DNA from: Vitrella brassicaformis CCMP3155
Lineage: Eukaryota > Protista > Chromerida
Length of the DNA: 64,000 nt
Reading direction: 5' to 3'
Assembly: GCA_001179505.1 (NCBI GenBank)
Contig: CDMY01000369.1
Coordinates: 1 to 64,000, forward strand
Positions 1 through 64,000 of the stretch are shown here, piece by piece. How positions within the stretch are numbered: the first letter of the stretch is position 1; every line of letters starts with the position of its first letter. The translations under genes and the position numbers were made by a program. Under the pieces are notes generated by a model. That model did no database searches and was not told where the DNA came from. It was given only the letters and a program-made list of their open reading frames with translations.

Positions 1-1312
1 TATGAACGGTAGGCCGGCAGGCAGGCATTGCCTGCCCACCCACCCATTCCTCCACCAGCCACACACGAGAGCTTTTCTGCGATGGATGGTTGGTCCCATC
101 AGATGAGGAGGAGCTGCGTCACAAGTACGACAAGCTGATGGTGGAGATGCTCGACCAGCAGACCGAGTCAGCAGAGGGGGGCGACAGGGCACCCGACTCA
201 ACCACCTCCTCGGCCAAGACCGACGAGAGCGCCGTCAACCCCGTCATGTTTGACGTCGAGAGGCGGCTGGCGGAGCTCAAGGCCGACCAGTCCTTCCTGT
301 CCGACCCCAAGAAGGGCGACAAGGCGCCTCTCGGTCCTTGGAGGCAGCTCGTGGCGTCGAACGGCAAGAGGGGCGACTTTGTTGCCCAACTGAGGTCAGC
401 CATGCCCACAAGCCCACACTCGTTAGAGGCATTGTCGCATGTTCATGTGTATGGGTCAGGCCGTTTCGCTACTTGGCGTTGCTGGCTGACGCGAGGCCGA
501 ACAGCGAGCAGCTAAAGGCCACTCTCAAGAACCTGGGAGACAGACAGCCATGGCTCGACATACCCAGACACTTCCCAGTGAGCAGTCACACCCACACACA
601 CGGACGGCATCATATGGCGACCACGTCCCATTCACTGTGTGTGTGTGTGTGTGTTTAGGTGGCCTTTGCCGCTGTGACAGTGGACAGCGCGAGTGCCAAC
701 GAGGAGATGGAGGAGGTGTGTTCCTTCCCGGTGCTGTCGGACCCCTACAACGAGTTCTGCGACGGCTACGGCCTCACACGCGGGGAATCCAACACCTGGA
801 CCACACACCTCTTCCTTATGCGGCTGTAAGCCCCTATCATCCCCCACGCAGACACATGCACACAGCTCTCTCCCTCTCTATGAATGCCTTTCCTTTGTTC
901 GTTCAGTCGTCTGAAAGAGGAGACCCCCTCGATGCAGATCGCCGGTGTGCTGACCGACCTGGACCCCTCTGACGCCACCCAGGGCTTCGAGTTCCTCCTT
1001 GAGCAGGAGAGGGAGTTCCTCCAAGAGGTGCAGCAGCGCATCGGCAAGGTACTCATGGGCACTGAGGGCGATGACGACCAGTCCGAGCAGCAGCCCCGGC
1101 AGCTGACTGACGACGAGAAGCTGCTGCAGCGGCTGGAGCGCAAGAAGCGACGGGCGAGGGATATGCGGTTCAGGCAGGGCGGGAGGAGGAGACGGCCTGT
1201 TGACGAGGCTGATGGGGGCGATGTGGATGAGGGTTCTTGGGGCTCGGGGTTGGTGGCTGAGGGGCCGTCAGTGGACGATGGGTCGAGGCAGGGTGGCTAT
1301 GAGTTCTGGTGA
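1..1312 (+). CDS. 5'-partial spliced gene with a probable redoxin/AhpC-TSA (thioredoxin-fold) segment and an acidic C-terminus
   Basis: The exon from ~659 reads VAFAAVTVDSASANEEMEEVCSFPVLSDPYNEFCDGYGL, resembling the AhpC/TSA 'vavSvD...fplLsDp...yG' motif. GT-AG introns are present, and the last exon ends ...GGYEFW* at 1312. No CxxC was seen. Confidence 0.45.
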
Positions 1313-1786
1313 TGGACGAGCTGTGGCAATGCCACTCCCTTGTCGCGTCACCTGGACCTGCGTGCATCGATTGGCCTTTGTCGTATGTATGTCGTTGATA
1401 GACAGATGTCATCCACACATCCAAACAAGCACAAGGGACTCCGAATGCACCGTGGAGTTTTGTGTGTGTGGATGGATGGATGGATGAGACGGGCATCGCT
1501 GTGCCTGCCTGTGTGAGTGTGTGATATTGTTAGTGATTGGCGTTGACATGGTTGGCGGGCGCGTGCACTGACAGGTTTAAAGCTGGGGGCCTGCAGGGAG
1601 TCACTGCATCGTCTGTCCGCACGCACACACACACACACCCCTCCGGCCGGCGCAACTAGCCATCCCTATCTATCATTCCTGGTGCCAGCCAGCCGCAGTG
1701 AAATCGTTTTCTGTGCTGCCTCACCCCCCCTCTCGCTGTCTGTCTTTCTCGTCGTCTGTCGGCCTTGAGCCCCTCAAGACACACAC

Positions 1787-1818
<32 letters not shown>

Positions 1819-1967
1819 TGCAGTAAACGACCACAGGCAGGCACGAAGAAAGGCATCAATCACATTGATGACAGGGAGGGCAGGCAAGCCACTCACAATA
1901 GATTGTCTGTCTGTTGTCGTGTCACACGAGGCAGACCAGACAGACGGGGGAGGGGGAGGCAGCCAGC

Positions 1968-2025
1968 CAGGCAGGGAGACACGCTAGCTATGTGTACAGG
2001 CAGGGAGACACGCTAGCTATGTGTA
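1968..2025. repeat. 29-bp direct tandem repeat (2 copies)
   Basis: caggcagggagacacgctagctatgtgta occurs at 1968-1996 and 1997-2025. Confidence 0.85.
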
Positions 2026-2256
2026 CACCAGACAGACAGACAGACAGGCCGCTGAAAGGGGCTGGCTGGCTGTCTGTCTCTCTCTGCGGGCGGCAGCGGT
2101 TAACCAACCATATCTGAGGACATCTATCGCAATGACACACAAGAAGCCAGAACGCCTCCCTCGTTCGGACTGTCATCATCGATCTCTCTCTCCCGGCTGA
2201 CCCCGCCCGCCTCACCTCAAAGGGAGCCCTTCGCTCATGTGGTTTGTTTATCTATG

Positions 2257-4413
2257 TCACTGCTTGCTGCCGCTGTTGGCCTGGACATCCGTCAGCGCCA
2301 TTATCGCGTCGCCGTCCTCATCCACCACGTCCATCGATGCCGACGCAGCAGACGCACGAGACGCACCAGACGCCGCAGGGGGCGATGCAGCAGCAGCAGC
2401 AGGCGGACCAGCGGCCTGTGACTGCGGCTGAGACACAGCGTCGAACGTCGACGCGGCACCACCGCCGTCCTGGTGGGGCATGGGCTGGTCGTCGTCTTGG
2501 ACATCCAGGCCGTCGTCATCGTCTGCCTCGTCGTTGCCCCCATCCCCCCCAACCGCCCCGATGCCCCCTGCTGGCGGCTGTGATGGTGGGATGGGGATGG
2601 GCTCACTCTCCTCCCGGGGACCAACCTCCAGCAACTCGTCCGCTGTCACAAAACTGACGACATTGCACACACAGAGGGAGATGGGTTTGTATCTGTCTGT
2701 CTGTCTTGCTGGTTGATGGCAGGACTGACGGACCGTGGTTTGTTGGTGCCTTCGGCGGGGTCGAATATTTCCATGGCCTTAGTGAAGCTGAAAGTAATGC
2801 GTGGGCTGCTCTTGAGTCGGCGGACGAAGTCGCGCAGCGCCCGAATGGCGTCGTGGTGCCGTTGTCCCCTCATGCAGAGCCGCACGAATGAGCCCTCGTT
2901 GGTCTTGCCGACCCACACCAGCTGCTCGCTGTCGTGAGACGTCAACCACATCAATGCTACGTGACCCTGTAGGATGGCAGGGATGCACACACCCATGGAT
3001 GGATGGATGGATGGATGTGGGTGGATACCTACCTGTCGTGCGACGGCTCGCCCGACGAACACGAGTCCCATTCTGTTCTGCAGCACGTCCTGCACCGGCG
3101 GCAGGTCAGTCGTCAGGAATGCAACCACCTGGTAGTTCTTGATCCTATTGACGCACGCAGAGAGAGAGAGAGAGAGGCAAATTGACGAAGGGATCTGGTG
3201 TCGTGTATCGGCTGCCTGGATGGCTCACTCGGCAACGGCAGCCTGCAGCATGAGGCACGGCACAAAGGTCGAGAAATGGTTGAAACGATCCAGCAAACGC
3301 ACCTGCTACACACACGCATACACACCCCAGACAGACACAAGAGCAGCAACGGTACACAAAAGTGGGCGTGTATTATATATGTGGTTGGTCGGTCACCTTC
3401 TCCGGGTCCGTGGAGCAGATGTGCACAGCGGGGTCCCGCTGGCCGATGTCCGCGGCCTCCACCCAGGCGGCGTTGTTGCCTTTGCGGAGAGCGGGCGAGA
3501 CGAATTTGAGCCGCCCGCCCTCATTGTCGTCCTTGAGGGGCTCGATCGACTGAACGCTTGACCGTGTCTGCACCTGGTGACCTGACACGACCACACACAC
3601 AGGCAGAGACAGACAACGAATCATGGAACGGTTTCTCACTCGTGTGTGTGCGAATGTATGTGAGGGTGGATGACCGACCGAAGAATCGATATTGCGCTAT
3701 GGTCTCCGGCAGGGTGAGCAGTGTCTTGTACTGCAGGCCAGCCATGTCGAAGTCATCGTCACTTATCGACACACGCGTGTCGTACCACAACCTGGTATAT
3801 CCCACACAACACACACACATTCGTGGCTGCCAGCCCCTCTTGTCTGGCCGCCGATATATCGCGTCCGTCGCTTTAAGACCTAAGGAATTGGAAGAACAGC
3901 GCCCATCTGCACCAATCCCACTCCTGCTCGAGCACCCAAGCCGCCCTCTCCCACGTACGCGACCGCGAAAACGCCCCGAACGGGGCGAACCGCCGCTTAG
4001 GGTGGGCGCTGACTCGGTGGCGGAAGAACAAGGCGTCGCTGGACAGGATGCGGTAGAGTTCACGGCAGGAGGTGCGCAGGGCCAGGCAGCCTTGGACCGA
4101 CACGTGCATGAAGCACGCGTGCAGCTCGTGAGCACCTAACCCCTCCAGCAGCTTGTCAGATCCTAACAGATACACGCAGCAGACCAGACAGGGAGAGAGG
4201 GGACTTGACGTGCAAGATGCATGCGGGCAGCCGTGCCATGTCCGACAGACTACCCTTCCATCACGCCTCTCATGTTGCTCCCTTAGCTACGTCTGGCTGC
4301 CTTGTCTGCCTCAGCTGCTGCCTGCCTGTCCTTCTTCCCAAAAGCCCCCTGGTACCTGGGACAGTGATGGTGGTGGTGTTGTTGAGCGTCGACGCCTGTG
4401 TGCCGGTCTCCAT
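2257..4413 (-). CDS. Multi-exon hypothetical protein with an N-terminal F-box-like motif and an acidic low-complexity C-terminus
   Basis: ATG at 4413 (METGTQ...VPG) splices to GSDKLLEGLGAHELHACFMHVSVQGCLALRTSCRELYRILSS. Further coding-like exons lie at ~3620-3800, ~3390-3560, ~3040-3150 and ~2720-2935. The last exon (D/A-rich) stops at 2257. Confidence 0.6.
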
Positions 4414-5236
4414 TATTCCTCCTATAGCAGCACAGCACGCACCCTAGACTCGCTCAAGGCGTTACCCAACGCAGCAGCAGCGCCAACGAATTATGAAATG
4501 GCCATCGCAGAGCTTCCGCCCTCGAAGGGCTCGTGCGATGGCAAGCGAAAGAAAAAATGGAATGCAGGCAGTCAGGGGAGCTTGTCAGGCGTCCACCTAA
4601 GCGGCCTGCCCGTTCTCCCTGATCGCCGATCAGTTTGCGAGCTCATATGTGAGCTAAGCCAAGAGGCAAGGAAAGGAGGAAGGAGAAAGGAGGACGCAAC
4701 ACTGATCGGAGCGAGCGACAACAGAATCTGCCGAAAGAGCTATACTCAGTGTTCGACATCTGCCCTTTGCTGCTGGCAGCCTGTGAAGCGGGTCAAGGCG
4801 GCTGTTCCGATTGGATCAGATCATTGCTGTTTAGCGTGGCCAGCGCATCCGTCAGCAGCCTTGTTGCACTGGCTGAGGTGCATGGATGGGTCTTGCACTC
4901 CTGTCCTCACTTCTCTGCACCCTTTTCCTCTGGCGCATGACCCTCACCCGCTCCAGAGGTAGGTAGGGTATCAACAGACAGACAGACAGACGCTCACAGA
5001 CAGACCTCAACCTCTGTGCTTCATTCATGTGTGATTGTTCGTGCCATTCAGGTTTTGTGCATCGACCTACTTATCATAAGTCACCGTCATCGCCCCTCTT
5101 CCTCTCCCCCCCTGTCCGCACCCTCCCGCCATCCACAGCGTCCCTTCTCCCGCGTCACTGGCCGGCACAGCAACCGAGCAGCGGCCGGTTCCCACTCTTA
5201 TTATCGTGGCCTCGTGCAAGGCGCCTTCTGACGGGC

Positions 5237-7887
5237 ATGGCTGGGGGTGGCGACGGGACGCCGGCAGGGACCACTGGCGCGACGTCGGTGTATGGCGAGA
5301 AAGAGAGTGGGGGATCGCGTGTGCGGTCTGAGTCTGGCGTGTCTGGGAGGATAGAGCGGACTGAGACCGGCGGGCGGTGGCGTGAGAGCTCGTTCAGGGA
5401 GAGCTATGAGCTTTACAAGGAGCTGGATGGCACCGAGGACCCCATGCTTGAACCGATCGCAGGAAGATCTTTGCGAGTCCTCGTGGATGCACTCAGGTAC
5501 CCTCAGCCATCCACCCAACACGTGTCATCTCACCCACTGTGCATCATGCAGGTTGTACGGCCCAGAGGGTGTGGTGTGTTCCTTCAACGGCGGCAAGGAC
5601 GCCGTGCTGATCCTGCATTTGATGCGTGCGGCGCTGGCCAAATACCTCTACGACAAAATGCGTGACGCGCGGCGACGCAAGGGCGGCCGGGCGGTGTCAG
5701 AGGCCAACCTGGACGAAGAGGTGCCCGTCGACACCCTGCTGGCCGAGGGGTACGGGGAGCTGCTGACGGGGAGGTGCCGCGCCATCTACTTCGAGAACAA
5801 CCAGACTGAGTTCCAGGAAGTGAGGGACTTTGTGTGGGACACCCAAAGGCAATACGACATCGACCTCATGTGGGTGGGTGGGACAGACAGGAGAGGGCAG
5901 GGCGCATACACAAGACAGACAACAGACGTACGTGTTCGTCCATGTGTGTGTATTTGTGTCTGTGTGCGTGGCGTGCAGGGTGTTCCACAGCAATTTTGTG
6001 GATGGTTTGTCCGAGTGTTTGGGTCTGCAGGAGGAGCAGTACGGCAACGACAAGCTGGCCTTTGTACTGGGGACCCGGCGCGGGGACCCCAACTGCGGTG
6101 ACCAGGGCTGGTTCGAACCCAGCAGCACCTGGATGCCCCCCTTCATGAGGGTCAACCCCATTCTCGACTGGGACTACGGTCACCCACCCACACACCCACC
6201 TTATGTGTGTCATGGACATGGTGTGTTTGTATCGTGTGCAGGGTCTGTGTGGCATTTCCTGCGCACCCACGGGCTGCCGTATTGCCGTCTGTATGACGAG
6301 GGCTACACGTCGTTGGGCCGCAAGGACAACACGTGGAAGAACCCGGCGCTGCGCAACGAGGACGGCAGCTACCAGCCCGCATACCTGCTGGCAGACTGGG
6401 CCAAGGAGAGGGCCGGCAGGATACCCACTGGGGTAAGTAGTATGGATGTCAGTGGGCGACACACATGCAGACGGATGGGTGGATGGATGGGTCAATTTGA
6501 CCAGGAGACCACCCTTGAGTGCGAGTTGCGTGACATCGACGCGAGGCGGCGGAAGATCAAGGAGGCCAGGAGTGCCAGCCTGGTGGTCATCGGCGACGAG
6601 ATACTCAAGGGCAAGACCTCCGACGCCAACACCTACACCGCCACCAAGGAGCTCAGAGCCACCGGTCCGCCCTCCCTCCCACCCTTCGCCTCTGCTCGCA
6701 CTCTCCCATCTCTCTCCCTCCCTCTCACTCTGTGGCTGCAGGTATCCCACTGCGTCGAGTGAGTGTTGTGAGCGACGACGAGGACGAGATCGCCGAGGAG
6801 GTCCGCCGGCAGTCGCAGAAGTTCGATGTCGTCATCACCTCTGGCGGCATCGGCCCCACCCACGACGACGTGACGGTGCGTGCGGTGGCCAAGGCGTTCG
6901 GCCAGCGGATGGCCATCAACAATGACATGCTCAACCGGATTAAGCTGGCCTTCAGGATCAACGACGGACAGCCCCTCACTTCGGTACCTACACAGACACA
7001 CACACAGAGAGAGACATAGGGAGGGAGGGAGACACGAGTGTGTATGTGTGTGTGTGAGTATCAGGCCCAGCGCAAGATGGCGTGGCTGCCCGAATTCGCG
7101 ACACTCCGAACGGCCCCCAGCTCAGCAGGGGTAAGCAGGATACCTACCGTCCACCACACGTGTTGTGTGCCCGTGTGTGTGTGGCTGGGGCGACTGGTTC
7201 ACCCATTCCCTCCTTCACCTGTCATGTGTCGTGCAGGCCAAGGAGTGGCCGATCCTTCAGTGCGAGAATGTGTTCATTCTGCCGGGCGTCCCCGAGTTTT
7301 TCAGGAAGAAGGTCGAGATCATCTGCAGACACTTCCTCACCTCAAACCCCATATTTGCAAAACGGGTCAGTGTCCATGGCCTTCTCCCATCCATCCCTCC
7401 CTGTTTGATCCCTCTCTCCCTCTCTCCCTCTCTCCCTCTCTCCCTCTCTCTGTCTGTGGATCCAGGTAGTATTGCGCGCAGTCGAGGAGAAGATAGCGGC
7501 CCATTTGGATGCGACGGTGGAGGAGCACCAGGAGGTGACCTTCGGCAGCTACCCCTTCTTCCACCATGCGTCCTTCAAGACTATCATCACTCTCGAGGCC
7601 GCTGAGGAAACCAAGGTCGAGGCCGCCCTGGAGGCGCTACTCGGTCGGTATTCCAGCCCCCCACATCTTGTTCTCTCTCTCTCTCTCTAGTGGATGTGGG
7701 CAATGTGTGTGTGGATGTGTGTGTGGTAGGTCGTCTGGACGCCGAGTGGATCGTGAAGGTGGAGGACAGCGACACCCTGTCGGTCAAGTCAGACGAGATG
7801 GCCGCGGCGGCCCCACCGACACAGAACCAGGAGGAGCAGAGGGCGGCCTCACCCTCACGCACCGAAGCCACCATACACACAGACTGA
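5237..7887 (+). CDS. FLAD1: Bifunctional FAD synthase: N-terminal PAPS-reductase-like FMN adenylyltransferase plus C-terminal molybdopterin-binding/CinA-like domain
   Basis: Motifs SFNGGKDAVL, LGTRRGDPN, PPFMRVNPILDW, YCRLYDEGYTSLG and ERAGR mark the FAD synthase domain. VIGDEILKGKTSDAN, GGIGPTHDDVT and NVFILPGVP mark the MoCF/CinA domain. About 11 exons. Confidence 0.93.
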
Positions 7888-8167
7888 CTGATCGATTCTG
7901 CCGGCCACCAAGCCGTCTAGAAGAGGTTTTTGTGTCAGTAGCAGAGTGTGTGTGCGTGCGCGAGAGTATAGGGCGGCACGGTTTTGATGCGGTCGAGCTG
8001 TGCGAACCTAACCAACACTGGTTTAGTGTAATGACTGAATGGGACGACATGGAATGAGTCGGTCACTCACACACGCACGCGCCGGCACCAGCTGCCAGCA
8101 CCGACGTGAACAAATGGGACGGACACTCATTCGACTAATCTCCTCTTCTCGACATGCTCCACACATG

Positions 8168-8200
<33 letters not shown>

Positions 8201-9978
8201 TTCTCACACAAACAAGTGTGGAGCAGCGATTAACCAATCAATTGTCGTCACTCAGTGGATGGCACCAACCAACCAACCAACCAACCACACACGGACACAC
8301 AGCCAAGAAAGAATACAGAAATCCACACCCACACCCACAGACACAGACACAGACACAGGCGGGCATGGATGCAGGCAGGCAGGCAGGCAGGTAATGAGTG
8401 TATTCTGGGTCGCCTGCGCTGAAGAAAAATCTGTTCCGCAAAAACCCTTCCTTGATTGGTGTGTCCGTCGTCTCATCTCGTGTGGTCTCCTTCATGGCCT
8501 ATCTGTCAATCAAATGCATTCACGCGATCGCAGACAGACGATGGTCGATGGGATGACATGACATGGCATGACATGGCATGGGGCGGAGGACTGTGGGTGG
8601 GGTGGGTGGGTGGGGAGAAAAACGGTGTCGACTAAGGGAGCAATCCATCAATCAATCCATCAATCCAGAGAGCCACCCAGCCGTCCCGTCTGTCCAGCTT
8701 ACAAAACAGCCCGTCCGTCCGCCCGCCCGCCCGTCTCTGTACAGCAGCAGGACCCCCACACGCACACACACACACATGGATGGAAACAGGGGAGAGATAG
8801 GTAGGGTAGAGGGAGGGAGCATATGTCCGGATGAATGAATCCATGTCATGTCATGTATGTTTGTTTGCATATATATGTGTGTGAGGCAGTGAGTGAGTTG
8901 AGTGAGTGAGGCAGTCGGCTCTCCTCTCCTTTGGTCGGTCAGCAAATAATTAGGTCGTGCACGGCCCTCATCCACACACACCCACACACGTCAGTAGTAT
9001 AGATGCAGAGATAGAGCTGCAGCCACAGACACACAGACAGAATCGATTCATTCAAAGTGTGCAAGCAGGTTGACTGGCTGGTAAGAGCCCCACAGCGCCT
9101 GCAATGTATGGCCATACCATGCCGGAATTGTCTGAGATGTCATTGAATGCTGTTCTGCGCACCAGTCTGCCAGAGTCACATGGAGGTCAGGAACGGCCCC
9201 GAGCTACCTGAGTATCAGGCAGCCCTGGCTGCACCAGACCCGCACATCACGCAGACAGACCGGCACAACAGGACTCAGCGAGTAAGTCAGTTAGTCAACT
9301 GCTCTCTTCTCTGTCCCTCATTAATGTGCCCAGCCTCGCTTATACACACCCATCCGTCCATCCATTGGCCAGTGACGCATCACCACATCCATCCACCTAT
9401 CCATCCATCCATCTCAGCCATCTCAATCAAGGGCACTCACTTGCGTACAGACAATACAGACGAAAAATGCTGACATAGAAGAAGAGGCAGACAGACAGAC
9501 AAAGTCAGGGAATCAATCAATCCATCAATCAACTGACCGACCATACACACACGTATCTATCAATCAATCAACCACCACTCTGCCCTGCCCTGCTGTGCTG
9601 TGGCCGCCTTGCCACTCTTCCGTTTGTCTCGCTTTCTTTTGTTTGTCCGTTCTCCCGCACTCACTTCCAGCTCACAAATGCGCGGGCACCCGGGCGTCCA
9701 TCCACACACCGAGTGCCGCAGCCAACATGTCGTCAAAAAAACAGCCCACCCGCACCCGCTTCAATGAGTCAATCAACCAATTTGTTAACGTCAGTCAATG
9801 TATGTATGCAGCCATACACACACAATCCATTCATTGATCAGTCTGTCTGTCTGTCGGCCTCCCCCACCCGCCGCATCTGTCTATCTGTCTGTCTGTCTCT
9901 TATATCCTATCCCCCACATACGATCGGTCCACACGACACGGCCATGTCCGTCCCCCCATTAAATGACAGCCCGCCCGG

Positions 9979-12900
9979 TCATGTCTGCCCCCATGGCGGC
10001 GACAGGTTGATGGTGATTCCGGCTGCAGGCGACTGATGCATCGGCGGCACCGGAGACGGCGCCAGCTGCTGCACATCGCCCTTGCTGCTGCCGAGAGACG
10101 GGGGCGCCGAGGAAGGGCCGGTGCTGATGGGAGGGTTGTTGTCTGCCAGCTTGGGCCGCTTGGGGCTGGGGCTGGGGTGGCCCTCCCATCTCTCGGTCAG
10201 CTCCAGGTTGATGGAGAGGGCGATCTTGCGCACGCCGTCCGGTGAGGTCGTCACCGACATCTCGCTGTGCGTCCGCTTCAGGGGGGCGCTTTGCCCTTGA
10301 ACGTCCGCTGCTGCATGGCCCCCGTGCACCTTGCCCCCCTGGCCGCCCGATGTCGGCAAGCTGCCGTCGCCACCACCGCCACCACCCTTGGCCTCTCCTC
10401 TGCCCCCTCCTTCCCCCCTCTCTGGGACCGATGGGTCGCTGAACCCGACGCTGTCGCTGTCATCTTCGCCGTCGTCATCCCGTCTGTCGTTGCGGGGCGA
10501 TGGCGCAGCCGCCACATCGCCGTCCACGCCCGTCTTGGGCGTCCTCGGCGGTTTTGCCGCTGCCTTTGCCGCGCGGAGTTTGTCGAGGACGGCAGGTGGG
10601 GGAGGTGGGGGAGGGGGCAGGGGCGGGTCGACGAGCAGGGAGGGGAAGAAGTGGGTGACCAGCACCCGACGCAGCTTCTCTGCCATGTTGGGTGCTGCTG
10701 TGGAGCCGCCGTCCCGGCCGACGGGCCAGAGTGTGTCGAGGTGGGCGGGGACCAGCTCCTTCCGATCCAACATCCCGCACATATCGTCTATCAACGCTGA
10801 AGTGATGATGAACATGACAGGTGACCGTCAGCCACACCGACAGAGAGAGGGGGGGGGGGGGAAATGGTGAGCATATGTGGCGTGGGTGTGTCGGTTGTGG
10901 TGGTTGTAGTACCTACCAGTGACTTTGACGGGCTGTGTGGTCCTGAATTGAGGGGGCCCCTCGTCGGGTGAGGGCGAGCAGGTGTCGAGCTGCTGGTAGA
11001 GGGAGGGCATGACCTGCATGAACTTTTGAGCCTTTATCAGGGTGGTCTGGATGACCGCTGGGTCCACGGCCTTCTCGCCCTCATCCTGACCACACAGACA
11101 CATAGACAGACACACAGACACACAGACAGACATAGACAGAGACATACAACGCCAGAGTGCCTCTTGATCTGCACCCATCCCTGCCTGAGGCGTCCATCAA
11201 CCAGTGCATGTTCAGTTACCACGAGCAGCAGCATGAGGTCCTCGAGCCTCTCATGGACGGTCCGCAGGCGGCCAAGCTGCTCGCCATCAAACTCTATCCA
11301 CCCCAACTGCACACATGAATGCGGGGGCCATGCAATCAATGCATGTACACACGACCGGTCTGCCGACCCCTTCAATCAAGCTCGCTTACACGGCTAATGA
11401 GGTTCACTTTCTTCCAATGCGCCAGCAAGCGCGCCTTCGCGTCCTGTTCACATGCACAACCGCACACAGACGCAGCAGTGAGTGGCCATTAATTACACAC
11501 TGACGCTCTCTCTACATATAGATGCTGACCTTGATATAGCCGCCATACTGAGCCTGGATCATGGCCGTCTTCTGGTCGACCTGCGGCTTGGCCGGCGGCG
11601 GACGCACACGACCACCCTGGGCCCTTGGCGCCGTCGGGCGGCCACCACTGCCACTGCTGAGCGGCCGTGCCCTCGGCGACTCGGCAGCCAGAGGCTCGTG
11701 CTCAGGCTCCCTCTCAGATGGGCTAGCAGCGCCTCCAGCAGCACCAGCACCAGCAGCCATCGACGATGCATGACGCTTCTTGCCAGCCGCCTGAGGGACG
11801 GGGCTCTGGTGAAGGCGCTTTAGCAGGGCATCCGTCGACTTGTCCGTCTGAGCCCCCTGCCCCCTTCCGGCAAGGTGCGTCGGGTGGATGGCCATCTGGG
11901 GGCCCCGCTGCTGCCCAGCGCCGTCACTGCTCAGGTCGATCACGGCAGGCTGATGCACCAACGGGGACGCATTACTGTCGGGCTTCTTGCTGGTGGCTCG
12001 TTTGCCGCTGCCCGACGATTGGATGGTCAGAGGCGACGGTATGGACACCTGGACGTCACTGTCGCTGGACTGCTGCTGGTAGGTGCTGGCCGTGGTGGAA
12101 AGGCTGGCATGCCCCACACCCGACTCAGGAGAGCCGTCAGTATAGTTGGTCGACGAGGGCGCGGTGGTGTGCCCTCCTCCCATACCCATACCCATGCCCA
12201 TGCCGTGCGCGTGTGGGTGTGCGCCGCCCATCAAGTGCCGCAAGGCCCCATCTTGGGGCGGCTGACAGAGAGGAGGGGACCGCTTGCTCGGCCAGCCGTC
12301 CAACACACAGGACGTGGGCATGCCCGTCGGCTCACATAGCGAATACCCAGCACCATGCGGCTGCTGCTGCTGCATCGGTGGCTGTGGTTTTCGGGCGGCT
12401 GGTGGCGGCTGGCCCTCGGGCTGCCCGTAGTAGTGGCCGCTCCTCGCTGATGGTGCTGCCGGCTGCGGACTGGCCATGGCCCCTGTACTGGTGCTGGGAA
12501 ATGGCGACCTCAAGGACGACGCACCCACACCACCAGCGCCACCAGCACCATACATGACGCCTGTTGGTCGACATCGAGAGAGACAGTTGGTGTGTCGTCT
12601 ACCCATTGTTTGTGCGTGTATACCAACCATACCATTCATGTGTGGATGGCGTCCGTCAGGTTGCCGGGGCGCAGGCGACAGCGAGTGTGGCTGTGCCTGT
12701 GGCTGTGGCTGTCCCCCACTGTGGGCATGACGAGCCTGGGCCTGGGCCTTGGCTGCTCAGGTCAAGCCAAGTCAGCCAACACATCAGACAGACAGACAGA
12801 CAGACGGCATGGAGGGATGGCGTGTGTGCTGTGTTGTGTGTGTGGCAGTGTGTGTATTCAGGCACTGCACTCACCGACGCATTTCTCCTTGAACTTAGTG

Positions 12901-14053
12901 CGCCTCTTGTGCTCTTCCTCGGCCAACTTCTCATGGAACAGCTGCACCCAATTCAGTTTCTGAGAAGGAGTAATGGGAGGAGGAGCGACAGCGAGAGAGA
13001 GACAGCGAGAGAGAGCAGGACCGCACAGACACACGTCTCAAGGAGTTGCCTCGGCCGAAGTCTATTCCCCGGTGCGTCCTGCTCACCTTGTTATGGGCAT
13101 CTTGCACATAGTGGTGGACCCACTTCTCGGCGGTGTGGCACACCTCTGCATACCGCGTCTCGATGGGCGTCCGCGAACCAAGCGTGCACACACGCATCCT
13201 GACCACACACAAAGACAGACAGACAGAGAGGGAGGGAGGGAGGGAGAGGGAGTATGGTCGCTTTCTGCTTTGGCCCCTTCTCCTCCCTGTCGCCTCTGAC
13301 CACCACTTACACTTTCCACACGGCGTCGCGGTACTGGCGCTCAGACATGCCCAGGTGCAGGGGTGGGCCCACCGAGAAGACCTGGGGCGGGTTGAAGGCC
13401 TGATACTGCGGCTCGTCGGAACCGCCCCCACTCCCACCCCCACTCCCACCCCCACCACTGGCGACACTGACACTGGTGCCGGCGCCGCTGTGTGTTGACG
13501 ACACAGTTGAGGGCGTCTGCCGCTGTGAGGCCCCACTCGATGGGTACATGATCGACGAGGAAGGGAAGCTGCTCGTTGACGCCTGGTGCTGGTGGTGGTA
13601 GTGGGGGTGGGCATGCTGCTGCTGCTGCTGGTGTTGGTGCCTCTGGAATGAGTAGTTCTGCATGCCACCTCCGCCCCCGCCTACACCAGCACCGTAGTTG
13701 TGCCGTCCTTGGTGGGAATGCTGGGTGCTGTGGGCGTTGTGGGAAGACTGAAGAGGAAAGGCGCCTGTGTGTGCGGTTGCAGTCATGGTGCCATAGCGGG
13801 CGGCATGGTGCGTCGCTGCAGCCAGTGGCGGCTGCACCGACGAGCTGCGATGCCTGCTGCCAGTGGTGCTACCGCTGTGGCCGAATGGTGGCTGGACTGC
13901 CGCTGTCGGCGCGTTCAGGGAGGTGAAGAGGCTGACAGGCGGCAGCTGCGAAGTGAACAGCCCATGCTGCTGGTGCTGCTGATGATGCTGAAGGGAGTGA
14001 TGCGGGTTAGCGAATCCACCTCCTGTGCTGAACGGACTGAGCTGGAAGCTCAT
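9979..14053 (-). CDS. Large multi-exon low-complexity (Q/H/S/G/P-rich) protein with short helical islands; function unknown
   Basis: Long coding exons at 13307-14053, 11520-12560 and 9979-10815, plus small exons. The 12640-12760 exon splices in frame into GVMYGAGG. The join at ~11380-11520 is ambiguous, so this could be two genes. Confidence 0.6.
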
Positions 14054-14616
14054 AGGGCAGCCAAACCAACCGACTGCGTCACATCACACAGGAAGGGAGC
14101 GGGAGAGAGGAAGACACAACGACGCTGATTCGATTCGATTCGTGACGCATCAGTGCGCGACCATCGCTGTGGCCATCTGGGCCGGCCTCACCTGTACGCT
14201 TAGATGTGTACGGGCGTACGAGTCGTCAATCAGGGAGAGGCCACTCGAACGCACGAGCGACGACGATGCGATGTCGAACCCCAACAGAGGAGGCAGCTCG
14301 TCAGCTTCTCGACTCACAAAGCTGAGAAGCGGTCAGAGCGTGTGACGTCCTGCCTTTCCTATGCGCTTTCTCGGAGGTTTTCCTCCCAGATTTGGCGACA
14401 GGGTTTCAGGGAGCACCCTATTTGGCGAGGGTGCTCCCTTTGACCTCCTGCTGGCGAGGTTTGCGAGGTTGGCGACCGGTTGTTTTCTTTGCTCATTCGT
14501 CGAATGACACACTCCACTTGGAGTCCATATGCACGGGTCCATATGAAAGTATATACATGTACCAAGAGAGACACTGGACACAATTGTCAAGCCAAAGTGG
14601 CCGGCCCGTCAGTCAG

Positions 14617-16810
14617 TCACTGCGTGAGTCTGAATATTATGGTGTGCAGCTCTTTGCTGCGCGGCAGGCCGATGTGGATGGGGTGGTCGGGGGACACCTG
14701 GCCCTCCCACACCAATACACCTGCAAGCGCCCACCCACAGACACACACACATACACAGATCAAAGGACGCTTGGTTGTCTTTCTCGGTTTCCTACCTACC
14801 TACCTTTCCTGTCGGACTGGTAGATGGCTTCGGTGAGGATCTGCATCAGGTGTCGGTACTGGAAGGCTCGGGAGCTCACCAGCGCCACCAGGTAGCCGTC
14901 GGGAGCCACACACTGAACAGAGCGACGCAGACACAACACACCATACCGTGCGAGTGTGGACAAGACAGACAGGTGTGTGAAGGATGGAGGGAAATACCTT
15001 GGCAGCGAGGTTGAACAATCGGAAGAACAGCTGCTCGCCGCGATCGAGCTGACACACAGAGTTGCAACCATGCACAAGACTCGCACTCTGTGTGTCCATA
15101 CCGCGGTTTGGTGAATGAGAGGCGTCCAGTTCGGCGGGTCCGCAATCACGATGTCCCATTGCACTGCGCAGTCAAGACATAGTCAGACGGACAGACAGAT
15201 AGAAGGAGGAACTAGCATCCGTGCGGGCAGGGGTGTGCAGCCCACATCGCTGGTCTATGGCGTCTTGAAGGTATTTGAACGCATTGGCCCGCTGGAACAG
15301 CACCCTGTCGGCCACGCTCGCAGACTGAGCTGCCCACTCACCTGACACACACACACACACACACACACACGTGCAATCCAAGGCCATCACACACACGTGC
15401 ATTGGTTGCATCAACCTATCCCCACCACTGACACAACATACCTCTTTGCAGGTACGGGGCGTGGCTGTCGACGCACGTGACCTTGCTGGCCTCACCCCTG
15501 GCCGCAGCCGTCACACCGAAAGCTGCGACACACATGCAGGGATGTAAAGAGGCAGTGTTGATGCGATGCGTGTGTGTTTCTGTCTGTTCGTGTACTGACC
15601 TCCCACGTAAGAGAAAAGGTCCAGGACTGTCTTGCCCTTGGCGAGCTGCGCCACCTCCTCCCGCACAGGACGGCGGTCGAAGAACCAGCCTGTGCTGGGG
15701 GAGTCCATCAGGTCCACTTGGAAGGAGCATCCCGCCTCGGGAATTGTGACGGTGGTCTCACACACATCAGACACACTGCTGCCATCTGGAAGCAACCACA
15801 CGTATGCACGCACCGTCAATGAGGGCGTGTCCATGTGTATCTGCCCACCTTTCTGATAGGGCATATCTTTCCACAGTGCGAGTCTCTCCTGCCGCCTTCG
15901 AATCGAGTCGTTGCGGTGGATGACGGCCGTCAGGTCCCCACCCATGACGTCGACCAGCGCGCCCACAATGCACTCGCGAAGCCGCTCCATGCCACCTGTG
16001 AGGTGCTGCACCACGCAGATCGACCCATATCTGACATATATGAACACAAAGACACACAGAGGGAGGGAGAATCAAATGCAGCACAGCATGTGCATACGTC
16101 CGCTCCCCGCCCGACCGTGTGACCCACCTGTCGATGACCAGCCCCGGCAGGTCATCTCCCTCCCCGTTGACAAGGCGGCAGAAGACTGGCCCGTGGTCGT
16201 CCCTCTGAATGGCTCTCCTGTCCCTCCCCAGCGGCAGGTGCCGCCGCATCTCCATCGCACGCCGGATCTTGCCCGCCAGGAAGGCCCGGTCGACGGGCAT
16301 GTAGGCATTGTCGCTCACGACGCGACCCGCTATCAGGCTGTGAATCGTGTAGGTCCCCACCCCTGCACCACAGATACGTGCGCACGGATCAGCAGGCCGG
16401 CGTTGCGTGTGGTTGTATTAGTGTGGGATTACTACCTACCGTGTCCAGTGCCTTCGCTGTCGAAGATGTTGACAATGCACGGTGAGAGTGGCCTGAGCTC
16501 CTCGAAGTTCTGCACCTCGTTAGAATAGATCCAGGGCAGCTTGTTGGCCAAGGACAGGTCGAAGTGAGTGCTGCCCTCTGGCGGACGGATGCGCAGCGTG
16601 GGGCGGGTGGAAGGGTCATCTGCGTATCAGCAATGCACATGCAGTCGTCATAAATATTGGGTGGGTGCATGCCTTGTTGCTTGCTTGCTCGCTGCTGACC
16701 TGTGAGTGTCGGCAGAGGGCCAGAGGGGTACGCCAACGCACTCGCCTCATCCGTCCCCCCTGCAGGAGATTCTCCATCTTCGCGCTGCGGGATGCCCTGG
16801 GGATTCGCAT
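14617..16810 (-). CDS. rlmI: RlmI/YccW-like PUA-domain SAM-dependent rRNA m5C methyltransferase
   Basis: Motifs PWIYSNEV, RLVNGEGDDLPGLVIDRYG, STGWFFDRRPVR, KTVLDLFSYVGGFG, FDIVIADPP and PDHP. Ends ...TIIFRLTQ* at 14617. Confidence 0.88.
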
Positions 16811-17074
16811 CAACGGCGTCGTGAGGCAGATGCGCAACGCCCCTTACTGGCTGGAAGGGCAGTGAATGCACTCGCAGATTACGTCGCCTTCGCGCTGCTG
16901 CCGGCATGGGTGGCATTCGGCGAGCAATGTAGCTGGGGCATCGATTCATCAATCGATTACGTCACGACAAAGCGGGAGAAGTGCAACATCCATGCAGATC
17001 TGCCTTTCAAATTCGGATCGTGCGAGCTCAAGCTTTTTGGCGTTGTCGGCCGTTGAAAGTGGCTCTGCAAGACA

Positions 17075-20000
17075 ATGTCCGAGAGGGCGGATTTCACTTT
17101 GCTGGGCCTCCTGGGCGGCGGGACAAGCGGCTTACGCGGGCATCCGCGTTTCTCCATCGCCGTCTACAAGGCGGGGTCCATTCTGGTGCTCTGGGACTAC
17201 CTCAAGGACCGCAAACACATGATCCCCCCCTCGCCATGGGCCTGGTCCTGCCGCCAGCTGGCATTCGACGCCTCAGGCCGCCACCTGCTCGGCTTCGCCG
17301 TCAACAGCCTCAACGAGCTGGTGGTGACGGCCTGGCGCACCCGAGACGGGCATGCAGTCTGCCAGGCGAACATATCCAACTCGGCGGCGTGCGACGACGT
17401 CTGCATTGATGGGCCGCTCGTATCTACTCATGAGACATCGAGCGGTGGCGAGGGAGGGCCCGACATTTATGTGGCGGTGCAGGTGGCTGCTGTTGGATTT
17501 ATCGGCGTCTATGAGTGGAGGCCGCCCTCTCTGCAGCCATTCGTCAAGACGCAAGACCGGCAGAAGGAGGGAGACATCCATGCATCGGGCGATGCTGGCT
17601 TCGAGACGCTGGCCTTTGCTCATGTGGGTTCGACTGAGGACGTGAGAGCGGTTCGATTCATGCCCTTCGACGGTCAGATGGTCACCCTGGAGCCATATCG
17701 GCTGTGCTTCTACCGGTGGCAAGCCAACGCCATCGTGCTGCTCACTCGCCTCCACGTTAAGCAGCGCCTGAGCACTTTCGAAGTGCATGCAGGCACGGGG
17801 CAGCTGCTGCTGCTGACTGAAAGTGGGCGGGCCGTCGTGCTGTCTTCTGATGGCGCGGCGATTACTGACATCGAGCCACCCACGCCCTTTTCGAGTTTTG
17901 CGAGCATTGCGACGGGAAACGATTCGGTGGCGTTCGGCACACACGAGGGGAGCCTTCTCTTGTACCGGCGAGACGACTGGACGGTGCAAGCAACCATCCC
18001 GCGACCATCGATTGATGGGCTGGGCATCCTTCACCCACACAAGGCGTTTCTGACGGTGGTGCACATGGCTTGGGGATCGGCTCAGGATTATCTGCTGCTG
18101 ACTTATGCCGACGGCACGACTGCAGTGGTACACGTCTCCAGCGGCAGATACATCATGTACCGCCTCACACACACCGGACCTCTATTCGGTGTGGCCAGCC
18201 CGGTGTCTCTGTCTTTGGCGATGCCGCCATCCCCCCTGCAAGAGCGCGAGACACTTATTGCCTTCGTGACGTGCTCCCGACGCGACCCACACATCATCAC
18301 GTGGCCCAGCGGCGGCCGACCGCCATTCCGCACAAGCTTCCCCTCCTTCAATGGCCCGCCAACCATCGACAGACAGTCCATCGACCCACAACCCCTTGAG
18401 TCATTCTCGCCCTCCTTGATGATGCGCCATCCGCCGGATTGCCCAGAGTGGGTGCCGATGGGTGTTGGTCGGGCAGTGGCGACACAGCAGGTGTGCTGTG
18501 TGGCGTTCCGGCCGCTGGTGCCCATGATGCCTCAGGGGCCGTCGCTCGTGATGGTGGAAAGGAGTGGGAGTGAAGGAGAGAATGGGGATGTGATTGGGGT
18601 GCTGCAGGGAGAGGGGCAGCTTTATTGCGGATGTGTGGACGGGTCTATCTACGAGGCTCAGCTACAGACAAAGGACACAAAGCCCACGACTGTGGGAGCA
18701 GGGAAGAGCCGGACGATTGAGGCGGACCCAACAGGTGAGTCCCTAAGGACGATGTGCCTACCACATTCTTTATGGGCAGCTTTGTGGTAGGTCTCACCTC
18801 ACTGTGTCCGCCTCTGCCCTACGATTGGACAGCGGTCCGAGTGCGCCCCTTCCCACATGATGACCGCCATACCGCCCCCAGTCGGCCAGAGGACGTCACA
18901 GCGCTGCCCTCCCCATTCCCAGCACAACAATCCAGGAGGGGACGGCCGTCGCCATGCGTCTCGCTGGAGTTCTCGGCCGAGGGGCACTTGCTGCTGGCCA
19001 CCTACGGCAATGGGATGGTGGATCTGCTGAGGGCCCCACAGCTGGAGAGGGCGGAGATGATCGAGCCGCCATTTCAGCAGGGAGAGGAGAGGCATTACAA
19101 GAGGAAGGCTGTTCTGGTCCCTCGGGCAACAACACCAGACCACCACCGGAACAACCGGCAAGCGACCTCCTCTCTGAGCGGTCAGGGGATGTGTGTGGTC
19201 ACTGCTGCGCTGTCCTCTACGAATAAGGTCGCAAGGGAGGCGGTGTTGTATGAGCTGTATCCCCTGGGGAAGTCTCTCGCAAAGTATGCCTGTGTGGTAT
19301 ACCGCCTGCCGTGGCGCCATCAGCAGCTGAGCGAGCTCTGCCTGCACCCATCTGGATGTTTTCTCGTAGCTATAGCCGTCCGGAACAAGCAGCCGCCCTC
19401 AGAGTCCCAACCAGCACCAGAACCAGCAGCTGAGGACACGATCGCGAGAAGCGAGGAGAGACATGAGATGGCGATGGCGTCTCCTGGTCTCGATGTGGTG
19501 GTGTTTGATTTGCTCACGGGGTCAGTGCTGGCGTGTGTAGACTTCCGCCCCTTCCCCCTGCTGCAGATGTCCTCCCCACCTCGCCCCATTGAGTGCGTGG
19601 CTGATCCAACAGGCTGCTATCTGCTCGTCGGCTGCATTCTCTACGAGCCAGGCGAGTACAACAAGGGTGCACGTCGGCTGCCGCCAGAGGAGCACCATGA
19701 GGAGGGGACGCTCGGCTGGCCCTTTCACCACACTCTATACCCCGCCACACACCCTATTCTTAATCGCTATCACCACAAGCAGCCTTCTGCTGCGGCAACA
19801 CAGCCGATGCACGAAGACGGAGGGAGAGGCCTTCGAGCCGTGTGTGTGCTGGACTTCTCTACTGGTCTGCCCGGCCCCCACCTTCTCGGAGACTTCAGCC
19901 GCATCTCCTTTGCAGCGGCTGATCCGTCGACCGTGCTGCTGGGGCACTCTGACGGGTCTCTTTCTGCCTGGCAGCTCCCATCAACACTGCTGGCCGGCCA

Positions 20001-20847
20001 GGGGCATGTGTGGATGGACTGTCAGGAAGCCACCCAAAAGCCACTGCCCCGGGCCCATCTGCTGGAGCCGCAGAAGCTTCGGGACCACTGGCGCGACGCA
20101 ATCGACTGGGACAAGTGGGGGGGCAACGCACGGATCGACCACACACCCATCGCCACTCGGGTGCACCAACCTGTGTTTGGCCGATCCCCCGAGATGACAG
20201 CCCTGCCACCGCCGGCAGCCGACGATGTCGAGCGAGAGACACAAGAACGAGACACCCTCCCCACCCACCCGCTATTCGCAGAGGCCCGTCAATTTCCCCA
20301 ATCTGAGATAGCCATCGCACCCGGCACTCCTCTGCCGTCTCCGGACCTGCTTGCCACAATGGAGGATGCAGACGGCAATGCGACGGCGGTAGTGCGTGCG
20401 CCGGAGCTGCTGCGCCGGTTCGGTGACGACCCTGCCGATGCTGAGGACCCGATCCCCTCCCTCACAAGAAAGAGAATCGGACATCTGGGAGTGACGGCAG
20501 AGCAGCATTCATCGAGGCCTGCATCGCCTTTTGTGCAGGTGTCTCGGCCGGCGCTGCCCTCATCCCCCCACACACAAGTGGCGAAAGGCATCCCCATGCT
20601 GCATGGAGACGTGCCTGCGACTGCGGCTGTGGGTGTCGGTGGCAAGAAGGAGGGCGGTAGAGTGGTGTCTCCTGGTGGTGGTGGTGGTGGTTGGGGTGAG
20701 GCCGCAGTGGATGCGTTGAGGTTTCATGTGGTTGAGGAGACACTAAGGGATCTGCATGAGTTTGAGCAGAGGCTGGCTAAGGAGGATGGGGATGGTGTGG
20801 GAGGAGAGGAGTACAGTGACAGTGGCAATGGCAATGGCAAAGAATGA
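17075..20847 (+). CDS. WD40/beta-propeller protein, WDR62/MAPKBP1/WDR90-like N-terminus, almost intronless
   Basis: Two long ORFs (571 and 697 aa) are bridged by an intron with its donor at ~18735. The N-terminus FTLLGLLGGG..GLRGHPRFSIAVYKAGSILVLWD is followed by WD-like strands (LEFSAEGHLLLAT, LCLHPSGCFLVA, GHSDGSLSAWQL). Confidence 0.7.
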
Positions 20848-21331
20848 GCGGCTGAGTGATGTTTGTGTGGATGTGCGGCTTGATTGGCTGAAACATGCCC
20901 TTAACCTACATGTCCACTGCGCCTCAAGGATAAGTGGATGTGTCTCCCGCAAGTTGATCGATCCACCATGGGTCATCAGCTTGTCCCAAGACATACATGC
21001 ACACCCGGATGTCCGCCTTCCCCATGCACAGCACATCTCCATATGCACGGCGACGCGCGGTTCGTGATAGGCAATAAGAGCACGGCGCAGTATGAAATGG
21101 ACCAATGACACGACATAGCGCAGAAAGGGCCCTCGACAGGAACACCAAAAATGTGACTCTGCAAAGCCTTTCCCGAGCAGGGCGTCATCTTTGGTGTCCT
21201 GCCAGCACTCATTCGGATGGAACACACACACACGGACAATGCATGCACACGCGTCACTTGAATGTTACACATGCATCATTCATTCAGCCCACACGCATCA
21301 TTCATTCAGCAAACACGCATCCACTCGCTCG

Positions 21332-23033
21332 TCAGCCGCCGATAGCAAGCGAATCAGCGAGCGGCTTCCTGCCGATGTCTTCGCTGTCAATGAACTTGCC
21401 CGTGGCCAGCCAATGTGCACAGCCTGGGGGCAGCGTCGCTGCCTTGGCCTCATACCGGATGACCTGCTCGGGCGTCAAAACGTCCTTCCACCGACCGTTT
21501 GTTCCCTGCGGACACCCATGCGATCGGTGCGTGTTCTGTGTTGTGTGCTGATCGTGTGCTTGGGTATCCATCTACCTTGTTGATGAAAGTCTTTGCTCCG
21601 CCTTCCCATACCCTGCCGCCAGCGGGGGCGAACAGGTGGGCGTGCTCCTTCATGTGCTCGAATGTGCACCGCTCCACCTACACCCATCGACACACCGACA
21701 CAGCACAAGTCAATTGCGGCACAGAGAATACGTGTGTGTGCGTGTGGCGTTCGGACTTGTTCGTCGAAGATGGTCTCATCGATGGGGATGTTCAGAAAGG
21801 CCGCCACGCGTCGCATCTCGCCGGGCAGGTCCTTCTTGAGCTTGTTGAAGTGCACGAACAGCACGTTGGGGAGGCCTCGCAGGTGCCACCACGACTCGAC
21901 ATTGGTGAACAGCGACCACCACGGCCAGCCGTCGGTCTCCCTGCACCGACCACACCCACACGGACGCACAGATGGACTCAGAGGGATTGGTGTCTCCGCT
22001 GTGTGTGTGGTAGGTACCAGGGGTGAGATGGCCAGCCCTGTGACAGCCACATGTCGAAACTGAGGACAACAAGCAAGAGTGCAAACCAGCGCCTTATGAA
22101 TGTGTTCGTTCCTCTCCTACGCCTTTGACTCGTCAATGTCCTCGATGTCCGTCCATCGGGGCATCGGGGGCCCAACTCTGCCAGGCTTCTCATACCTCAC
22201 GTCAAGAGTTTCATCGTTAGTATTTTTCCAGTGACTGCAGCCACATGCAGAGCCACAGAAATACGGGTTCTCCTTTGCCTATGCTGCGTCTTTGCTTTTG
22301 TCCAGCTCACTTGAGCATTGACATGAAGGCGTCGCGGCCATCCCTCGCGACATAGATGTACTTGCACTGCATCCATCCACATGAGTACAAGAGCACGTGT
22401 CATCCCACAATTCATCCCACCGCCCCGCCCCCGTGTCAACAACCGACCTGTGGATGGATGGGGAGTGCGTCCGAGGGCAGGTGTGTCTTGAGGCACCTGG
22501 GATGGGTCTGCGCCTCGAGGGCTGCCATCTTGTCCTCTCGCGGTTCCCCTATTCGGCAGTCCAGCCACGGGCTGATCTCGTGCATGGCCTTGCCGCCGGG
22601 GTAGGCCTCTCCCTTGAAGAGCAGCTGGCACACTATCTGCTGCATCCATGTGGTGCCACTCTGATGGTATGATTGATTGACACACGAACAGAGTGAGAGA
22701 AGCATGTGATGTCAGGCAAATCTGCTCGTGTGTGTGCACCTTGTAAGCGGTGCAGACAATCACGTCGGTGTCGCGAGGCGTCCAGTCATCCCAGTAGGTG
22801 CTGTCGAACAGGACGCTGAGGTAGGTGCGGTGCCGCTTCTTCAGATAGTCCTCGTCCACACGAGTCCAGTCGACGTCAACAGGCGACGGAATGCCCTCTG
22901 TGTCTGAAGGTTCAGGCATTGATGGCAGCAACAAAGGGATGCGCAGATCTGTTGCAATACAATACGATGCAGCAAAGACGCTGCAAGAAACTCGTCCAGG
23001 CGCCTCGTCCTTCGCCGGCAGCAGCGGTTTCAT
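21332..23033 (-). CDS. PAPS-dependent aryl sulfotransferase (Sulfotransfer_1 family)
   Basis: 5'-PSB motif AYK|[10 protein letters not shown], then SPWLD and CLKTHLP, 3'-PB motif [24 protein letters not shown] and FINK|[10 protein letters not shown]. The start is at 22919 or 23033. Confidence 0.92.
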
Positions 23034-23081
23034 GGAGCACCCTAGCCGGCCTTTTCTTCGGCAATCTCTCCTCCTTTTGCG

Positions 23082-23762
23082 ATGTCCGCGTCGGATGGAT
23101 GTGAGCATCCCCTGTTCATCAGCAAAGCACCAGCAAGCATCGCCGACAATGGTAAGGCAAAGATCGTGCATCCCGCTCATGTTCTCATTCTCGTGAGTTG
23201 TTTTGTGTGCAGCTGGCCTTCTCGCCATCGCCGCTCTCATCGACGAGCAATATGCGGACGAGGCGGCAGCAACTCGCAAGCAGCAGGCGGCGGCCAAGCG
23301 AAGAGCACAAAGATCTCATCCATACCAGCGGCTCTCACGTTCCCACCCGCCACAAGACGGCACGTCTGTTGAGCATCAATCGGCAGCACAAGCAGCGACA
23401 TCGAAAGAGGAATCTGCTGACAATGACGGATCTGCAGCGGCGGACAGCGAGATGGATGAGGAGCAGGAAGGCGCCACTGCTGACAATGGGGCGACAAGCT
23501 GCTGCCAAGAAGATGAAGATGAAGATCATGGCGAGATGGAGATAAAGAGGGAAAGGGGCAAGGCGGCCAGTGTGGGTGAGGTGCAAGTGACACTGGCGCT
23601 CATGGGTGTGCGTGGCTGAGTGAGTGAGGGATATATTGCGAGATGAGCGGGCCTGTCGATAATAAAAACGTGGCGGCTGCATTGCATGGTGGCTACGTTG
23701 CATACCTGTTGCAATGGACAGATTCTCCGCGGACCGAACGATTGTTGATCAAGTGCTTGTGA
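23082..23762 (+). CDS. Small acidic hypothetical protein (3 exons)
   Basis: MSASDG...ADN|G splices in phase 1 to AGLLAIAALIDEQYADEAAA...EDEDED. The probable last exon reads DSPRTERLLIKCL*. Confidence 0.45.
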
Positions 23763-23952
23763 ACATCTTTCGCAGCAGTTTGCGTCAACTTGAAGTCACA
23801 GGCAAGCAGAAGAAAGTTCACCCAGAAGAAAGTTTACTCCCGTGTATAGGGCTTCCATCACGCCATGAACAACAAGTCTATGAGAATGAGACGGAAGACA
23901 CTCACTGCTACCAAAAAACATCGGTGTCTCTACAGCACCAGCTCAGTGGTCT

Positions 23953-26900
23953 TCATCTGGCGGACGGCGGGGGAGGTAGCGGGAGAGGCATCGTGCGCTG
24001 CGACAGGAGATTCCTACCAGAGCTGCCCTCGCCGCCATCTGACAATGAGGACGGCTTGACGTGGCCCCAGCAGCGGCCGGAGTCCAACCCGTCTGTGCCG
24101 TCAGCCTTCGTCTCATCTGTGGGGTCATTGATGGTGATAATCTGCACAGTTGGTGGAACGTCGGTCCCGTCTTGCTGTCGAGCAGGGACGTCTATGCGGG
24201 AGGAAGGGCTGGCCTTGGTCTCACCCTTGAGCCACGTAAGCATCTCATTGTTGATGAACGATGTGAGCGGCTGATTCATGGCCGCTCTGGGGCTGAGTGG
24301 CCGGATGTTGTCGTGTTCGTCTTCAGGGATCACAAGGGAGCTGTGCAGGTACTCGCGGGTGATTCTTCGGAGCTCGTGCGGCTCGGCCTGACGGATGATC
24401 TCCATTTGGCTGGCCAATGGCGCGCTTCAGGTTGGCTGCTCGTATCTGGGCGGCGGAAAACAGGCGTCGGAGGTCATTCAAATTCCTCTCGTCCTTGCCG
24501 GCTGCCGTCGTAGGCGAAGTGGCCACTGCTGGCGGTGGTTGCTCGTCGTTGGTCTTCGCTCGCATCTTGGCACAGAGAGCAGAAGTCAGCTCGAAGCATT
24601 GCTGAAGAACCGCGTCTTCGTTGATCTCCTTGTCCGCTCGTCCACCAGCCGCTGTCTCCTGCGCCACGGCCGAGCCCTGCTGTTCTTCAGCCGTTTCCTT
24701 GCGCTTCGTTATCTCGATCTCATCTGTCTGGGCTGTCTGTTCTTGCCTTGATCGCTTCTTGCGGGGCGTCTGACACGCCACGTTCCGCATGGCGCGCCGC
24801 GACTCGCTCTTCCTCGCTGTCCTTGCCAGGCGATCAATGTCTTCAAGCATGCCAAGTGTCTCCATGGTCAAGGTAGCCTGTTTGTTCTGGCTTCCCTTAT
24901 CGTGCAGGGGAGGAAGCAACATGGCACCGAATGCAGTGGGCGCATGGGAAGGGGGGAAGGGGCACGTGGAAGGGGCTACGGGGGTCGTAAGCATGATGTT
25001 TCTCGCGTCGTCTGGCTCGTAAGCCTCACTGCCGAGGAAGAGACACTCGGCCATCTCCCGTTGGTCCCTCCTGCTGTCTTCGTGGTCTGCTGCTTTGACT
25101 CTCCGCAGCTGGGACTCCCACGGCAGGGCTTCCTCGTGATTCGCTGCTTCTGCCTGCTTCCGCTTGGCCAGCTTCCTCACTTCGACGTGAGACACTCGAG
25201 GCGGAACACCAAGGGGGGCCCGAAGCAGGCTGCGGTGCGTCCCCTGTACGGCCCTGGGTGGGAAATGCGAGAGGGTTGGGTGGACGCCGACCGACACCAC
25301 TCCCTCAGAGGCCCTCTCGTCAGCCGAAGACGAATCAGTCGTGCGGGCAGCAATCTGAGTGAGGCGGGGGCGTGAGGAAGGCTCCTTGGCCCGCCTTGAT
25401 GGCTGCACTAGAGACGTGTGGTGGATGCTGCTGCTGCTGCTGCTGCTGCTACTGCCGCTGCTGCCGCCGCTGCTTGAGGGCAAGTGGTGGGTGGATTGCA
25501 TGCCGTCAGGCTCGAAGGAAAGTGGCTGGACGGTCTCGGTTGGGGCCGAACAAGAGCTTCTGTGGTCTCTTGTCTCAGCTTGCTTAGATGGCCGGATCGG
25601 CTCAGATGACTCGGACGCCTTTGAGGAGCTCTCGCTTTCGCTTCCTGAGGAATCGTCCGCTGAGGATGCGTAATCTGGGAACGGACCTGGTCGTGAGGGG
25701 GATAGGGGGCTGTCCGATTGTCGCCGATTCTCAGGCTTCGCCAAGCTCTCTTTTGGAATGTGTGGGGCAGCTTGGCGGTCCTGCTTTACCTCGAGATGAT
25801 CATGTGGTCTGCCCTTCCTCTCCCTTTCAGCACGGCGCTTCTTTATCTTCTTTTCCAGCCTTTGCCTTTGTCCCTTGTCGGAGTCATCAGCACTGTCGTC
25901 TGTGTAGCTGCTGCCGTCAAGCGCTGAGGCATCATGCTCTTCCGCCATGGCCTTGCTGCTGTGTCTCCTTCTCCTCTTTGTCTCCGTCTTCGCTTTGGCC
26001 TTCGTCTCCTCCTTAGCCTTCCTGCGCCGCTTGTCGCGCTTGCTGTGGTCGCTGCTGGTCTCCGAGCACAAGTCGGTGAAGCTGTCGGCGAGCAAGAGGG
26101 TTGAGCGGCTCCTCTGCTCCACTGCCGGCTGTTTGCCGAGAAAGGCGATTATCAGTCTGCCGACCTTCTTCTTATAGCGTCGCCGGTGAAGAGGGGCACG
26201 GCCATCTTTATGGTCACCTGGGAGTCTGTTGACAGCCGCTTCTTGTTGTTAGCAGGCTGATCTATTGGCAGAGCATATGGACTCTGCTGGTCGTTGCTGC
26301 TGGCACCCGACAGCCGTCTCGTGCGGACTGGTGCTGGCATGAGCTCCTTCTGCTGCTTGAAGACAGTGCTCTTCTTCCGCAGAATCTTGGGTGCCGAAGA
26401 TGAGATCCCAGGGGATGCTGAGGTGGCTTGTTCGGCAGCTGCAGAGGCTCCCTTAGGCGCTGTGCCTTCCTCGTCTGCTGCAAGTTGAGTGTCGGGCGAT
26501 GCTGTGCTATCGTCTGCCTCAGCGGCAGCGGCTTTCCTCTCGGCCTCTGTGGCGAGCTGTGTGAAGGCCTGGAGATCGTCCAAAACATTTCCCTCGTCGG
26601 CAGCCTCTGACTGCACACACATCGACACGCGAGTCAACGTCGCAGTTTGTGTGCACTGATTGCTTATCACCACAAGATCGTCCTCAAACTCTGATGACAG
26701 GTGCGAGGAGAGAGCAGATATATCAACGTGACACAGAATGACTCAGAATGACACAGAGCAAACGATCCATTGCTGCTCTTCTCTTGTTGTGTACCTGCGT
26801 TCTCATCGTCGCATTCTTGTGTGACTCCGGCAAGAAGGAAGCGCTTGTTTTTTATTATCATGTCTCTCAGAGCCTTGGCGCCGGTGGTGGTCGCCATCAT

Positions 26901-27906
26901 GGCCTTCAAACATCCCTCGGGGGCCAGCTTGAAGGCCAGCAGCAGATTCCGAGAGCTAGGTTGATGACACAAAGCCAATCCAATCTCTATTTCCTGCCCT
27001 TTTGTATCTTTGCTGTGCTCTGCGCACGTACCCTTCTTCGCTTTCGTCCAGCTTCTCGGTCAGGAGCCTGATGGTCCGCTTTGCCTTCCGGCCCTGCACC
27101 CACCATCGACGGACACGTGTGACATCCCGTGGATGTGTTCATTGCCTACCATTTCCGCCATCTTTATCTGCATGTCTCTGAGTTCGCCCATGACCCGTGT
27201 GATTTCTGAGTCCATGTCGGGCGGCATCTTGGGTGTCTGCATGAAGAAGACCTCCTTCTCCTCGTACTCCTTTAAACGATCCTCCTGCATCGTCAGCTGC
27301 ACCCGTAACACAAAGGAGCCATCTGTCCATTGTATGCGCACTAATGAAGCACATCCGGAGTCTGATGTCCTACCTCGTTTCTGAGCATGGCGAGTTCCCT
27401 CAGATATCCGGCGTGTGTTGTCTCGAGCTGAAGGGTCAGGTGGTCGGCCCTGGACTTCTGGCTTTGATATCGCATGTCAAGCTCCTGACGCAGTAATGGA
27501 ACGCAGAGAAAGCACTCATTCTCTCGCCCTCCTTGCCTCCCCCCACCGTCACTGACCCTGATGTGTGACCGCAGCTTGATGATTTCCTGCGACAGCGAAG
27601 CACATTACAGTGAAAGGGGTCACCCCCTCTCGATACCCGCCCCCCAGTCACAGTGGACTCACTCACCTCGGACATCTCTTCCTTCGACAGAACCACCCTC
27701 GAAAGGGCCGCAGCCGCCCGGTCTGCCTCACCCCCTCGCCCCACAACCGTCAGCCTCCTCAGGGACCTCTCGGGCCTGATTGGTGGTGCCGGGCTCTCAC
27801 TTGGGGATGGCATTATCGTGGTGTCCTCGATATTCGATGCCGCCCTCGTCACATCGAGCTGCTCCAAGCTCATTTCAGTCGCCTCGCCCCTCTCACTCGA
27901 AGCCAT
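23953..27906 (-). CDS. Large S/R/E/K-rich, largely disordered protein with coiled-coil segments; function unknown
   Basis: ORFs at 27436-27906, 27060-27341, 26667-27080, 26152-26673, 24323-26122 (599 aa) and 23953-24417. A short GT-AG intron is visible at ~26127-26165. Not all joins were resolved. Confidence 0.6.
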
Positions 27907-28522
27907 GGTCCCAGGGGAGGAGAAGTGCGGGGTGAGTTGTTCGACGAACGAAGTCAGAAAAGGGGACTGAACATTGGAGGGGTTTGTAGCGAGAGAGTTT
28001 ACTGACGGCGAGAATCGCGCGAGCTACATAGTGTAGGTCGGTGTCACTCACGAACCCACCACACGGTTGTCGCATGGCTGACTCAATCATCATTGCAGGA
28101 CTGGTGCGAATTAAACTGTCTCATCATTCGCTGATTGACCCAGTGACCATGACGTGCGATAGACGGACGACACGCAAGCAGGGGAAAGAGGAAGCAAGGC
28201 AAGAAGGCAGCCAAGGTAGTCAGTCAGAGGTATCTATCCATCCAACACCAAAACGGACGGATGGCTGATGACCCGCAGAAGCCAGAAAGCGAGAAGACCT
28301 CTGTCGTCTGCCTGCCTGCATGGCCATGGAATGACGTGAGTGCGTGTTCGTTCCCCTGTTCATGGAAAGCACTTGACTAATTAAGACATGGGGGTGTGTG
28401 TCCGCATCGGCTGGGACGGGGTGGGCTGCGGTGCGGTGCGCCGCACCGACGGCCTTGCCTCTGGCCCGATATCTGCCTGCCTGCCTGCCCGGTTGCCCCC
28501 CCTCCCCCCTTTCCTGCCTCAC

Positions 28523-31098
28523 TCACTGATCGACCGTGAATGTGTATATGGCCATCCGGTTGAGCGCAAAAGCTATCGGCTCCTTCTTCTCCATGTGATA
28601 ACACTCCAACACCTGTGTGTGAGGTCACACCACATACACTCTCACTGGCGCGGTCATGTGGATGTGAGTGTGGGTAGTTTGTACCTCGATGTTGCAGACA
28701 GTGGTTTGTGAGGTGGCGTCGATTTGGAAGGGGAGGAGAGAGGAGCTGTCGGTCTTGGCCGAGAACTCCATCGTCCCGGTCGGCGCGTTGCTGTCCACCA
28801 AGGGCACAGTCCTGAACCACACCCAATGAGTGAGAAGATGCCCTCCACTTGTGCGCTCTTATACGAATTGAGTGGGCGTGTGTCAAGAACTCACCAGGCG
28901 ACCACGTTGCCCTCGGTGCTGTACTCGCCCACGTCAGCACTAGAAACCTATACACACACACGCAGATGCCAACCAAAGGCGCATCAATGGAGTGAGTGAG
29001 TGGCTGGATTGACCGGATCCGTGCGTAGCGTACCGTAGGGTGAGAGTTGGGTGGGCATGGGATGGAGAATCTGAGGTCCTGCAGGGCGAGGTCCGTCTTG
29101 GTCAGCTCAAACTCGATCGTCGCCACCGTCCCGTCGCTCGTAGACGACATCCAACAACTTACCGACATCGGCAACAACTCCTGCACACACGCATGGACAG
29201 GATACACGTGTCCCCGTGTGTGTCTGTGTCTGTGTGTGTGTGTGTGGCTGTAGGTGACCTCGCTCTTGGTTTGCAGCCGCCATTTGAGCAGCGGCATGGG
29301 GGTGTTCTGTCTGAAACACCGAGATGCATCCTGCATGGCAAATACACCGAACACAGGTGCCGTCAACACACACACACACACGTTGTGCGGGGGCGTGCCA
29401 GCTGCCGTACCCTGAATTCGAGGATGCTGTTGGCGTGAGAGCTCTTGTTGAGGTTGGGATGCACCTTCCACTTGAAACGCTTGTCCTCCGGAGACACCTG
29501 AGGATACACCACAGACGGATGCACTGATGTGTGTAGGCATGTGCGAGCGAGTGCCTCGATGACCCACTAACCTTGAATGCGGCGAGGTCTGCCTTGTTGA
29601 CATCGAGCACAGTGGCCTCAAACTGGCCCTGGATGTCCATGTCGTTCAAACCTGCACACACGATGGCACGCACACGGATTGCCACATGTCATCGATGTCT
29701 CATGGCGGGCGGCCAGCTGACGCACCTCCCTCTGCATGGAGCTGTGCTTGTATCTTCTCCTCAATGTTGATGGTCACGGGCTCTAGCAGGGGATTCACAG
29801 GCGCGGCTCCACGGCCATTGTCCTCTGCACACACACCACAACGAACACAGCAATGGAGGGCTGCATGGTTCTTTATCTTTCGTGTGTGCGGATTGGACCC
29901 TCGAGGCCGGTGGATGCGGCCGATGCGGCCACGGCAGATGGGGTGGGGCGGAGGGAATCCAACAACTCGGCTGCAGGCTTCTGCTCACACACACACACAC
30001 ACACACACACAGCGAGAGAGAGAGAGGCAGGCAGGATGCACAGGGTCCTTTGTGCAGTCAGCCAGTGTCTTACGCCTTACTTTCTTGCCGATCTGCATGC
30101 CTTTCTTGGGCAACCCTGCCCGCATCGCGGTAGAGCTGGGTGGGTGGGGTGGGACACACACAAACATGACAGTCCATCCGTGAGTGTGTCTGTCTGTCAC
30201 GCCCACTCACTCCCTACACGCTCAGCTCACTCCATTTCGTTGGCTCCCGGTGCAGTGTGTGGTGCGCCCCATGGTGTGGGCTCCTTGTCCATCATGTGTT
30301 GCGCGGAAGGGTTCATGTGCAGCTCGTCCTCGAGGCTGATGCCGCTGCCCGCGGGGTTGGCCTTGTCGGCCTGCTTCTGGAGCGCACGCTGCTTGGCCAG
30401 CTCCAGCTGCTTACGCTTCGCGACCTCCTTGGCCTCGTTGATTTTGCTCTGATGGCAACACCAGCAACACAACGATACATAGAGCCACTCTCGCGGCATT
30501 GTGGGCGGCTGGCTGGCTGACCTGTTCGATCATTTGGTGAAGCCTCTCCTCGTGGCTGTCCATCTCGGTGTAGGTCTTGATCTGGCTGAGCGTGACGCTC
30601 TCCCGGTAGCCGAACGAGATGACCTCGTCGAAGGCAAAGACGATGTCGAAGGCGTGTTTGACGACGAGCTCCTCGGTGACGGTGATCTGGCAGCAGTCCT
30701 GCACAATCTTGGCCAGCAGGCGGAGCGTCTCGAGGTCCTCCAGGATGTTGCTGGCCTTGTTGGTGATCAGCAGCAGGTACAACGACTCAATCGGCTGGTA
30801 CACGTACCGCACGCTCTCCGTCTCTATGTACGTGTGATCCTTGCCTGATGCAGTGAGCCATCATTACACATACACACACACACACACAGAGGAGCCATCA
30901 ATGCCCGTCGAGCTTGGCACGCACCCAAGGCCTCCCTGTGAATGAGATGCAGCTGCCTTTGCTTGTCTTACTTCCGATTTCGATGAGTTTGGGGAACGCT
31001 GAGAGGAGGCCCTCGACCCGCAGCCTGGTCATCTCGACAAACTGCCGCGCCACCAGCGTCTTGGCCTTGGTCAAGATCGCCGCCGATAGAACCACCAT
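28523..31098 (-). CDS. ARCN1: Coatomer subunit delta (delta-COP)
   Basis: [69 protein letters not shown] and [10 protein letters not shown], followed by a mu-homology C-terminus (FKVHPN, GVLKWR, MEFSA). Confidence 0.97.
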
Positions 31099-31318
31099 GA
31101 CTGACTGACCCTTATTGACTGACTGACCGAACGCAAGCGGTGGGTGACGTCACTCGTGCCGATCAATGCCTGCTGCCCACGCACTCCTCAATCTAGGCTG
31201 TCAGAGCAAAGATGCAGAGGCCGACAAACACGCCTGTGACGCCTCTTTTCCAAAACGTCCCCTCCTTTCCAAGCTCGCAAATAACAGGCCTAGGGCGCTC
31301 CATGAAACCGCTGCTGCA

Positions 31319-31354
31319 ATAGCTCAGCGAAGCTGCGATAGCTCAGCGAAGCTG
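31319..31354. repeat. 17-bp direct repeat (period 19) in the divergent promoter between delta-COP and LCAT
   Basis: atagctcagcgaagctg occurs at 31319-31335 and 31338-31354. Confidence 0.7.
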
Positions 31355-31448
31355 TCTGAGTGACTGAACAGTCTGTCATTGAGGCGGTGAAGTTGCTTGC
31401 GAAGCACAGCGTCGCAGAATCCTCGTCAAGCAGCCAGTGCATGAGCTG

Positions 31449-33758
31449 ATGAAGATGGGAGTGGAACACAGCTTGCTTTCTGCGGTTTTATGGCTGTGCC
31501 TACTCTTCCGGCTGCCGTGTGGTCTTGCGTCGGAGCCCCTCAAGCCGATAATCATCATCCCAGGCATCGCAGGTACGTTAGTTCTGCCTGGACACACAAA
31601 CAGCCAAACACGCTGCTGCCCGTCCACCACACACACATCCATCCACTTGCAGACATCCATTGATTCTGTGTCTTTACCCATCTTCCTCACCATGTATTGC
31701 CATGCAGGCAGCGGCCTCCTGGGCAGTCGTGAAGCCGATGCGCCGGTGGAGGGCTGCTCCAAAAAGGCCACCTCCAACTTCCGCCTCTGGGCTTCATACG
31801 AGGAGCTCCTGACCGACCAGGAGTGCTGGACACACATGCTCGAGATGTCCTTCGACGACTCAACCATGCTCTACTCCAACAAGACGGGCGTCAGCATCGA
31901 GCCAGAGGACTTCGGGGGCACCCACGGGATCGCTTTCCTCGACTATGTGGCGGGCTACGGCGTGGTGGGGACCAAGTACATGTATGAGTTCCTGGAGGGG
32001 CTGCACAGCGTGGGCTATGAGGAGGGCAAGACCTTGAGGGCGCTGACGTATGACTGGCGGCTGCCGCCCAACCAGGTCAACCTGGGGGGCTTCAGGATCG
32101 TCATTGAGGAGTCCGTCAAGACCACCGGGCAGAAGGCCCTTCTTGTGGGACACAGCCTGGGTGAGCGAGTGGGTGAGCCTGGGGCGTCCCTACAGCCACT
32201 CACTATTGTGTGTTTATTGCTGGTGTTGTGTGTGGCGTGTGCAGGGACTTTGTACATGAATTACTTCCTGAACAAGGAGGTCGACGCCGACTGGAAAGCC
32301 AAACACATCGAGAAGTTTGTGGCCGTCAGCGGCACCTACGGCGGGGCCTTTAAGGCCGTCAGGGCACTTATCTCGGGGTTCGTGGCTGCCGACCACACAC
32401 CCACACACACCACAGCAGACAAGCCATCGAGGCCCTGTTGGATGTGTGTGTGTGTGTGCAGGTACAACGACTACGTGACCTTTGACCTCAGTAACTTCCT
32501 CAACATCTCCCTCATCTCCGCGGCCAACGCCAGGCGAGTCCATCGCACCTGCGGCTCCGTCTACTCCCTCCTGCCCAAAACAGAGGTAGACACACACACC
32601 CTTCCCCTTTCCCCCTTCTGCCAACAAACACTCGCGCATTCATGTGTGTGAGTGTGTGTTTAGGTGTATGGTGAGGATTGGCGAGTGGCGGTGATAGACG
32701 AGCCGGGCGACGGCGTGCCGCCGCTCTACTACACGCTGCGCAACTGGACGCAGCTGCTGCCGCCTGGGTTGGAGTCACGGGGGCAGCAGGCCTTCAACGA
32801 GATAGAGCGATACGGCATGAAGGACCCTGGGGTGAGTCAGTGGGGAGGGAGCAGCAGAGAGGCAGAAAGACAGACAGACAGACAGACAGGGAGGGAGGGA
32901 GGGGTGCAAGGGATGAAACAAACACACAACTTTCGTTCTTCTGAGCTGATGAGCTCTGAGGAAAACGTGGAGACCTGAACTGACGCACCCACCCGCCACA
33001 ATAGACAGACAGACAGACAGCCTGGGGTGTTTGTGCCTCCGCGTGTGGTTGTCTCTTTTCCCTTCTCTGTATGTGTATGATGACCTCTGTCTGTCCCCAC
33101 CCATGTGTGTGTGTGTGTGTGCAGGTTCCGGTCGAATGTCTATGGAGTCGGTTTGAGCAGCCGCAGACGGACATCTCCTACCACTACACAAGACCTGACC
33201 TCAACGAGCAGCCACTCAGGTACTCCCTCACCCACCCACCTATCACAGACACACCCAGCACATCCACCAGACAGACACACAGCCTCTCTCATGTCATGTT
33301 CTCCTCCCAATCATCAAACAACCAGGATCTATGGGTTCGGCGACGGCACCGTCCCGCTGGCGTCCCTCTCCTGGTGCAGCACCTGGCCCTCCACCACCTT
33401 CACACACGAGTTCCTCAACCAAGACCACATGCTGCAGTGGCAGGACCACGGCGTCGTCACTTTCATCGTCGAACTGCTCACCGGACGGCTGCCGCGGTTC
33501 AAGACCAAACCGCCGACCGTCTTCCCGGCCATGCGCAACAACATGACTTACATGGTGCAGCGGCTGGAGGGAATGGTTGGGGCGGAAGGGGATCACGGGA
33601 GGGAGATCGAGGGGGAGAGGGGAGGCGGGAGGGAGGCGTTTGATTGGATGAGGCTGAAGGCGCAGACGCGCTCGCAGAGGGCGTCTGGGGATGGGGTGGG
33701 GGCTGGTGAGGGTGTGCAGCAGCAGCAGCTGCAGCAGCATGATGTCATCTATCAATGA
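31449..33758 (+). CDS. LCAT: Secreted lecithin:cholesterol acyltransferase / group XV phospholipase A2 family lipase
   Basis: Signal peptide, then PIIIIPGIA|GS, DFGG, YDWRLPP, nucleophile motif GHSLG, FGDGTVPLASL (catalytic Asp) and DHM (catalytic His candidate). Confidence 0.93.
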
Positions 33759-34341
33759 AGTGAGACCAAGGAAGGAACGAAGGGTGGGTCGGTGGTCGGG
33801 GGGTGTACAGTACTCAAGACAGACAGACAGACAGAAAGAATGTGTGTGTGCTCAACACACTGTTGGTTAACTGACACTGACATTTTTCCGTTGCTATGGA
33901 CAGCATGCACTGACACAGCGAGCCCCACCCACACACGTCGACACTCGAGCGAGCCGTCAGTGTTTTTGTCGATCTATGTCATTGAGCCGGCCATTGTCTG
34001 TCGTCGGCTGCATTCATTCATTCGACGCACACATAGAAGGGAACCGATGGGTAATTGATTGATCTCAGGTGTTTTGGCAACACCAGGGTAGGGTGCGTGC
34101 CACCGGGGCGGGTACACACTTCTGCAGATGTGGATGGCATGATGAGCTGGATGCTTGTGTTCATTGGGTGAGAAATTGTGCATCTGTTGCATATTGCTTT
34201 CCGTGCGCCCTTTTAATTCATGACACACTTAACGCACTTTGACGTCTAGCTCATGGATGTAACCATTCTCTACAACAGTACAGGCGTTCTGCGCGTCTCT
34301 GTTTACCAGGGAGAGTGTGCAAGCTCACCGTGAGAGAGGAG

Positions 34342-35086
34342 ATGGTCAAGCTGGCATTGCGCGTGATCTGTGCTGGTGCTTGTTTCGGCACCCTCGCCTA
34401 CGCCTTCCTCCCGCCCACCGCGCGACAACCCACCCTACGCACATCGCTTCACGCCTCATCGACTGATCAGCCTGATCAGCCCCGCCGCCGGTTCTTCGAG
34501 AGTGCTGCTGGCAGTGCGCTCATCGGCGGAGGAGCCCTCGTGACGCAACACATCCTTCTGGCACCTCGATCTGTCGCCATGGCGCAGGACGTTCCTCCCG
34601 GCTTTGAGAAGTCCGCGTCAGGACTCATGTACCAGGTACACATACCACACACGACACGCACACTCATTCGCCCATCATGGCATGTGTGTGTTGGCTTGCA
34701 GGTGGTTGAGGCAGGCAGCGGGGGCAAGCCCAACCAGAACCAGAAGGTGCGTGTCGACTACACGGGGTGGCTGGACAACTTCGAGAGCGACAAGAAGTTC
34801 GACTCGTCCGTCGACCGACGCCGGCCGTTCGAGTTCTTCGGTCAGTCAATGAATGGCACAGGCACACACCGCCCTGCTCCATCCCATTACACACGTGCCT
34901 TGATCTGCAGCCGGCGGCGGGCAGGTCATCAAGGGGTGGGACGAGGCCATCCTCTCCATGCAGGTGGGCGAGAAGCGACGGCTGATCATCCCCCCCGAGC
35001 TGGGGTATGGCAAGCGCGGCGCCGGGCGGGTCATCCCGCCCGATGCGACGCTTTATTTCGAGGTCAAGCTGCTCGCTTTGCTGTGA
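34342..35086 (+). CDS. Plastid thylakoid-lumen FKBP-type peptidyl-prolyl isomerase
   Basis: Exons 34342-34635, 34702-34840 and 34911-35086 splice in frame. FKBP motifs [35 protein letters not shown] and [11 protein letters not shown]. The leader has a signal peptide (AYA-F), a transit peptide and an RR plus hydrophobic stretch ending A-M-A. Confidence 0.95.
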
Positions 35087-35655
35087 GGGGAGGCAGGCAG
35101 GCAGACTTGGCGTGGCTGTCTGTTTGGTGTGTGTTTGAATGGCGATGGCATGTATGTGTGTCTGGGTGAGAAGTCAGGCAGGCAGGCAGGCAGGCAGTTC
35201 TGGTGTGATCGTCACGCGAGTGAGTGACCAAGGCCAACGCCTTTGTTGTATCTGCGCGACCACCTCTATGTCACACTGACATGAGGACGGTGGGCTTGTG
35301 CGAGACTTTTCGGGCGATACAGACCTATAATCCTTTTCCAGCTGTTCTTATTCGTCATACATACGCAGCAAGCACCGCATGTGACTTCTCAGTCAAATGC
35401 AATGCACCGCACACAAATGGCGCCGCACACTACGCAGGTCGATTTGCGAGTTCTTGACACCAATCAGCAGAACCATAACCAGCACATCCACACATACTCA
35501 CACACACGACGACCAAGTCTCGCAGCACAACGTGCATCCATCATCGATCAGATAACTTGAGACGACTTGGGACAAGAAAGCGGTGCTAGCAGGGACGGTG
35601 GGGGTATGGCGGGAATCTCCGTGCACCAACGGCAGCTTCACGTCCTGAGAGCATC

Positions 35656-35688
<33 letters not shown>

Positions 35689-35752
35689 CATACACATAAC
35701 AACTTTATGTGTGCCACACACGCAGTGCATTGTGAGACATTCTGGCGTGTGG

Positions 35753-37476
35753 CTATGAAGCAAGTGTGCATACCGATGGGAAAGGATGGCGTTCCAGTAC
35801 ACTCGACAAGATGCCAGTGAAGTCCCGAAGTGTCACCGACTGCAGCTCAGTTTCATCCTTCTGGGTCAAGTCCTTCCATGCCTCCACCAGACTCCTGAAG
35901 ACCCATGCAGTCGGGCATCGGTCCTGCCGCGGATAGCCCCTCATGTCATCAATATCCTCTTCGACACGCTCCAGCCTTTCCTGAAGCCCATCGACTCCCT
36001 CCGCAAGCCCAGCGATTTCCTCCGCAAGCCCATCGCGTCCCTCGTCAGCAGCGTCGAATCGGGCAGCGACGGCATCGAATCGCTCTTCAAAGGCATCGAA
36101 TCGCTCCTCAATTCGCTCCTCAAAGGCAGCGAATCGCTCCTCCATGGCAGCGAATCCCCTCGCCATTTGCCTCAGAATGCGGCTCGTGCCCGTCTCCTCT
36201 TGCTGTTGCTGCTCCTCTTGCTGCTGCGCTTCCGCCGCTTCCGCTCTCCTCTTCAGTCTCGCATTTCTCCTCTCCTCCAGCTGCCGTCTCCTCGCCTCCG
36301 CCTCCTGCCTCCTCGCCTCCGCCTCCCGCCTCCTGACCTCAGCCACCTCTCTCCTCCTTGTTGCCGCCTGTGTCCTCGCCTCTTTCCTGTCCGCCCGCTC
36401 CTGCTTACTGTCAACAGACGCAGTCAGCAGCGGGAAGGCCTTCAAGTAGGCGCTGATAGTCTTGTCGAGATGCTCGGGCAGGAAGAATGTCGGAGGCATC
36501 TCCTCGAGCATCTCCACCGCCTTGTAACGTGGAGAATCCTCGTCTTGTGACGATGCGAGCGGGATGTAGACGAAGTTGCGGGCTGGGTGCTCGAGGCTGT
36601 CGAGAGGGGAAACGTACAGGATGGGGAAGGGGACTGTTTCGTTGGTGATGGAAACGCTGCTGCTGCTGCTGCTGCTATGTTTGCCGATCATATGAGGCGA
36701 CACCCCGTGCAGGACGCCACCTAGCTGTCCACTCTCCATAGCCAGAGGTGTCCCAGAGTCGCCTAAGAGTATACACATACACACACACACACACACACCC
36801 CACAGAGAAATAGAAACGAACCACTCATTGCCGGCTATCCCTCCCCCCTCATGTCTGTCTGTATCCATCATTCATCTCACCCACCTGGCCGAGAGCTCAC
36901 GCCGAACAGTCTCATCCACATCCGCACCATCTCTGAACTCCCCGCCTCCTCCCCGCCAGCTGACTGACTCGACTCAGCTCGTCGCGAAGCTTCGTGAACA
37001 TCCGACACATGGCCTTGAAAAAAGCGGGCGGCGTCGATTGAGTGGAGCTGATGTCGCAGGCCGACACCCTTGGCGACCAAGAGCCTCTTTGGCAGCACCG
37101 CACGCACCTCGTGATCGTCCTCCACCCTCATGACTGCCAGATCTGGATGCCCGCCGATTGGGTAATGCTGGTGGATGTACGTGTCGAGCACCATCATCTC
37201 CCGTGGCTTTCCGGCGACATTTATTGTCACCGAGAGGGCTCCGATGGCCGCATGTGCCGCCGTAGCGACGAATAGACCGGCGTCGGTCTTCATCATAAAG
37301 CCGCTGCCATGTGGCTGGCCGCCCGTGCGGTTGACACGACAGAGAACGTTGTGGGCAGGAACTGAGCGGGTAGGTGGTGCTGCGGGCGCTCGATGTTGAA
37401 CCGGTGCACTTCCAGTCAACTTGAGCTGGCCTTCAGAAGTGAGCTGGCCTTGAAGAGTAACCTCGAATGTCTGCAT
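35753..37476 (-). CDS. Trypsin-like serine protease domain fused to a long coiled coil with 7-aa repeats
   Basis: GSGF, TAAH (His), DLAVMR (Asp) and SRPG|DSGTPL (Ser), the last reconstituted across a phase-1 intron at 36763-36884. The C-terminus is R/E/A-rich, followed by EERFAAF/EERFDAF/EERFDAV repeats. The start codon is uncertain. Confidence 0.8.
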
Positions 37477-38044
37477 CGACTGTGCGGACTGTTTCACGTG
37501 CGACCTGACCCTTTGTGCGCGTTGCCCGAAAGCTTTTCGGCCGAGACAGACCTATTATCTTTTTCCATCGCTTCCTGTTCGCGATACGTACAGAGCATGC
37601 ACCACACACAAACCATTCCACACGGGTTGGCCCCACGGACGACGCGTGGCGGACATCCGGAGCAGGAAGACACGCAGACTTGTGAGGGTCTGTGTGTCTC
37701 GCGGCTCCGGCAGCTCCCGTACACGTTGCCCCAAGGCCGACAGATCTCCCAAAGACGACCGACAGTCAGACTGTACACTCACTCTCTCACATAGACAGAC
37801 GTACGTGCTCAAGAGATGCAGCAACACTCTAGGAGAGACGAAGCGAAGCCATTGGTATGCGACTCCACTCTGTCCCCGCCTCGCTCTCTCCCCCTCTCCC
37901 CTCCCCTGTCTTTCGTGTCCTCGTCTGTCCGTCCGAGGATCATTTTCAGATAAGACAGACCATTGATTGCATTTATTGATCGACAATCAGTCAATCGACA
38001 AGACATAAAAACACCTCACCTTCAGCCTTGTCCGTCTTTCCCGG

Positions 38045-39252
38045 TCACTGCTGTCTGTGTCTGTGCCCCTCCGCCCCCCCCATGTGTGTGTGCTGCCGTC
38101 CCTTCAGCGGTCGGGCCTCGTCGTCGGACGCACCACCCCTCCCCGCCGAACTATCCGTGTCGCTCAGCGGCGCCACTACTGCAGTCACGCCCCTGGCCGA
38201 CTTGCCATGCCCATGGCTGTGGCCATGGGTGTCTGTGTGGCCGTTGCTGTGTGCGTGGGCGCCGTGGCCGTGGCCGCATGAGAGTCCCATTGCGTGGATG
38301 GCCTTGTGCGAGAAATAGTTGGACGACAGCAGGCAGGCCGACCCCAGCAGCCCCACCACCGTGTGGATGATGTCCAGCTGCTCCAGATACAATAGCCACC
38401 CCCACAATACCGACACAACCGGGACGCTGGCGGATAGGGAATCTGCCGCTGCGTGGGTCAGGTTGGCTGCCGCGTGCGTCGCGTTGTCACTTGTGGGGTG
38501 CTGGTGGTCATGATTGTGGCTGTGGTTGTGGTTGTGGCCGTGGCCGTGGCCGTGGCCGTGCTTGTGCGGGTCTGAGTGGGCGGGGATGTGGCTGAAGTAC
38601 AGCAGGGCCACGCCGAAAGCCCCCAGAGCGAACAGCCGCAGAATGCGGTGCCGCGTGTAGTTCATCAGCACCGACAGCCCGCCGATGGGCAGCAGCACCC
38701 AAAACACAGCCTGAACCAGCCACACACGAGAAGAAGAGACAATGCCGCCTTGCAGACCAGACACGAGCCCATCTCCGCCTGTCACGTGACATGAGTTCGT
38801 ACCACGTCCACGACATCGTGGATTCTCTCATTGGTGTGTTCGCCGACAACCCCCAGCAGCGGTGCGATGGCCAGCAGTGGCGGCAGCAGCACACACTCGA
38901 TGGCGCACAGCACCGACAGCACAGTCGTCGCAATGATGGTGGACGACTGAATGCGCCGCAGCAGAGAGGGGGAGGGGGCGTGAGGGGACCGGGACGGCGA
39001 GTGCGATGAGGAACTTGCAGACGGCGAATGGCTGCAAAGCAAACACCCCAAACAAAGACGCAGAGACGGACAGCAGTGGTGCTGATGATTCGTTGAGCAC
39101 TTCTCCTCTTCATTTGTGTGGCTTCCCTACCCGTGGGCCTCTTCACGCGATTTGTGTTTGTGCGTGTGGGTGCAGACGAGGTGTTTGGTGCTGCTGGTGG
39201 TGTCGGAGAGGGGTGACGAGTCGTCCGAGGAGCCGCTCGAGGAGCCGCTCAT
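38045..39252 (-). CDS. MerC-like multi-pass membrane protein with His-rich loops
   Basis: SVLCAIECVLLPPLLAIAPLL matches the MerC SxLCxxHCxxLP pattern. It is followed by the TM segments VLLPIGGLSVLMNYTRHR and TVVGLLGSACLLSSNY, with (HG/HN)n tracts. The gene ends are approximate. Confidence 0.75.
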
Positions 39253-39632
39253 GCTGGCACTGGCACTGTAACTGATTTTGGCAACAAACGACGGCCCAGG
39301 ACGTCCAAACTTATTACAGCCAAGCCTCAGGCAGCCCACGATATGCGCTCAGACGCGCTTTTTCTTCTCGATGGCACTTTTCTTACCCTCAGGCTTGCAG
39401 ATGCGTCAGAGAAGAACGTTCCGTGAAACCGCTCTCTCCGTGCCAAGATTGACCAAAAGGTTTGATAAACTAAGTCCAGTGACAGCTAGGTCACCCCAGC
39501 TTTTGTTGTCTTTCCTCCTGACTGATTCATACTCCATCGCAGCTTCTGGTCGAGCTCTGACTTCAGTGCATATTGAGAACTGTCTGGCAGCTCACGAGCA
39601 ATCGACACAACTAACTCCCTTCGGCCGAAGGC

Positions 39633-40122
39633 TTAGCAGCTGCAGCATTGGGTGCCGCTCCAATCACGTTGGACGCCGGAGCTGTCCCACCAGTGGCCCC
39701 TCATTTCGTTGCCTCGCAACGCGAATTCCACCCGTCCGCCTTGGCCGAGAGCTGACCATCGGCCGGTCATGATGTATTCTCCGCTGCCGATGGGCCCGGC
39801 GCAGTAGGTGACGTCGCTGAAGCCGCCCGTGAAGGAGCGCGTCTTGTACTGCCCATTACCACAGCACGTGTTGAGCGTCACCAGCGCCCGATAGCGCTGG
39901 CCGTCAAACGCCTACAGACAAAGACATCATCCGCCACACGGTGTGATCATGAATAAGACGTCTTGTTTGCTCTTCTCTGGGCTGGCGTCTGCCTACGATG
40001 TAAGAGGTGTCGAGGGGGCAAGACGTGAACTCCGTCCGAGCTGCGGAGGAGAATCTACACTGGGCCTTTGCAGACAAGGGCACGCCGACAAAGACGAGGG
40101 CGAGCAAGGCGAGCGTCTTCAT
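39633..40122 (-). CDS. Small secreted cysteine-rich protein (134 aa, 8 Cys)
   Basis: Exon 1 (40122-39997) encodes a signal peptide MKTLALLALVFVGVPLSAKA. A phase-0 intron leads to exon 2 (39911-39633), AFDGQRYR...GRWSALGQGGRVEFALRGNEMRGHWW...TQCCSC*. Confidence 0.8.
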
Positions 40123-40555
40123 GAGAGCACTTCAGACGGTGAGATCTGCCGAGTGGAGAGCTTCTTTCGACCCGCTTTCAGCCTTCGAGTGCAGCTTGAG
40201 CGAGGCGGATGCCGAGAAGCCTGAGGCGAGAGGTATATATACGTCTGAGTGCGAAATCACGGGACTGATGGCGGAACAGATGCCGACGAGCGGGAGGGAT
40301 CTGAGGCCAAGACACAAGACACCGGGACAGAGAGTGACGACAGAGAGAAGAGAACGGTGGAAGGAGAGAAGAGAGATCTATCGGTGTGCGGATGTGCTCT
40401 CATTCGTTCGATGTGCTCTTTCTTGTGCGGGAGAGTTATGAGCAAACCTGCACGACCGTCGATTTGTTCAGCAGCAGCGGTTTCAGGGAGCACCCTAGGC
40501 GGCTTGACGGCCAAGTCCCCTGTCTGAAAACACGCACCCTAACATGCAACTCGGA

Positions 40556-40772
40556 TGTTGAGGAAATGATACGCCCGCAGCTCGCAAGAGCTAAGAGAAA
40601 GGCGTACCCTAGCCCAGACGAATTAAAAGTGCCGCGTACACCCGAGGGTTTGGAGCTAGGAACCCTATACGATCGCCTCACACACACCTGGCGTCTTCGG
40701 ACGTGTTTGTGCTGTTTGTCAAGCCTGGCTCTTAACTCTTGACCCGCTGAAGCTAGTCACGTTTCTTCAACA
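40556..40772 (+). repeat. LTR 1 (217 bp)
   Basis: TGTTGAGGAAATG...GTTTCTTCAACA, identical by eye to LTR 2. Confidence 0.95.
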
Positions 40773-41258
40773 GGTTATAGAGCCCACTGAGCACCTCCCA
40801 AGGGGAGAAGGCTTGTCGAGCACCAGAACACAGATCTCTGTGTGTGTGCTGTGGTTCGACTCAGCATGAGTCTGAGTGGTGAGGTCACGCCTCGTCAAGA
40901 GGGTGATCACGACCCACACCAACACACTGAGGTGGACGCCACAGTCGGTGATGTCGAGATGGGTGGCGTGAAGGCTGCTGTGGCAGATCTCTGCCTCGAG
41001 GAGGAGGGAGGTGGTGCTTCCGGTGGTCACAATGGCCAAGAGGAAGGTCAACAGCCCTCGCCTCTCGAGCAGCTATGCGCCTTCGCTCTCAAGTGGGAGA
41101 GTCTGACATCATGCGACGCATCTGGTGTGGAACGCTGTGTCTCATCTGGTGGCGGCATCTCTATGGTCGGTCGCGGCCGTGGCAAGGCTCTTACCATGCC
41201 CGCTTGGGTGACCAGGATGCGACCCCATCAGCAGATGAATGAGACTGAGGCGGAAAGC

Positions 41259-41558
41259 NNNNNNNNNNNNNNNNNNNNNNNNNNNNNNNNNNNNNNNNNN
41301 NNNNNNNNNNNNNNNNNNNNNNNNNNNNNNNNNNNNNNNNNNNNNNNNNNNNNNNNNNNNNNNNNNNNNNNNNNNNNNNNNNNNNNNNNNNNNNNNNNNN
41401 NNNNNNNNNNNNNNNNNNNNNNNNNNNNNNNNNNNNNNNNNNNNNNNNNNNNNNNNNNNNNNNNNNNNNNNNNNNNNNNNNNNNNNNNNNNNNNNNNNNN
41501 NNNNNNNNNNNNNNNNNNNNNNNNNNNNNNNNNNNNNNNNNNNNNNNNNNNNNNNNNN
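41259..41558. other. Assembly gap (300 N)
   Basis: Run of n. Confidence 1.
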
Positions 41559-41947
41559 AGAGCCACAAGAAGCGGAAGCTGGACTAGGGAAGGAAGAGAC
41601 CCACAGGTCTTCGTGTGTGCTCACCTGAGTAGTTGGGTGAAGCAACGCGCACTCTCCCTTCCGAAAGGTGCTGTGATTTGGTGGGTTGGCACAGCAGCCG
41701 TCCTTCTTTCGCGCACACGGCCCTGACTCTTGAGCACGAAGAGGCCGACGCTGTGCATGATCCCCGCTGCGCACCAGCAGAGATGTGCAACTCGGAATGT
41801 ATAGCAGTGCTGCCCGCAGACAGCAGAATCTCAACTGCAGACAGCAGGGCCCGGTGGGTCAACGCTTCTGGAAAGCTGGAGATCTGCAGTGAGTGTTCGT
41901 GCTCTCTCTTACGTGATAGTGAGGGGTGGGCTGCGTGCGAAGAGGGG

Positions 41948-42164
41948 TGTTGAGGAAATGATACGCCCGCAGCTCGCAAGAGCTAAGAGAAAGGCGTACC
42001 CTAGCCCAGACGAATTAAAAGTGCCGCGTACACCCGAGGGTTTGGAGCTAGGAACCCTATACGATCGCCTCACACACACCTGGCGTCTTCGGACGTGTTT
42101 GTGCTGTTTGTCAAGCCTGGCTCTTAACTCTTGACCCGCTGAAGCTAGTCACGTTTCTTCAACA
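41948..42164 (+). repeat. LTR 2 (217 bp, shared central LTR)
   Basis: Same sequence as LTR 1, preceded by a PPT and followed by a PBS. Confidence 0.95.
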
Positions 42165-42257
42165 GGTTATAGAGCCCACTGAGCACCTCCCAAGGGGAGA
42201 AGGCTTGTCGAGCACCAGAACACAGATCTCTGTGTGTGTGCTGTGGTTCGACTCAGC

Positions 42258-43262
42258 ATGAGTCTGAGTGGTGAGGTCACGCCTCGTCAAGAGGGTGATC
42301 ACGACCCACACCAACACACTGAGGTGGACGCCACAGTCGGTGATGTCGAGATGGGTGGCGTGAAGGCTGCTGTGGCAGATCTCTGCCTCGAGGAGGAGGG
42401 AGGTGGTGCTTCCGGTGGTCACAATGGCCAAGAGGAAGGTCAACAGCCCTCGCCTCTCGAGCAGCTATGCGCCTTCGCTCTCAAGTGGGAGAGTCTGACA
42501 TCATGCGACGCATCTGGTGTGGAACGCTGTGTCTCATCTGGTGGCGGCATCTCTATGGTCGGTCGCGGCCGTGGCAAGGCTCTTACCATGCCCGCTTGGG
42601 TGACCAGGATGCGACCCCATCAGCAGATGAATGAGACTGAGGCGGAAAGCATGTTGATCGGGTGTGATGCGACACGTCGAGGACTTGTTGGTTTGCAGCA
42701 AACCATGCTCGAAGTGCGTCGACCTGCCCAGCACACACCGATCGTGGCTATGCTCGAACGACCGAAGGTCGAGGAAGTCCCCAAATGGGATGGCGAGGCC
42801 GCAAGCTATGCGGTATGGCGCTGCAGCTTCATGGTTATGATGACTCGCGTCAATCTCAGCCATCTCATCGACAAGGGTATGCGAGCTGCGTTGCGAATGG
42901 TCAGCAACGAGCAGTACGAGGCTGATGCCAGCTACATCTATGAGCTGCTGCTGCGTGCTGTACATCCCTCAGCCCCTGAAGCCTTGCGCATCATACGCGC
43001 CGCTGGGATCAGCGATGCCTATGACGTGCCGGCTATGTGGGCCTTGACGGGTGTTAAGAGCGGTCTCGAAGCACGTGACGTCGTTGCGGCTCTGGAAGCA
43101 CTGGACGCGGTGTACATGCCTGGTGGGCGTGGCCGTAAGTGCTGGCTCTGCGGGCGTTCGGGCCATCTCCAACGAGACTGCCCACGCAGAGAGCCGGGCA
43201 AGGTAGCGAAGAGAAACCCCAAAATGGTACGCACGATGGTGCACAGGGGTGGGAGCAAGTGA
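42258..43262 (+). CDS. gag: Copia-type Gag-like protein (334 aa) with zinc knuckle
   Basis: Intronless ORF containing PKWDGEAASYAVWRCSFMVMM (copia Gag N-terminal-like) and CWLCGRSGHLQRDC (CX2CX4HX4C). The 5' part is repeated at 40866-41258. Confidence 0.85.
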   Translation: MSLSGEVTPRQEGDHDPHQHTEVDATVGDVEMGGVKAAVADLCLEEEGGGASGGHNGQEEGQQPSPLEQLCAFALKWESLTSCDASGVERCVSSGGGISMVGRGRGKALTMPAWVTRMRPHQQMNETEAESMLIGCDATRRGLVGLQQTMLEVRRPAQHTPIVAMLERPKVEEVPKWDGEAASYAVWRCSFMVMMTRVNLSHLIDKGMRAALRMVSNEQYEADASYIYELLLRAVHPSAPEALRIIRAAGISDAYDVPAMWALTGVKSGLEARDVVAALEALDAVYMPGGRGRKCWLCGRSGHLQRDCPRREPGKVAKRNPKMVRTMVHRGGSK

Positions 43263-43326
43263 GTGCTATTTGTCGACTGTGAGTCAGTCACGGACAGACG
43301 GACAGTCAGCGAAGTGCAGAGGAAGC

Positions 43327-43626
43327 NNNNNNNNNNNNNNNNNNNNNNNNNNNNNNNNNNNNNNNNNNNNNNNNNNNNNNNNNNNNNNNNNNNNNNNNNN
43401 NNNNNNNNNNNNNNNNNNNNNNNNNNNNNNNNNNNNNNNNNNNNNNNNNNNNNNNNNNNNNNNNNNNNNNNNNNNNNNNNNNNNNNNNNNNNNNNNNNNN
43501 NNNNNNNNNNNNNNNNNNNNNNNNNNNNNNNNNNNNNNNNNNNNNNNNNNNNNNNNNNNNNNNNNNNNNNNNNNNNNNNNNNNNNNNNNNNNNNNNNNNN
43601 NNNNNNNNNNNNNNNNNNNNNNNNNN
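43327..43626. other. Assembly gap (300 N)
   Basis: Run of n. Confidence 1.
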
Positions 43627-44026
43627 CTCTGTCAGCGAGAGCCACAAGAAGCGGAAGCTGGACTAGGGAAGGAAGAGACCCACAGGTCTTCGTGTGTGCT
43701 CACCTGAGTAGTTGGGTGAAGCAACGCGCACTCTCCCTTCCGAAAGGTGCTGTGATTTGGTGGGTTGGCACAGCAGCCGTCCTTCTTTCGCGCACACGGC
43801 CCTGACTCTTGAGCACGAAGAGGCCGACGCTGTGCATGATCCCCGCTGCGCACCAGCAGAGATGTGCAACTCGGAATGTATAGCAGTGCTGCCCGCAGAC
43901 AGCAGAATCTCAACTGCAGACAGCAGGGCCCGGTGGGTCAACGCTTCTGGAAAGCTGGAGATCTGCAGTGAGTGTTCGTGCTCTCTCTTACGTGATAGTG
44001 AGGGGTGGGCTGCGTGCGAAGAGGGG

Positions 44027-44241
44027 TGTTGAGGAAATGATACGCCCGCAGCTCGCAAGAGCTAAGAGAAAGGCGTACCCTAGCCCAGACGAATTAAAAG
44101 TGCCGCGTACACCCGAGGGTTTGGAGCTAGGAACCCTATACGATCGCCTCACACACCTGGCGTCTTCGGACGTGTTTGTGCTGTTTGTCAAGCCTGGCTC
44201 TTAACTCTTGACCCGCTGAAGCTAGTCACGTTTCTTCAACA
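44027..44241 (+). repeat. LTR 3 (215 bp)
   Basis: Same as LTR 1 and LTR 2 except for one fewer CA unit; followed by the TSD TCGGA. Confidence 0.95.
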
Positions 44242-44565
44242 TCGGACACGCAACAGCAGCACGCAGAGGGCAGACACAGCATACAGGTGGATATGCAATG
44301 CGCTGCGAACGGCGGCAACATACGAGCAGGCACACAACATCGCACACGCGCCACCCCAGCAACCTGAAGGCGGCGTGCGTGTGTGCGTGGTGCACCATGA
44401 CTCCATACGTACAGCGCCCATTCCCAGGTGGCCAGCCAGTGCAGATCGACCAGTTACACACAAACACGCCCGTATAACAACCATCCCTCGAAAAACCCTT
44501 TCTGATTGCGAGCTTTTTTGCGAGCTCGAGGACCAAAGGAGGAGAGAGTAGACAAGCCTCACAAA

Positions 44566-46949
44566 ATGAAGTTCGGCAAGCGTATTCGCGAGGCCGCCCG
44601 CAAGTCGTCGGGCCATTACTACATCGACTACAAATCACTCAAAAGACTCGTCAAGCGCATCAGGACAGCAGTCGAGTCAGAGCTGCTGACTCAGACGTGC
44701 GAAGCGCCGAGTGATCCGTCAGCCGCTATGCACCCGGAGGGAGGACACACGCTCAACGAAGCGTTCGAACAACAACTCGAGCTCGAGATTCAGAAGGTGA
44801 CGAGGCAACACGCCAGTGATTCCTTTGATCACCCTCTTGTGCGTATGTTCAGGTGGAAGACGACTTCAGGAGGGCGCTGTCGGCTCTGCAGGCCCGCTAT
44901 GACCGGCTGAAGGCCCGGCTGGACCAGCTGCACGCCGACAGCAACTGTCTTCCCCCGCACAACCACACCGGCAGCAGCAGCAGCAGCGACACAACAGCGC
45001 CGCCGCAGGCACAGCTGTCAACCGAGGTCGTTGGCGACTTCGATCAGTTCCTCAGCCTCCTCACGACCTCTGGCTACCCCCAGTGGTGTCTCGATCTTTT
45101 TGGCGAGATACGTGACTTGTCGCGGGCTTTCGACCAGCTCAGGAAAGCCGTCGTGTGGAACAGCATCGCGGTTGCCAAGATCCTCAAGAAGCGGCGCAAG
45201 AACACCCCCTACGGCCACACGCGGCAGGCTTCCTACTACCTCTTGACGCGCGAGTTCTACACCGGTCCGCAGCTGGCGGCCCTTGTGACGGGGCTAGACT
45301 GCATGGTAGAGGAGGTGATGCTGCTGGTGACCGGGAGACCAATCAACCGAGACAGCTATGAGTGCCCCATCTGCTATGAGACGCTCAAATCGCCTGTGGT
45401 TCTGCCATGTACGCACACAGAGAGGAGGGAACAGGGGATGGGATGACTGAAGTCGCGCATTCCCTGGTGTGTGTGTGTGTGTGTGTGTCAGGTTCGCACC
45501 GATTCTGCCTGCGGTGTCTGGCCAAGGCGGCGGAGAGCTTCGAGGCCTGCCCGCTGTGTCGGCGGTACATCGAGCCTGAGCTGGTGACCGTGGATGAGGG
45601 GCTCGAGCGGTTCGTCAAGAGGCACTTCCTCGCGCACACACACATACAGCTGCCACCGCCACGTACGCGACAGACAATCTGCAGAACACACACACTAGGA
45701 AACCATCACACACGCGGGCACACGCTTCTCTTATCTGTTTCTCTCACCAGGTGCAGTACGCCAATCTGCCGCCACTCGAGCATTCGAGTCGATATCGTGG
45801 GTGCCGTCCTTCATCGTCATGGCGGTGGTGCGCGTTTTGTCCTTCATCATGGCTAGACTCCTCATCGCGCCGCTCACCGCACTCATCGCCATGCGCCCAT
45901 GGCACCACCAGCAGCGACCAGCCGATATCGACCCAGCCAAGCAGGACAGAGGCGACGCCGAGACCGAGATCGGCCCTCCCGTGCGTCTGGCCGCCCACCG
46001 GCCCTCCCCTCTGACCCTGCCAAAGGCTGCGGTTGCCGATGGCGGCAATGAGCGTTTGGTGCGCGAGTGGCGCGTGGCCGAGAGCCCCTCACCCCCTCGC
46101 TACGCCCACCGCCACGACAACCGGACCGGCCAACGAGTGTCCTGGAAGAGCGACGAGAACGAGCCCACCACGCCGCCCAGCTCCCATTCCCCGCCCATCC
46201 TCATCCACCGATGCACCAGTGGGCGTGAGGGTGGCGAGCCAACCTCGGCGAGGAGCGCCGATCCCCATGAGGGCGTGAGCAGCCCCAGCGAGAAGCTGCG
46301 GTGGTTTGTGAGCCGCCAGGGTCTCGAGAAGAGGGGGCTGCGGCGGTACCACACCAATCCTGAGTCGGCCAAGGTGCGTGTGCCGGAGGGTTTGGCGGCA
46401 TCGGATGGGGGGGTGTCACCCAAGTATGTGTCGAGCGCTACGCCGCTGATGGAGGATAGCGCACAGGTACGTAGCTGCGACACACAGCACAGCACACGGA
46501 CCACTGGTTAGTACTCATGGGTGGACACTCTTGTCTCTCTCTGTGCTGTGTGACGTGTGTGTGCAGCCATGGAGCCCCAGCACCCCGACAGAGCAGTCGC
46601 CTCGCCGGATGGTTCACCGGTCCGCCTGCCACCTCCTGCCTCCCACCCACCCCTCCGTCCACTCAGAAACGGACACCTACCACTCCTGTCTGTCGGCATC
46701 CCCGTCCATCCACTCCAACCATTCTCACCACCACCATCAGCCGGCCATCATATCCTGTGTCAGCAGCGTCGCGTCGATGGACGGCGAGTGGCCGGAGGGG
46801 CTTCCGTGGCCGCCGGTGGAGGGCTGCGTCACGAGCGATCAGCAGTACGCCATCATCAAAAGGCTCAACTACATTCTCAGACATGGCGCGCCACACCTGG
46901 TGAGAGAGCGAACGCATGCTCCCGCCGACATCTATCGGCATCATATGGG

Positions 46950-46981
<32 letters not shown>

Positions 46982-48056
46982 CAGGGATTGCCGATGCGCG
47001 AGGACGGGTACGTCCGTGTGTGTGAGCTGTTGGCTCTCGAGGAGATGCAGGGCGTCACCACGGAGATCATGCAGGAGGTGGTGAAGACCTGTCACAAGCG
47101 GCGGTACGAGGTGCGGGAGGACGCCCACGAAGGCCCGCTCATCCGCGCCACCCAGGGGCACACCATCCGGCAGCTGCGGACCGACAGGGCACTGCAGAAG
47201 ATCATCTCACCGGAGGAAATACCCGTCTGTGTGCACGGTGAGTGGAGTGAGTGAGCAAAGGGCGGCATACCAGGACATGCACGCACAGCAGAGCACAATG
47301 GGGTTGTGTGTGATCGCTTCGGTTGGTTCTCTGCTTCAGGCACGTACATGCGGAATTGGCTGGGTATCCGACTTCTGGGGCTGCACCGCATGAGCCGCAA
47401 TCACATCCATTTCGCCCCCGGGTTGCTTGACGCCCGCGAGGTAATAAGCGGCATGCGTCGGTCGAGCGAGGTGGCCATCTACATCAACACACACCAGGCC
47501 ATGCACGACGGCATCACCTTCTTCCGGTCATCCAACAACGTCATTCTCACCGAGGGGCTGCAGGGCGCACTGCCGCCCAGATACTTCTCCACAGTCCGAC
47601 AGCTGCAGGTACGCTGGCTGCAAACAACTAACTAAAGGAGTTGGGAGCGGGAGAGGGAGAGAGACCTCTGTGTGCTGTGCTGTCTGTGGTCTCTGTGTGT
47701 GTGTAGTGGGATGTGGACCTGTGGAGGGACGGCGTGGACCTGACTGAGCAGTACCTCGATCGCTTGTCGGGTGATGGTGGTGGGGTGCAGCCCCATGACG
47801 GCGGCCACGGCCACGGCCTGCCTGCCTCGCTGCCACCGGCCGAGGAGGTGTTTGTGAGCCAGCTCAAGCAGGAGGTGGAGTCGGTGCACTCCAGCCCTTT
47901 CAACCCGGGATTCATCGCGGTCAGTCAGTCAGTGCAGAAAGGACCGATTGATTACGTGTGTTTGTTGTGTCTTTGTTTGTTGGTGTGCGCCATCAGGTTG
48001 TGAACAGTTCGTTGGCAAAGGAGGTGGACGAGCTGGTGCCGCTGGACGATGACTGA
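44566..48056 (+). CDS. SPX - C3HC4 RING - Tpt1/KptA (tRNA 2'-phosphotransferase) fusion protein, ~933 aa, 9 exons
   Basis: Exons 44566-44796, 44853-45408, 45492-45662, 45751-46466, 46567-46899, 46985-47237, 47340-47608, 47707-47919 and 47997-48056 are all GT-AG and phase-compatible. SPX: MKFGK, YIDYKSLKR, AVAKILKK. RING: CPICYETLKSPVVLPCSHRFCLRC...CPLCR. Tpt1: ILRHG, KRRY, IRATQGH, HGT, RMSRNHIHF, SGMR, SSNNVILTEG. Confidence 0.88.
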
Positions 48057-49610
48057 TTGCATTGCGTGGCAGACAGGACAGACAGACAGACAGACAGATG
48101 GACCGCGACCGGGCGAGGGCCCACTCGTTTCAGTCCACTGCACTGTGTACGTGTAGACAGGCAAGACAGACAGACAGACAGACAGGTTGGTTAGTTGGTT
48201 GACGGGCTATTTGGGCCGTCCTGTGGTCACTTGGTTCTTGCTAGCTGCTGATACTTACACCTACCGTCCGCACGTTCTCCAATCGCGCTCACGTCGCCAT
48301 CCAAGTGCTGCGTCGTCGCCATCTCGCGTCGCTGCGGTGCTTGGATGCGGGTGTTACCGCTCTTGGAGGTGTGCGTGGTGCTTGGACAGCAGAGGCTGGT
48401 TGTCGTGTCTGTCGATCGGTGGCTGTCTGTCTGTTTTCCGTAGTAGGTGCTGTGGCTGGCTATTTTTGTCGTGAAACACTCATGCCATCCTTGGATGATG
48501 TGTATGTGTATATGTATGTGTATTGCTGGCCGACAGGCTGGCTGGCTGGCTGACTACCCATTTGCTCAAAACGCTACTCGCTCTCTCCTTCCCTGCCTCC
48601 CTGCCTCCCTGCCTGCAGAAATACCTGACAGGTATCTAACGAAGGCGCGATAGTCAACAGACATGGACGCTTTTGCCTTTCTCGCTATAGGGATGTTCCC
48701 TCTGGGGTGGTTTTCTGACTCGCCGACAGACGCACAGACAGAGAGACAGACAGACAGACAGACAGGCACTGTTTGAACCAACCATTTGAGTGTACGATCG
48801 CGACCGGATGGATGGATGGGTGGGTGGGTGGGTGACACGCATTAATGAGGGTATTTTTCTTGCCTTCTCTTCTTGTTGTTGTTTGTGTGGCCGTCGAGCT
48901 GCGACGCCTGTTGGCTGTATTGTATAGAAACAAGCAATCGGATCGAATCTGTTTTGCCCATATGTACGTATATACCTACTTGCTCATGCTTTACACACAT
49001 GTACACCCATTATATATTATCCTATCGGTTTTGCTCTGTCTACCTGTCTGTCCGTCTCTCTCTCTCAACACTAACACTGACTGCATGGCGAGAGCCGAGC
49101 GAGTAGTGAGTGATTGAGCGACCATGTCACGTTGTCAATTCATCCTACCATCCTCTCCTCCCACCGCACCCTTCAGTGCATCCATGAGTGTACTATAGGC
49201 CACCAACCATCCATCCATCCAGACAGACAGACAGACAGACCCGACAGAGAGAGAAAGGAGACATACTACACACAAGTACTTGCTTGCTGACCTGCAGCCT
49301 TACTGTCATCCATCCCATCATGTGTGTCGGTTTTGTTTATGGTGCGTGCACTTGGCTGACGAAGGATTGGTCCCATGTTTCCTAACGTGACATGACAGTG
49401 TGGCGTTCGGGCAGGAGTTCCGTTAAACCTCGGCTCGAGGAGTCAGAGAGGAGCGCAGGTTCCTCCGCAACGAAGCAGCTTGAAGGGCCGGTTGCACTCG
49501 ACATCAGCCACCGACGCATCGTCACTCAGTGGATCGTCACTGCTGCGCCAGTGCTTCGTCACTCTCCCAGAATCCGAGCGGATCTGTCACATGCATCAAT
49601 CTTTCCGAGA

Positions 49611-50997
49611 ATGAGCACATCCCGGGCTTTTGTCAGCCTCTTGCTGATCTTGCCGCTGACGGCTCTCGCCTTCCGCTTGCCCCGTCCCATCGCCAAGCGA
49701 TTGTCGCACTCCTCCCGCCCTCCCACAAGACAGCCTCTCGCACAAGAAACGGCCACTCCCACAGCAAACGACGATGTGCAGTCTCTCAAGAAGCCGCCTG
49801 ACATCGGCAGGCACAGTGCTTGGACGTATTCGGAAGGCAGTCATTCCGGCGCGTCTCGTGAGGGCCATCAGCCACTTGGACAAGGACGAGACGTCATATC
49901 AGAATCAGGTGCTGGAAATGTCTCGGGTATTGGACTCCTTCACCTTTTGCGAACTCAGCAACGACTACGACTTCTACGCTGGGTCCATACTCGCGGCCTT
50001 CGTCGGACAGGCGATGTGGAGCAGCGGCTGGGAGGAAGGCTGGACTTGCATGTGAGTGNNNNNNNNNNNNNNNNNNNNNNNNNNNNNNNNNNNNNNNNNN
50101 NNNNNNNNNNNNNNNNNNNNNNNNNNNNNNNNNNNNNNNNNNNNNNNNNNNNNNNNNNNNNNNNNNNNNNNNNNNNNNNNNNNNNNNNNNNNNNNNNNNN
50201 NNNNNNNNNNNNNNNNNNNNNNNNNNNNNNNNNNNNNNNNNNNNNNNNNNNNNNNNNNNNNNNNNNNNNNNNNNNNNNNNNNNNNNNNNNNNNNNNNNNN
50301 NNNNNNNNNNNNNNNNNNNNNNNNNNNNNNNNNNNNNNNNNNNNNNNNNNNNNNNNNNAGTGGGTGGGTGGGTGGGTGGGTGGGAGGATGGGTGGGCGTG
50401 ACACACGGACAGTACCTGCCTGTGCGTGTGTTTGTGTACGAATGTTTGTGTGTGTGTTTCAGACGCACCGAAGAGGAAGGCGTGCAGCAGCAGATTGAAG
50501 CCTTGGGAAAGATCGTTAGCGAGAGACCTCTCAATCGGGTGAGTGCGGGGAGAGAGAGAAACGCACTGACTGGCAATGATGCTTCCTTCATTGGTTGGTG
50601 ATCCGTCCGGTATGTGCGCTCGTGCGTGCGTGTGTGTGTGTGTGTGTGCAGTTGGTCGACCACAAGCTGCGTGTGATGGTTGACGCACACAAGCAGTGCT
50701 GCAAAGACGACCGAACGTTCACCGAATTCTACACAGAAATGGTTCAGGAGCTGTGTTACAAACGTACGAACAAACGAACGGGCTCGATAGATCCACATGT
50801 CGATCTTAAGATGCGCGTCATCTCTCTCTCTCTCTCCCCGTGTGTGTTGGCCTTCCTGGTCGGATGCATCAGCTGAGCACAGGTTGATGACACTCGTGGG
50901 ATCCCCGATCTGTCTCACCATGCCACAAGACGATTTCTGCTGTGCCATGGTCACTGAGCAACACACACACACACGCACACACACACTCTCACACACA

Positions 50998-51028
<31 letters not shown>

Positions 51029-51165
51029 CAGTGCGTGTGTGTGGCGTGCAGGATGTCATCTGTGGGTCGCTCGGTTGGGGGACATGGCGAAAGAAGCTCA
51101 CGGACGAAGAGCGTCAGGCCATCTACAAGGCGGCTGGCGCTTCAGGAGCTGGGGTGGTCGGTTGA
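49611..51165 (+). CDS. Hypothetical protein with a signal peptide plus transit-peptide-like leader (probably plastid-targeted); spans an assembly gap
   Basis: MSTSRAFVSLLLILPLTALA-FRLPRPIAKRLSHSSR, with downstream coding-like exons ending ...AGVVG* at 51165. Confidence 0.55.
50059..50358. other. Assembly gap (300 N)
   Basis: Run of n. Confidence 1.
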
Positions 51166-51577
51166 GAATGGGGCGTGGAAGTTTTAGAAACAGCCTCCGT
51201 GATCCAGACGGCCATGACGACGTCAGACAGGCAGGGAGATCGTATGGTGTGCAGTTTACTTCGTAGTGGCCTGCGGCTTTTTGGGTTGTGCCCATGGGAT
51301 GCGGCCGATGCTGACTGTAGAGTGACTGCACAATAGCTACGGGGAGGGACTGTGAGTCCGATTTGTACAGTGTGTGTATAGCTAGGGAACGGACGGCAAC
51401 AAAGGTGATCTTTGCATCCCCCGCGTAAGAGAGTGAGTGACATGCAAAGCAAAGCCTGCCGGCAAAAGTGACCCTGACACACACCGATCGACCAGCAGAT
51501 ACCACACCCCCATCGCCAGCAGCAACCAACCCACAGAAGTGGCAACCAACACCCCCATACCCACCAGCAAAGCCGCA

Positions 51578-54400
51578 TCAGTGTCGCTTCAGCCGCCTCT
51601 TCTGCGCCGAGTGTCTATGCCCCAGCAGCAGTTGTATCTGAGTCGCCGTCGGGTCGGGCATCATCTCATCGTAATGCGAGTGCTCCTCACTCCCCCGGCT
51701 GCCCCGGCTCTGAGCCACGCTATGCCACTCGTGCATGGCAATGCTCTGCCGACGCCTCTGCTGCGGATAACCCACCCCCACTGTCACAGCACCAGGTGGC
51801 AGCGGCGGTCTCGCGGGCGGCATAACGTAGTGGGGGTGGGGAAAAGGCTGGTGGGGATAAGGGTAAGGGTGGCCACTGGTAGTACTAGGCGGATAGACAT
51901 TATCCGGCCTCCCCCTCCCCCCACCGCCCCCGATGCTGCTCGATGAAGATGGCAGGTTCAGGGGTGGCACCAGAGGCCTGGCCCTCTCTGATGGGCCGAG
52001 GTGAGGGGTCCGCAGGACAACCGGCCGCAGCTGGGGCGACAAATCAGCGTTGTCCAGGATGACCGAGCCCATCTTGCTGATCTCCCCCAGGAGCCGCTTC
52101 CGCCCCTCTGAGAAGGAAGGGGAAGCGGCGGTCGCGCGAATGACCAGAGGGGAGCCGCCGGCCAGGCCCTCTCCTTCCTCTGCCTCTCCGAAGATGGGTG
52201 TGGGCTGCGGGTGGGGGGATGTGGGTGGAGACGAGAAGGAGCTTCTTGCAGCGTCATCAGCAGCAGCGTCGGAATCGGCATCCGGTGGTGGTAGTGATGG
52301 TAATGGTCCTCCTCTAGAGCTTGACGCAAGAGAGCTTCTCCTGCTGCGTGTGGAGTAGTGCATCGAGCTCCTGGGCGTGAAATGCGCGGGAGTCAGGCAC
52401 GACAGGCAGCTGCTCTGCCGCTGCGCATCCCGCGGCCGCAGGCTCTTCGGAGAAAGAACAGCCGAGGGCCGCGCCGAACCCGCCGCACCCATGCTGTCGA
52501 CGTCCTCTCCCCCTGGCTCTTGTTCGTCTCCTTCCCTTTCGGACAAGCTGCCTGTAGATGACCGCCTCCTCTGGTAGCCCATCATCAGATCCGATGCGCG
52601 TCGGTTCTCAAATTGGTGGTCTTTGGCTAAGGGGGATGGGGCGCGGAATGTGGGGAAGGCACTTGCTCGTCGCTGCTGCTCGGCGGTGGGTGTGGGTGGC
52701 GCGCTCACTTCGATTTGGTTTGTCGGCTGCCGGCTGATGACACAGCTGACTGGGAATGTGCGCGTGTTGAGACCGAAGGAGACGTCAGACGCGTCGAGAC
52801 ACTCAACCAAGGCCAGGTGCACCTGACAAAAAAAAGCCGTGTCTCTCTCTCTTTATGACCTGTCTCTCTCGCCTAATCTACCTTGTGCAGACACCATCTG
52901 AAGAAGAGGTCCTCGTGGCCACAGATGTAGAAGACCACCTCGTACCGATAAAAGTACTCCTCAATCTCCATCAGCCACACACCAGCGCACTCCGCCACCT
53001 CCTGCACGGACTCGACAGCCACTCGGCATGATGTGGGGATGCGTCGCAGCTGGGAGAGGGGCGTAGACAGGGCCACACGCAGATCAACCTGAATCCGGCG
53101 CTTCCGGCAGTCGGTGAAGCTCTGGATGCCGCAACGCCACACCTCTGAGTTTGGGACGATGAGCAATTGCCCTGCAGGATGGGGAACAGTGGTCAAGAGG
53201 GATTTTTGCCTCTGTGTCTCTGTGTGTATGTGTGGTGTCCTGTCCAGGGGACCTTCATTGATCAGACGCACACGTGTGCTGCGGATGCCGATGTGCTCCA
53301 CGATGCCGCACTGTGCCTGCGGCCTGCCCCCGCCCGACTCATTGTTGATGTTGATGGCTATCTTATCGCCCACGGCAAACCACCGGTCACCCACCACACT
53401 CAGTGTCGCAAAGATGTCTCCTATCACGTTCTGGCTCGCAATGCCCACTGTCAGGCCTGTGAGACCGAGACCGCCAAGCAAGTACGAGATATTGAAGCCC
53501 TGCGATACACGCCCACTTAGAATGGCAGAAAGCAATGGAGGACATTCATTGTGTTGGTACCGACCAGGCGGACAAGGGCGAACAGGCCAAATAGAAGCCA
53601 CAGGAAGAACCGAAGAAAGACCCCAACAAATTGAAATCCCGGCGACTCCTTCCTGTTGCTTTCAGAGTCTGTGTTGTCCTCCCCCTGTGAAATGCCGGAG
53701 CCCCTCCCCATGCCCGCCTCCTGCAGCTGCTCCATGATCTCATTGGCAGCCCTGCTCAACGGAGACACCAACTGATACCCTGCGGCGTACACAGAAACGT
53801 GGCAAAGGGCCGTGAGGTAGTTGCAGACGTGGCCATATACCTATGAGAATCGACAGCACAGCAGCGAGCTGTGACGCCAGTTGCGGCTCTCGGACGACCA
53901 GCAGCGATGGCAGCAGCAGACACACCACATACTCGAAAACCGACAGCTTTTCCACCCGTTTGGCTGTGGAAGGTCTGCTCACTCCACTCATCCATTTGGC
54001 CTGCAGATACTCTCTCGCCGGCACTGACTTGACATCACCAAGGGCTTCCCCAGCCCGTGACCGGCGCATCATTGTTGTGGACAGGGCGCCCCTGCGCCCC
54101 GAGGAAAAAGAGGGGGGCAGAAGGGCCCACGGAAAAAACACCCCAAACACACGGGCAAAAGCCGCGTCTTGGCTTTTGCCGAGCTGCTGCCCCAACACAC
54201 ACAGCAACCGCCGACATCTGAAGCACCCACACACAATGGGATGGAGCCTTTTGGCGCGGAGTGACTGTTTGCATATGTTTGGTTGCTCACTGTTGCCAGA
54301 GTTTCACGCAGAAGAAGACACTGATGACGTACACGATGAAGTCGATGTGGGAGTGGGAGGCGAGGCTGTTGAGGCCACGGATGAGGTGCTGGAGCGGCAT
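51578..54400 (-). CDS. Small-conductance mechanosensitive channel (MscS family) with a long disordered C-terminal tail
   Basis: LLGGLGLTGLTVGIASQNVIGDIFATL, FAVGDKI, GIVEHIGIRSTRVR and LLIVPNSEV, with upstream TM exons. The start is approximate. Confidence 0.9.
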
Positions 54401-54594
54401 CTTCTAGCCTAAGCAGGTGAGTCACGAGCGATTCGGCGTATGCCGACACGGTGATCTGAAGATTCTGAGTGAATCCACAGCAGCTGCATCGATGCTTGCG
54501 CGAAGGGGTTCGCTGAACTCGGCTTACGAGTACAGACTGGGGGCCATCAAGATGGGGGCTGGCCGATCCGATCTGCCAACGATCTTCGTTACCG

Positions 54595-57500
54595 ATGGAG
54601 GAGCTTGTCAAAAACATTCAGCGCGGCCAACGGCTCCAGAGTGTGGGCAACCATCTGATTTTCGTTGCGGGGGACAAGATCGGCCCGGAAGAGAAGGAAG
54701 AACTGAAGCGACATCTCAAGACCCAGCTCACAGACATCGTCAGCACTCCAGCGGCCCATGCTGTCCTACTGTCGGGTCCAGAGGGGAGCGGAAAGTCGTA
54801 TCTGAGCCGTACCGTCGCACAGATACTCGCCGGCGATGATTTTGCCGCGAAGGATGCCGGGGGCTCGTCTTCTTCATTCAGTCAGCGCATTTCAGCCTGC
54901 CTCTACATACTCGGTGAGGTGAAAAAGGCATATTCTTCACGGCATGCAACGGCATCTGTGTTATGCAGATTTTCTTGGATCCACGTGTCATTCGACGCCT
55001 AGTGGCGACTGTTTTTATCGGTCATCGTTCGGCCATCTCTGTCGCTTCTATGTTGACGCGGCGGGCAAAGTCACTGGAGCAGACCTTCGGACGTACCTGC
55101 TGCACGTCCCACGCGACTTCAACCTTCGAGTATTCCATGCGCTGCTCCACACTACAAGACATACACCAGCCGACAACCCGCTGAGGATGCGTGACAACTC
55201 ACATTACAGGCTTCCCGACGAGCCGTCCAGTTCAGAAGAGAAAGAGACGTCATGGGCCCTCTTCGAGCAGAGTCTTACCGTCCTGGGCTTCTCGTCAACG
55301 ATTCGGGCGGCACTTCTCTCCATTCTGTCGGCCATCTTTCTTCTCGGCTGTTCCCATCGTGTTGACGGCAGCGTTATGGATGATGTCCTGCATCTGCTGG
55401 GCATGGCAGTGGCAGAGGGGAGAGATCTCTTTGTAAGACTGTACGGCGAAGACGCTGATGGCAACCTGGGCGGCTTCAAGCATCCTTTCGACTTCCATTC
55501 GCCAGCCACGATTGCTCGCCATCTTTATCGGCGGCTCTTCCAATGGGTGACGAGCCAGACGAATTACGTGCTCAAGGATACGACGCCGCCACATGTCGGC
55601 ACATTGCTGGTAGTGGTGCCGCCCGGTTGGGAAGAGGGAGGGGAAGATGGGAAAGAAGCGGAACATGAAGACTTCTGCGAGTTCCGAAGGCTGATGGTCT
55701 TTTGTCTGTGGGAGAGACTGCTCCATTACTCTAGGCGACTCGTCCTGGGCCCGCCGCCATGCGTCTTTCAGGTGCGTTACAATGTAAGTGAATGGAAGGC
55801 CTGGCAGTCTATTCTGCGTCTCTCTGGACCCGTGCATTCAGCGTGGGCTTTTATCCTATTCGGGAACCCTCTTACAACTCTTCTCCAGTCCGCATGGTCT
55901 CCTCCCCTCTCTGCATCACTTTGCGTCCGAGGCTTTGCTACAAAGCCTGGACGCGCAGCTCAGGCCCTCACAACCCATGGCTCTCTCCGCATCCTCGCTC
56001 ATCACCGAGATAGCCGCTGGCATCAAGGACGGCCAGCGGACACTTCGGGCAGACGGGCCCACAATTGAGTGGCCGCGGACAACGAAGGCCTCGGACGCTT
56101 CGTTCGTTGTGCCGCATTCCAGGTATCAGTTCAAGAATGGGTCGTATCACTACCAGCTCAAGAAGCTTGTGGCGCCGATCAATGAGGGCGTCCCTTTGTG
56201 TGTCGCCGCCCTGTTGTCTTCGTCCTCGAATCCTGTGATACAACAGCTGTTTGCCCCGCGAAAAAGAGCCCCGTCGTCCCCGTTTCATCACGTCTCCCAC
56301 ATTACCGGCCGTGAGCGAGTCAGAGGTGAGCCCAGCTCCCTGCTGGCTCTCATGGAGAGCCAGATGTCTCACATCATCGGCCAGCTGCAGCTCTCTGGAC
56401 CGTCCCTGTCCCTCATCTTCTGTCTCCCACCACAAGGAGATGCGGGAGGAGACATCATCTCGATGTGCGAGAAGCTAGGCATTCCGGCCATCGTACAGCA
56501 CCAGCAGACCGACCTGCCCATCCCTTGTCGAGCGAGACACTTCCATCACATGTATGCCTTCCTATTTGATAACGAAGCTATCAACTCCCTCCCACCATCA
56601 ATGCGGCTCCTGACCGACACGGGTCCAGGGGATGGCAGTGTCGATCGCCTGCTCGAGCTGGGATATCGTCGACGGCTGTTGCCAAGGGACATTGATACCG
56701 CCCTGGGCGTTGTTGTGAGTGACCCACGTGGGCATGTAGTGTGCGTCAGCGCCGAGAAGGGAGACGAGCCTATTCCTTTTATGTCGTGGGTGAGAAAACA
56801 CAAAAGGCTGCTTGGTCTCTCTTTCCATGTCATTTCTTTGCAGGCCCTCCGATCGCATCTTGGACGGCTGCGGTCATATTTGACCGAGCATGAAGTGCCG
56901 ATCCATAGGGTAGCAGAGCCGCTCGCGCAGGAGCACGCCACCTACAGCTCATCTCTCGGCATAGGCACACTCGAGAAGCGGAAAGACGGCCACAAGCACA
57001 CTTTGTCACTCGCTGGCGAGGGGCCACCCGCATCGTCCAATCTGACATCTGGTGAGAAGATGGTCAAGAGAAGCATCCATTGACGTCGCTCATGTCTTTC
57101 AGTCGGCAGCAGCAACGAGGCTCTGGGGAGAGGAGTGCGGCTGCACATGACAGTGAGACGAGGGACAACCGACTCCACAATCGACATGCTGATCAGTCAA
57201 AGCACACTGAGAGGCGTCAGCAGGTCACGGCTCCACGTGCAGGTGAGCGAGTTTGTTGAGTAGCTCTGTTGCTGCATCGGTCTATCCCTTTGTCTGCAGG
57301 AAATACCAGCACCCTCCGAAGCGCCCTACATGCAGCTCTGTCTCGACGTCCATCCACCCAGTAAGATCGACAGAGACAACGCGCCGCTTCTCTGCCCGTC
57401 CAGCGTCGAGATAGCCCTGGAGTTTCGACGACTGATCAACACACACCTTGCTGATTGTCACCTCAATGACATGGGTACGGTAGGGGGACACAGAAAGAGA

Positions 57501-58297
57501 GACATTCCGACCGACCGAATGTGTCCCTTCTTCATTTTTTCTCCAACAGAGATTTTGCGGGGCGAGCAACCCCAACATCTCCAATGGCCTTCAGGAGAAG
57601 GTCTTTTAAGCCAACAGACGTTTCATGATCGAATCGCACAACTACGAAACAAGCTGGTCGACAACACAAGCCCACCACGCCTTGACCGGCAGGAAGAAAC
57701 AATAGATTGCACTAGAGGAGCTTTCGAGAAAGAGCCTGCATTTTCTCGACGCTGCACATTCTCAAGGGAAGAGAGGAGCGAACAAGATTACAGGCCGACC
57801 GACAAGGTGAGAGAAATAGATTATTCCTCGCTGGAACCCGTGTCTATGTGGATTTCTGCCCATCTGTTGGTTAGATATCCTCAGAGGAGCTGCAGAGAAT
57901 CAGGTGCCATCTCTCTTCCCTGAGAGAGGCTCAGAGAAGCCTGGACGATCGCACGACCAATCTGGAGAAAGATATTCTGAGGAGAGGCGACATGGATGAT
58001 ACCACTCGGCAGAGGACCTACAACACACCAGTCTCCCCGTACGACGAGCCCATCGCACACCAATCCCCCGCCCCGACCTTCTCTCCTTCCACCGTAGCGA
58101 CTGACCCATCGACGACTCTTGTGTCGGTGAATCTTGGCAAGACAAGGGAGAGGACACCTGGTCCTGGCCGCCATTCCAGTCACGACAGGCAGAAAAGCAA
58201 AGATAGTCGTGCAAGGGAAGGACAGGCCGGGCAGGCCCGCAACGTGCTGGTAGAAGTAGTGAGGAACTGTAGCTGGGACTCCCGGCGGGGAGAATAG
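54595..58297 (+). CDS. Highly divergent myosin motor-like protein (probable pseudo-myosin); extent beyond 57083 uncertain
   Basis: Ordered myosin landmarks: LLSGPEGSGKS (P-loop), IL|DFLGS, RSSFG, GADLRTYLL, ARHLYRRLFQWVTSQTNYVL, LLSSSSNPVIQQLF, IFCLPP and LGIPAIV...FHHMYAFL. Confidence 0.78.
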
Positions 58298-58437
58298 ATT
58301 GCATGCGAGTGCACTGCGCGCGGGGGCCGCCTTGGGGGCCTTGCATGCAGACTTTCCCAGACTGCCCAACCGGGCAAATCGACAAATCGTGAGACAAGAA
58401 GCCCGTAGGACCGATCCCCTGATCCTGTGCCTTCACC

Positions 58438-59443
58438 ATGGGACCTAAAAAGGCTGCCAAGAAGGGCGGTGGAGGAGATGAGGACCGGGATTACGACCAA
58501 GAGAACGCCGTGCTGATGTCCAGGGTAGAAACACTCCACCACAAACTGAGTAAGGAATAAAAAGAGCCTCACCGTCACGGAGGCATCGACCTCTTTGCAC
58601 CTGTCTGCCGGTTCGACAGTGATGAAGAACGAGCACATTGCCAAGAGCCGCACAGCGTGTGAGGACTTGAGGAGGCGGCTGAGCCAGCTGGACCACCACT
58701 TTTCTGAAGAGGCCAGCCAGGGGGACAAGGCTACCGGCGAGATGAGACGGCAGTACACAGAGATGGAGACCAACTTCCTCAAGATCATGGACAACCTACA
58801 GAAGCAGGTGGCAGACTCAAAAGACGACATCGGTGAGTCGATTGCGGTGGACACACACTGCAGGCTGAGCTTGGTATGTTCTTCTGTCTCCTATCTGTCT
58901 GTGTGTGGGCCTCCAGAGAATGTTCAGCGCACGATAGAGACGACCCAAGTTGAAAAGGACGAGGTGATTGCAGCCAAAGACGCGGAGATTCGCCGGCTCC
59001 AGATGCAGATGGAGACCATGGCCATCGAGTTTGCTGATATGCTCAAGGTACATGCGTGGATGTGCTCAACCGATTTCCCCTGTCTCGCTCACCGACGGTG
59101 GTTTTCGTGTGCAGGAAACGCTCGACAAGATGAGTCAGCGTGTGGAGGTCACACACATAGGCTGGGACAGAGACGGGGGTGCAGGCCGTCCGCCGCTTAT
59201 GAATCGTCTCAAGGAGTTTGCACTGCTTTCAACTCCACCAGGTACATGGCTGGCCGCACCCATGACAGGCCACCCTGTGTGCCATGCGTGTTTGGTGTTG
59301 TTTGCTGGCCAGATCGTTCTGTGCCTGTGAGTGCCGTTCCCCAGCGGATTCAGATTAATCCACCTGCTGGTGCTGCTGAAGAGGCTCAGGCCATCGCCGA
59401 TGGCGAGGCTCATGAAGACAAGGAGCACTCTGCGGTTGAATGA
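58438..59443 (+). CDS. CCDC153/DRC12-like flagellar coiled-coil protein
   Basis: MGPKKAAKK start, coiled coil, and KDAEIRRLQMQMETMAIEFADMLK|ETLDKMSQRVE, which resembles the CCDC153 family C-terminus. Confidence 0.65.
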
Positions 59444-59669
59444 TGTATGGATGGATTCACGGATGAGGGGCCCACACGCAATTCTTTCTGGCTCAAGCTG
59501 CTCCCATGGGCAACGTGCGGTACCTAAATCGATGGATTTGGTCATGCAACCTTCAGTTCATTGACATTCGTCTGTCGTGTCCGATGTCTGTGTGTTTGTC
59601 TGCTTGTGGGTCAGTCATTCAGTCAGTGTTTGTTGGTCATTCATGGTCCGTCTCTTCAGATTCTCCGGT

Positions 59670-60615
59670 TCACTTGGCGCCCTGCATGAGTGGCCGCTCC
59701 TCGTCAGCACTCGGCTCTGCACACACCCATACACTCATCACATGTGTGTGTTACTCTGTGTCTCCTCCCCTGCCTCCCTCGCTTGTGAATGTGTTGCTGA
59801 TCGTCCGACCGGCGGCCGCCAGTTGTGTGCCGACCCATCTCACGCCCAGCATGACCTGCGCTCGCATCTCCTTGGCCAGTTGTGCGTCGTTCGCCTTGGG
59901 CCACTGCGGCACCAGCAGAGACAACGTCACACAGCACACACCGAACGCCAGCAACACAACCAGACTCCCCCACAACACAACTACACGAGACACGCACACA
60001 CACAGAGTGACGGACAAAATGGATGGATGTGTCGTGTGGGTGTGTTGGCACACCTACCCTTGTTGATGAGTGGGATTGTGTTTGCTGGGTGCACAAAGGC
60101 GACGACGTTCACACAGGCGAGGGACGACACGAGGACAGACGCCACACAGGTCAGCGCCGCACAGGCCATCACCTTGTCTGCCCGCGTTGCCTCCATGCCC
60201 TCATCCGCATCTGAGTGATCATGATATGATAACCACACACACTCTCTATGGCTGTCTGTCTGTCTGCAACTGTCTGTCTGAGCGACCTACGTTTGTTTGT
60301 AGTCTTGATGATCCTCCCGGCCAGGAATGACAGTGCGTTGGGTCGGATGAAGAGGCAGGCCGCCACCACGCCGGCCGACGCCACACAGACGAGCAGATCG
60401 ACCACAACAAACGCCAACACCTGCAGGCACAGATGGATGGACAAATGAACGAATCGTTCAAGCAGCTGAGGCTGGCTGCCTGCAATTAGACGCACCGGTC
60501 CATTGAGATCGAGTAGGATGGTCGCCACGTCGAGGACACATTTGAGACACGCAGTGATGGTCAGGGCATAGGCAGCTGTGGTGAGGTGGCCGGCCAGCCT
60601 CTGCTGTGTCTCCAT
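59670..60615 (-). CDS. Small multi-pass membrane protein, unknown function
   Basis: Four hydrophobic exons (AYALTITACLKCVLDVATIL; VLAFVVVDLLVCVASAGVVAACLFI; VMACAALTCVASVLVSSLACVNVVAF; LLAFGVCCVTLSLLV). Ends ...EERPLMQGAK*. Confidence 0.55.
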
Positions 60616-60833
60616 CCTGCTGATTGACCTCTGTCTGTCGCTCTGCCAGTCAGTCGGTCACTTCAACCGAAGAGACGCTTTCTTCTGTCAACGTGTACAA
60701 TAAAGTACGTAGATGCATGTACGTGTCTGTACATGTACACGCAGCTGGGCACAACGCTCGCGATCGACCCTCAATCATGCGCTCATCTATTCACGTCTGC
60801 CTGCCTGCTTCTGTCTGTCTGTCTGTCTGTCTG

Positions 60834-63583
60834 TCACTGTGTGTGGAAGGACTTCTCATAGAAGTCCGGTGCGCATGAGGTGACCGTCTTTGTCTGCAGG
60901 TACTCCATGAATCCCTCCCTGCCGCACTCGCGCCCGAAGCCTGACTGCTTGTAACCGCCGAACGGCTGCTCCTGGAACACTGGCTGCAGCGCAGCCGGGC
61001 AATACACATATGTACATGCAGGTGAGGCACGTGATGTGATTGTGGTTGGTTGACAGACAGACTGACTGACCTGCGAGCAGTTCTGCCACACCTGACCTGC
61101 CTCTAGCGCCGATGTCACCCTGCATGAGCACCGCACAGGTACGCATCCATACTCATCTCCTGCATATGATTCGCACGCACCTATCTTTTCTCTGTGGATC
61201 TCGTGTCATGACAGCTGCGGCGAGACCATACTCCGTCGCGTTGGCCTCCTACGCACATGAAACACATCCACACGCATGGTTGGCTGCAGGTAGGTGTATG
61301 TCTGCAGGTCACCTACCTCAATCCCCTCTTCTTCTGTCTTGAAGGGCCGGACGCACAGCACCGGTCCGAATATTTCCTCTTGCCACAGCCGCGATTGCGT
61401 CGGCACGTCTTTGTATATGGTGGGCTGATCCACACATGACACACACACATACAGGGAGGATCGGGTGGCGTCGCGTCCATGCCAAACAGACGAAAGCGTA
61501 CCTTTACGAAGTACCCCTGCTGCAGCCCCTCCGGTCTTTGTGTGTCGCCGCCCACCACAGAGGTGAGACCCTCAGCGGCAGCCGCCTCGATGAATCGCAA
61601 CACCTGCACGTACAGAAAAGCGGAAAGTGCACATCGCGCCGATGACTAGAAGCAATACAGGTGGGAATACCTTTTGGTATTGCTGTTCCGATATGATGGG
61701 CCCCACAGTGACGTTTTCGTCAGAAGCGGGACCTGACCAACAGACACGAGAAGTAAGGGCAGAAGGGACTCTTGGCTGTGCTGTGTGTGCAGATCCTACC
61801 GACGATTAGTTTGGCTGCCGCCTCCTTCAGCTTGGTCAGCAGCTGCAGCGGACACACAGACACAGAGGCGCCTGTGTGTAGCTGTCGACCACTCATCAAC
61901 TCATCTGACACACCTTGTCATAGACAGACTCGTGCACCAGCAACCGGCTTGTCGCGCTGAAATGGCCAAGGAAGGAGCGCATGGGTACGTGACAGTCTCG
62001 TCCATCCATCCGTACGTATGACCATACCTGCAGACCTGTCCCGTGCCCCAGAAGATGCCCGTCATGATCCAATCTGCACCGATGCAGGGGCAGAGAAGGG
62101 GCTGGGACGAGTGCACTCGTGCGTGCTTCTCTGTCTGTCTTTGCTCACCGACGACAGCGTCCAGGTTGACATCGTCGAAGACAAGCATGGGAGACTTGCC
62201 GCCCAGCTCCAAATGCACCGGCTGACCGACAGACGGACAGGGTAGAACAACGAGCCATCACATCAGATCACGTGTCAGGCTGGCACGAAAGCGCGGTCAC
62301 CTTCAGGCCTTCAGCTGCGGTCTTCATTATCTGCCTTCCTGTAGTAGGCCGGCAGCGCAGAGAATCGATGTCGCAGTGGATATGTGAGTGCATGTCAATC
62401 GCGTACCCGTGGCAACCGATCCCGTGAACGAGACCTTCCGAACTAGTGGGTGTGCCACGATGGCAGCACCAGTAGACGGCCCCAAGCCCGTGAGCACATT
62501 GAACACACCGGGAGGCAGCTCCGCTTCATTGCACAGAGCAGCGAACTCTGCACGAACAGCACGAGTAAATTAAGGCGGCTGTGCCGGTCCGCGCTTACCT
62601 ACGCAAGTGAAGCTGGCATATTCGGAAGGCTTCAGGACACACGTGCACCCAGCTGCATTCAGACACCGCACCGCACCCATCCACAGACAGGCAGCATCAT
62701 GATGTGTATCTATGTGGTCACCTGCGAGTGCCGATGCGATCTTTTGGGTGGCCATGAGCAGGGGATAGTTCCAGGGAGCTGCAGCCGATCGCAGAATGAT
62801 CGCATGTATACGCATGGAGCTGCGTGTCGTCGTACTTATGAGTCCCACGACTCCAATCGGCTCGTAGATGACATGCGCCTCATAGTCAGAGGACGGGATG
62901 GACACAGAGTGCGTCGCCGACCTGCACTCAGCCCGCCCACATACGGGTCTCTCTCTCCCTTCTCTGCTTATGTGTCAGCCGTCGGTTTCTCACTTTTCCA
63001 GTTCCCTTGCGAGCGTCGCGTTGTATCTGAGCCCGGAAGCGACGGTCTCCATGTCGACCACACTCTCGCGCATCGGCTTCCCTGACGCGTGACATGCAAC
63101 AGACAAGGGACGCCAACAGGCAAGTGGTGGCCACACACGTCATTCCTGTTTGCTGCGTGGCGTGATACCGCAGTCCCATGATTCGATGGCCGCCAGCTTC
63201 TGCACGTTGTCCTCAACGAGCTTGGCAATGCGATCGAGATACTCCGCCCGCTGAGATCCCGGCGTGGCTGCCCAGGATGCCTTTGCACGGTGAGCACACT
63301 GCACGCACATAAACACACTCATGCGATGAATTGATGAGTGCATCTAGTGCATCTTCCCTCTCACCTTGACGGCCGCATCTACATCCTCTTTGGAAGCTTT
63401 GGGCAGGGTGGCCATCAGATCGGCTGTGGCTGGGTCGTGTGTGTTGAATGTGTCGGTGCCGAGGGATGGGTGGAACTGGCCGCCGTAGAACAGACACTTT
63501 CCCTGCAGCACCAGGGGCGTGTACGGCATCGACTGCAGGAGGCGGGGCAGCGCTGGCACCTTCATCCCGCTGCTTCGTTGCAT
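60834..63583 (-). CDS. NAD-dependent aldehyde dehydrogenase, ALDH10 (betaine/aminoaldehyde dehydrogenase)-like
   Basis: [44 protein letters not shown]|SATSRL, EEIFGPV, YGLAAAV and [13 protein letters not shown]. Confidence 0.95.
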
Positions 63584-64000
63584 CGATGAGTCCAACGCGG
63601 CCTGCCAGATCTGATTGCGAGCTTGATTGCGAGCTAAGCTTGCCTTCGTCGCAGATTTTGCAGAGGTTTGTTGGCTTCACAGACTCGGCAACAAGTTGCG
63701 AAGATGGTTCTGATCAGCCTGAGCGTTGTCACGCGTGAAATAGTGACTCTATGCAGACAGCTCGGACAGGCGGTACGATAGGCGGGGGAAGCATGGAAGA
63801 CGAATCACACTGAATCGTGTGTGTACTCAGGTGTCGGAGGCGTATGCAGCGTATGTGGCGACAACGCTCCTCAACCCAGCAACAGGCATGCACATTCATG
63901 GGAAAACAGAGAGAGGGAGAGAGATACAGACAGACAGACAGACAGACAAGCGAAATGGGGCCTCATCGAGTCATGTTGTTTCAGGCACCTTTTACGTGGA

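What the first reader, a model, noticed from the sequence alone, without database searches (positions are those of the whole stretch)
44566..48056. SPX-RING-Tpt1 fusion: a phosphate sensor and E3 ligase fused to an RNA 2'-phosphotransferase
Seen: joining nine exons at canonical GT-AG sites gives one stop-free frame of 2802 nt (~933 aa); intron phases are 0,1,1,0,0,1,0,0. It runs from an N-terminal SPX domain (MKFGK, YIDYKSLK, KILKK) through a complete C3HC4 RING into a Tpt1/KptA domain that keeps the Arg-His-Arg-Arg catalytic tetrad (ILRHG, KRRY, IRATQGH) and the HGT, HIHF and SGMR motifs. Established: SPX domains bind inositol pyrophosphates as phosphate-status sensors. SPX-RING proteins (plant NLA/BAH1) ubiquitinate phosphate transporters. 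Tpt1 uses NAD+ to remove the 2'-phosphate at tRNA splice junctions and can ADP-ribosylate nucleic-acid termini. Inference: one polypeptide could couple phosphate/InsP8 status to tRNA or RNA end-healing, to RNA ADP-ribosylation, or to its own ubiquitin-controlled turnover. I know of no described SPX-RING-Tpt1 architecture, but could not search for one.
Basis: partly seen in the sequence, partly recalled or inferred. Interest (0 to 1): 0.92.

Follow-up and report, generated by a model that had tools for sequence, protein, structure and literature searches.

The report
SPX-RING ligase fused to Tpt1
The alga Vitrella brassicaformis has an expressed nine-exon gene that joins a phosphate-sensing ubiquitin ligase (SPX-RING) to the RNA 2'-phosphotransferase Tpt1 in one 933-residue protein; I found this combination in no other organism, and nothing yet shows that the two halves work together.

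Summary
Nine exons with GT..AG borders give a 2802-nt open frame. Its 933-aa product is identical to the public Vitrella brassicaformis CCMP3155 protein CEM06704.1 / A0A0G4F3X2, which is annotated only as "2'-phosphotransferase".

Two RNA-derived assemblies from different studies each hold one contig (3531 and 3649 nt) covering the whole gene, with intron-free joins where pieces are listed.

All three modules look intact:
- SPX: the inositol-phosphate-binding residues Y22, K26, K186, K189, K190 and K193 are conserved, and the fold matches solved SPX domains.
- RING: a complete C3HC4 finger.
- Tpt1: Pfam E 5e-55, tetrad R663/H664/R723/R773, HGT motif, and TM 0.89 to mouse TRPT1.

The 320-aa linker is open in one frame only, has coding-type GC3, and holds a strongly hydrophobic helix found in no relative.

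The Tpt1 part is the orthologue of the long Tpt1 proteins of Colpodella and coccidia, which lack SPX-RING. Stand-alone SPX-RING proteins occur in Symbiodinium and fungi. So this looks like a Vitrella-lineage fusion of two formerly separate genes.

Functional coupling is untested. In fission yeast, the two domains of the Tpt1-Yae1 fusion need not be linked. The scan noted this same stretch once before.

Verdict: a real new domain combination, of moderate interest.

The parts
44425..44565 (+). 5' UTR as far as the RNA contig reaches; it contains no upstream ATG
   Evidence: The X7 contig starts at 44425. No ATG lies in 44425-44565.
44566..48056 (+). Coding region of the nine-exon gene, ATG to stop: 933 aa, identical to CEM06704.1 / A0A0G4F3X2_VITBC
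   Evidence: Exon model; identical to P0001; spliced RNA contigs in X6 and X7.
44566..45332 (+). SPX domain, aa 1-237 (exon 1 and most of exon 2, with intron 1 at 44797-44852). Binding residues Y22 and K26 lie at 44629-44643; K186, K189, K190 and K193 lie at 45177-45200.
   Evidence: Alignments A1 and A3 show these residues invariant. The family profile hits solved SPX domains at E 6e-21. The AF2 model has pLDDT about 90 and Foldseek TMt 0.64-0.77 to SPX structures. The binding clusters are defined in PMC9911596.
45354..45574 (+). C3HC4 RING finger, aa 245-290, split by intron 2 (45409-45491): C248 C251 C263 H265 C268 C271 C282 C285
   Evidence: Pfam zf-C3HC4_3 E 1e-9; the eight ligands are invariant in A1 and near-invariant in the larger A3; Foldseek hits to TRAF6 and RNF168 RINGs.
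45753..46812 (+). Low-complexity linker rich in Ser, Pro, Ala, Arg and His, aa 321-640 (exon 4 and part of exon 5, with intron 4 at 46467-46566)
   Evidence: No stops in frame against 4 and 6 in the other two frames. GC3 is 0.787, like the domains; intron GC is 0.47-0.57. No Pfam hit. The part modelled (aa 321-400) has low pLDDT.
45798..45893 (+). Hydrophobic helix, aa 336-367, possibly a membrane anchor; found only in the Vitrella protein
   Evidence: Kyte-Doolittle 19-aa peak of 2.36. AF2 predicts a helix at 340-366. Absent from the 22 homologues scanned.
46840..47557 (+). Tpt1/KptA RNA 2'-phosphotransferase domain, aa 650-826 (exons 5-7, with introns 5 and 6). R663/H664 lie within 46873-46887, R723 within 47141-47161, HGT 753-755 within 47231-47344 (spliced) and R773 within 47393-47413.
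   Evidence: Pfam PF01885 E 5.2e-55 with full profile coverage. Aligns to human, mouse and yeast Tpt1. Conserved columns in A4. AF2 pLDDT above 93 and Foldseek TMt 0.89/0.86 to mouse/human TRPT1.
47558..48053 (+). C-terminal extension, aa 827-933. The motif WDVDLWRDGVDLTEQYLDRL (47707-47769) is shared only with apicomplexan and colpodellid Tpt1s. The tail is acidic.
   Evidence: A4 alignment; BLASTP against Colpodella and Toxoplasma; AF2 pLDDT about 95 up to aa 859.
48057..48760 (+). 3' UTR, about 700 nt, containing (CAGA)n repeats
   Evidence: The X7 contig is 3649 nt and X6/X7 pieces reach about 48724-48760.

Best explanation
Shown: this is a genuine, transcribed nine-exon gene of Vitrella brassicaformis. 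Its single open frame encodes, in order:
- an NLA/Pqr1-type SPX-RING ubiquitin-ligase module (aa 1-290);
- a 320-aa low-complexity linker with one strongly hydrophobic helix;
- the apicomplexan-type Tpt1 RNA 2'-phosphotransferase with its clade-specific C-terminal extension (aa 650-933).
Every residue that defines ligand binding or catalysis in the three modules is present.

Inferred origin: two formerly separate genes were joined in the Vitrella lineage. A stand-alone SPX-RING, as still found in Symbiodinium and fungi, was joined to the long-N-terminus Tpt1 shared with Colpodella and coccidia.

Inferred mechanism: the SPX helices bind inositol (pyro)phosphates through Y22/K26/K190 and K186/K189/K193 and so gate the RING's E3 activity, as in NLA and Pqr1. 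The Tpt1 domain uses NAD+ to remove RNA 2'-phosphates or to ADP-ribosylate 5'-phosphate ends. Most likely the two activities run side by side on one polypeptide, sharing expression and location, without allosteric coupling. The only built-in link would be that RING-driven (auto)ubiquitination sets the half-life of the attached Tpt1.

My odds: about 0.9 for one gene and one mRNA; about 0.85 that all modules are competent; about 0.5 that they act independently rather than as a coupled device.
For: - Gene and mRNA: the exon model has 2802 nt, GT..AG throughout and phases as stated. It is identical to public protein P0001.
- RNA support: two RNA-derived assemblies from different samples and studies each give one contig spanning 44543 or 44425 to about 48760 with the introns removed. 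X1 and X2 add joints at introns 3, 6, 7 and 8 and a loose end that matches exon 5 across intron 4. The DNA runs X3, X4 and X5 show only the unspliced form.
- Start of translation: the first ATG of the mRNA opens the canonical SPX start MKFGK.
- Linker: open in one frame only, with coding-type GC3.
- SPX-RING: stand-alone homologues, invariant binding residues, profile hits to solved SPX domains and a matching fold.
- Tpt1.
- Orthology and lineage restriction: a 99% SH-aLRT clade with Colpodella, Alphamonas and coccidia. Those proteins have no SPX or RING and show no similarity outside Tpt1.
- Independence of fused Tpt1 partners: S. pombe Tpt1-Yae1 (PMC12810181).
Against: - Assembled contigs cannot prove that single RNA molecules run from SPX to Tpt1. 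An internal start or polyA site in the linker would be merged by the assembler.
- There is no protein-level evidence.
- The Pfam SPX score of the protein on its own is below the gathering threshold.
- A single-pass membrane helix between RING and Tpt1 would put the two halves on opposite sides of a membrane, which fits neither module. The helix is unexplained.
- The fusion is seen in only one species, so it may be recent and selectively neutral.
- Absence of a second Vitrella Tpt1, or of any Chromera Tpt1, rests on word-seeded searches, not on a genome-wide scan.
Confidence: 0.6

Rival explanations
1. A coupled device. PP-InsP binding to the SPX domain switches the RING, and the RING's auto- or trans-ubiquitination controls the amount, location or activity of the attached Tpt1. 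RNA 2'-phosphate removal or ADP-ribosylation would then follow cellular phosphate status.
For: - All InsP-binding, RING and Tpt1 catalytic residues are intact on one reading frame.
- No second Tpt1 or SPX-RING from Vitrella was seen in the searches. The fused gene may therefore be the only copy of both.
- The linker is kept open and codon-biased.
Against: - The fusion is absent from every orthologue found.
- No known biochemical link joins PP-InsP signalling to Tpt1 (no paper found).
- The S. pombe Tpt1 fusion partner is functionally unlinked.
- The linker is long and, where modelled, low-confidence, which argues against allosteric contact.
Confidence: 0.25
2. Two products from one locus. An internal promoter or polyA site, or proteolysis within the linker, yields a separate SPX-RING protein and a separate Tpt1 of about 300 aa (for example from the in-frame Met just upstream of the domain). 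The full-length protein would then be minor or absent.
For: - Logan contigs merge overlapping transcripts and give no local depth.
- In the low-depth run X2 the laid contigs cover mainly the Tpt1 half.
- All relatives keep these functions in separate proteins.
Against: - The 320-codon linker is open in one frame only (P about 1e-3 from its composition) and has the same GC3 as the domains.
- No contig end, loose end or alternative joint marks an internal boundary in the two deep RNA assemblies.
- Tpt1 orthologues in the clade are themselves long proteins with the domain at the C-terminus.
Confidence: 0.1
3. Cooperative chemistry. The Tpt1 domain acts mainly as an ADP-ribosyltransferase on nucleic-acid 5'-phosphates and the adjacent RING brings in ubiquitin, by analogy with PARP9-DTX3L and ubiquitylation of ADP-ribose. 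The analogy comes from my own knowledge.
For: - The domain is closest in sequence and fold to animal TRPT1, an enzyme known to ADP-ribosylate nucleic-acid ends (title of the TRPT1 structure paper cited; PMC6582358 is listed).
- RING and an ADP-ribosyltransferase fold lie on one chain.
Against: - The RING belongs to the SPX-RING family, whose studied members target phosphate transporters.
- There is no Deltex C-terminal domain, which is what carries out ADP-ribose ubiquitylation (my knowledge). Pfam finds nothing else in the protein.
Confidence: 0.05

Closest known systems
SPX-RING E3 ligases: Arabidopsis NLA/BAH1 and S. pombe Pqr1
   Same: An N-terminal SPX domain starting at Met1 (MKFGK), with the Tyr/Lys and K-x-x-K-K-x-x-K binding clusters, followed by one C3HC4 RING about 50 residues later. 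Stand-alone homologues of 279-528 aa align over about 90% of aa 1-320.
   Different: NLA and Pqr1 end shortly after the RING. This protein continues for a further 640 residues (hydrophobic helix, linker, Tpt1). GFP-Pqr1 is cytoplasmic. Identity to homologues is only 25-39%. The targets are unknown.
Apicomplexan and colpodellid long Tpt1 (Toxoplasma gondii, Neospora caninum, Eimeria stiedai, Colpodella angusta)
   Same: Tpt1 domain at the C-terminus of a long, low-complexity protein. Identity over the domain is 46-59%. They share the IKKLN(F/Y)ILRHGA and KRRYE motifs and the C-terminal extension W-D/N-V-x-L-x-x-DG-x-D-x-T. They form a 99% supported clade.
   Different: None has SPX or RING. Colpodella has a partial kinase domain instead. 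Coccidia have a 100-170-aa insert inside the domain that Vitrella lacks.
Animal TRPT1 (PDB 7yw2, 7yw3) and yeast Tpt1 (7yw4)
   Same: Same fold (TMt 0.89/0.86, rmsd 1.8-2.5 Å, 42% identity). Same Arg-His-Arg-Arg tetrad and HGT motif.
   Different: Those are single-domain proteins of 230-253 aa without the C-terminal extension.
S. pombe Tpt1-Yae1 fusion (PMC12810181)
   Same: A eukaryotic Tpt1 fused to an unrelated functional domain within one narrow lineage.
   Different: The partner domain and the domain order differ (there Tpt1 is N-terminal). In fission yeast both halves were shown to work when unlinked. Nothing has been tested in Vitrella.

Membership tests
SPX domain (PF03105) | Pfam model score at or above the gathering score | tested here: not met
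   22.7 bits against a cut-off of 27.8, covering only profile positions 1-96. Many true SPX-RING homologues also match mainly at the N-terminus.
SPX domain (PF03105) | Homology to bona fide SPX proteins by profile search | tested here: met
   A profile of this protein plus 11 homologues hits OsSPX1, CtVtc4, XPR1 and Gde1 SPX structures at E 6e-21 to 1e-15 over profile positions 1-200.
SPX domain (PF03105) | Inositol-phosphate binding clusters (ScVtc4 Y22, K26, K133 and K129, K132, K136; PMC9911596) | tested here: met
   Y22, K26, K186, K189, K190 and K193 have the same spacing and are invariant or nearly invariant in A1 and A3.
SPX domain (PF03105) | Helical-bundle SPX fold | tested here: met
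   AF2 pLDDT about 90 over the helices. Foldseek TMt 0.64-0.77 to isolated SPX domains 8tyv, 5ijp and 5ijj.
SPX domain (PF03105) | Binds InsP6 or PP-InsP | not testable with these tools
   Needs ITC or a pull-down with recombinant aa 1-240.
SPX-RING E3 ligases (NLA/Pqr1 type) | SPX immediately followed by a complete C3HC4 RING | tested here: met
   C248 C251 C263 H265 C268 C271 C282 C285. Several Pfam RING models score above their cut-offs.
SPX-RING E3 ligases (NLA/Pqr1 type) | Ubiquitin-ligase activity towards phosphate transporters | not testable with these tools
   Known for NLA and Pqr1 (PMC8294586). Nothing is known for Vitrella.
Tpt1/KptA (PF01885) | Pfam model score above the gathering score over the full length | tested here: met
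   186.7 bits against 26, profile positions 2-177 of 177.
Tpt1/KptA (PF01885) | [quoted passage not shown] | tested here: met
   R663, H664, R723 and R773 (R773 aligns with yeast R138), plus H753-G754-T755. The tetrad and the HGT motif are as defined in PMC12810181.
Tpt1/KptA (PF01885) | Two-lobe Tpt1 fold | tested here: met
   pLDDT above 93. TMt 0.89 to mouse TRPT1 and 0.80-0.84 to bacterial and archaeal Tpt1/KptA.
Tpt1/KptA (PF01885) | NAD+-dependent RNA 2'-phosphotransferase activity | not testable with these tools
   Needs yeast tpt1-delta complementation or an in-vitro assay.
Apicomplexan/colpodellid long-Tpt1 clade | Groups with these proteins in a tree and shares their C-terminal extension | tested here: met
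   99% SH-aLRT clade of 8 rows. The motif W-D/N-V-x-L-x-x-DG-x-D-x-T occurs only in the clade.

The most novel reading that the evidence does not exclude
Vitrella has placed what may be its only Tpt1 under direct inositol-pyrophosphate control. In this reading a membrane-tethered, SPX-gated RING ligase tunes the level or activity of the attached RNA 2'-phosphotransferase/ADP-ribosyltransferase. That would be the first physical link between phosphate-status signalling and tRNA splicing or RNA-end modification.
Probability: 0.15. Interest if true: 0.75.

Novelty: new variant of a known kind. Interest (0 to 1): 0.45.

Why it matters
SPX domains are the general eukaryotic receptors for inositol pyrophosphates. 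Their known partners are transporters, polyphosphate synthase, transcription-factor inhibitors and RING ligases. An RNA-repair or ADP-ribosylation enzyme on the same chain would add a new output class if the coupling is real. It would also give a natural construct for testing whether Tpt1 activity can be regulated.

If the modules prove independent, the gene is still a clean, RNA-supported example of lineage-specific gene fusion in a chromerid. It also shows that Tpt1 in the apicomplexan lineage repeatedly sits at the end of long proteins with changing N-termini. The current public annotation ("2'-phosphotransferase") hides two thirds of the protein.

Tried and rejected
- A full-length alignment for structure prediction (A2) misplaced the SPX-RING homologues across the whole protein. 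I dropped it and modelled the N- and C-terminal parts separately, so no full-length model or inter-domain contacts were obtained.
- Single-sequence phmmer of aa 1-240 against PDB was too weak (E 0.57). The profile search was needed.
- The ESM Atlas feature search returned only RING and SPX-RING clusters at scores below 0.75, and nothing with Tpt1.
- Literature searches for SPX with Tpt1 or KptA, SPX with Vitrella, and Tpt1 with Toxoplasma found nothing relevant. The TSA prefix of the Colpodella transcript was not found in any paper.
- I looked for a remnant of SPX-RING in the N-termini of the Toxoplasma and Colpodella proteins by BLASTP. There is none.
- I tested whether the hydrophobic helix was inherited from a tail-anchored SPX-RING ancestor. 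None of the scanned SPX-RING homologues has one.
- I looked for a second Vitrella Tpt1 and for a Chromera Tpt1 among candidates of 173-1633 aa. None was seen, but these searches are word-seeded, so this is weak negative evidence.
- I could not test for internal transcript ends: only assembled contigs are available for this organism, not raw reads.
Full report
**Observation**

The exons are 44566-44796, 44853-45408, 45492-45662, 45751-46466, 46567-46899, 46985-47237, 47340-47608, 47707-47919 and 47997-48056. They join into 2802 nt with no internal stop. Every intron is GT..AG and the phases are 0,1,1,0,0,1,0,0.

A search with the exon-7 peptide against 1.8 billion representative proteins returned a 933-aa protein (P0001) at 100% identity. 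It is letter-for-letter my translation. It is CEM06704.1 / UniProt A0A0G4F3X2 of Vitrella brassicaformis CCMP3155, named only "unnamed protein product" or "2'-phosphotransferase". So the window is Vitrella, not Chromera, and the gene model is already public.

**Is it one transcript?**

- Eight public runs hold the stretch.
- Run X6 (2013) has one 3531-nt contig, depth 28.6. It is laid as pieces 44543-44794, 44851-45414, 45498-45662, 45751-46463, 46564-46900, 46988-47236, 47339-47606 and 47705-47918. Its record coordinates are contiguous across the joins (two letters unlaid at the repeat in intron 5). An intron-8 joint (47918 to 47996) is also listed for X6.
- Run X7 (2015, a different study and sample) has a 3649-nt contig, depth about 150, starting at 44425. 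Its listed pieces show the same joins through 47606, plus a 3'-UTR piece at 48203-48491. The intron 7 and 8 joints are listed at the same depth.
- The small shifts at introns 2 and 5 are aligner tie-breaks inside (GT)n tracts. The contig lengths add up to the predicted junctions.
- Runs X1 and X2 add independent joints at introns 3, 6, 7 and 8, and a loose end at 46466 that reads straight into exon 5.
- Runs X3, X4, X5 and X8 carry only the unspliced genomic form.
- The 5' UTR (44425-44565) has no ATG, so the first start codon of the mRNA opens MKFGK, the canonical SPX N-terminus.
- Caveat: these are assemblies, not single molecules.

**Is the middle translated?**

The 320 codons between RING and Tpt1 have no stop in frame, against 4 and 6 in the other two frames. 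From the linker's base composition, P(no stop) is about 1e-3. GC3 is 0.787, the same as in the three domains (0.78-0.84), whereas the introns are 47-57% GC. This is the signature of translated sequence, not of a UTR or a spacer.

**The N-terminal module**

- Pfam on the whole protein gives RING at 245-290 (E 1e-9), but SPX only at 22.7 bits, below the 27.8 cut-off.
- A search with aa 1-320 found 16 proteins. Nearly all carry SPX plus RING, and most are 279-551 aa long. They include Symbiodinium sp. CCMP2456 "TRY3" and fungal RING-14/Pqr1-like proteins.
- In the alignments, M1, K2, F3, Y22, K26, N180, K186, K189, K190 and K193 are invariant or nearly so. So are the eight RING ligands C248 C251 C263 H265 C268 C271 C282 C285.
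- The yeast Vtc4 residues that bind InsP6 are Y22, K26, K133 and K129, K132, K136 (PMC9911596). The Vitrella residues have the same K-x-x-K-K-x-x-K spacing.
- The family profile hits solved SPX domains at E 6e-21 to 1e-15.
- An AlphaFold2 model has pLDDT about 90 over the SPX helices and about 80 over the RING. Foldseek returns SPX domains (TMt 0.64-0.77) and RINGs.

This half is therefore a full NLA/Pqr1-type SPX-RING ligase. In Arabidopsis and fission yeast, such ligases restrict phosphate uptake by ubiquitinating phosphate transporters (PMC8294586).

**The C-terminal module**

- Pfam PTS_2-RNA covers aa 650-826 at E 5.2e-55 and spans the full profile.
- The exon-6 and exon-7 peptides align best to human and mouse TRPT1 and to yeast Tpt1.
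- Yeast R138 aligns with the Arg of SRNHIHF. The tetrad is therefore R663, H664 (ILRHG), R723 (IRATQGH) and R773.
- The HGT motif is at 753-755.
- The model has pLDDT above 93 from aa 649 to 859. It superposes on mouse TRPT1 with TMt 0.89 and rmsd 1.8 Å.

**Relatives and origin**

- The nearest Tpt1 sequences are Colpodella angusta (1390 aa, 52% identity over 252 aa), Alphamonas edax (a fragment), and Toxoplasma, Neospora, an unnamed coccidian-like protein (P0011) and Eimeria (1154-1693 aa).
- With Vitrella they form a clade with 99% SH-aLRT support.
- They share a C-terminal extension, W-D/N-V-x-L-x-x-DG-x-D-x-T-x-x-F/Y-x-D-R-L, that other Tpt1s lack.
- In all of them Tpt1 sits at the end of a long, low-complexity protein, but none has SPX or RING. 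Colpodella has a partial kinase domain, and BLASTP shows no similarity outside Tpt1.
- Among 2474 Tpt1 hits (the best 150 listed by length, and the long C-terminal ones I scanned with Pfam), among 18 long proteins and among 101 proteins of ordinary length, Tpt1 is found next to RNase_T, mitochondrial carrier, SRR1, kinase and many plant gene-model merges. It is never found next to SPX.
- No second Vitrella Tpt1, no Chromera Tpt1 and no separate Vitrella SPX-RING appeared. The word-seeded searches make this weak evidence.

The simplest history is that a stand-alone SPX-RING gene and the long Tpt1 gene were joined in the Vitrella lineage.

**The unexplained helix**

Residues 336-367 give a Kyte-Doolittle peak of 2.36. 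AlphaFold2 models them as a helix, at low confidence. None of the 22 homologues scanned has anything similar. As a single-pass anchor the helix would separate two modules that both need cytosolic or nuclear substrates. An in-plane or hairpin anchor is possible. I leave this open.

**Mechanism and its limits**

What is shown is an intact sensor, an intact RING and an intact Tpt1 on one reading frame, carried by one spliced mRNA contig. What is inferred is how they work together.

I favour side-by-side action with shared expression and location. Any coupling would then be limited to RING-dependent turnover of the whole chain. My reasons are:
- the fusion is confined to one lineage;
- the linker is long and, where modelled (aa 321-400), low-confidence;
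- the one studied eukaryotic Tpt1 fusion, S. pombe Tpt1-Yae1, works equally well when the halves are separated (PMC12810181).

Separate products from internal starts, internal ends or cleavage remain possible (about 0.1).

**Novelty and score**

No paper in the searched library mentions the combination, and a 2025 survey of dinoflagellate SPX classes lists nothing like it. The sequence itself is public and machine-annotated. This is a new combination of three well-known domains in one organism, with solid transcript support and no functional data. I score interest at 0.45.

The scan had noted this same stretch once before (s1-239421). An unchecked note of an RtcB gene in this genome (s1-227001) bears on whether Tpt1 is needed for tRNA splicing here, but I did not test it.

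Noticed in passing
window 40553-44241: An LTR-like element lies upstream. A unit of about 230-300 nt occurs three times (40553, 41945, 44024) and a 300-nt pair sits at 41559/43638. The element ends about 180 nt before the mRNA 5' end at 44425, and read depth stays repeat-like up to about 44520.
   Followed up: partly
window 45798-45893 (aa 336-367): A strongly hydrophobic helix lies in the linker and is absent from all SPX-RING and Tpt1 relatives scanned. Its topology and role are unexplained.
   Followed up: partly
P0151 (Colpodella angusta transcript GDKJ01004141): The orthologous Tpt1 is preceded by a partial protein-kinase domain (aa 44-173) and about 850 aa of low-complexity sequence. This may be another lineage-specific fusion or a chimeric transcript.
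   Followed up: no
P0020, P0083, P0224, P0226, P0263, P0274: A Tpt1 + RNase_T exonuclease architecture recurs in six predicted proteins. The two that carry names are brown algae (Discosporangium, Ascophyllum). It looks like a conserved fusion rather than a gene-model error.
   Followed up: no
P0009-P0012 (Toxoplasma, Neospora, P0011, Eimeria), alignment A4 columns 190-370: Coccidian Tpt1 proteins carry a 100-170-aa low-complexity insert inside the catalytic domain, between the KRRYE and RATQGH motifs. Vitrella and Colpodella lack it.
   Followed up: no
P0168 (Symbiodinium sp. CCMP2456 'TRY3'): This is a stand-alone SPX-RING protein in a dinoflagellate, yet a 2025 survey of dinoflagellate SPX proteins (PMC12388464) lists no SPX-RING class.
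   Followed up: partly
window 45460-45497, 46941-46987, 47690-47706, 48067-48202: (GT)n tracts lie directly before the acceptor AG of introns 2, 5 and 7, and (CAGA)n repeats lie in the 3' UTR. They break the short-read contigs at these points.
   Followed up: no

What the first reader, a model, noticed from the sequence alone, without database searches (positions are those of the whole stretch)
54595..57083. Probable pseudo-myosin: whole motor scaffold kept, switch I and switch II destroyed
Seen: myosin landmarks occur in the correct order, but the catalytic motifs are degenerate. P-loop GESGAGKT becomes GPEGSGKS, LEAFGN becomes LDFLGS, switch I NxNSSRFG becomes FYRSSFG, switch II LDIFGFE becomes LVVVPPGWE, HYAG becomes HSRY, FIRCIKPN becomes LIFCLPP, and the SH1 helix region is LGIPAIV. 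The N-terminal SH3-like region is absent and no IQ motif was seen. Established: the switch I Arg / switch II Glu salt bridge is needed for ATP hydrolysis, and motor-dead myosin-like domains exist (class XVIII, chitin synthase MMD). Inference: this is a non-motor actin or nucleotide-binding scaffold of an unclassified class in a relative of apicomplexans, whose glideosome depends on unusual myosins.
Basis: partly seen in the sequence, partly recalled or inferred. Interest (0 to 1): 0.7.

Follow-up and report, generated by a model that had tools for sequence, protein, structure and literature searches.

The report
Orphan degenerate myosin-like gene, Vitrella
This is an expressed, correctly spliced gene of the alga Vitrella brassicaformis that encodes a complete but extremely diverged myosin motor domain with key ATP-splitting and force-relaying residues replaced, so it is probably a motor turned into a passive binding protein; it is curious, but proteins of this kind are already known.

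Summary

- **Gene model:** the gene is larger than reported. It has 8 exons (54595-58297, + strand) and encodes 1090 aa. The stop at 57083 lies inside an intron. A spliced RNA contig shows six GT..AG introns.
- **Public record:** the gene prediction (P0001, Vitrella brassicaformis CCMP3155, UniRef "Myosin motor domain-containing protein") equals my model.
- **Homology:** it was tested against 45 natural myosin motors fetched here. hhalign gives probability 99.1%, E 7.8e-19, collinear over residues 44-620. The C-terminal half alone scores 8.2 bits, and none of 2000 shuffles reaches that.
- **Degeneracy:** P0001 keeps 16 of 39 columns that are invariant in the real myosins.
  - The Walker A pattern survives (GPEGSGKS).
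  - The switch I Arg is Ser126.
  - The switch II Asp is Leu320, with PP inserted before a retained Gly and Glu.
  - Ten residues are inserted after switch II.
  - GPPP sits in the relay helix.
- **Divergence:** its tree branch is 9.9 changes per site, against a median of 0.61.
- **Relatives:** none were found among 1.84 billion representatives or by the word search.
- **Coding status:** the frame has no stop, while the other frames have 24-38.

Best reading: a lineage-specific pseudo-myosin that may work like class-18 myosins, though this is untested, and is not a member of that class. No link to the glideosome is supported. The scan had not noted this gene before.

The parts
54552..54594 (+). 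5' untranslated stretch covered by the spliced RNA contig
   Evidence: In one search, record 4 of run X4 starts at 54552. The first ATG in frame is at 54595.
54595..54913 (+). Exon 1 (aa 1-107). It holds the start of the motor and the P-loop GPEGSGKS (54775-54798).
   Evidence: The Pfam Myosin_head stretch starts at aa 53. Weak AAA-type hits cover only the Walker A region.
54914..54968 (+). Intron 1, 55 nt, GT..AG
   Evidence: Splice joint in the RNA contig; ends checked.
54969..55771 (+). Exon 2 (aa 107-374). It holds switch I YRSSFGH (55016-55036), the upper 50K part, switch II LLVVVPPGWE (55604-55633), the 10-residue insertion after switch II (about 55634-55669), and the relay-helix region with GPPP (55748-55759).
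   Evidence: Pfam Myosin_head E 2.2e-6 for this exon alone. PDB phmmer hit to non-muscle myosin 2C, E 1.7e-7. Column-by-column alignment.
55772..55841 (+). Intron 2, 70 nt, GT..AG
55842..56789 (+). Exon 3 (aa 375-690). It holds the lower 50K part, HSRY (56115-56126), the basic loop 2 (56253-56339), LIFCLPP (56412-56432), the SH1-like LGIPAIV (56475-56495) and a converter-like region.
   Evidence: Pfam and PDB give no hit for this part alone. A targeted HMM gives 8.2 bits, E 3.4e-5, and 0 of 2000 shuffles reach it. hhalign E 3e-4, collinear over aa 447-621.
56790..56843 (+). Intron 3, 54 nt, in frame and without a stop.
56844..57051 (+). Exon 4 (aa 691-760). A helix following the converter, with no IQ motif.
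   Evidence: No Pfam family. No IQ by regex.
57052..57102 (+). Intron 4, 51 nt.
57103..57242 (+). Exon 5 (tail)
57243..57299 (+). Intron 5, 57 nt
57300..57474 (+). Exon 6 (tail)
57475..57549 (+). Intron 6, 75 nt
57550..57806 (+). Exon 7 (tail)
57807..57874 (+). Intron 7, 68 nt, GTGAGA..TTAG. It is inferred; the reads laid stopped at 57800.
   Evidence: It has the best donor consensus and keeps the frame open. The public protein P0001 has the same junction.
57875..58297 (+). Exon 8 (aa 951-1090 plus the stop). It holds a possible short coiled coil (57875-57994) followed by an S/T/P/R-rich end.
   Evidence: No Pfam family.

Best explanation
**What it is.** A single-copy, lineage-restricted gene of Vitrella brassicaformis (8 exons, 54595-58297, + strand) is transcribed, spliced and kept open. 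It encodes a 1090-aa protein.

**Architecture.** Residues 1 to about 700 are a complete myosin motor domain that has diverged beyond every sampled myosin. It has no N-terminal extension and no IQ neck. A tail of about 390 aa follows, mostly low in complexity, with one short possible coiled coil.

**Shown here.**
- Homology runs from the P-loop to the converter.
- The Walker A pattern survives.
- Switch I has lost its Arg (Ser126) and its first Asn and Ser.
- Switch II has lost its Asp (Leu320) and carries PP just before the retained Gly and Glu.
- Ten residues are inserted right after switch II.
- The distal relay helix holds GPPP.

**Inferred.**
- The domain cannot run the ATPase-driven power stroke.
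- It works as a static module, most likely an ATP-insensitive actin tether or scaffold, as the class-18 myosins do. Its loop 2 is still basic and the scaffold of the actin-side lower 50K part is kept.
- Partners or placement would be supplied by the tail.
For: **Gene model and expression.** A spliced contig of run X4 has six GT..AG joints, while two DNA runs carry the unspliced form. The joined frame is open. It is identical to public protein P0001.

**Coding constraint.**
- The frame has 0 stops, against 24-38 in the five other frames.
- Base composition alone gives P about 1.6e-17 for no stop.
- GC1/2/3 are 0.61/0.47/0.63, like the other long ORFs in the window; the introns are at 0.48.

**Homology.**
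- Pfam Myosin_head: E 3.3e-8, 32.7 bits.
- PDB myosins: E 7.9e-9 over aa 55-315.
- hhalign against 45 motors: probability 99.1%, E 7.8e-19, aa 44-620.
- C-terminal half: 8.2 bits, with 0 of 2000 shuffles reaching it.
- Language-model neighbours are all Myosin_head clusters: score 0.91, 183 of 256 shared features.

**Degeneracy.**
- It keeps 16 of 39 invariant columns and 25 of 60 columns conserved at 95% or more. Real myosins keep at least 87%.
- The motif columns are shown.
- Identity to the motors is 15-20%, below the lowest myosin-myosin value of 21.6%.
- Its terminal branch is 9.91, against a median of 0.61.

**Analogy.** Drosophila myosin-18 has a near-consensus P-loop, a Pro before the switch II Gly, a 6-residue insertion after switch II and a broken salt bridge. 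It has no ATPase activity and no ATP binding, but it binds actin (PMC3122231).
Against: - There is no biochemical evidence and no evidence at the protein level.
- No relative exists, so neither conservation nor dN/dS can be shown. The two DNA runs are identical over the stretch, so they give no polymorphism data either.
- Pfam scores 0.6 bits under its gathering cut-off.
- AlphaFold without an alignment failed (pLDDT 36).
- The good model (pLDDT 73.8, TM about 0.6-0.65 to myosins) was made with an alignment of myosins, so it is circular as a test of fold.
- Walker A, the switch I Mg-binding Ser125, the switch II Gly326 and Glu328 are all kept, and Arg124 lies two residues before the lost Arg. 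A rearranged but working site is therefore not excluded.
- The 45 reference motors were chosen by an exact GESGAGKTE pattern, so the P-loop columns are invariant by construction. Without them, P0001 keeps 12 of 30.
Confidence: 0.7

Rival explanations
1. It is still a working motor, or at least an ATPase, with an unorthodox active site. It would be a fast-evolving real myosin in which other residues, such as Arg124 paired with Glu328, replace the lost ones.
For: - The Walker A Lys67 and Ser68, Ser125, Gly326 and Glu328 are retained.
- The whole scaffold through the converter is retained.
- The gene is expressed and its frame is intact.
Against: - The switch II Asp is replaced by Leu, and residues are inserted within and just after switch II.
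- Three prolines lie in the relay helix.
- The invariant Asn and Ser of switch I are lost.
- Only 41% of invariant columns are kept.
- Milder changes of the same sort go with total loss of ATPase activity in Drosophila myosin-18 (PMC3122231).
- There is no IQ or light-chain site to stiffen a lever.
Confidence: 0.12
2. It is a dying or functionless gene: a duplicated myosin that has lost its constraint and is still transcribed.
For: - It is an orphan with no detectable relative.
- It has an extreme branch length.
- Its catalytic motifs are degenerate.
- No test of selection was possible.
Against: - A sequence this far from all myosins, at about 10 changes per site, could not keep 1090 codons free of stops and frameshifts without selection. 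The coding frame has 0 stops against 24-38 in the other frames.
- All six introns that the RNA contig covers are spliced at GT..AG sites.
- Codon-position GC resembles the neighbouring ORFs.
- Hydrophobic-core and structural glycine columns are kept while catalytic ones are lost.
Confidence: 0.1
3. It is not myosin-derived. It would be an AAA-like or other P-loop NTPase with chance myosin-like strings.
For: On its own, exon 1 hits AAA_16, Mg_chelatase, AAA_5 and AAA+ chains of the PDB weakly, around the Walker A region.
Against: - Those hits cover only about aa 39-85 and all fall under the curated cut-offs.
- The same residues sit inside a single collinear alignment to myosin motors spanning 515 aligned columns at E 7.8e-19.
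- PDB hits with the whole protein are all myosins.
Confidence: 0.01

Closest known systems
Class-18 myosins (Drosophila myosin-18, mammalian Myo18A/B)
   Same: - The motor domain is kept as a scaffold while the enzymatic cycle is lost.
- The P-loop is near consensus.
- There is a proline immediately before the switch II glycine.
- Extra residues are buried just after switch II.
- The switch I/switch II salt bridge is broken.
- It is proposed to act as an actin tether (PMC3122231; review PMC7900500).
   Different: - In class 18 the salt bridge is broken on the Glu side (Glu to Gln). Here it is broken on the Arg side (Arg to Ser126), and the switch II Asp is lost as well.
- This protein has no PDZ or KE-rich N-terminus and no long coiled-coil rod.
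- Class 18 arose in the holozoan ancestor (PMC5583752), whereas this is an alveolate orphan.
- This protein is far more diverged: it keeps 41% of invariant columns.
Orphan and extremely divergent myosins of the Kollmar and Muehlhausen 2017 catalogue (PMC5583752)
   Same: It is a species-restricted myosin that cannot be classed by motor phylogeny. That paper lists 287 such orphans and set aside some as 'extremely divergent'.
   Different: The main text of that paper mentions Vitrella only for class-26 myosins, as 'data not shown'. I could not tell whether this gene is in its database. The paper makes no statement about dead active sites.
Myosin motor-like domain of fungal chitin synthases (class 17, including the divergent 17B)
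   Same: A myosin head reused as a non-canonical module, with divergent motifs in some members. PMC5583752 removed the divergent ascomycete class 17B from its trees.
   Different: This protein has no chitin synthase domain, nor any other Pfam domain. The taxon is different.
Conventional and unconventional myosin motors (PF00063)
   Same: The order of all motor landmarks is the same, from the P-loop to the SH1 helix and converter.
   Different: - Identity is 15-20%.
- The Pfam score is just under the cut-off.
- The switch I, switch II and relay consensus sequences are not met.
- There is no IQ neck.

Membership tests
Myosin superfamily (Pfam PF00063 Myosin_head) | Score at or above Pfam's gathering cut-off | tested here: inconclusive
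   PF00063.27 gives 32.7 bits against a cut-off of 33.3, E 3.3e-8. The collection's precomputed table lists PF00063.28 for this protein, and UniRef names it 'Myosin motor domain-containing protein'.
Myosin superfamily | Collinear homology over the whole motor, from the P-loop to the SH1 helix and converter | tested here: met
   hhalign probability 99.1%, E 7.8e-19, aa 44-620 against profile 90-651. The C-terminal half alone is significant against 2000 shuffles.
Myosin superfamily | P-loop GESGAGKT | tested here: not met
   The sequence is GPEGSGKS. The general Walker A pattern GxxxxGK[ST] is kept, but 4 of the 8 myosin-specific residues differ.
Myosin superfamily | Switch I NxNSSRFGK, with the Arg that bridges to switch II | tested here: not met
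   YRSSFGH aligns to NSSRFGK. Asn becomes Tyr123, Ser becomes Arg124, Ser125 is kept, and Arg becomes Ser126.
Myosin superfamily | Switch II DIxGFE | tested here: not met
   The sequence is LLVVVPPGWE. Asp becomes Leu320, three residues are inserted, and Gly326 and Glu328 are kept.
Myosin superfamily | Actin-activated ATPase and actin binding | not testable with these tools
   This needs purified protein.
Myosin superfamily | Neck with IQ motifs (most classes have one) | tested here: not met
   Pfam gives no IQ hit at E up to 10, and neither a strict nor a loose IQ regex matches. The viral and metagenomic myosins used as controls do give IQ hits.
Class-18 myosins | N-terminal KE-rich or PDZ extension, a coiled-coil rod, and grouping with holozoan class 18 | tested here: not met
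   No PDZ or other domain is found, and the protein starts at the motor. The branch is too long to group with anything. No labelled class-18 sequences were in the tree.
Chitin synthase with a myosin motor-like domain (class 17) | A chitin synthase domain C-terminal to the motor | tested here: not met
   No Pfam family is found in aa 375-1090.
Alveolate myosin classes (XIV, XXII and others) | Supported grouping of the motor with members of a class | tested here: inconclusive
   Only unlabelled metagenomic and viral motors were to hand. P0001 sits alone on a branch of 9.91 changes per site. No relative was found in searches of 1.84 and 5.8 billion proteins.
AAA+ ATPases | An AAA module beyond Walker A (Walker B, sensor residues, lid) | tested here: not met
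   Only aa 39-85 match, and they fall under all the cut-offs. The rest aligns to myosin.

The most novel reading that the evidence does not exclude
The intact Walker A loop still binds nucleotide, and the protein is a nucleotide-gated switch or tether that does not depend on hydrolysis. It may have been retargeted to a partner other than actin. It would be the first known member of a chromerid-lineage class of pseudo-myosins whose relatives are simply not yet sequenced.
Probability: 0.12. Interest if true: 0.55.

Novelty: new member of a known kind. Interest (0 to 1): 0.36.

Why it matters
Motor proteins that have given up their motor cycle are rare and little studied compared with pseudokinases. 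For myosins, the well-studied example found in this work's literature searches is animal class 18.

An independent case in a free-living relative of apicomplexans shows partly the same lesions: a proline before the switch II glycine, an insertion after switch II and a broken salt bridge. That would suggest a repeatable route from motor to tether.

The protein would also be a natural test of which motor elements are needed only for the scaffold. Its reach is limited, because it is a single gene in a single species, has no relatives and has no functional data.

Tried and rejected
- **Word search with the longest stop-free piece** (431 aa): blank. This is expected, because the length filter shuts out a 1090-aa protein.
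- **Atlas look-up of exon 3 alone**: only unnamed bacterial clusters at chance-level scores, so it was dropped.
- **PDB and Pfam searches of the C-terminal half**: blank. This was overcome by fetching real myosins and running a targeted, unfiltered HMM search with shuffle controls.
- **AlphaFold on the single sequence**: pLDDT 36, unusable.
- **AlphaFold with the myosin alignment and Foldseek**: gives a myosin fold, but I count it only as consistent, not as a test, because the alignment dictates the fold.
- **Tree to find a parent class**: the long branch makes placement meaningless. The careful tree search did not finish in time, so a quick tree is reported.
- **Run X6** (a possible RNA run from a third study): no coverage.
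- **AAA+ reading of exon 1:** rejected.
- **dN/dS and polymorphism:** not possible. There is no relative, and the two DNA runs are identical over the stretch.
- **Handling of the joined model:** exons were searched one by one by reference. The joined model was built only inside scripts to check the frame. It was never typed or sent to a search. Once the representative search returned public protein P0001, identical to the model, that id was used instead.
- **Contig origin:** none of the fetched contigs was taken for human. Some class-II-like metagenome contigs may be of animal origin; this was not examined.
Full report
**What is at the coordinates.** The stretch 54595-57083 holds three overlapping open frames on the + strand. 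Laying public runs on 54300-57800 showed one contig of run X4 that skips six short GT..AG stretches. Two DNA runs (X1 and X2, from two studies) carry the unspliced sequence without a single difference. The skipped stretches are:

- 54914-54968
- 55772-55841
- 56790-56843
- 57052-57102
- 57243-57299
- 57475-57549

X4 is therefore most simply an RNA library, and the gene is transcribed and spliced. One more intron (57807-57874) is inferred from the best donor site and from frame continuity.

The resulting model has 8 exons (54595-58297) and encodes 1090 aa. An exhaustive HMMER search with exon 2 returned a single protein, P0001. It is 1090 aa long and letter for letter the same as the model. Its sources name it "unnamed protein product [Vitrella brassicaformis CCMP3155]" and, in UniRef, "Myosin motor domain-containing protein". 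So the organism is indeed a photosynthetic relative of apicomplexans, and automatic annotation already flags a myosin domain.

**How the joined model was handled.** Exons were searched one at a time by reference. The joined model was made only inside scripts to check the frame and was sent to no search. From then on, the public id P0001 was used.

**Is it really myosin-like over its whole length?**

- With standard libraries only the first half is detectable.
  - Pfam Myosin_head scores E 3.3e-8 at 32.7 bits, which is 0.6 bits under the curated cut-off. It covers aa 53-233.
  - PDB myosins score down to E 7.9e-9 over aa 55-315.
  - The second half gave nothing in Pfam or PDB.
  - I scanned virus and metagenome contigs for a back-translated GESGAGKTE pattern.
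  - This gave 47 uninterrupted myosin frames of 650 aa or more; 45 had enough sequence after the P-loop and were used as motors.
  - Five of these were confirmed by Pfam at E 1e-103 to 1e-121.
- An HMM built from these motors was run without speed filters on P0001 alone.
  - It scores the N-terminal half at 44 bits.
  - It scores the C-terminal half (aa 316-760) at 8.2 bits, E 3.4e-5, aligned collinearly (aa 447-619 to model positions 474-637).
  - None of 2000 shuffles of that half exceeded -1.1 bits.
- hhalign against the same motors:
  - For aa 1-760 it gives a single alignment of 515 columns, aa 44-620, probability 99.1%, E 7.8e-19.
  - For the C-terminal half alone it gives E 3e-4 over the same columns.
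- Language-model neighbours are all Myosin_head clusters.
- AlphaFold without an alignment failed (pLDDT 36).
- AlphaFold with the myosin alignment gave pLDDT 73.8 and Foldseek TM scores of 0.6-0.65 to myosin heads. That alignment dictates the fold, so I count this as consistent only.

**How degenerate is it?** The column-by-column alignment gives the following.

| Element | Myosin consensus | P0001 | Note |
|---|---|---|---|
| P-loop | GESGAGKT | GPEGSGKS | Walker A Gly, Lys and Ser/Thr kept |
| Conserved LEAFGN motif | LEAFGN | LDFLGS | |
| Switch I | NSSRFGK | YRSSFGH | The Mg-binding Ser125 is kept; the salt-bridge Arg is Ser126 |
| Switch II | LDIF-GFE | LLVVVPPGWE | Asp is Leu320; three extra residues, two of them Pro, before the retained Gly326 and Glu328 |
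| After switch II | (none) | ten extra residues | Insertion |
| Distal relay helix | EQEEY | GPPP (aa 367-370) | |
| HYAG motif | HYAG | HSRY, plus a 5-residue insertion | |
| Conserved FIRCIKPN motif | FIRCIKPN | LIFCLPPQ | |
| SH1/converter start | G...GFP.R.....F..RY..L | G...DLPIP.....F..MY..L | Spacing is the same |

Further measures:

- Of 39 columns invariant in the 45 myosins, P0001 keeps 16. Of 60 columns conserved at 95% or more, it keeps 25. Every real myosin keeps at least 87%.
- The nine P-loop columns are invariant by the way the set was chosen. Without them the figure is 12 of 30.
- Identity to any motor is 15-20%, below the lowest value between two real myosins (21.6%).
- In a quick maximum-likelihood tree its terminal branch is 9.91 changes per column. 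The median is 0.61 and the next longest is 2.66. No class can be assigned.

**Gene or wreck?**

- The reading frame has no stop in 1090 codons, while the five other frames of the same DNA have 24-38. Base composition alone predicts about 39 stops (P of none about 1.6e-17).
- Codon-position GC (0.61/0.47/0.63) matches other long ORFs in the window. The introns are at 0.48.
- All six introns that the RNA contig covers are removed in it.
- A sequence that has drifted this far could not have stayed open without selection. I therefore take it as a functional protein. A very recent loss of constraint cannot be excluded.

**Relatives.**

- Exon 2 searched against 1.84 billion representatives found only P0001 itself.
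- The word search with aa 1-700 against 5.8 billion clusters at E up to 10 also found only P0001 itself: one member on one contig.
- Anything above roughly 25-30% identity should have been seen, so this is an orphan as far as public data go.
- Consequently no conservation test, dN/dS or parent class is available.

**Mechanism.**

- Established knowledge (named sources):
  - The switch I Arg and the switch II Glu form a salt bridge (R238:E459 in Dictyostelium numbering; PMC7986744).
  - Breaking that bridge sharply lowers hydrolysis without preventing nucleotide binding (as summarised in PMC3122231).
- From my own knowledge: the switch II Asp helps hold Mg, and the relay helix carries switch II movements to the converter.
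- Here the Arg and the Asp are gone, switch II is lengthened and stiffened by prolines, and the relay helix is broken by three prolines.
- Drosophila myosin-18 has milder lesions of the same type: P-loop GRSGAGKS, a Pro before the switch II Gly, a 6-residue insertion after switch II, and Glu changed to Gln. It neither hydrolyses nor binds ATP, but it binds actin in an ATP-insensitive way (PMC3122231).
- By analogy I infer a non-motor module, most likely an actin tether or scaffold.
- Loop 2 is still basic, with 6 Lys/Arg against 2 Asp/Glu in aa 512-540. This is in keeping with actin binding but does not show it.
- The tail (aa 728-1090) is rich in Arg, Ser, Thr and Pro, has no Pfam family, and has one short heptad-like stretch at aa 951-990.

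**Comparison and novelty.**

- The protein may work like class-18 myosins, though this is untested, but it fails their defining features: no PDZ or KE-rich N-terminus, no coiled-coil rod, and a different taxon.
- It is not a chitin-synthase fusion.
- It fits the category of orphan, extremely divergent myosins that the largest myosin survey records. That survey lists 287 orphans, and its main text mentions Vitrella only in passing (PMC5583752).
- The chromerid genome paper only counts myosin families (PMC4501334).
- I found no description of this gene as a degenerate motor.
- My verdict is a new member of a known kind. It is of moderate interest, and limited by being a single-species orphan without functional data.
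- The hinted connection to the apicomplexan glideosome has no support.
- The scan's earlier notes on this genome mention a different myosin, not this gene.

Noticed in passing
window 58439-59440 (+): The next gene downstream starts at the ATG at 58439. It is rich in coiled coil and has a weak NYD-SP28 'sperm tail' hit, the family of dynein regulatory complex proteins (E 8.8e-4, under the cut-off). The spliced RNA contig of run X4 extends about 1.5 kb beyond 57800, so it probably runs across both genes, through overlapping UTRs or read-through.
   Followed up: partly
window 52873-53601 (-) and 51578-52822 (-): The upstream neighbour on the opposite strand encodes a mechanosensitive-channel beta-domain (MS_channel_2nd, E 2.9e-8). 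It is followed by a long Ser/Pro-rich frame with no family. A separate RNA contig covers 54300-54558.
   Followed up: partly
window 54914-57874: All seven introns of this gene are 51-75 nt long with GTGAG/GTGCG donors. Four of the seven have lengths that are multiples of three, and one of these, intron 3, also has no stop in frame. Reading the frame by eye or by ORF therefore silently includes intron sequence or stops early.
   Followed up: yes
L004:7657-10374, L007:560-3007, L008:1259-3850, L009:5352-7964, L014:1763-4468: Five virus contigs from IMG/VR, three of them labelled giant-virus MAGs (L004, L008, L014), carry uninterrupted myosin genes of 816-906 codons (Myosin_head E 1e-103 to 1e-121). 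In the quick tree they form two deep viral groups.
   Followed up: partly
L001:8432-9889, L002:3614-5092, L005:2390-3850, L006:2153-3613, L012:1236-2708, L013:3783-5219: Six viral contigs encode proteins of about 480-490 aa with the string GE[CS]GAGKTE at about residue 250, in a conserved context (QAS..GSI.A..GE.GAGKTE). This is a myosin-like P-loop string in what is clearly not a myosin.
   Followed up: no
window 49386-51113: This is a low-GC island (GC about 0.49). It holds two long overlapping frames on opposite strands whose codon-position GC (0.40-0.47) is unlike the other ORFs of the window.
   Followed up: no
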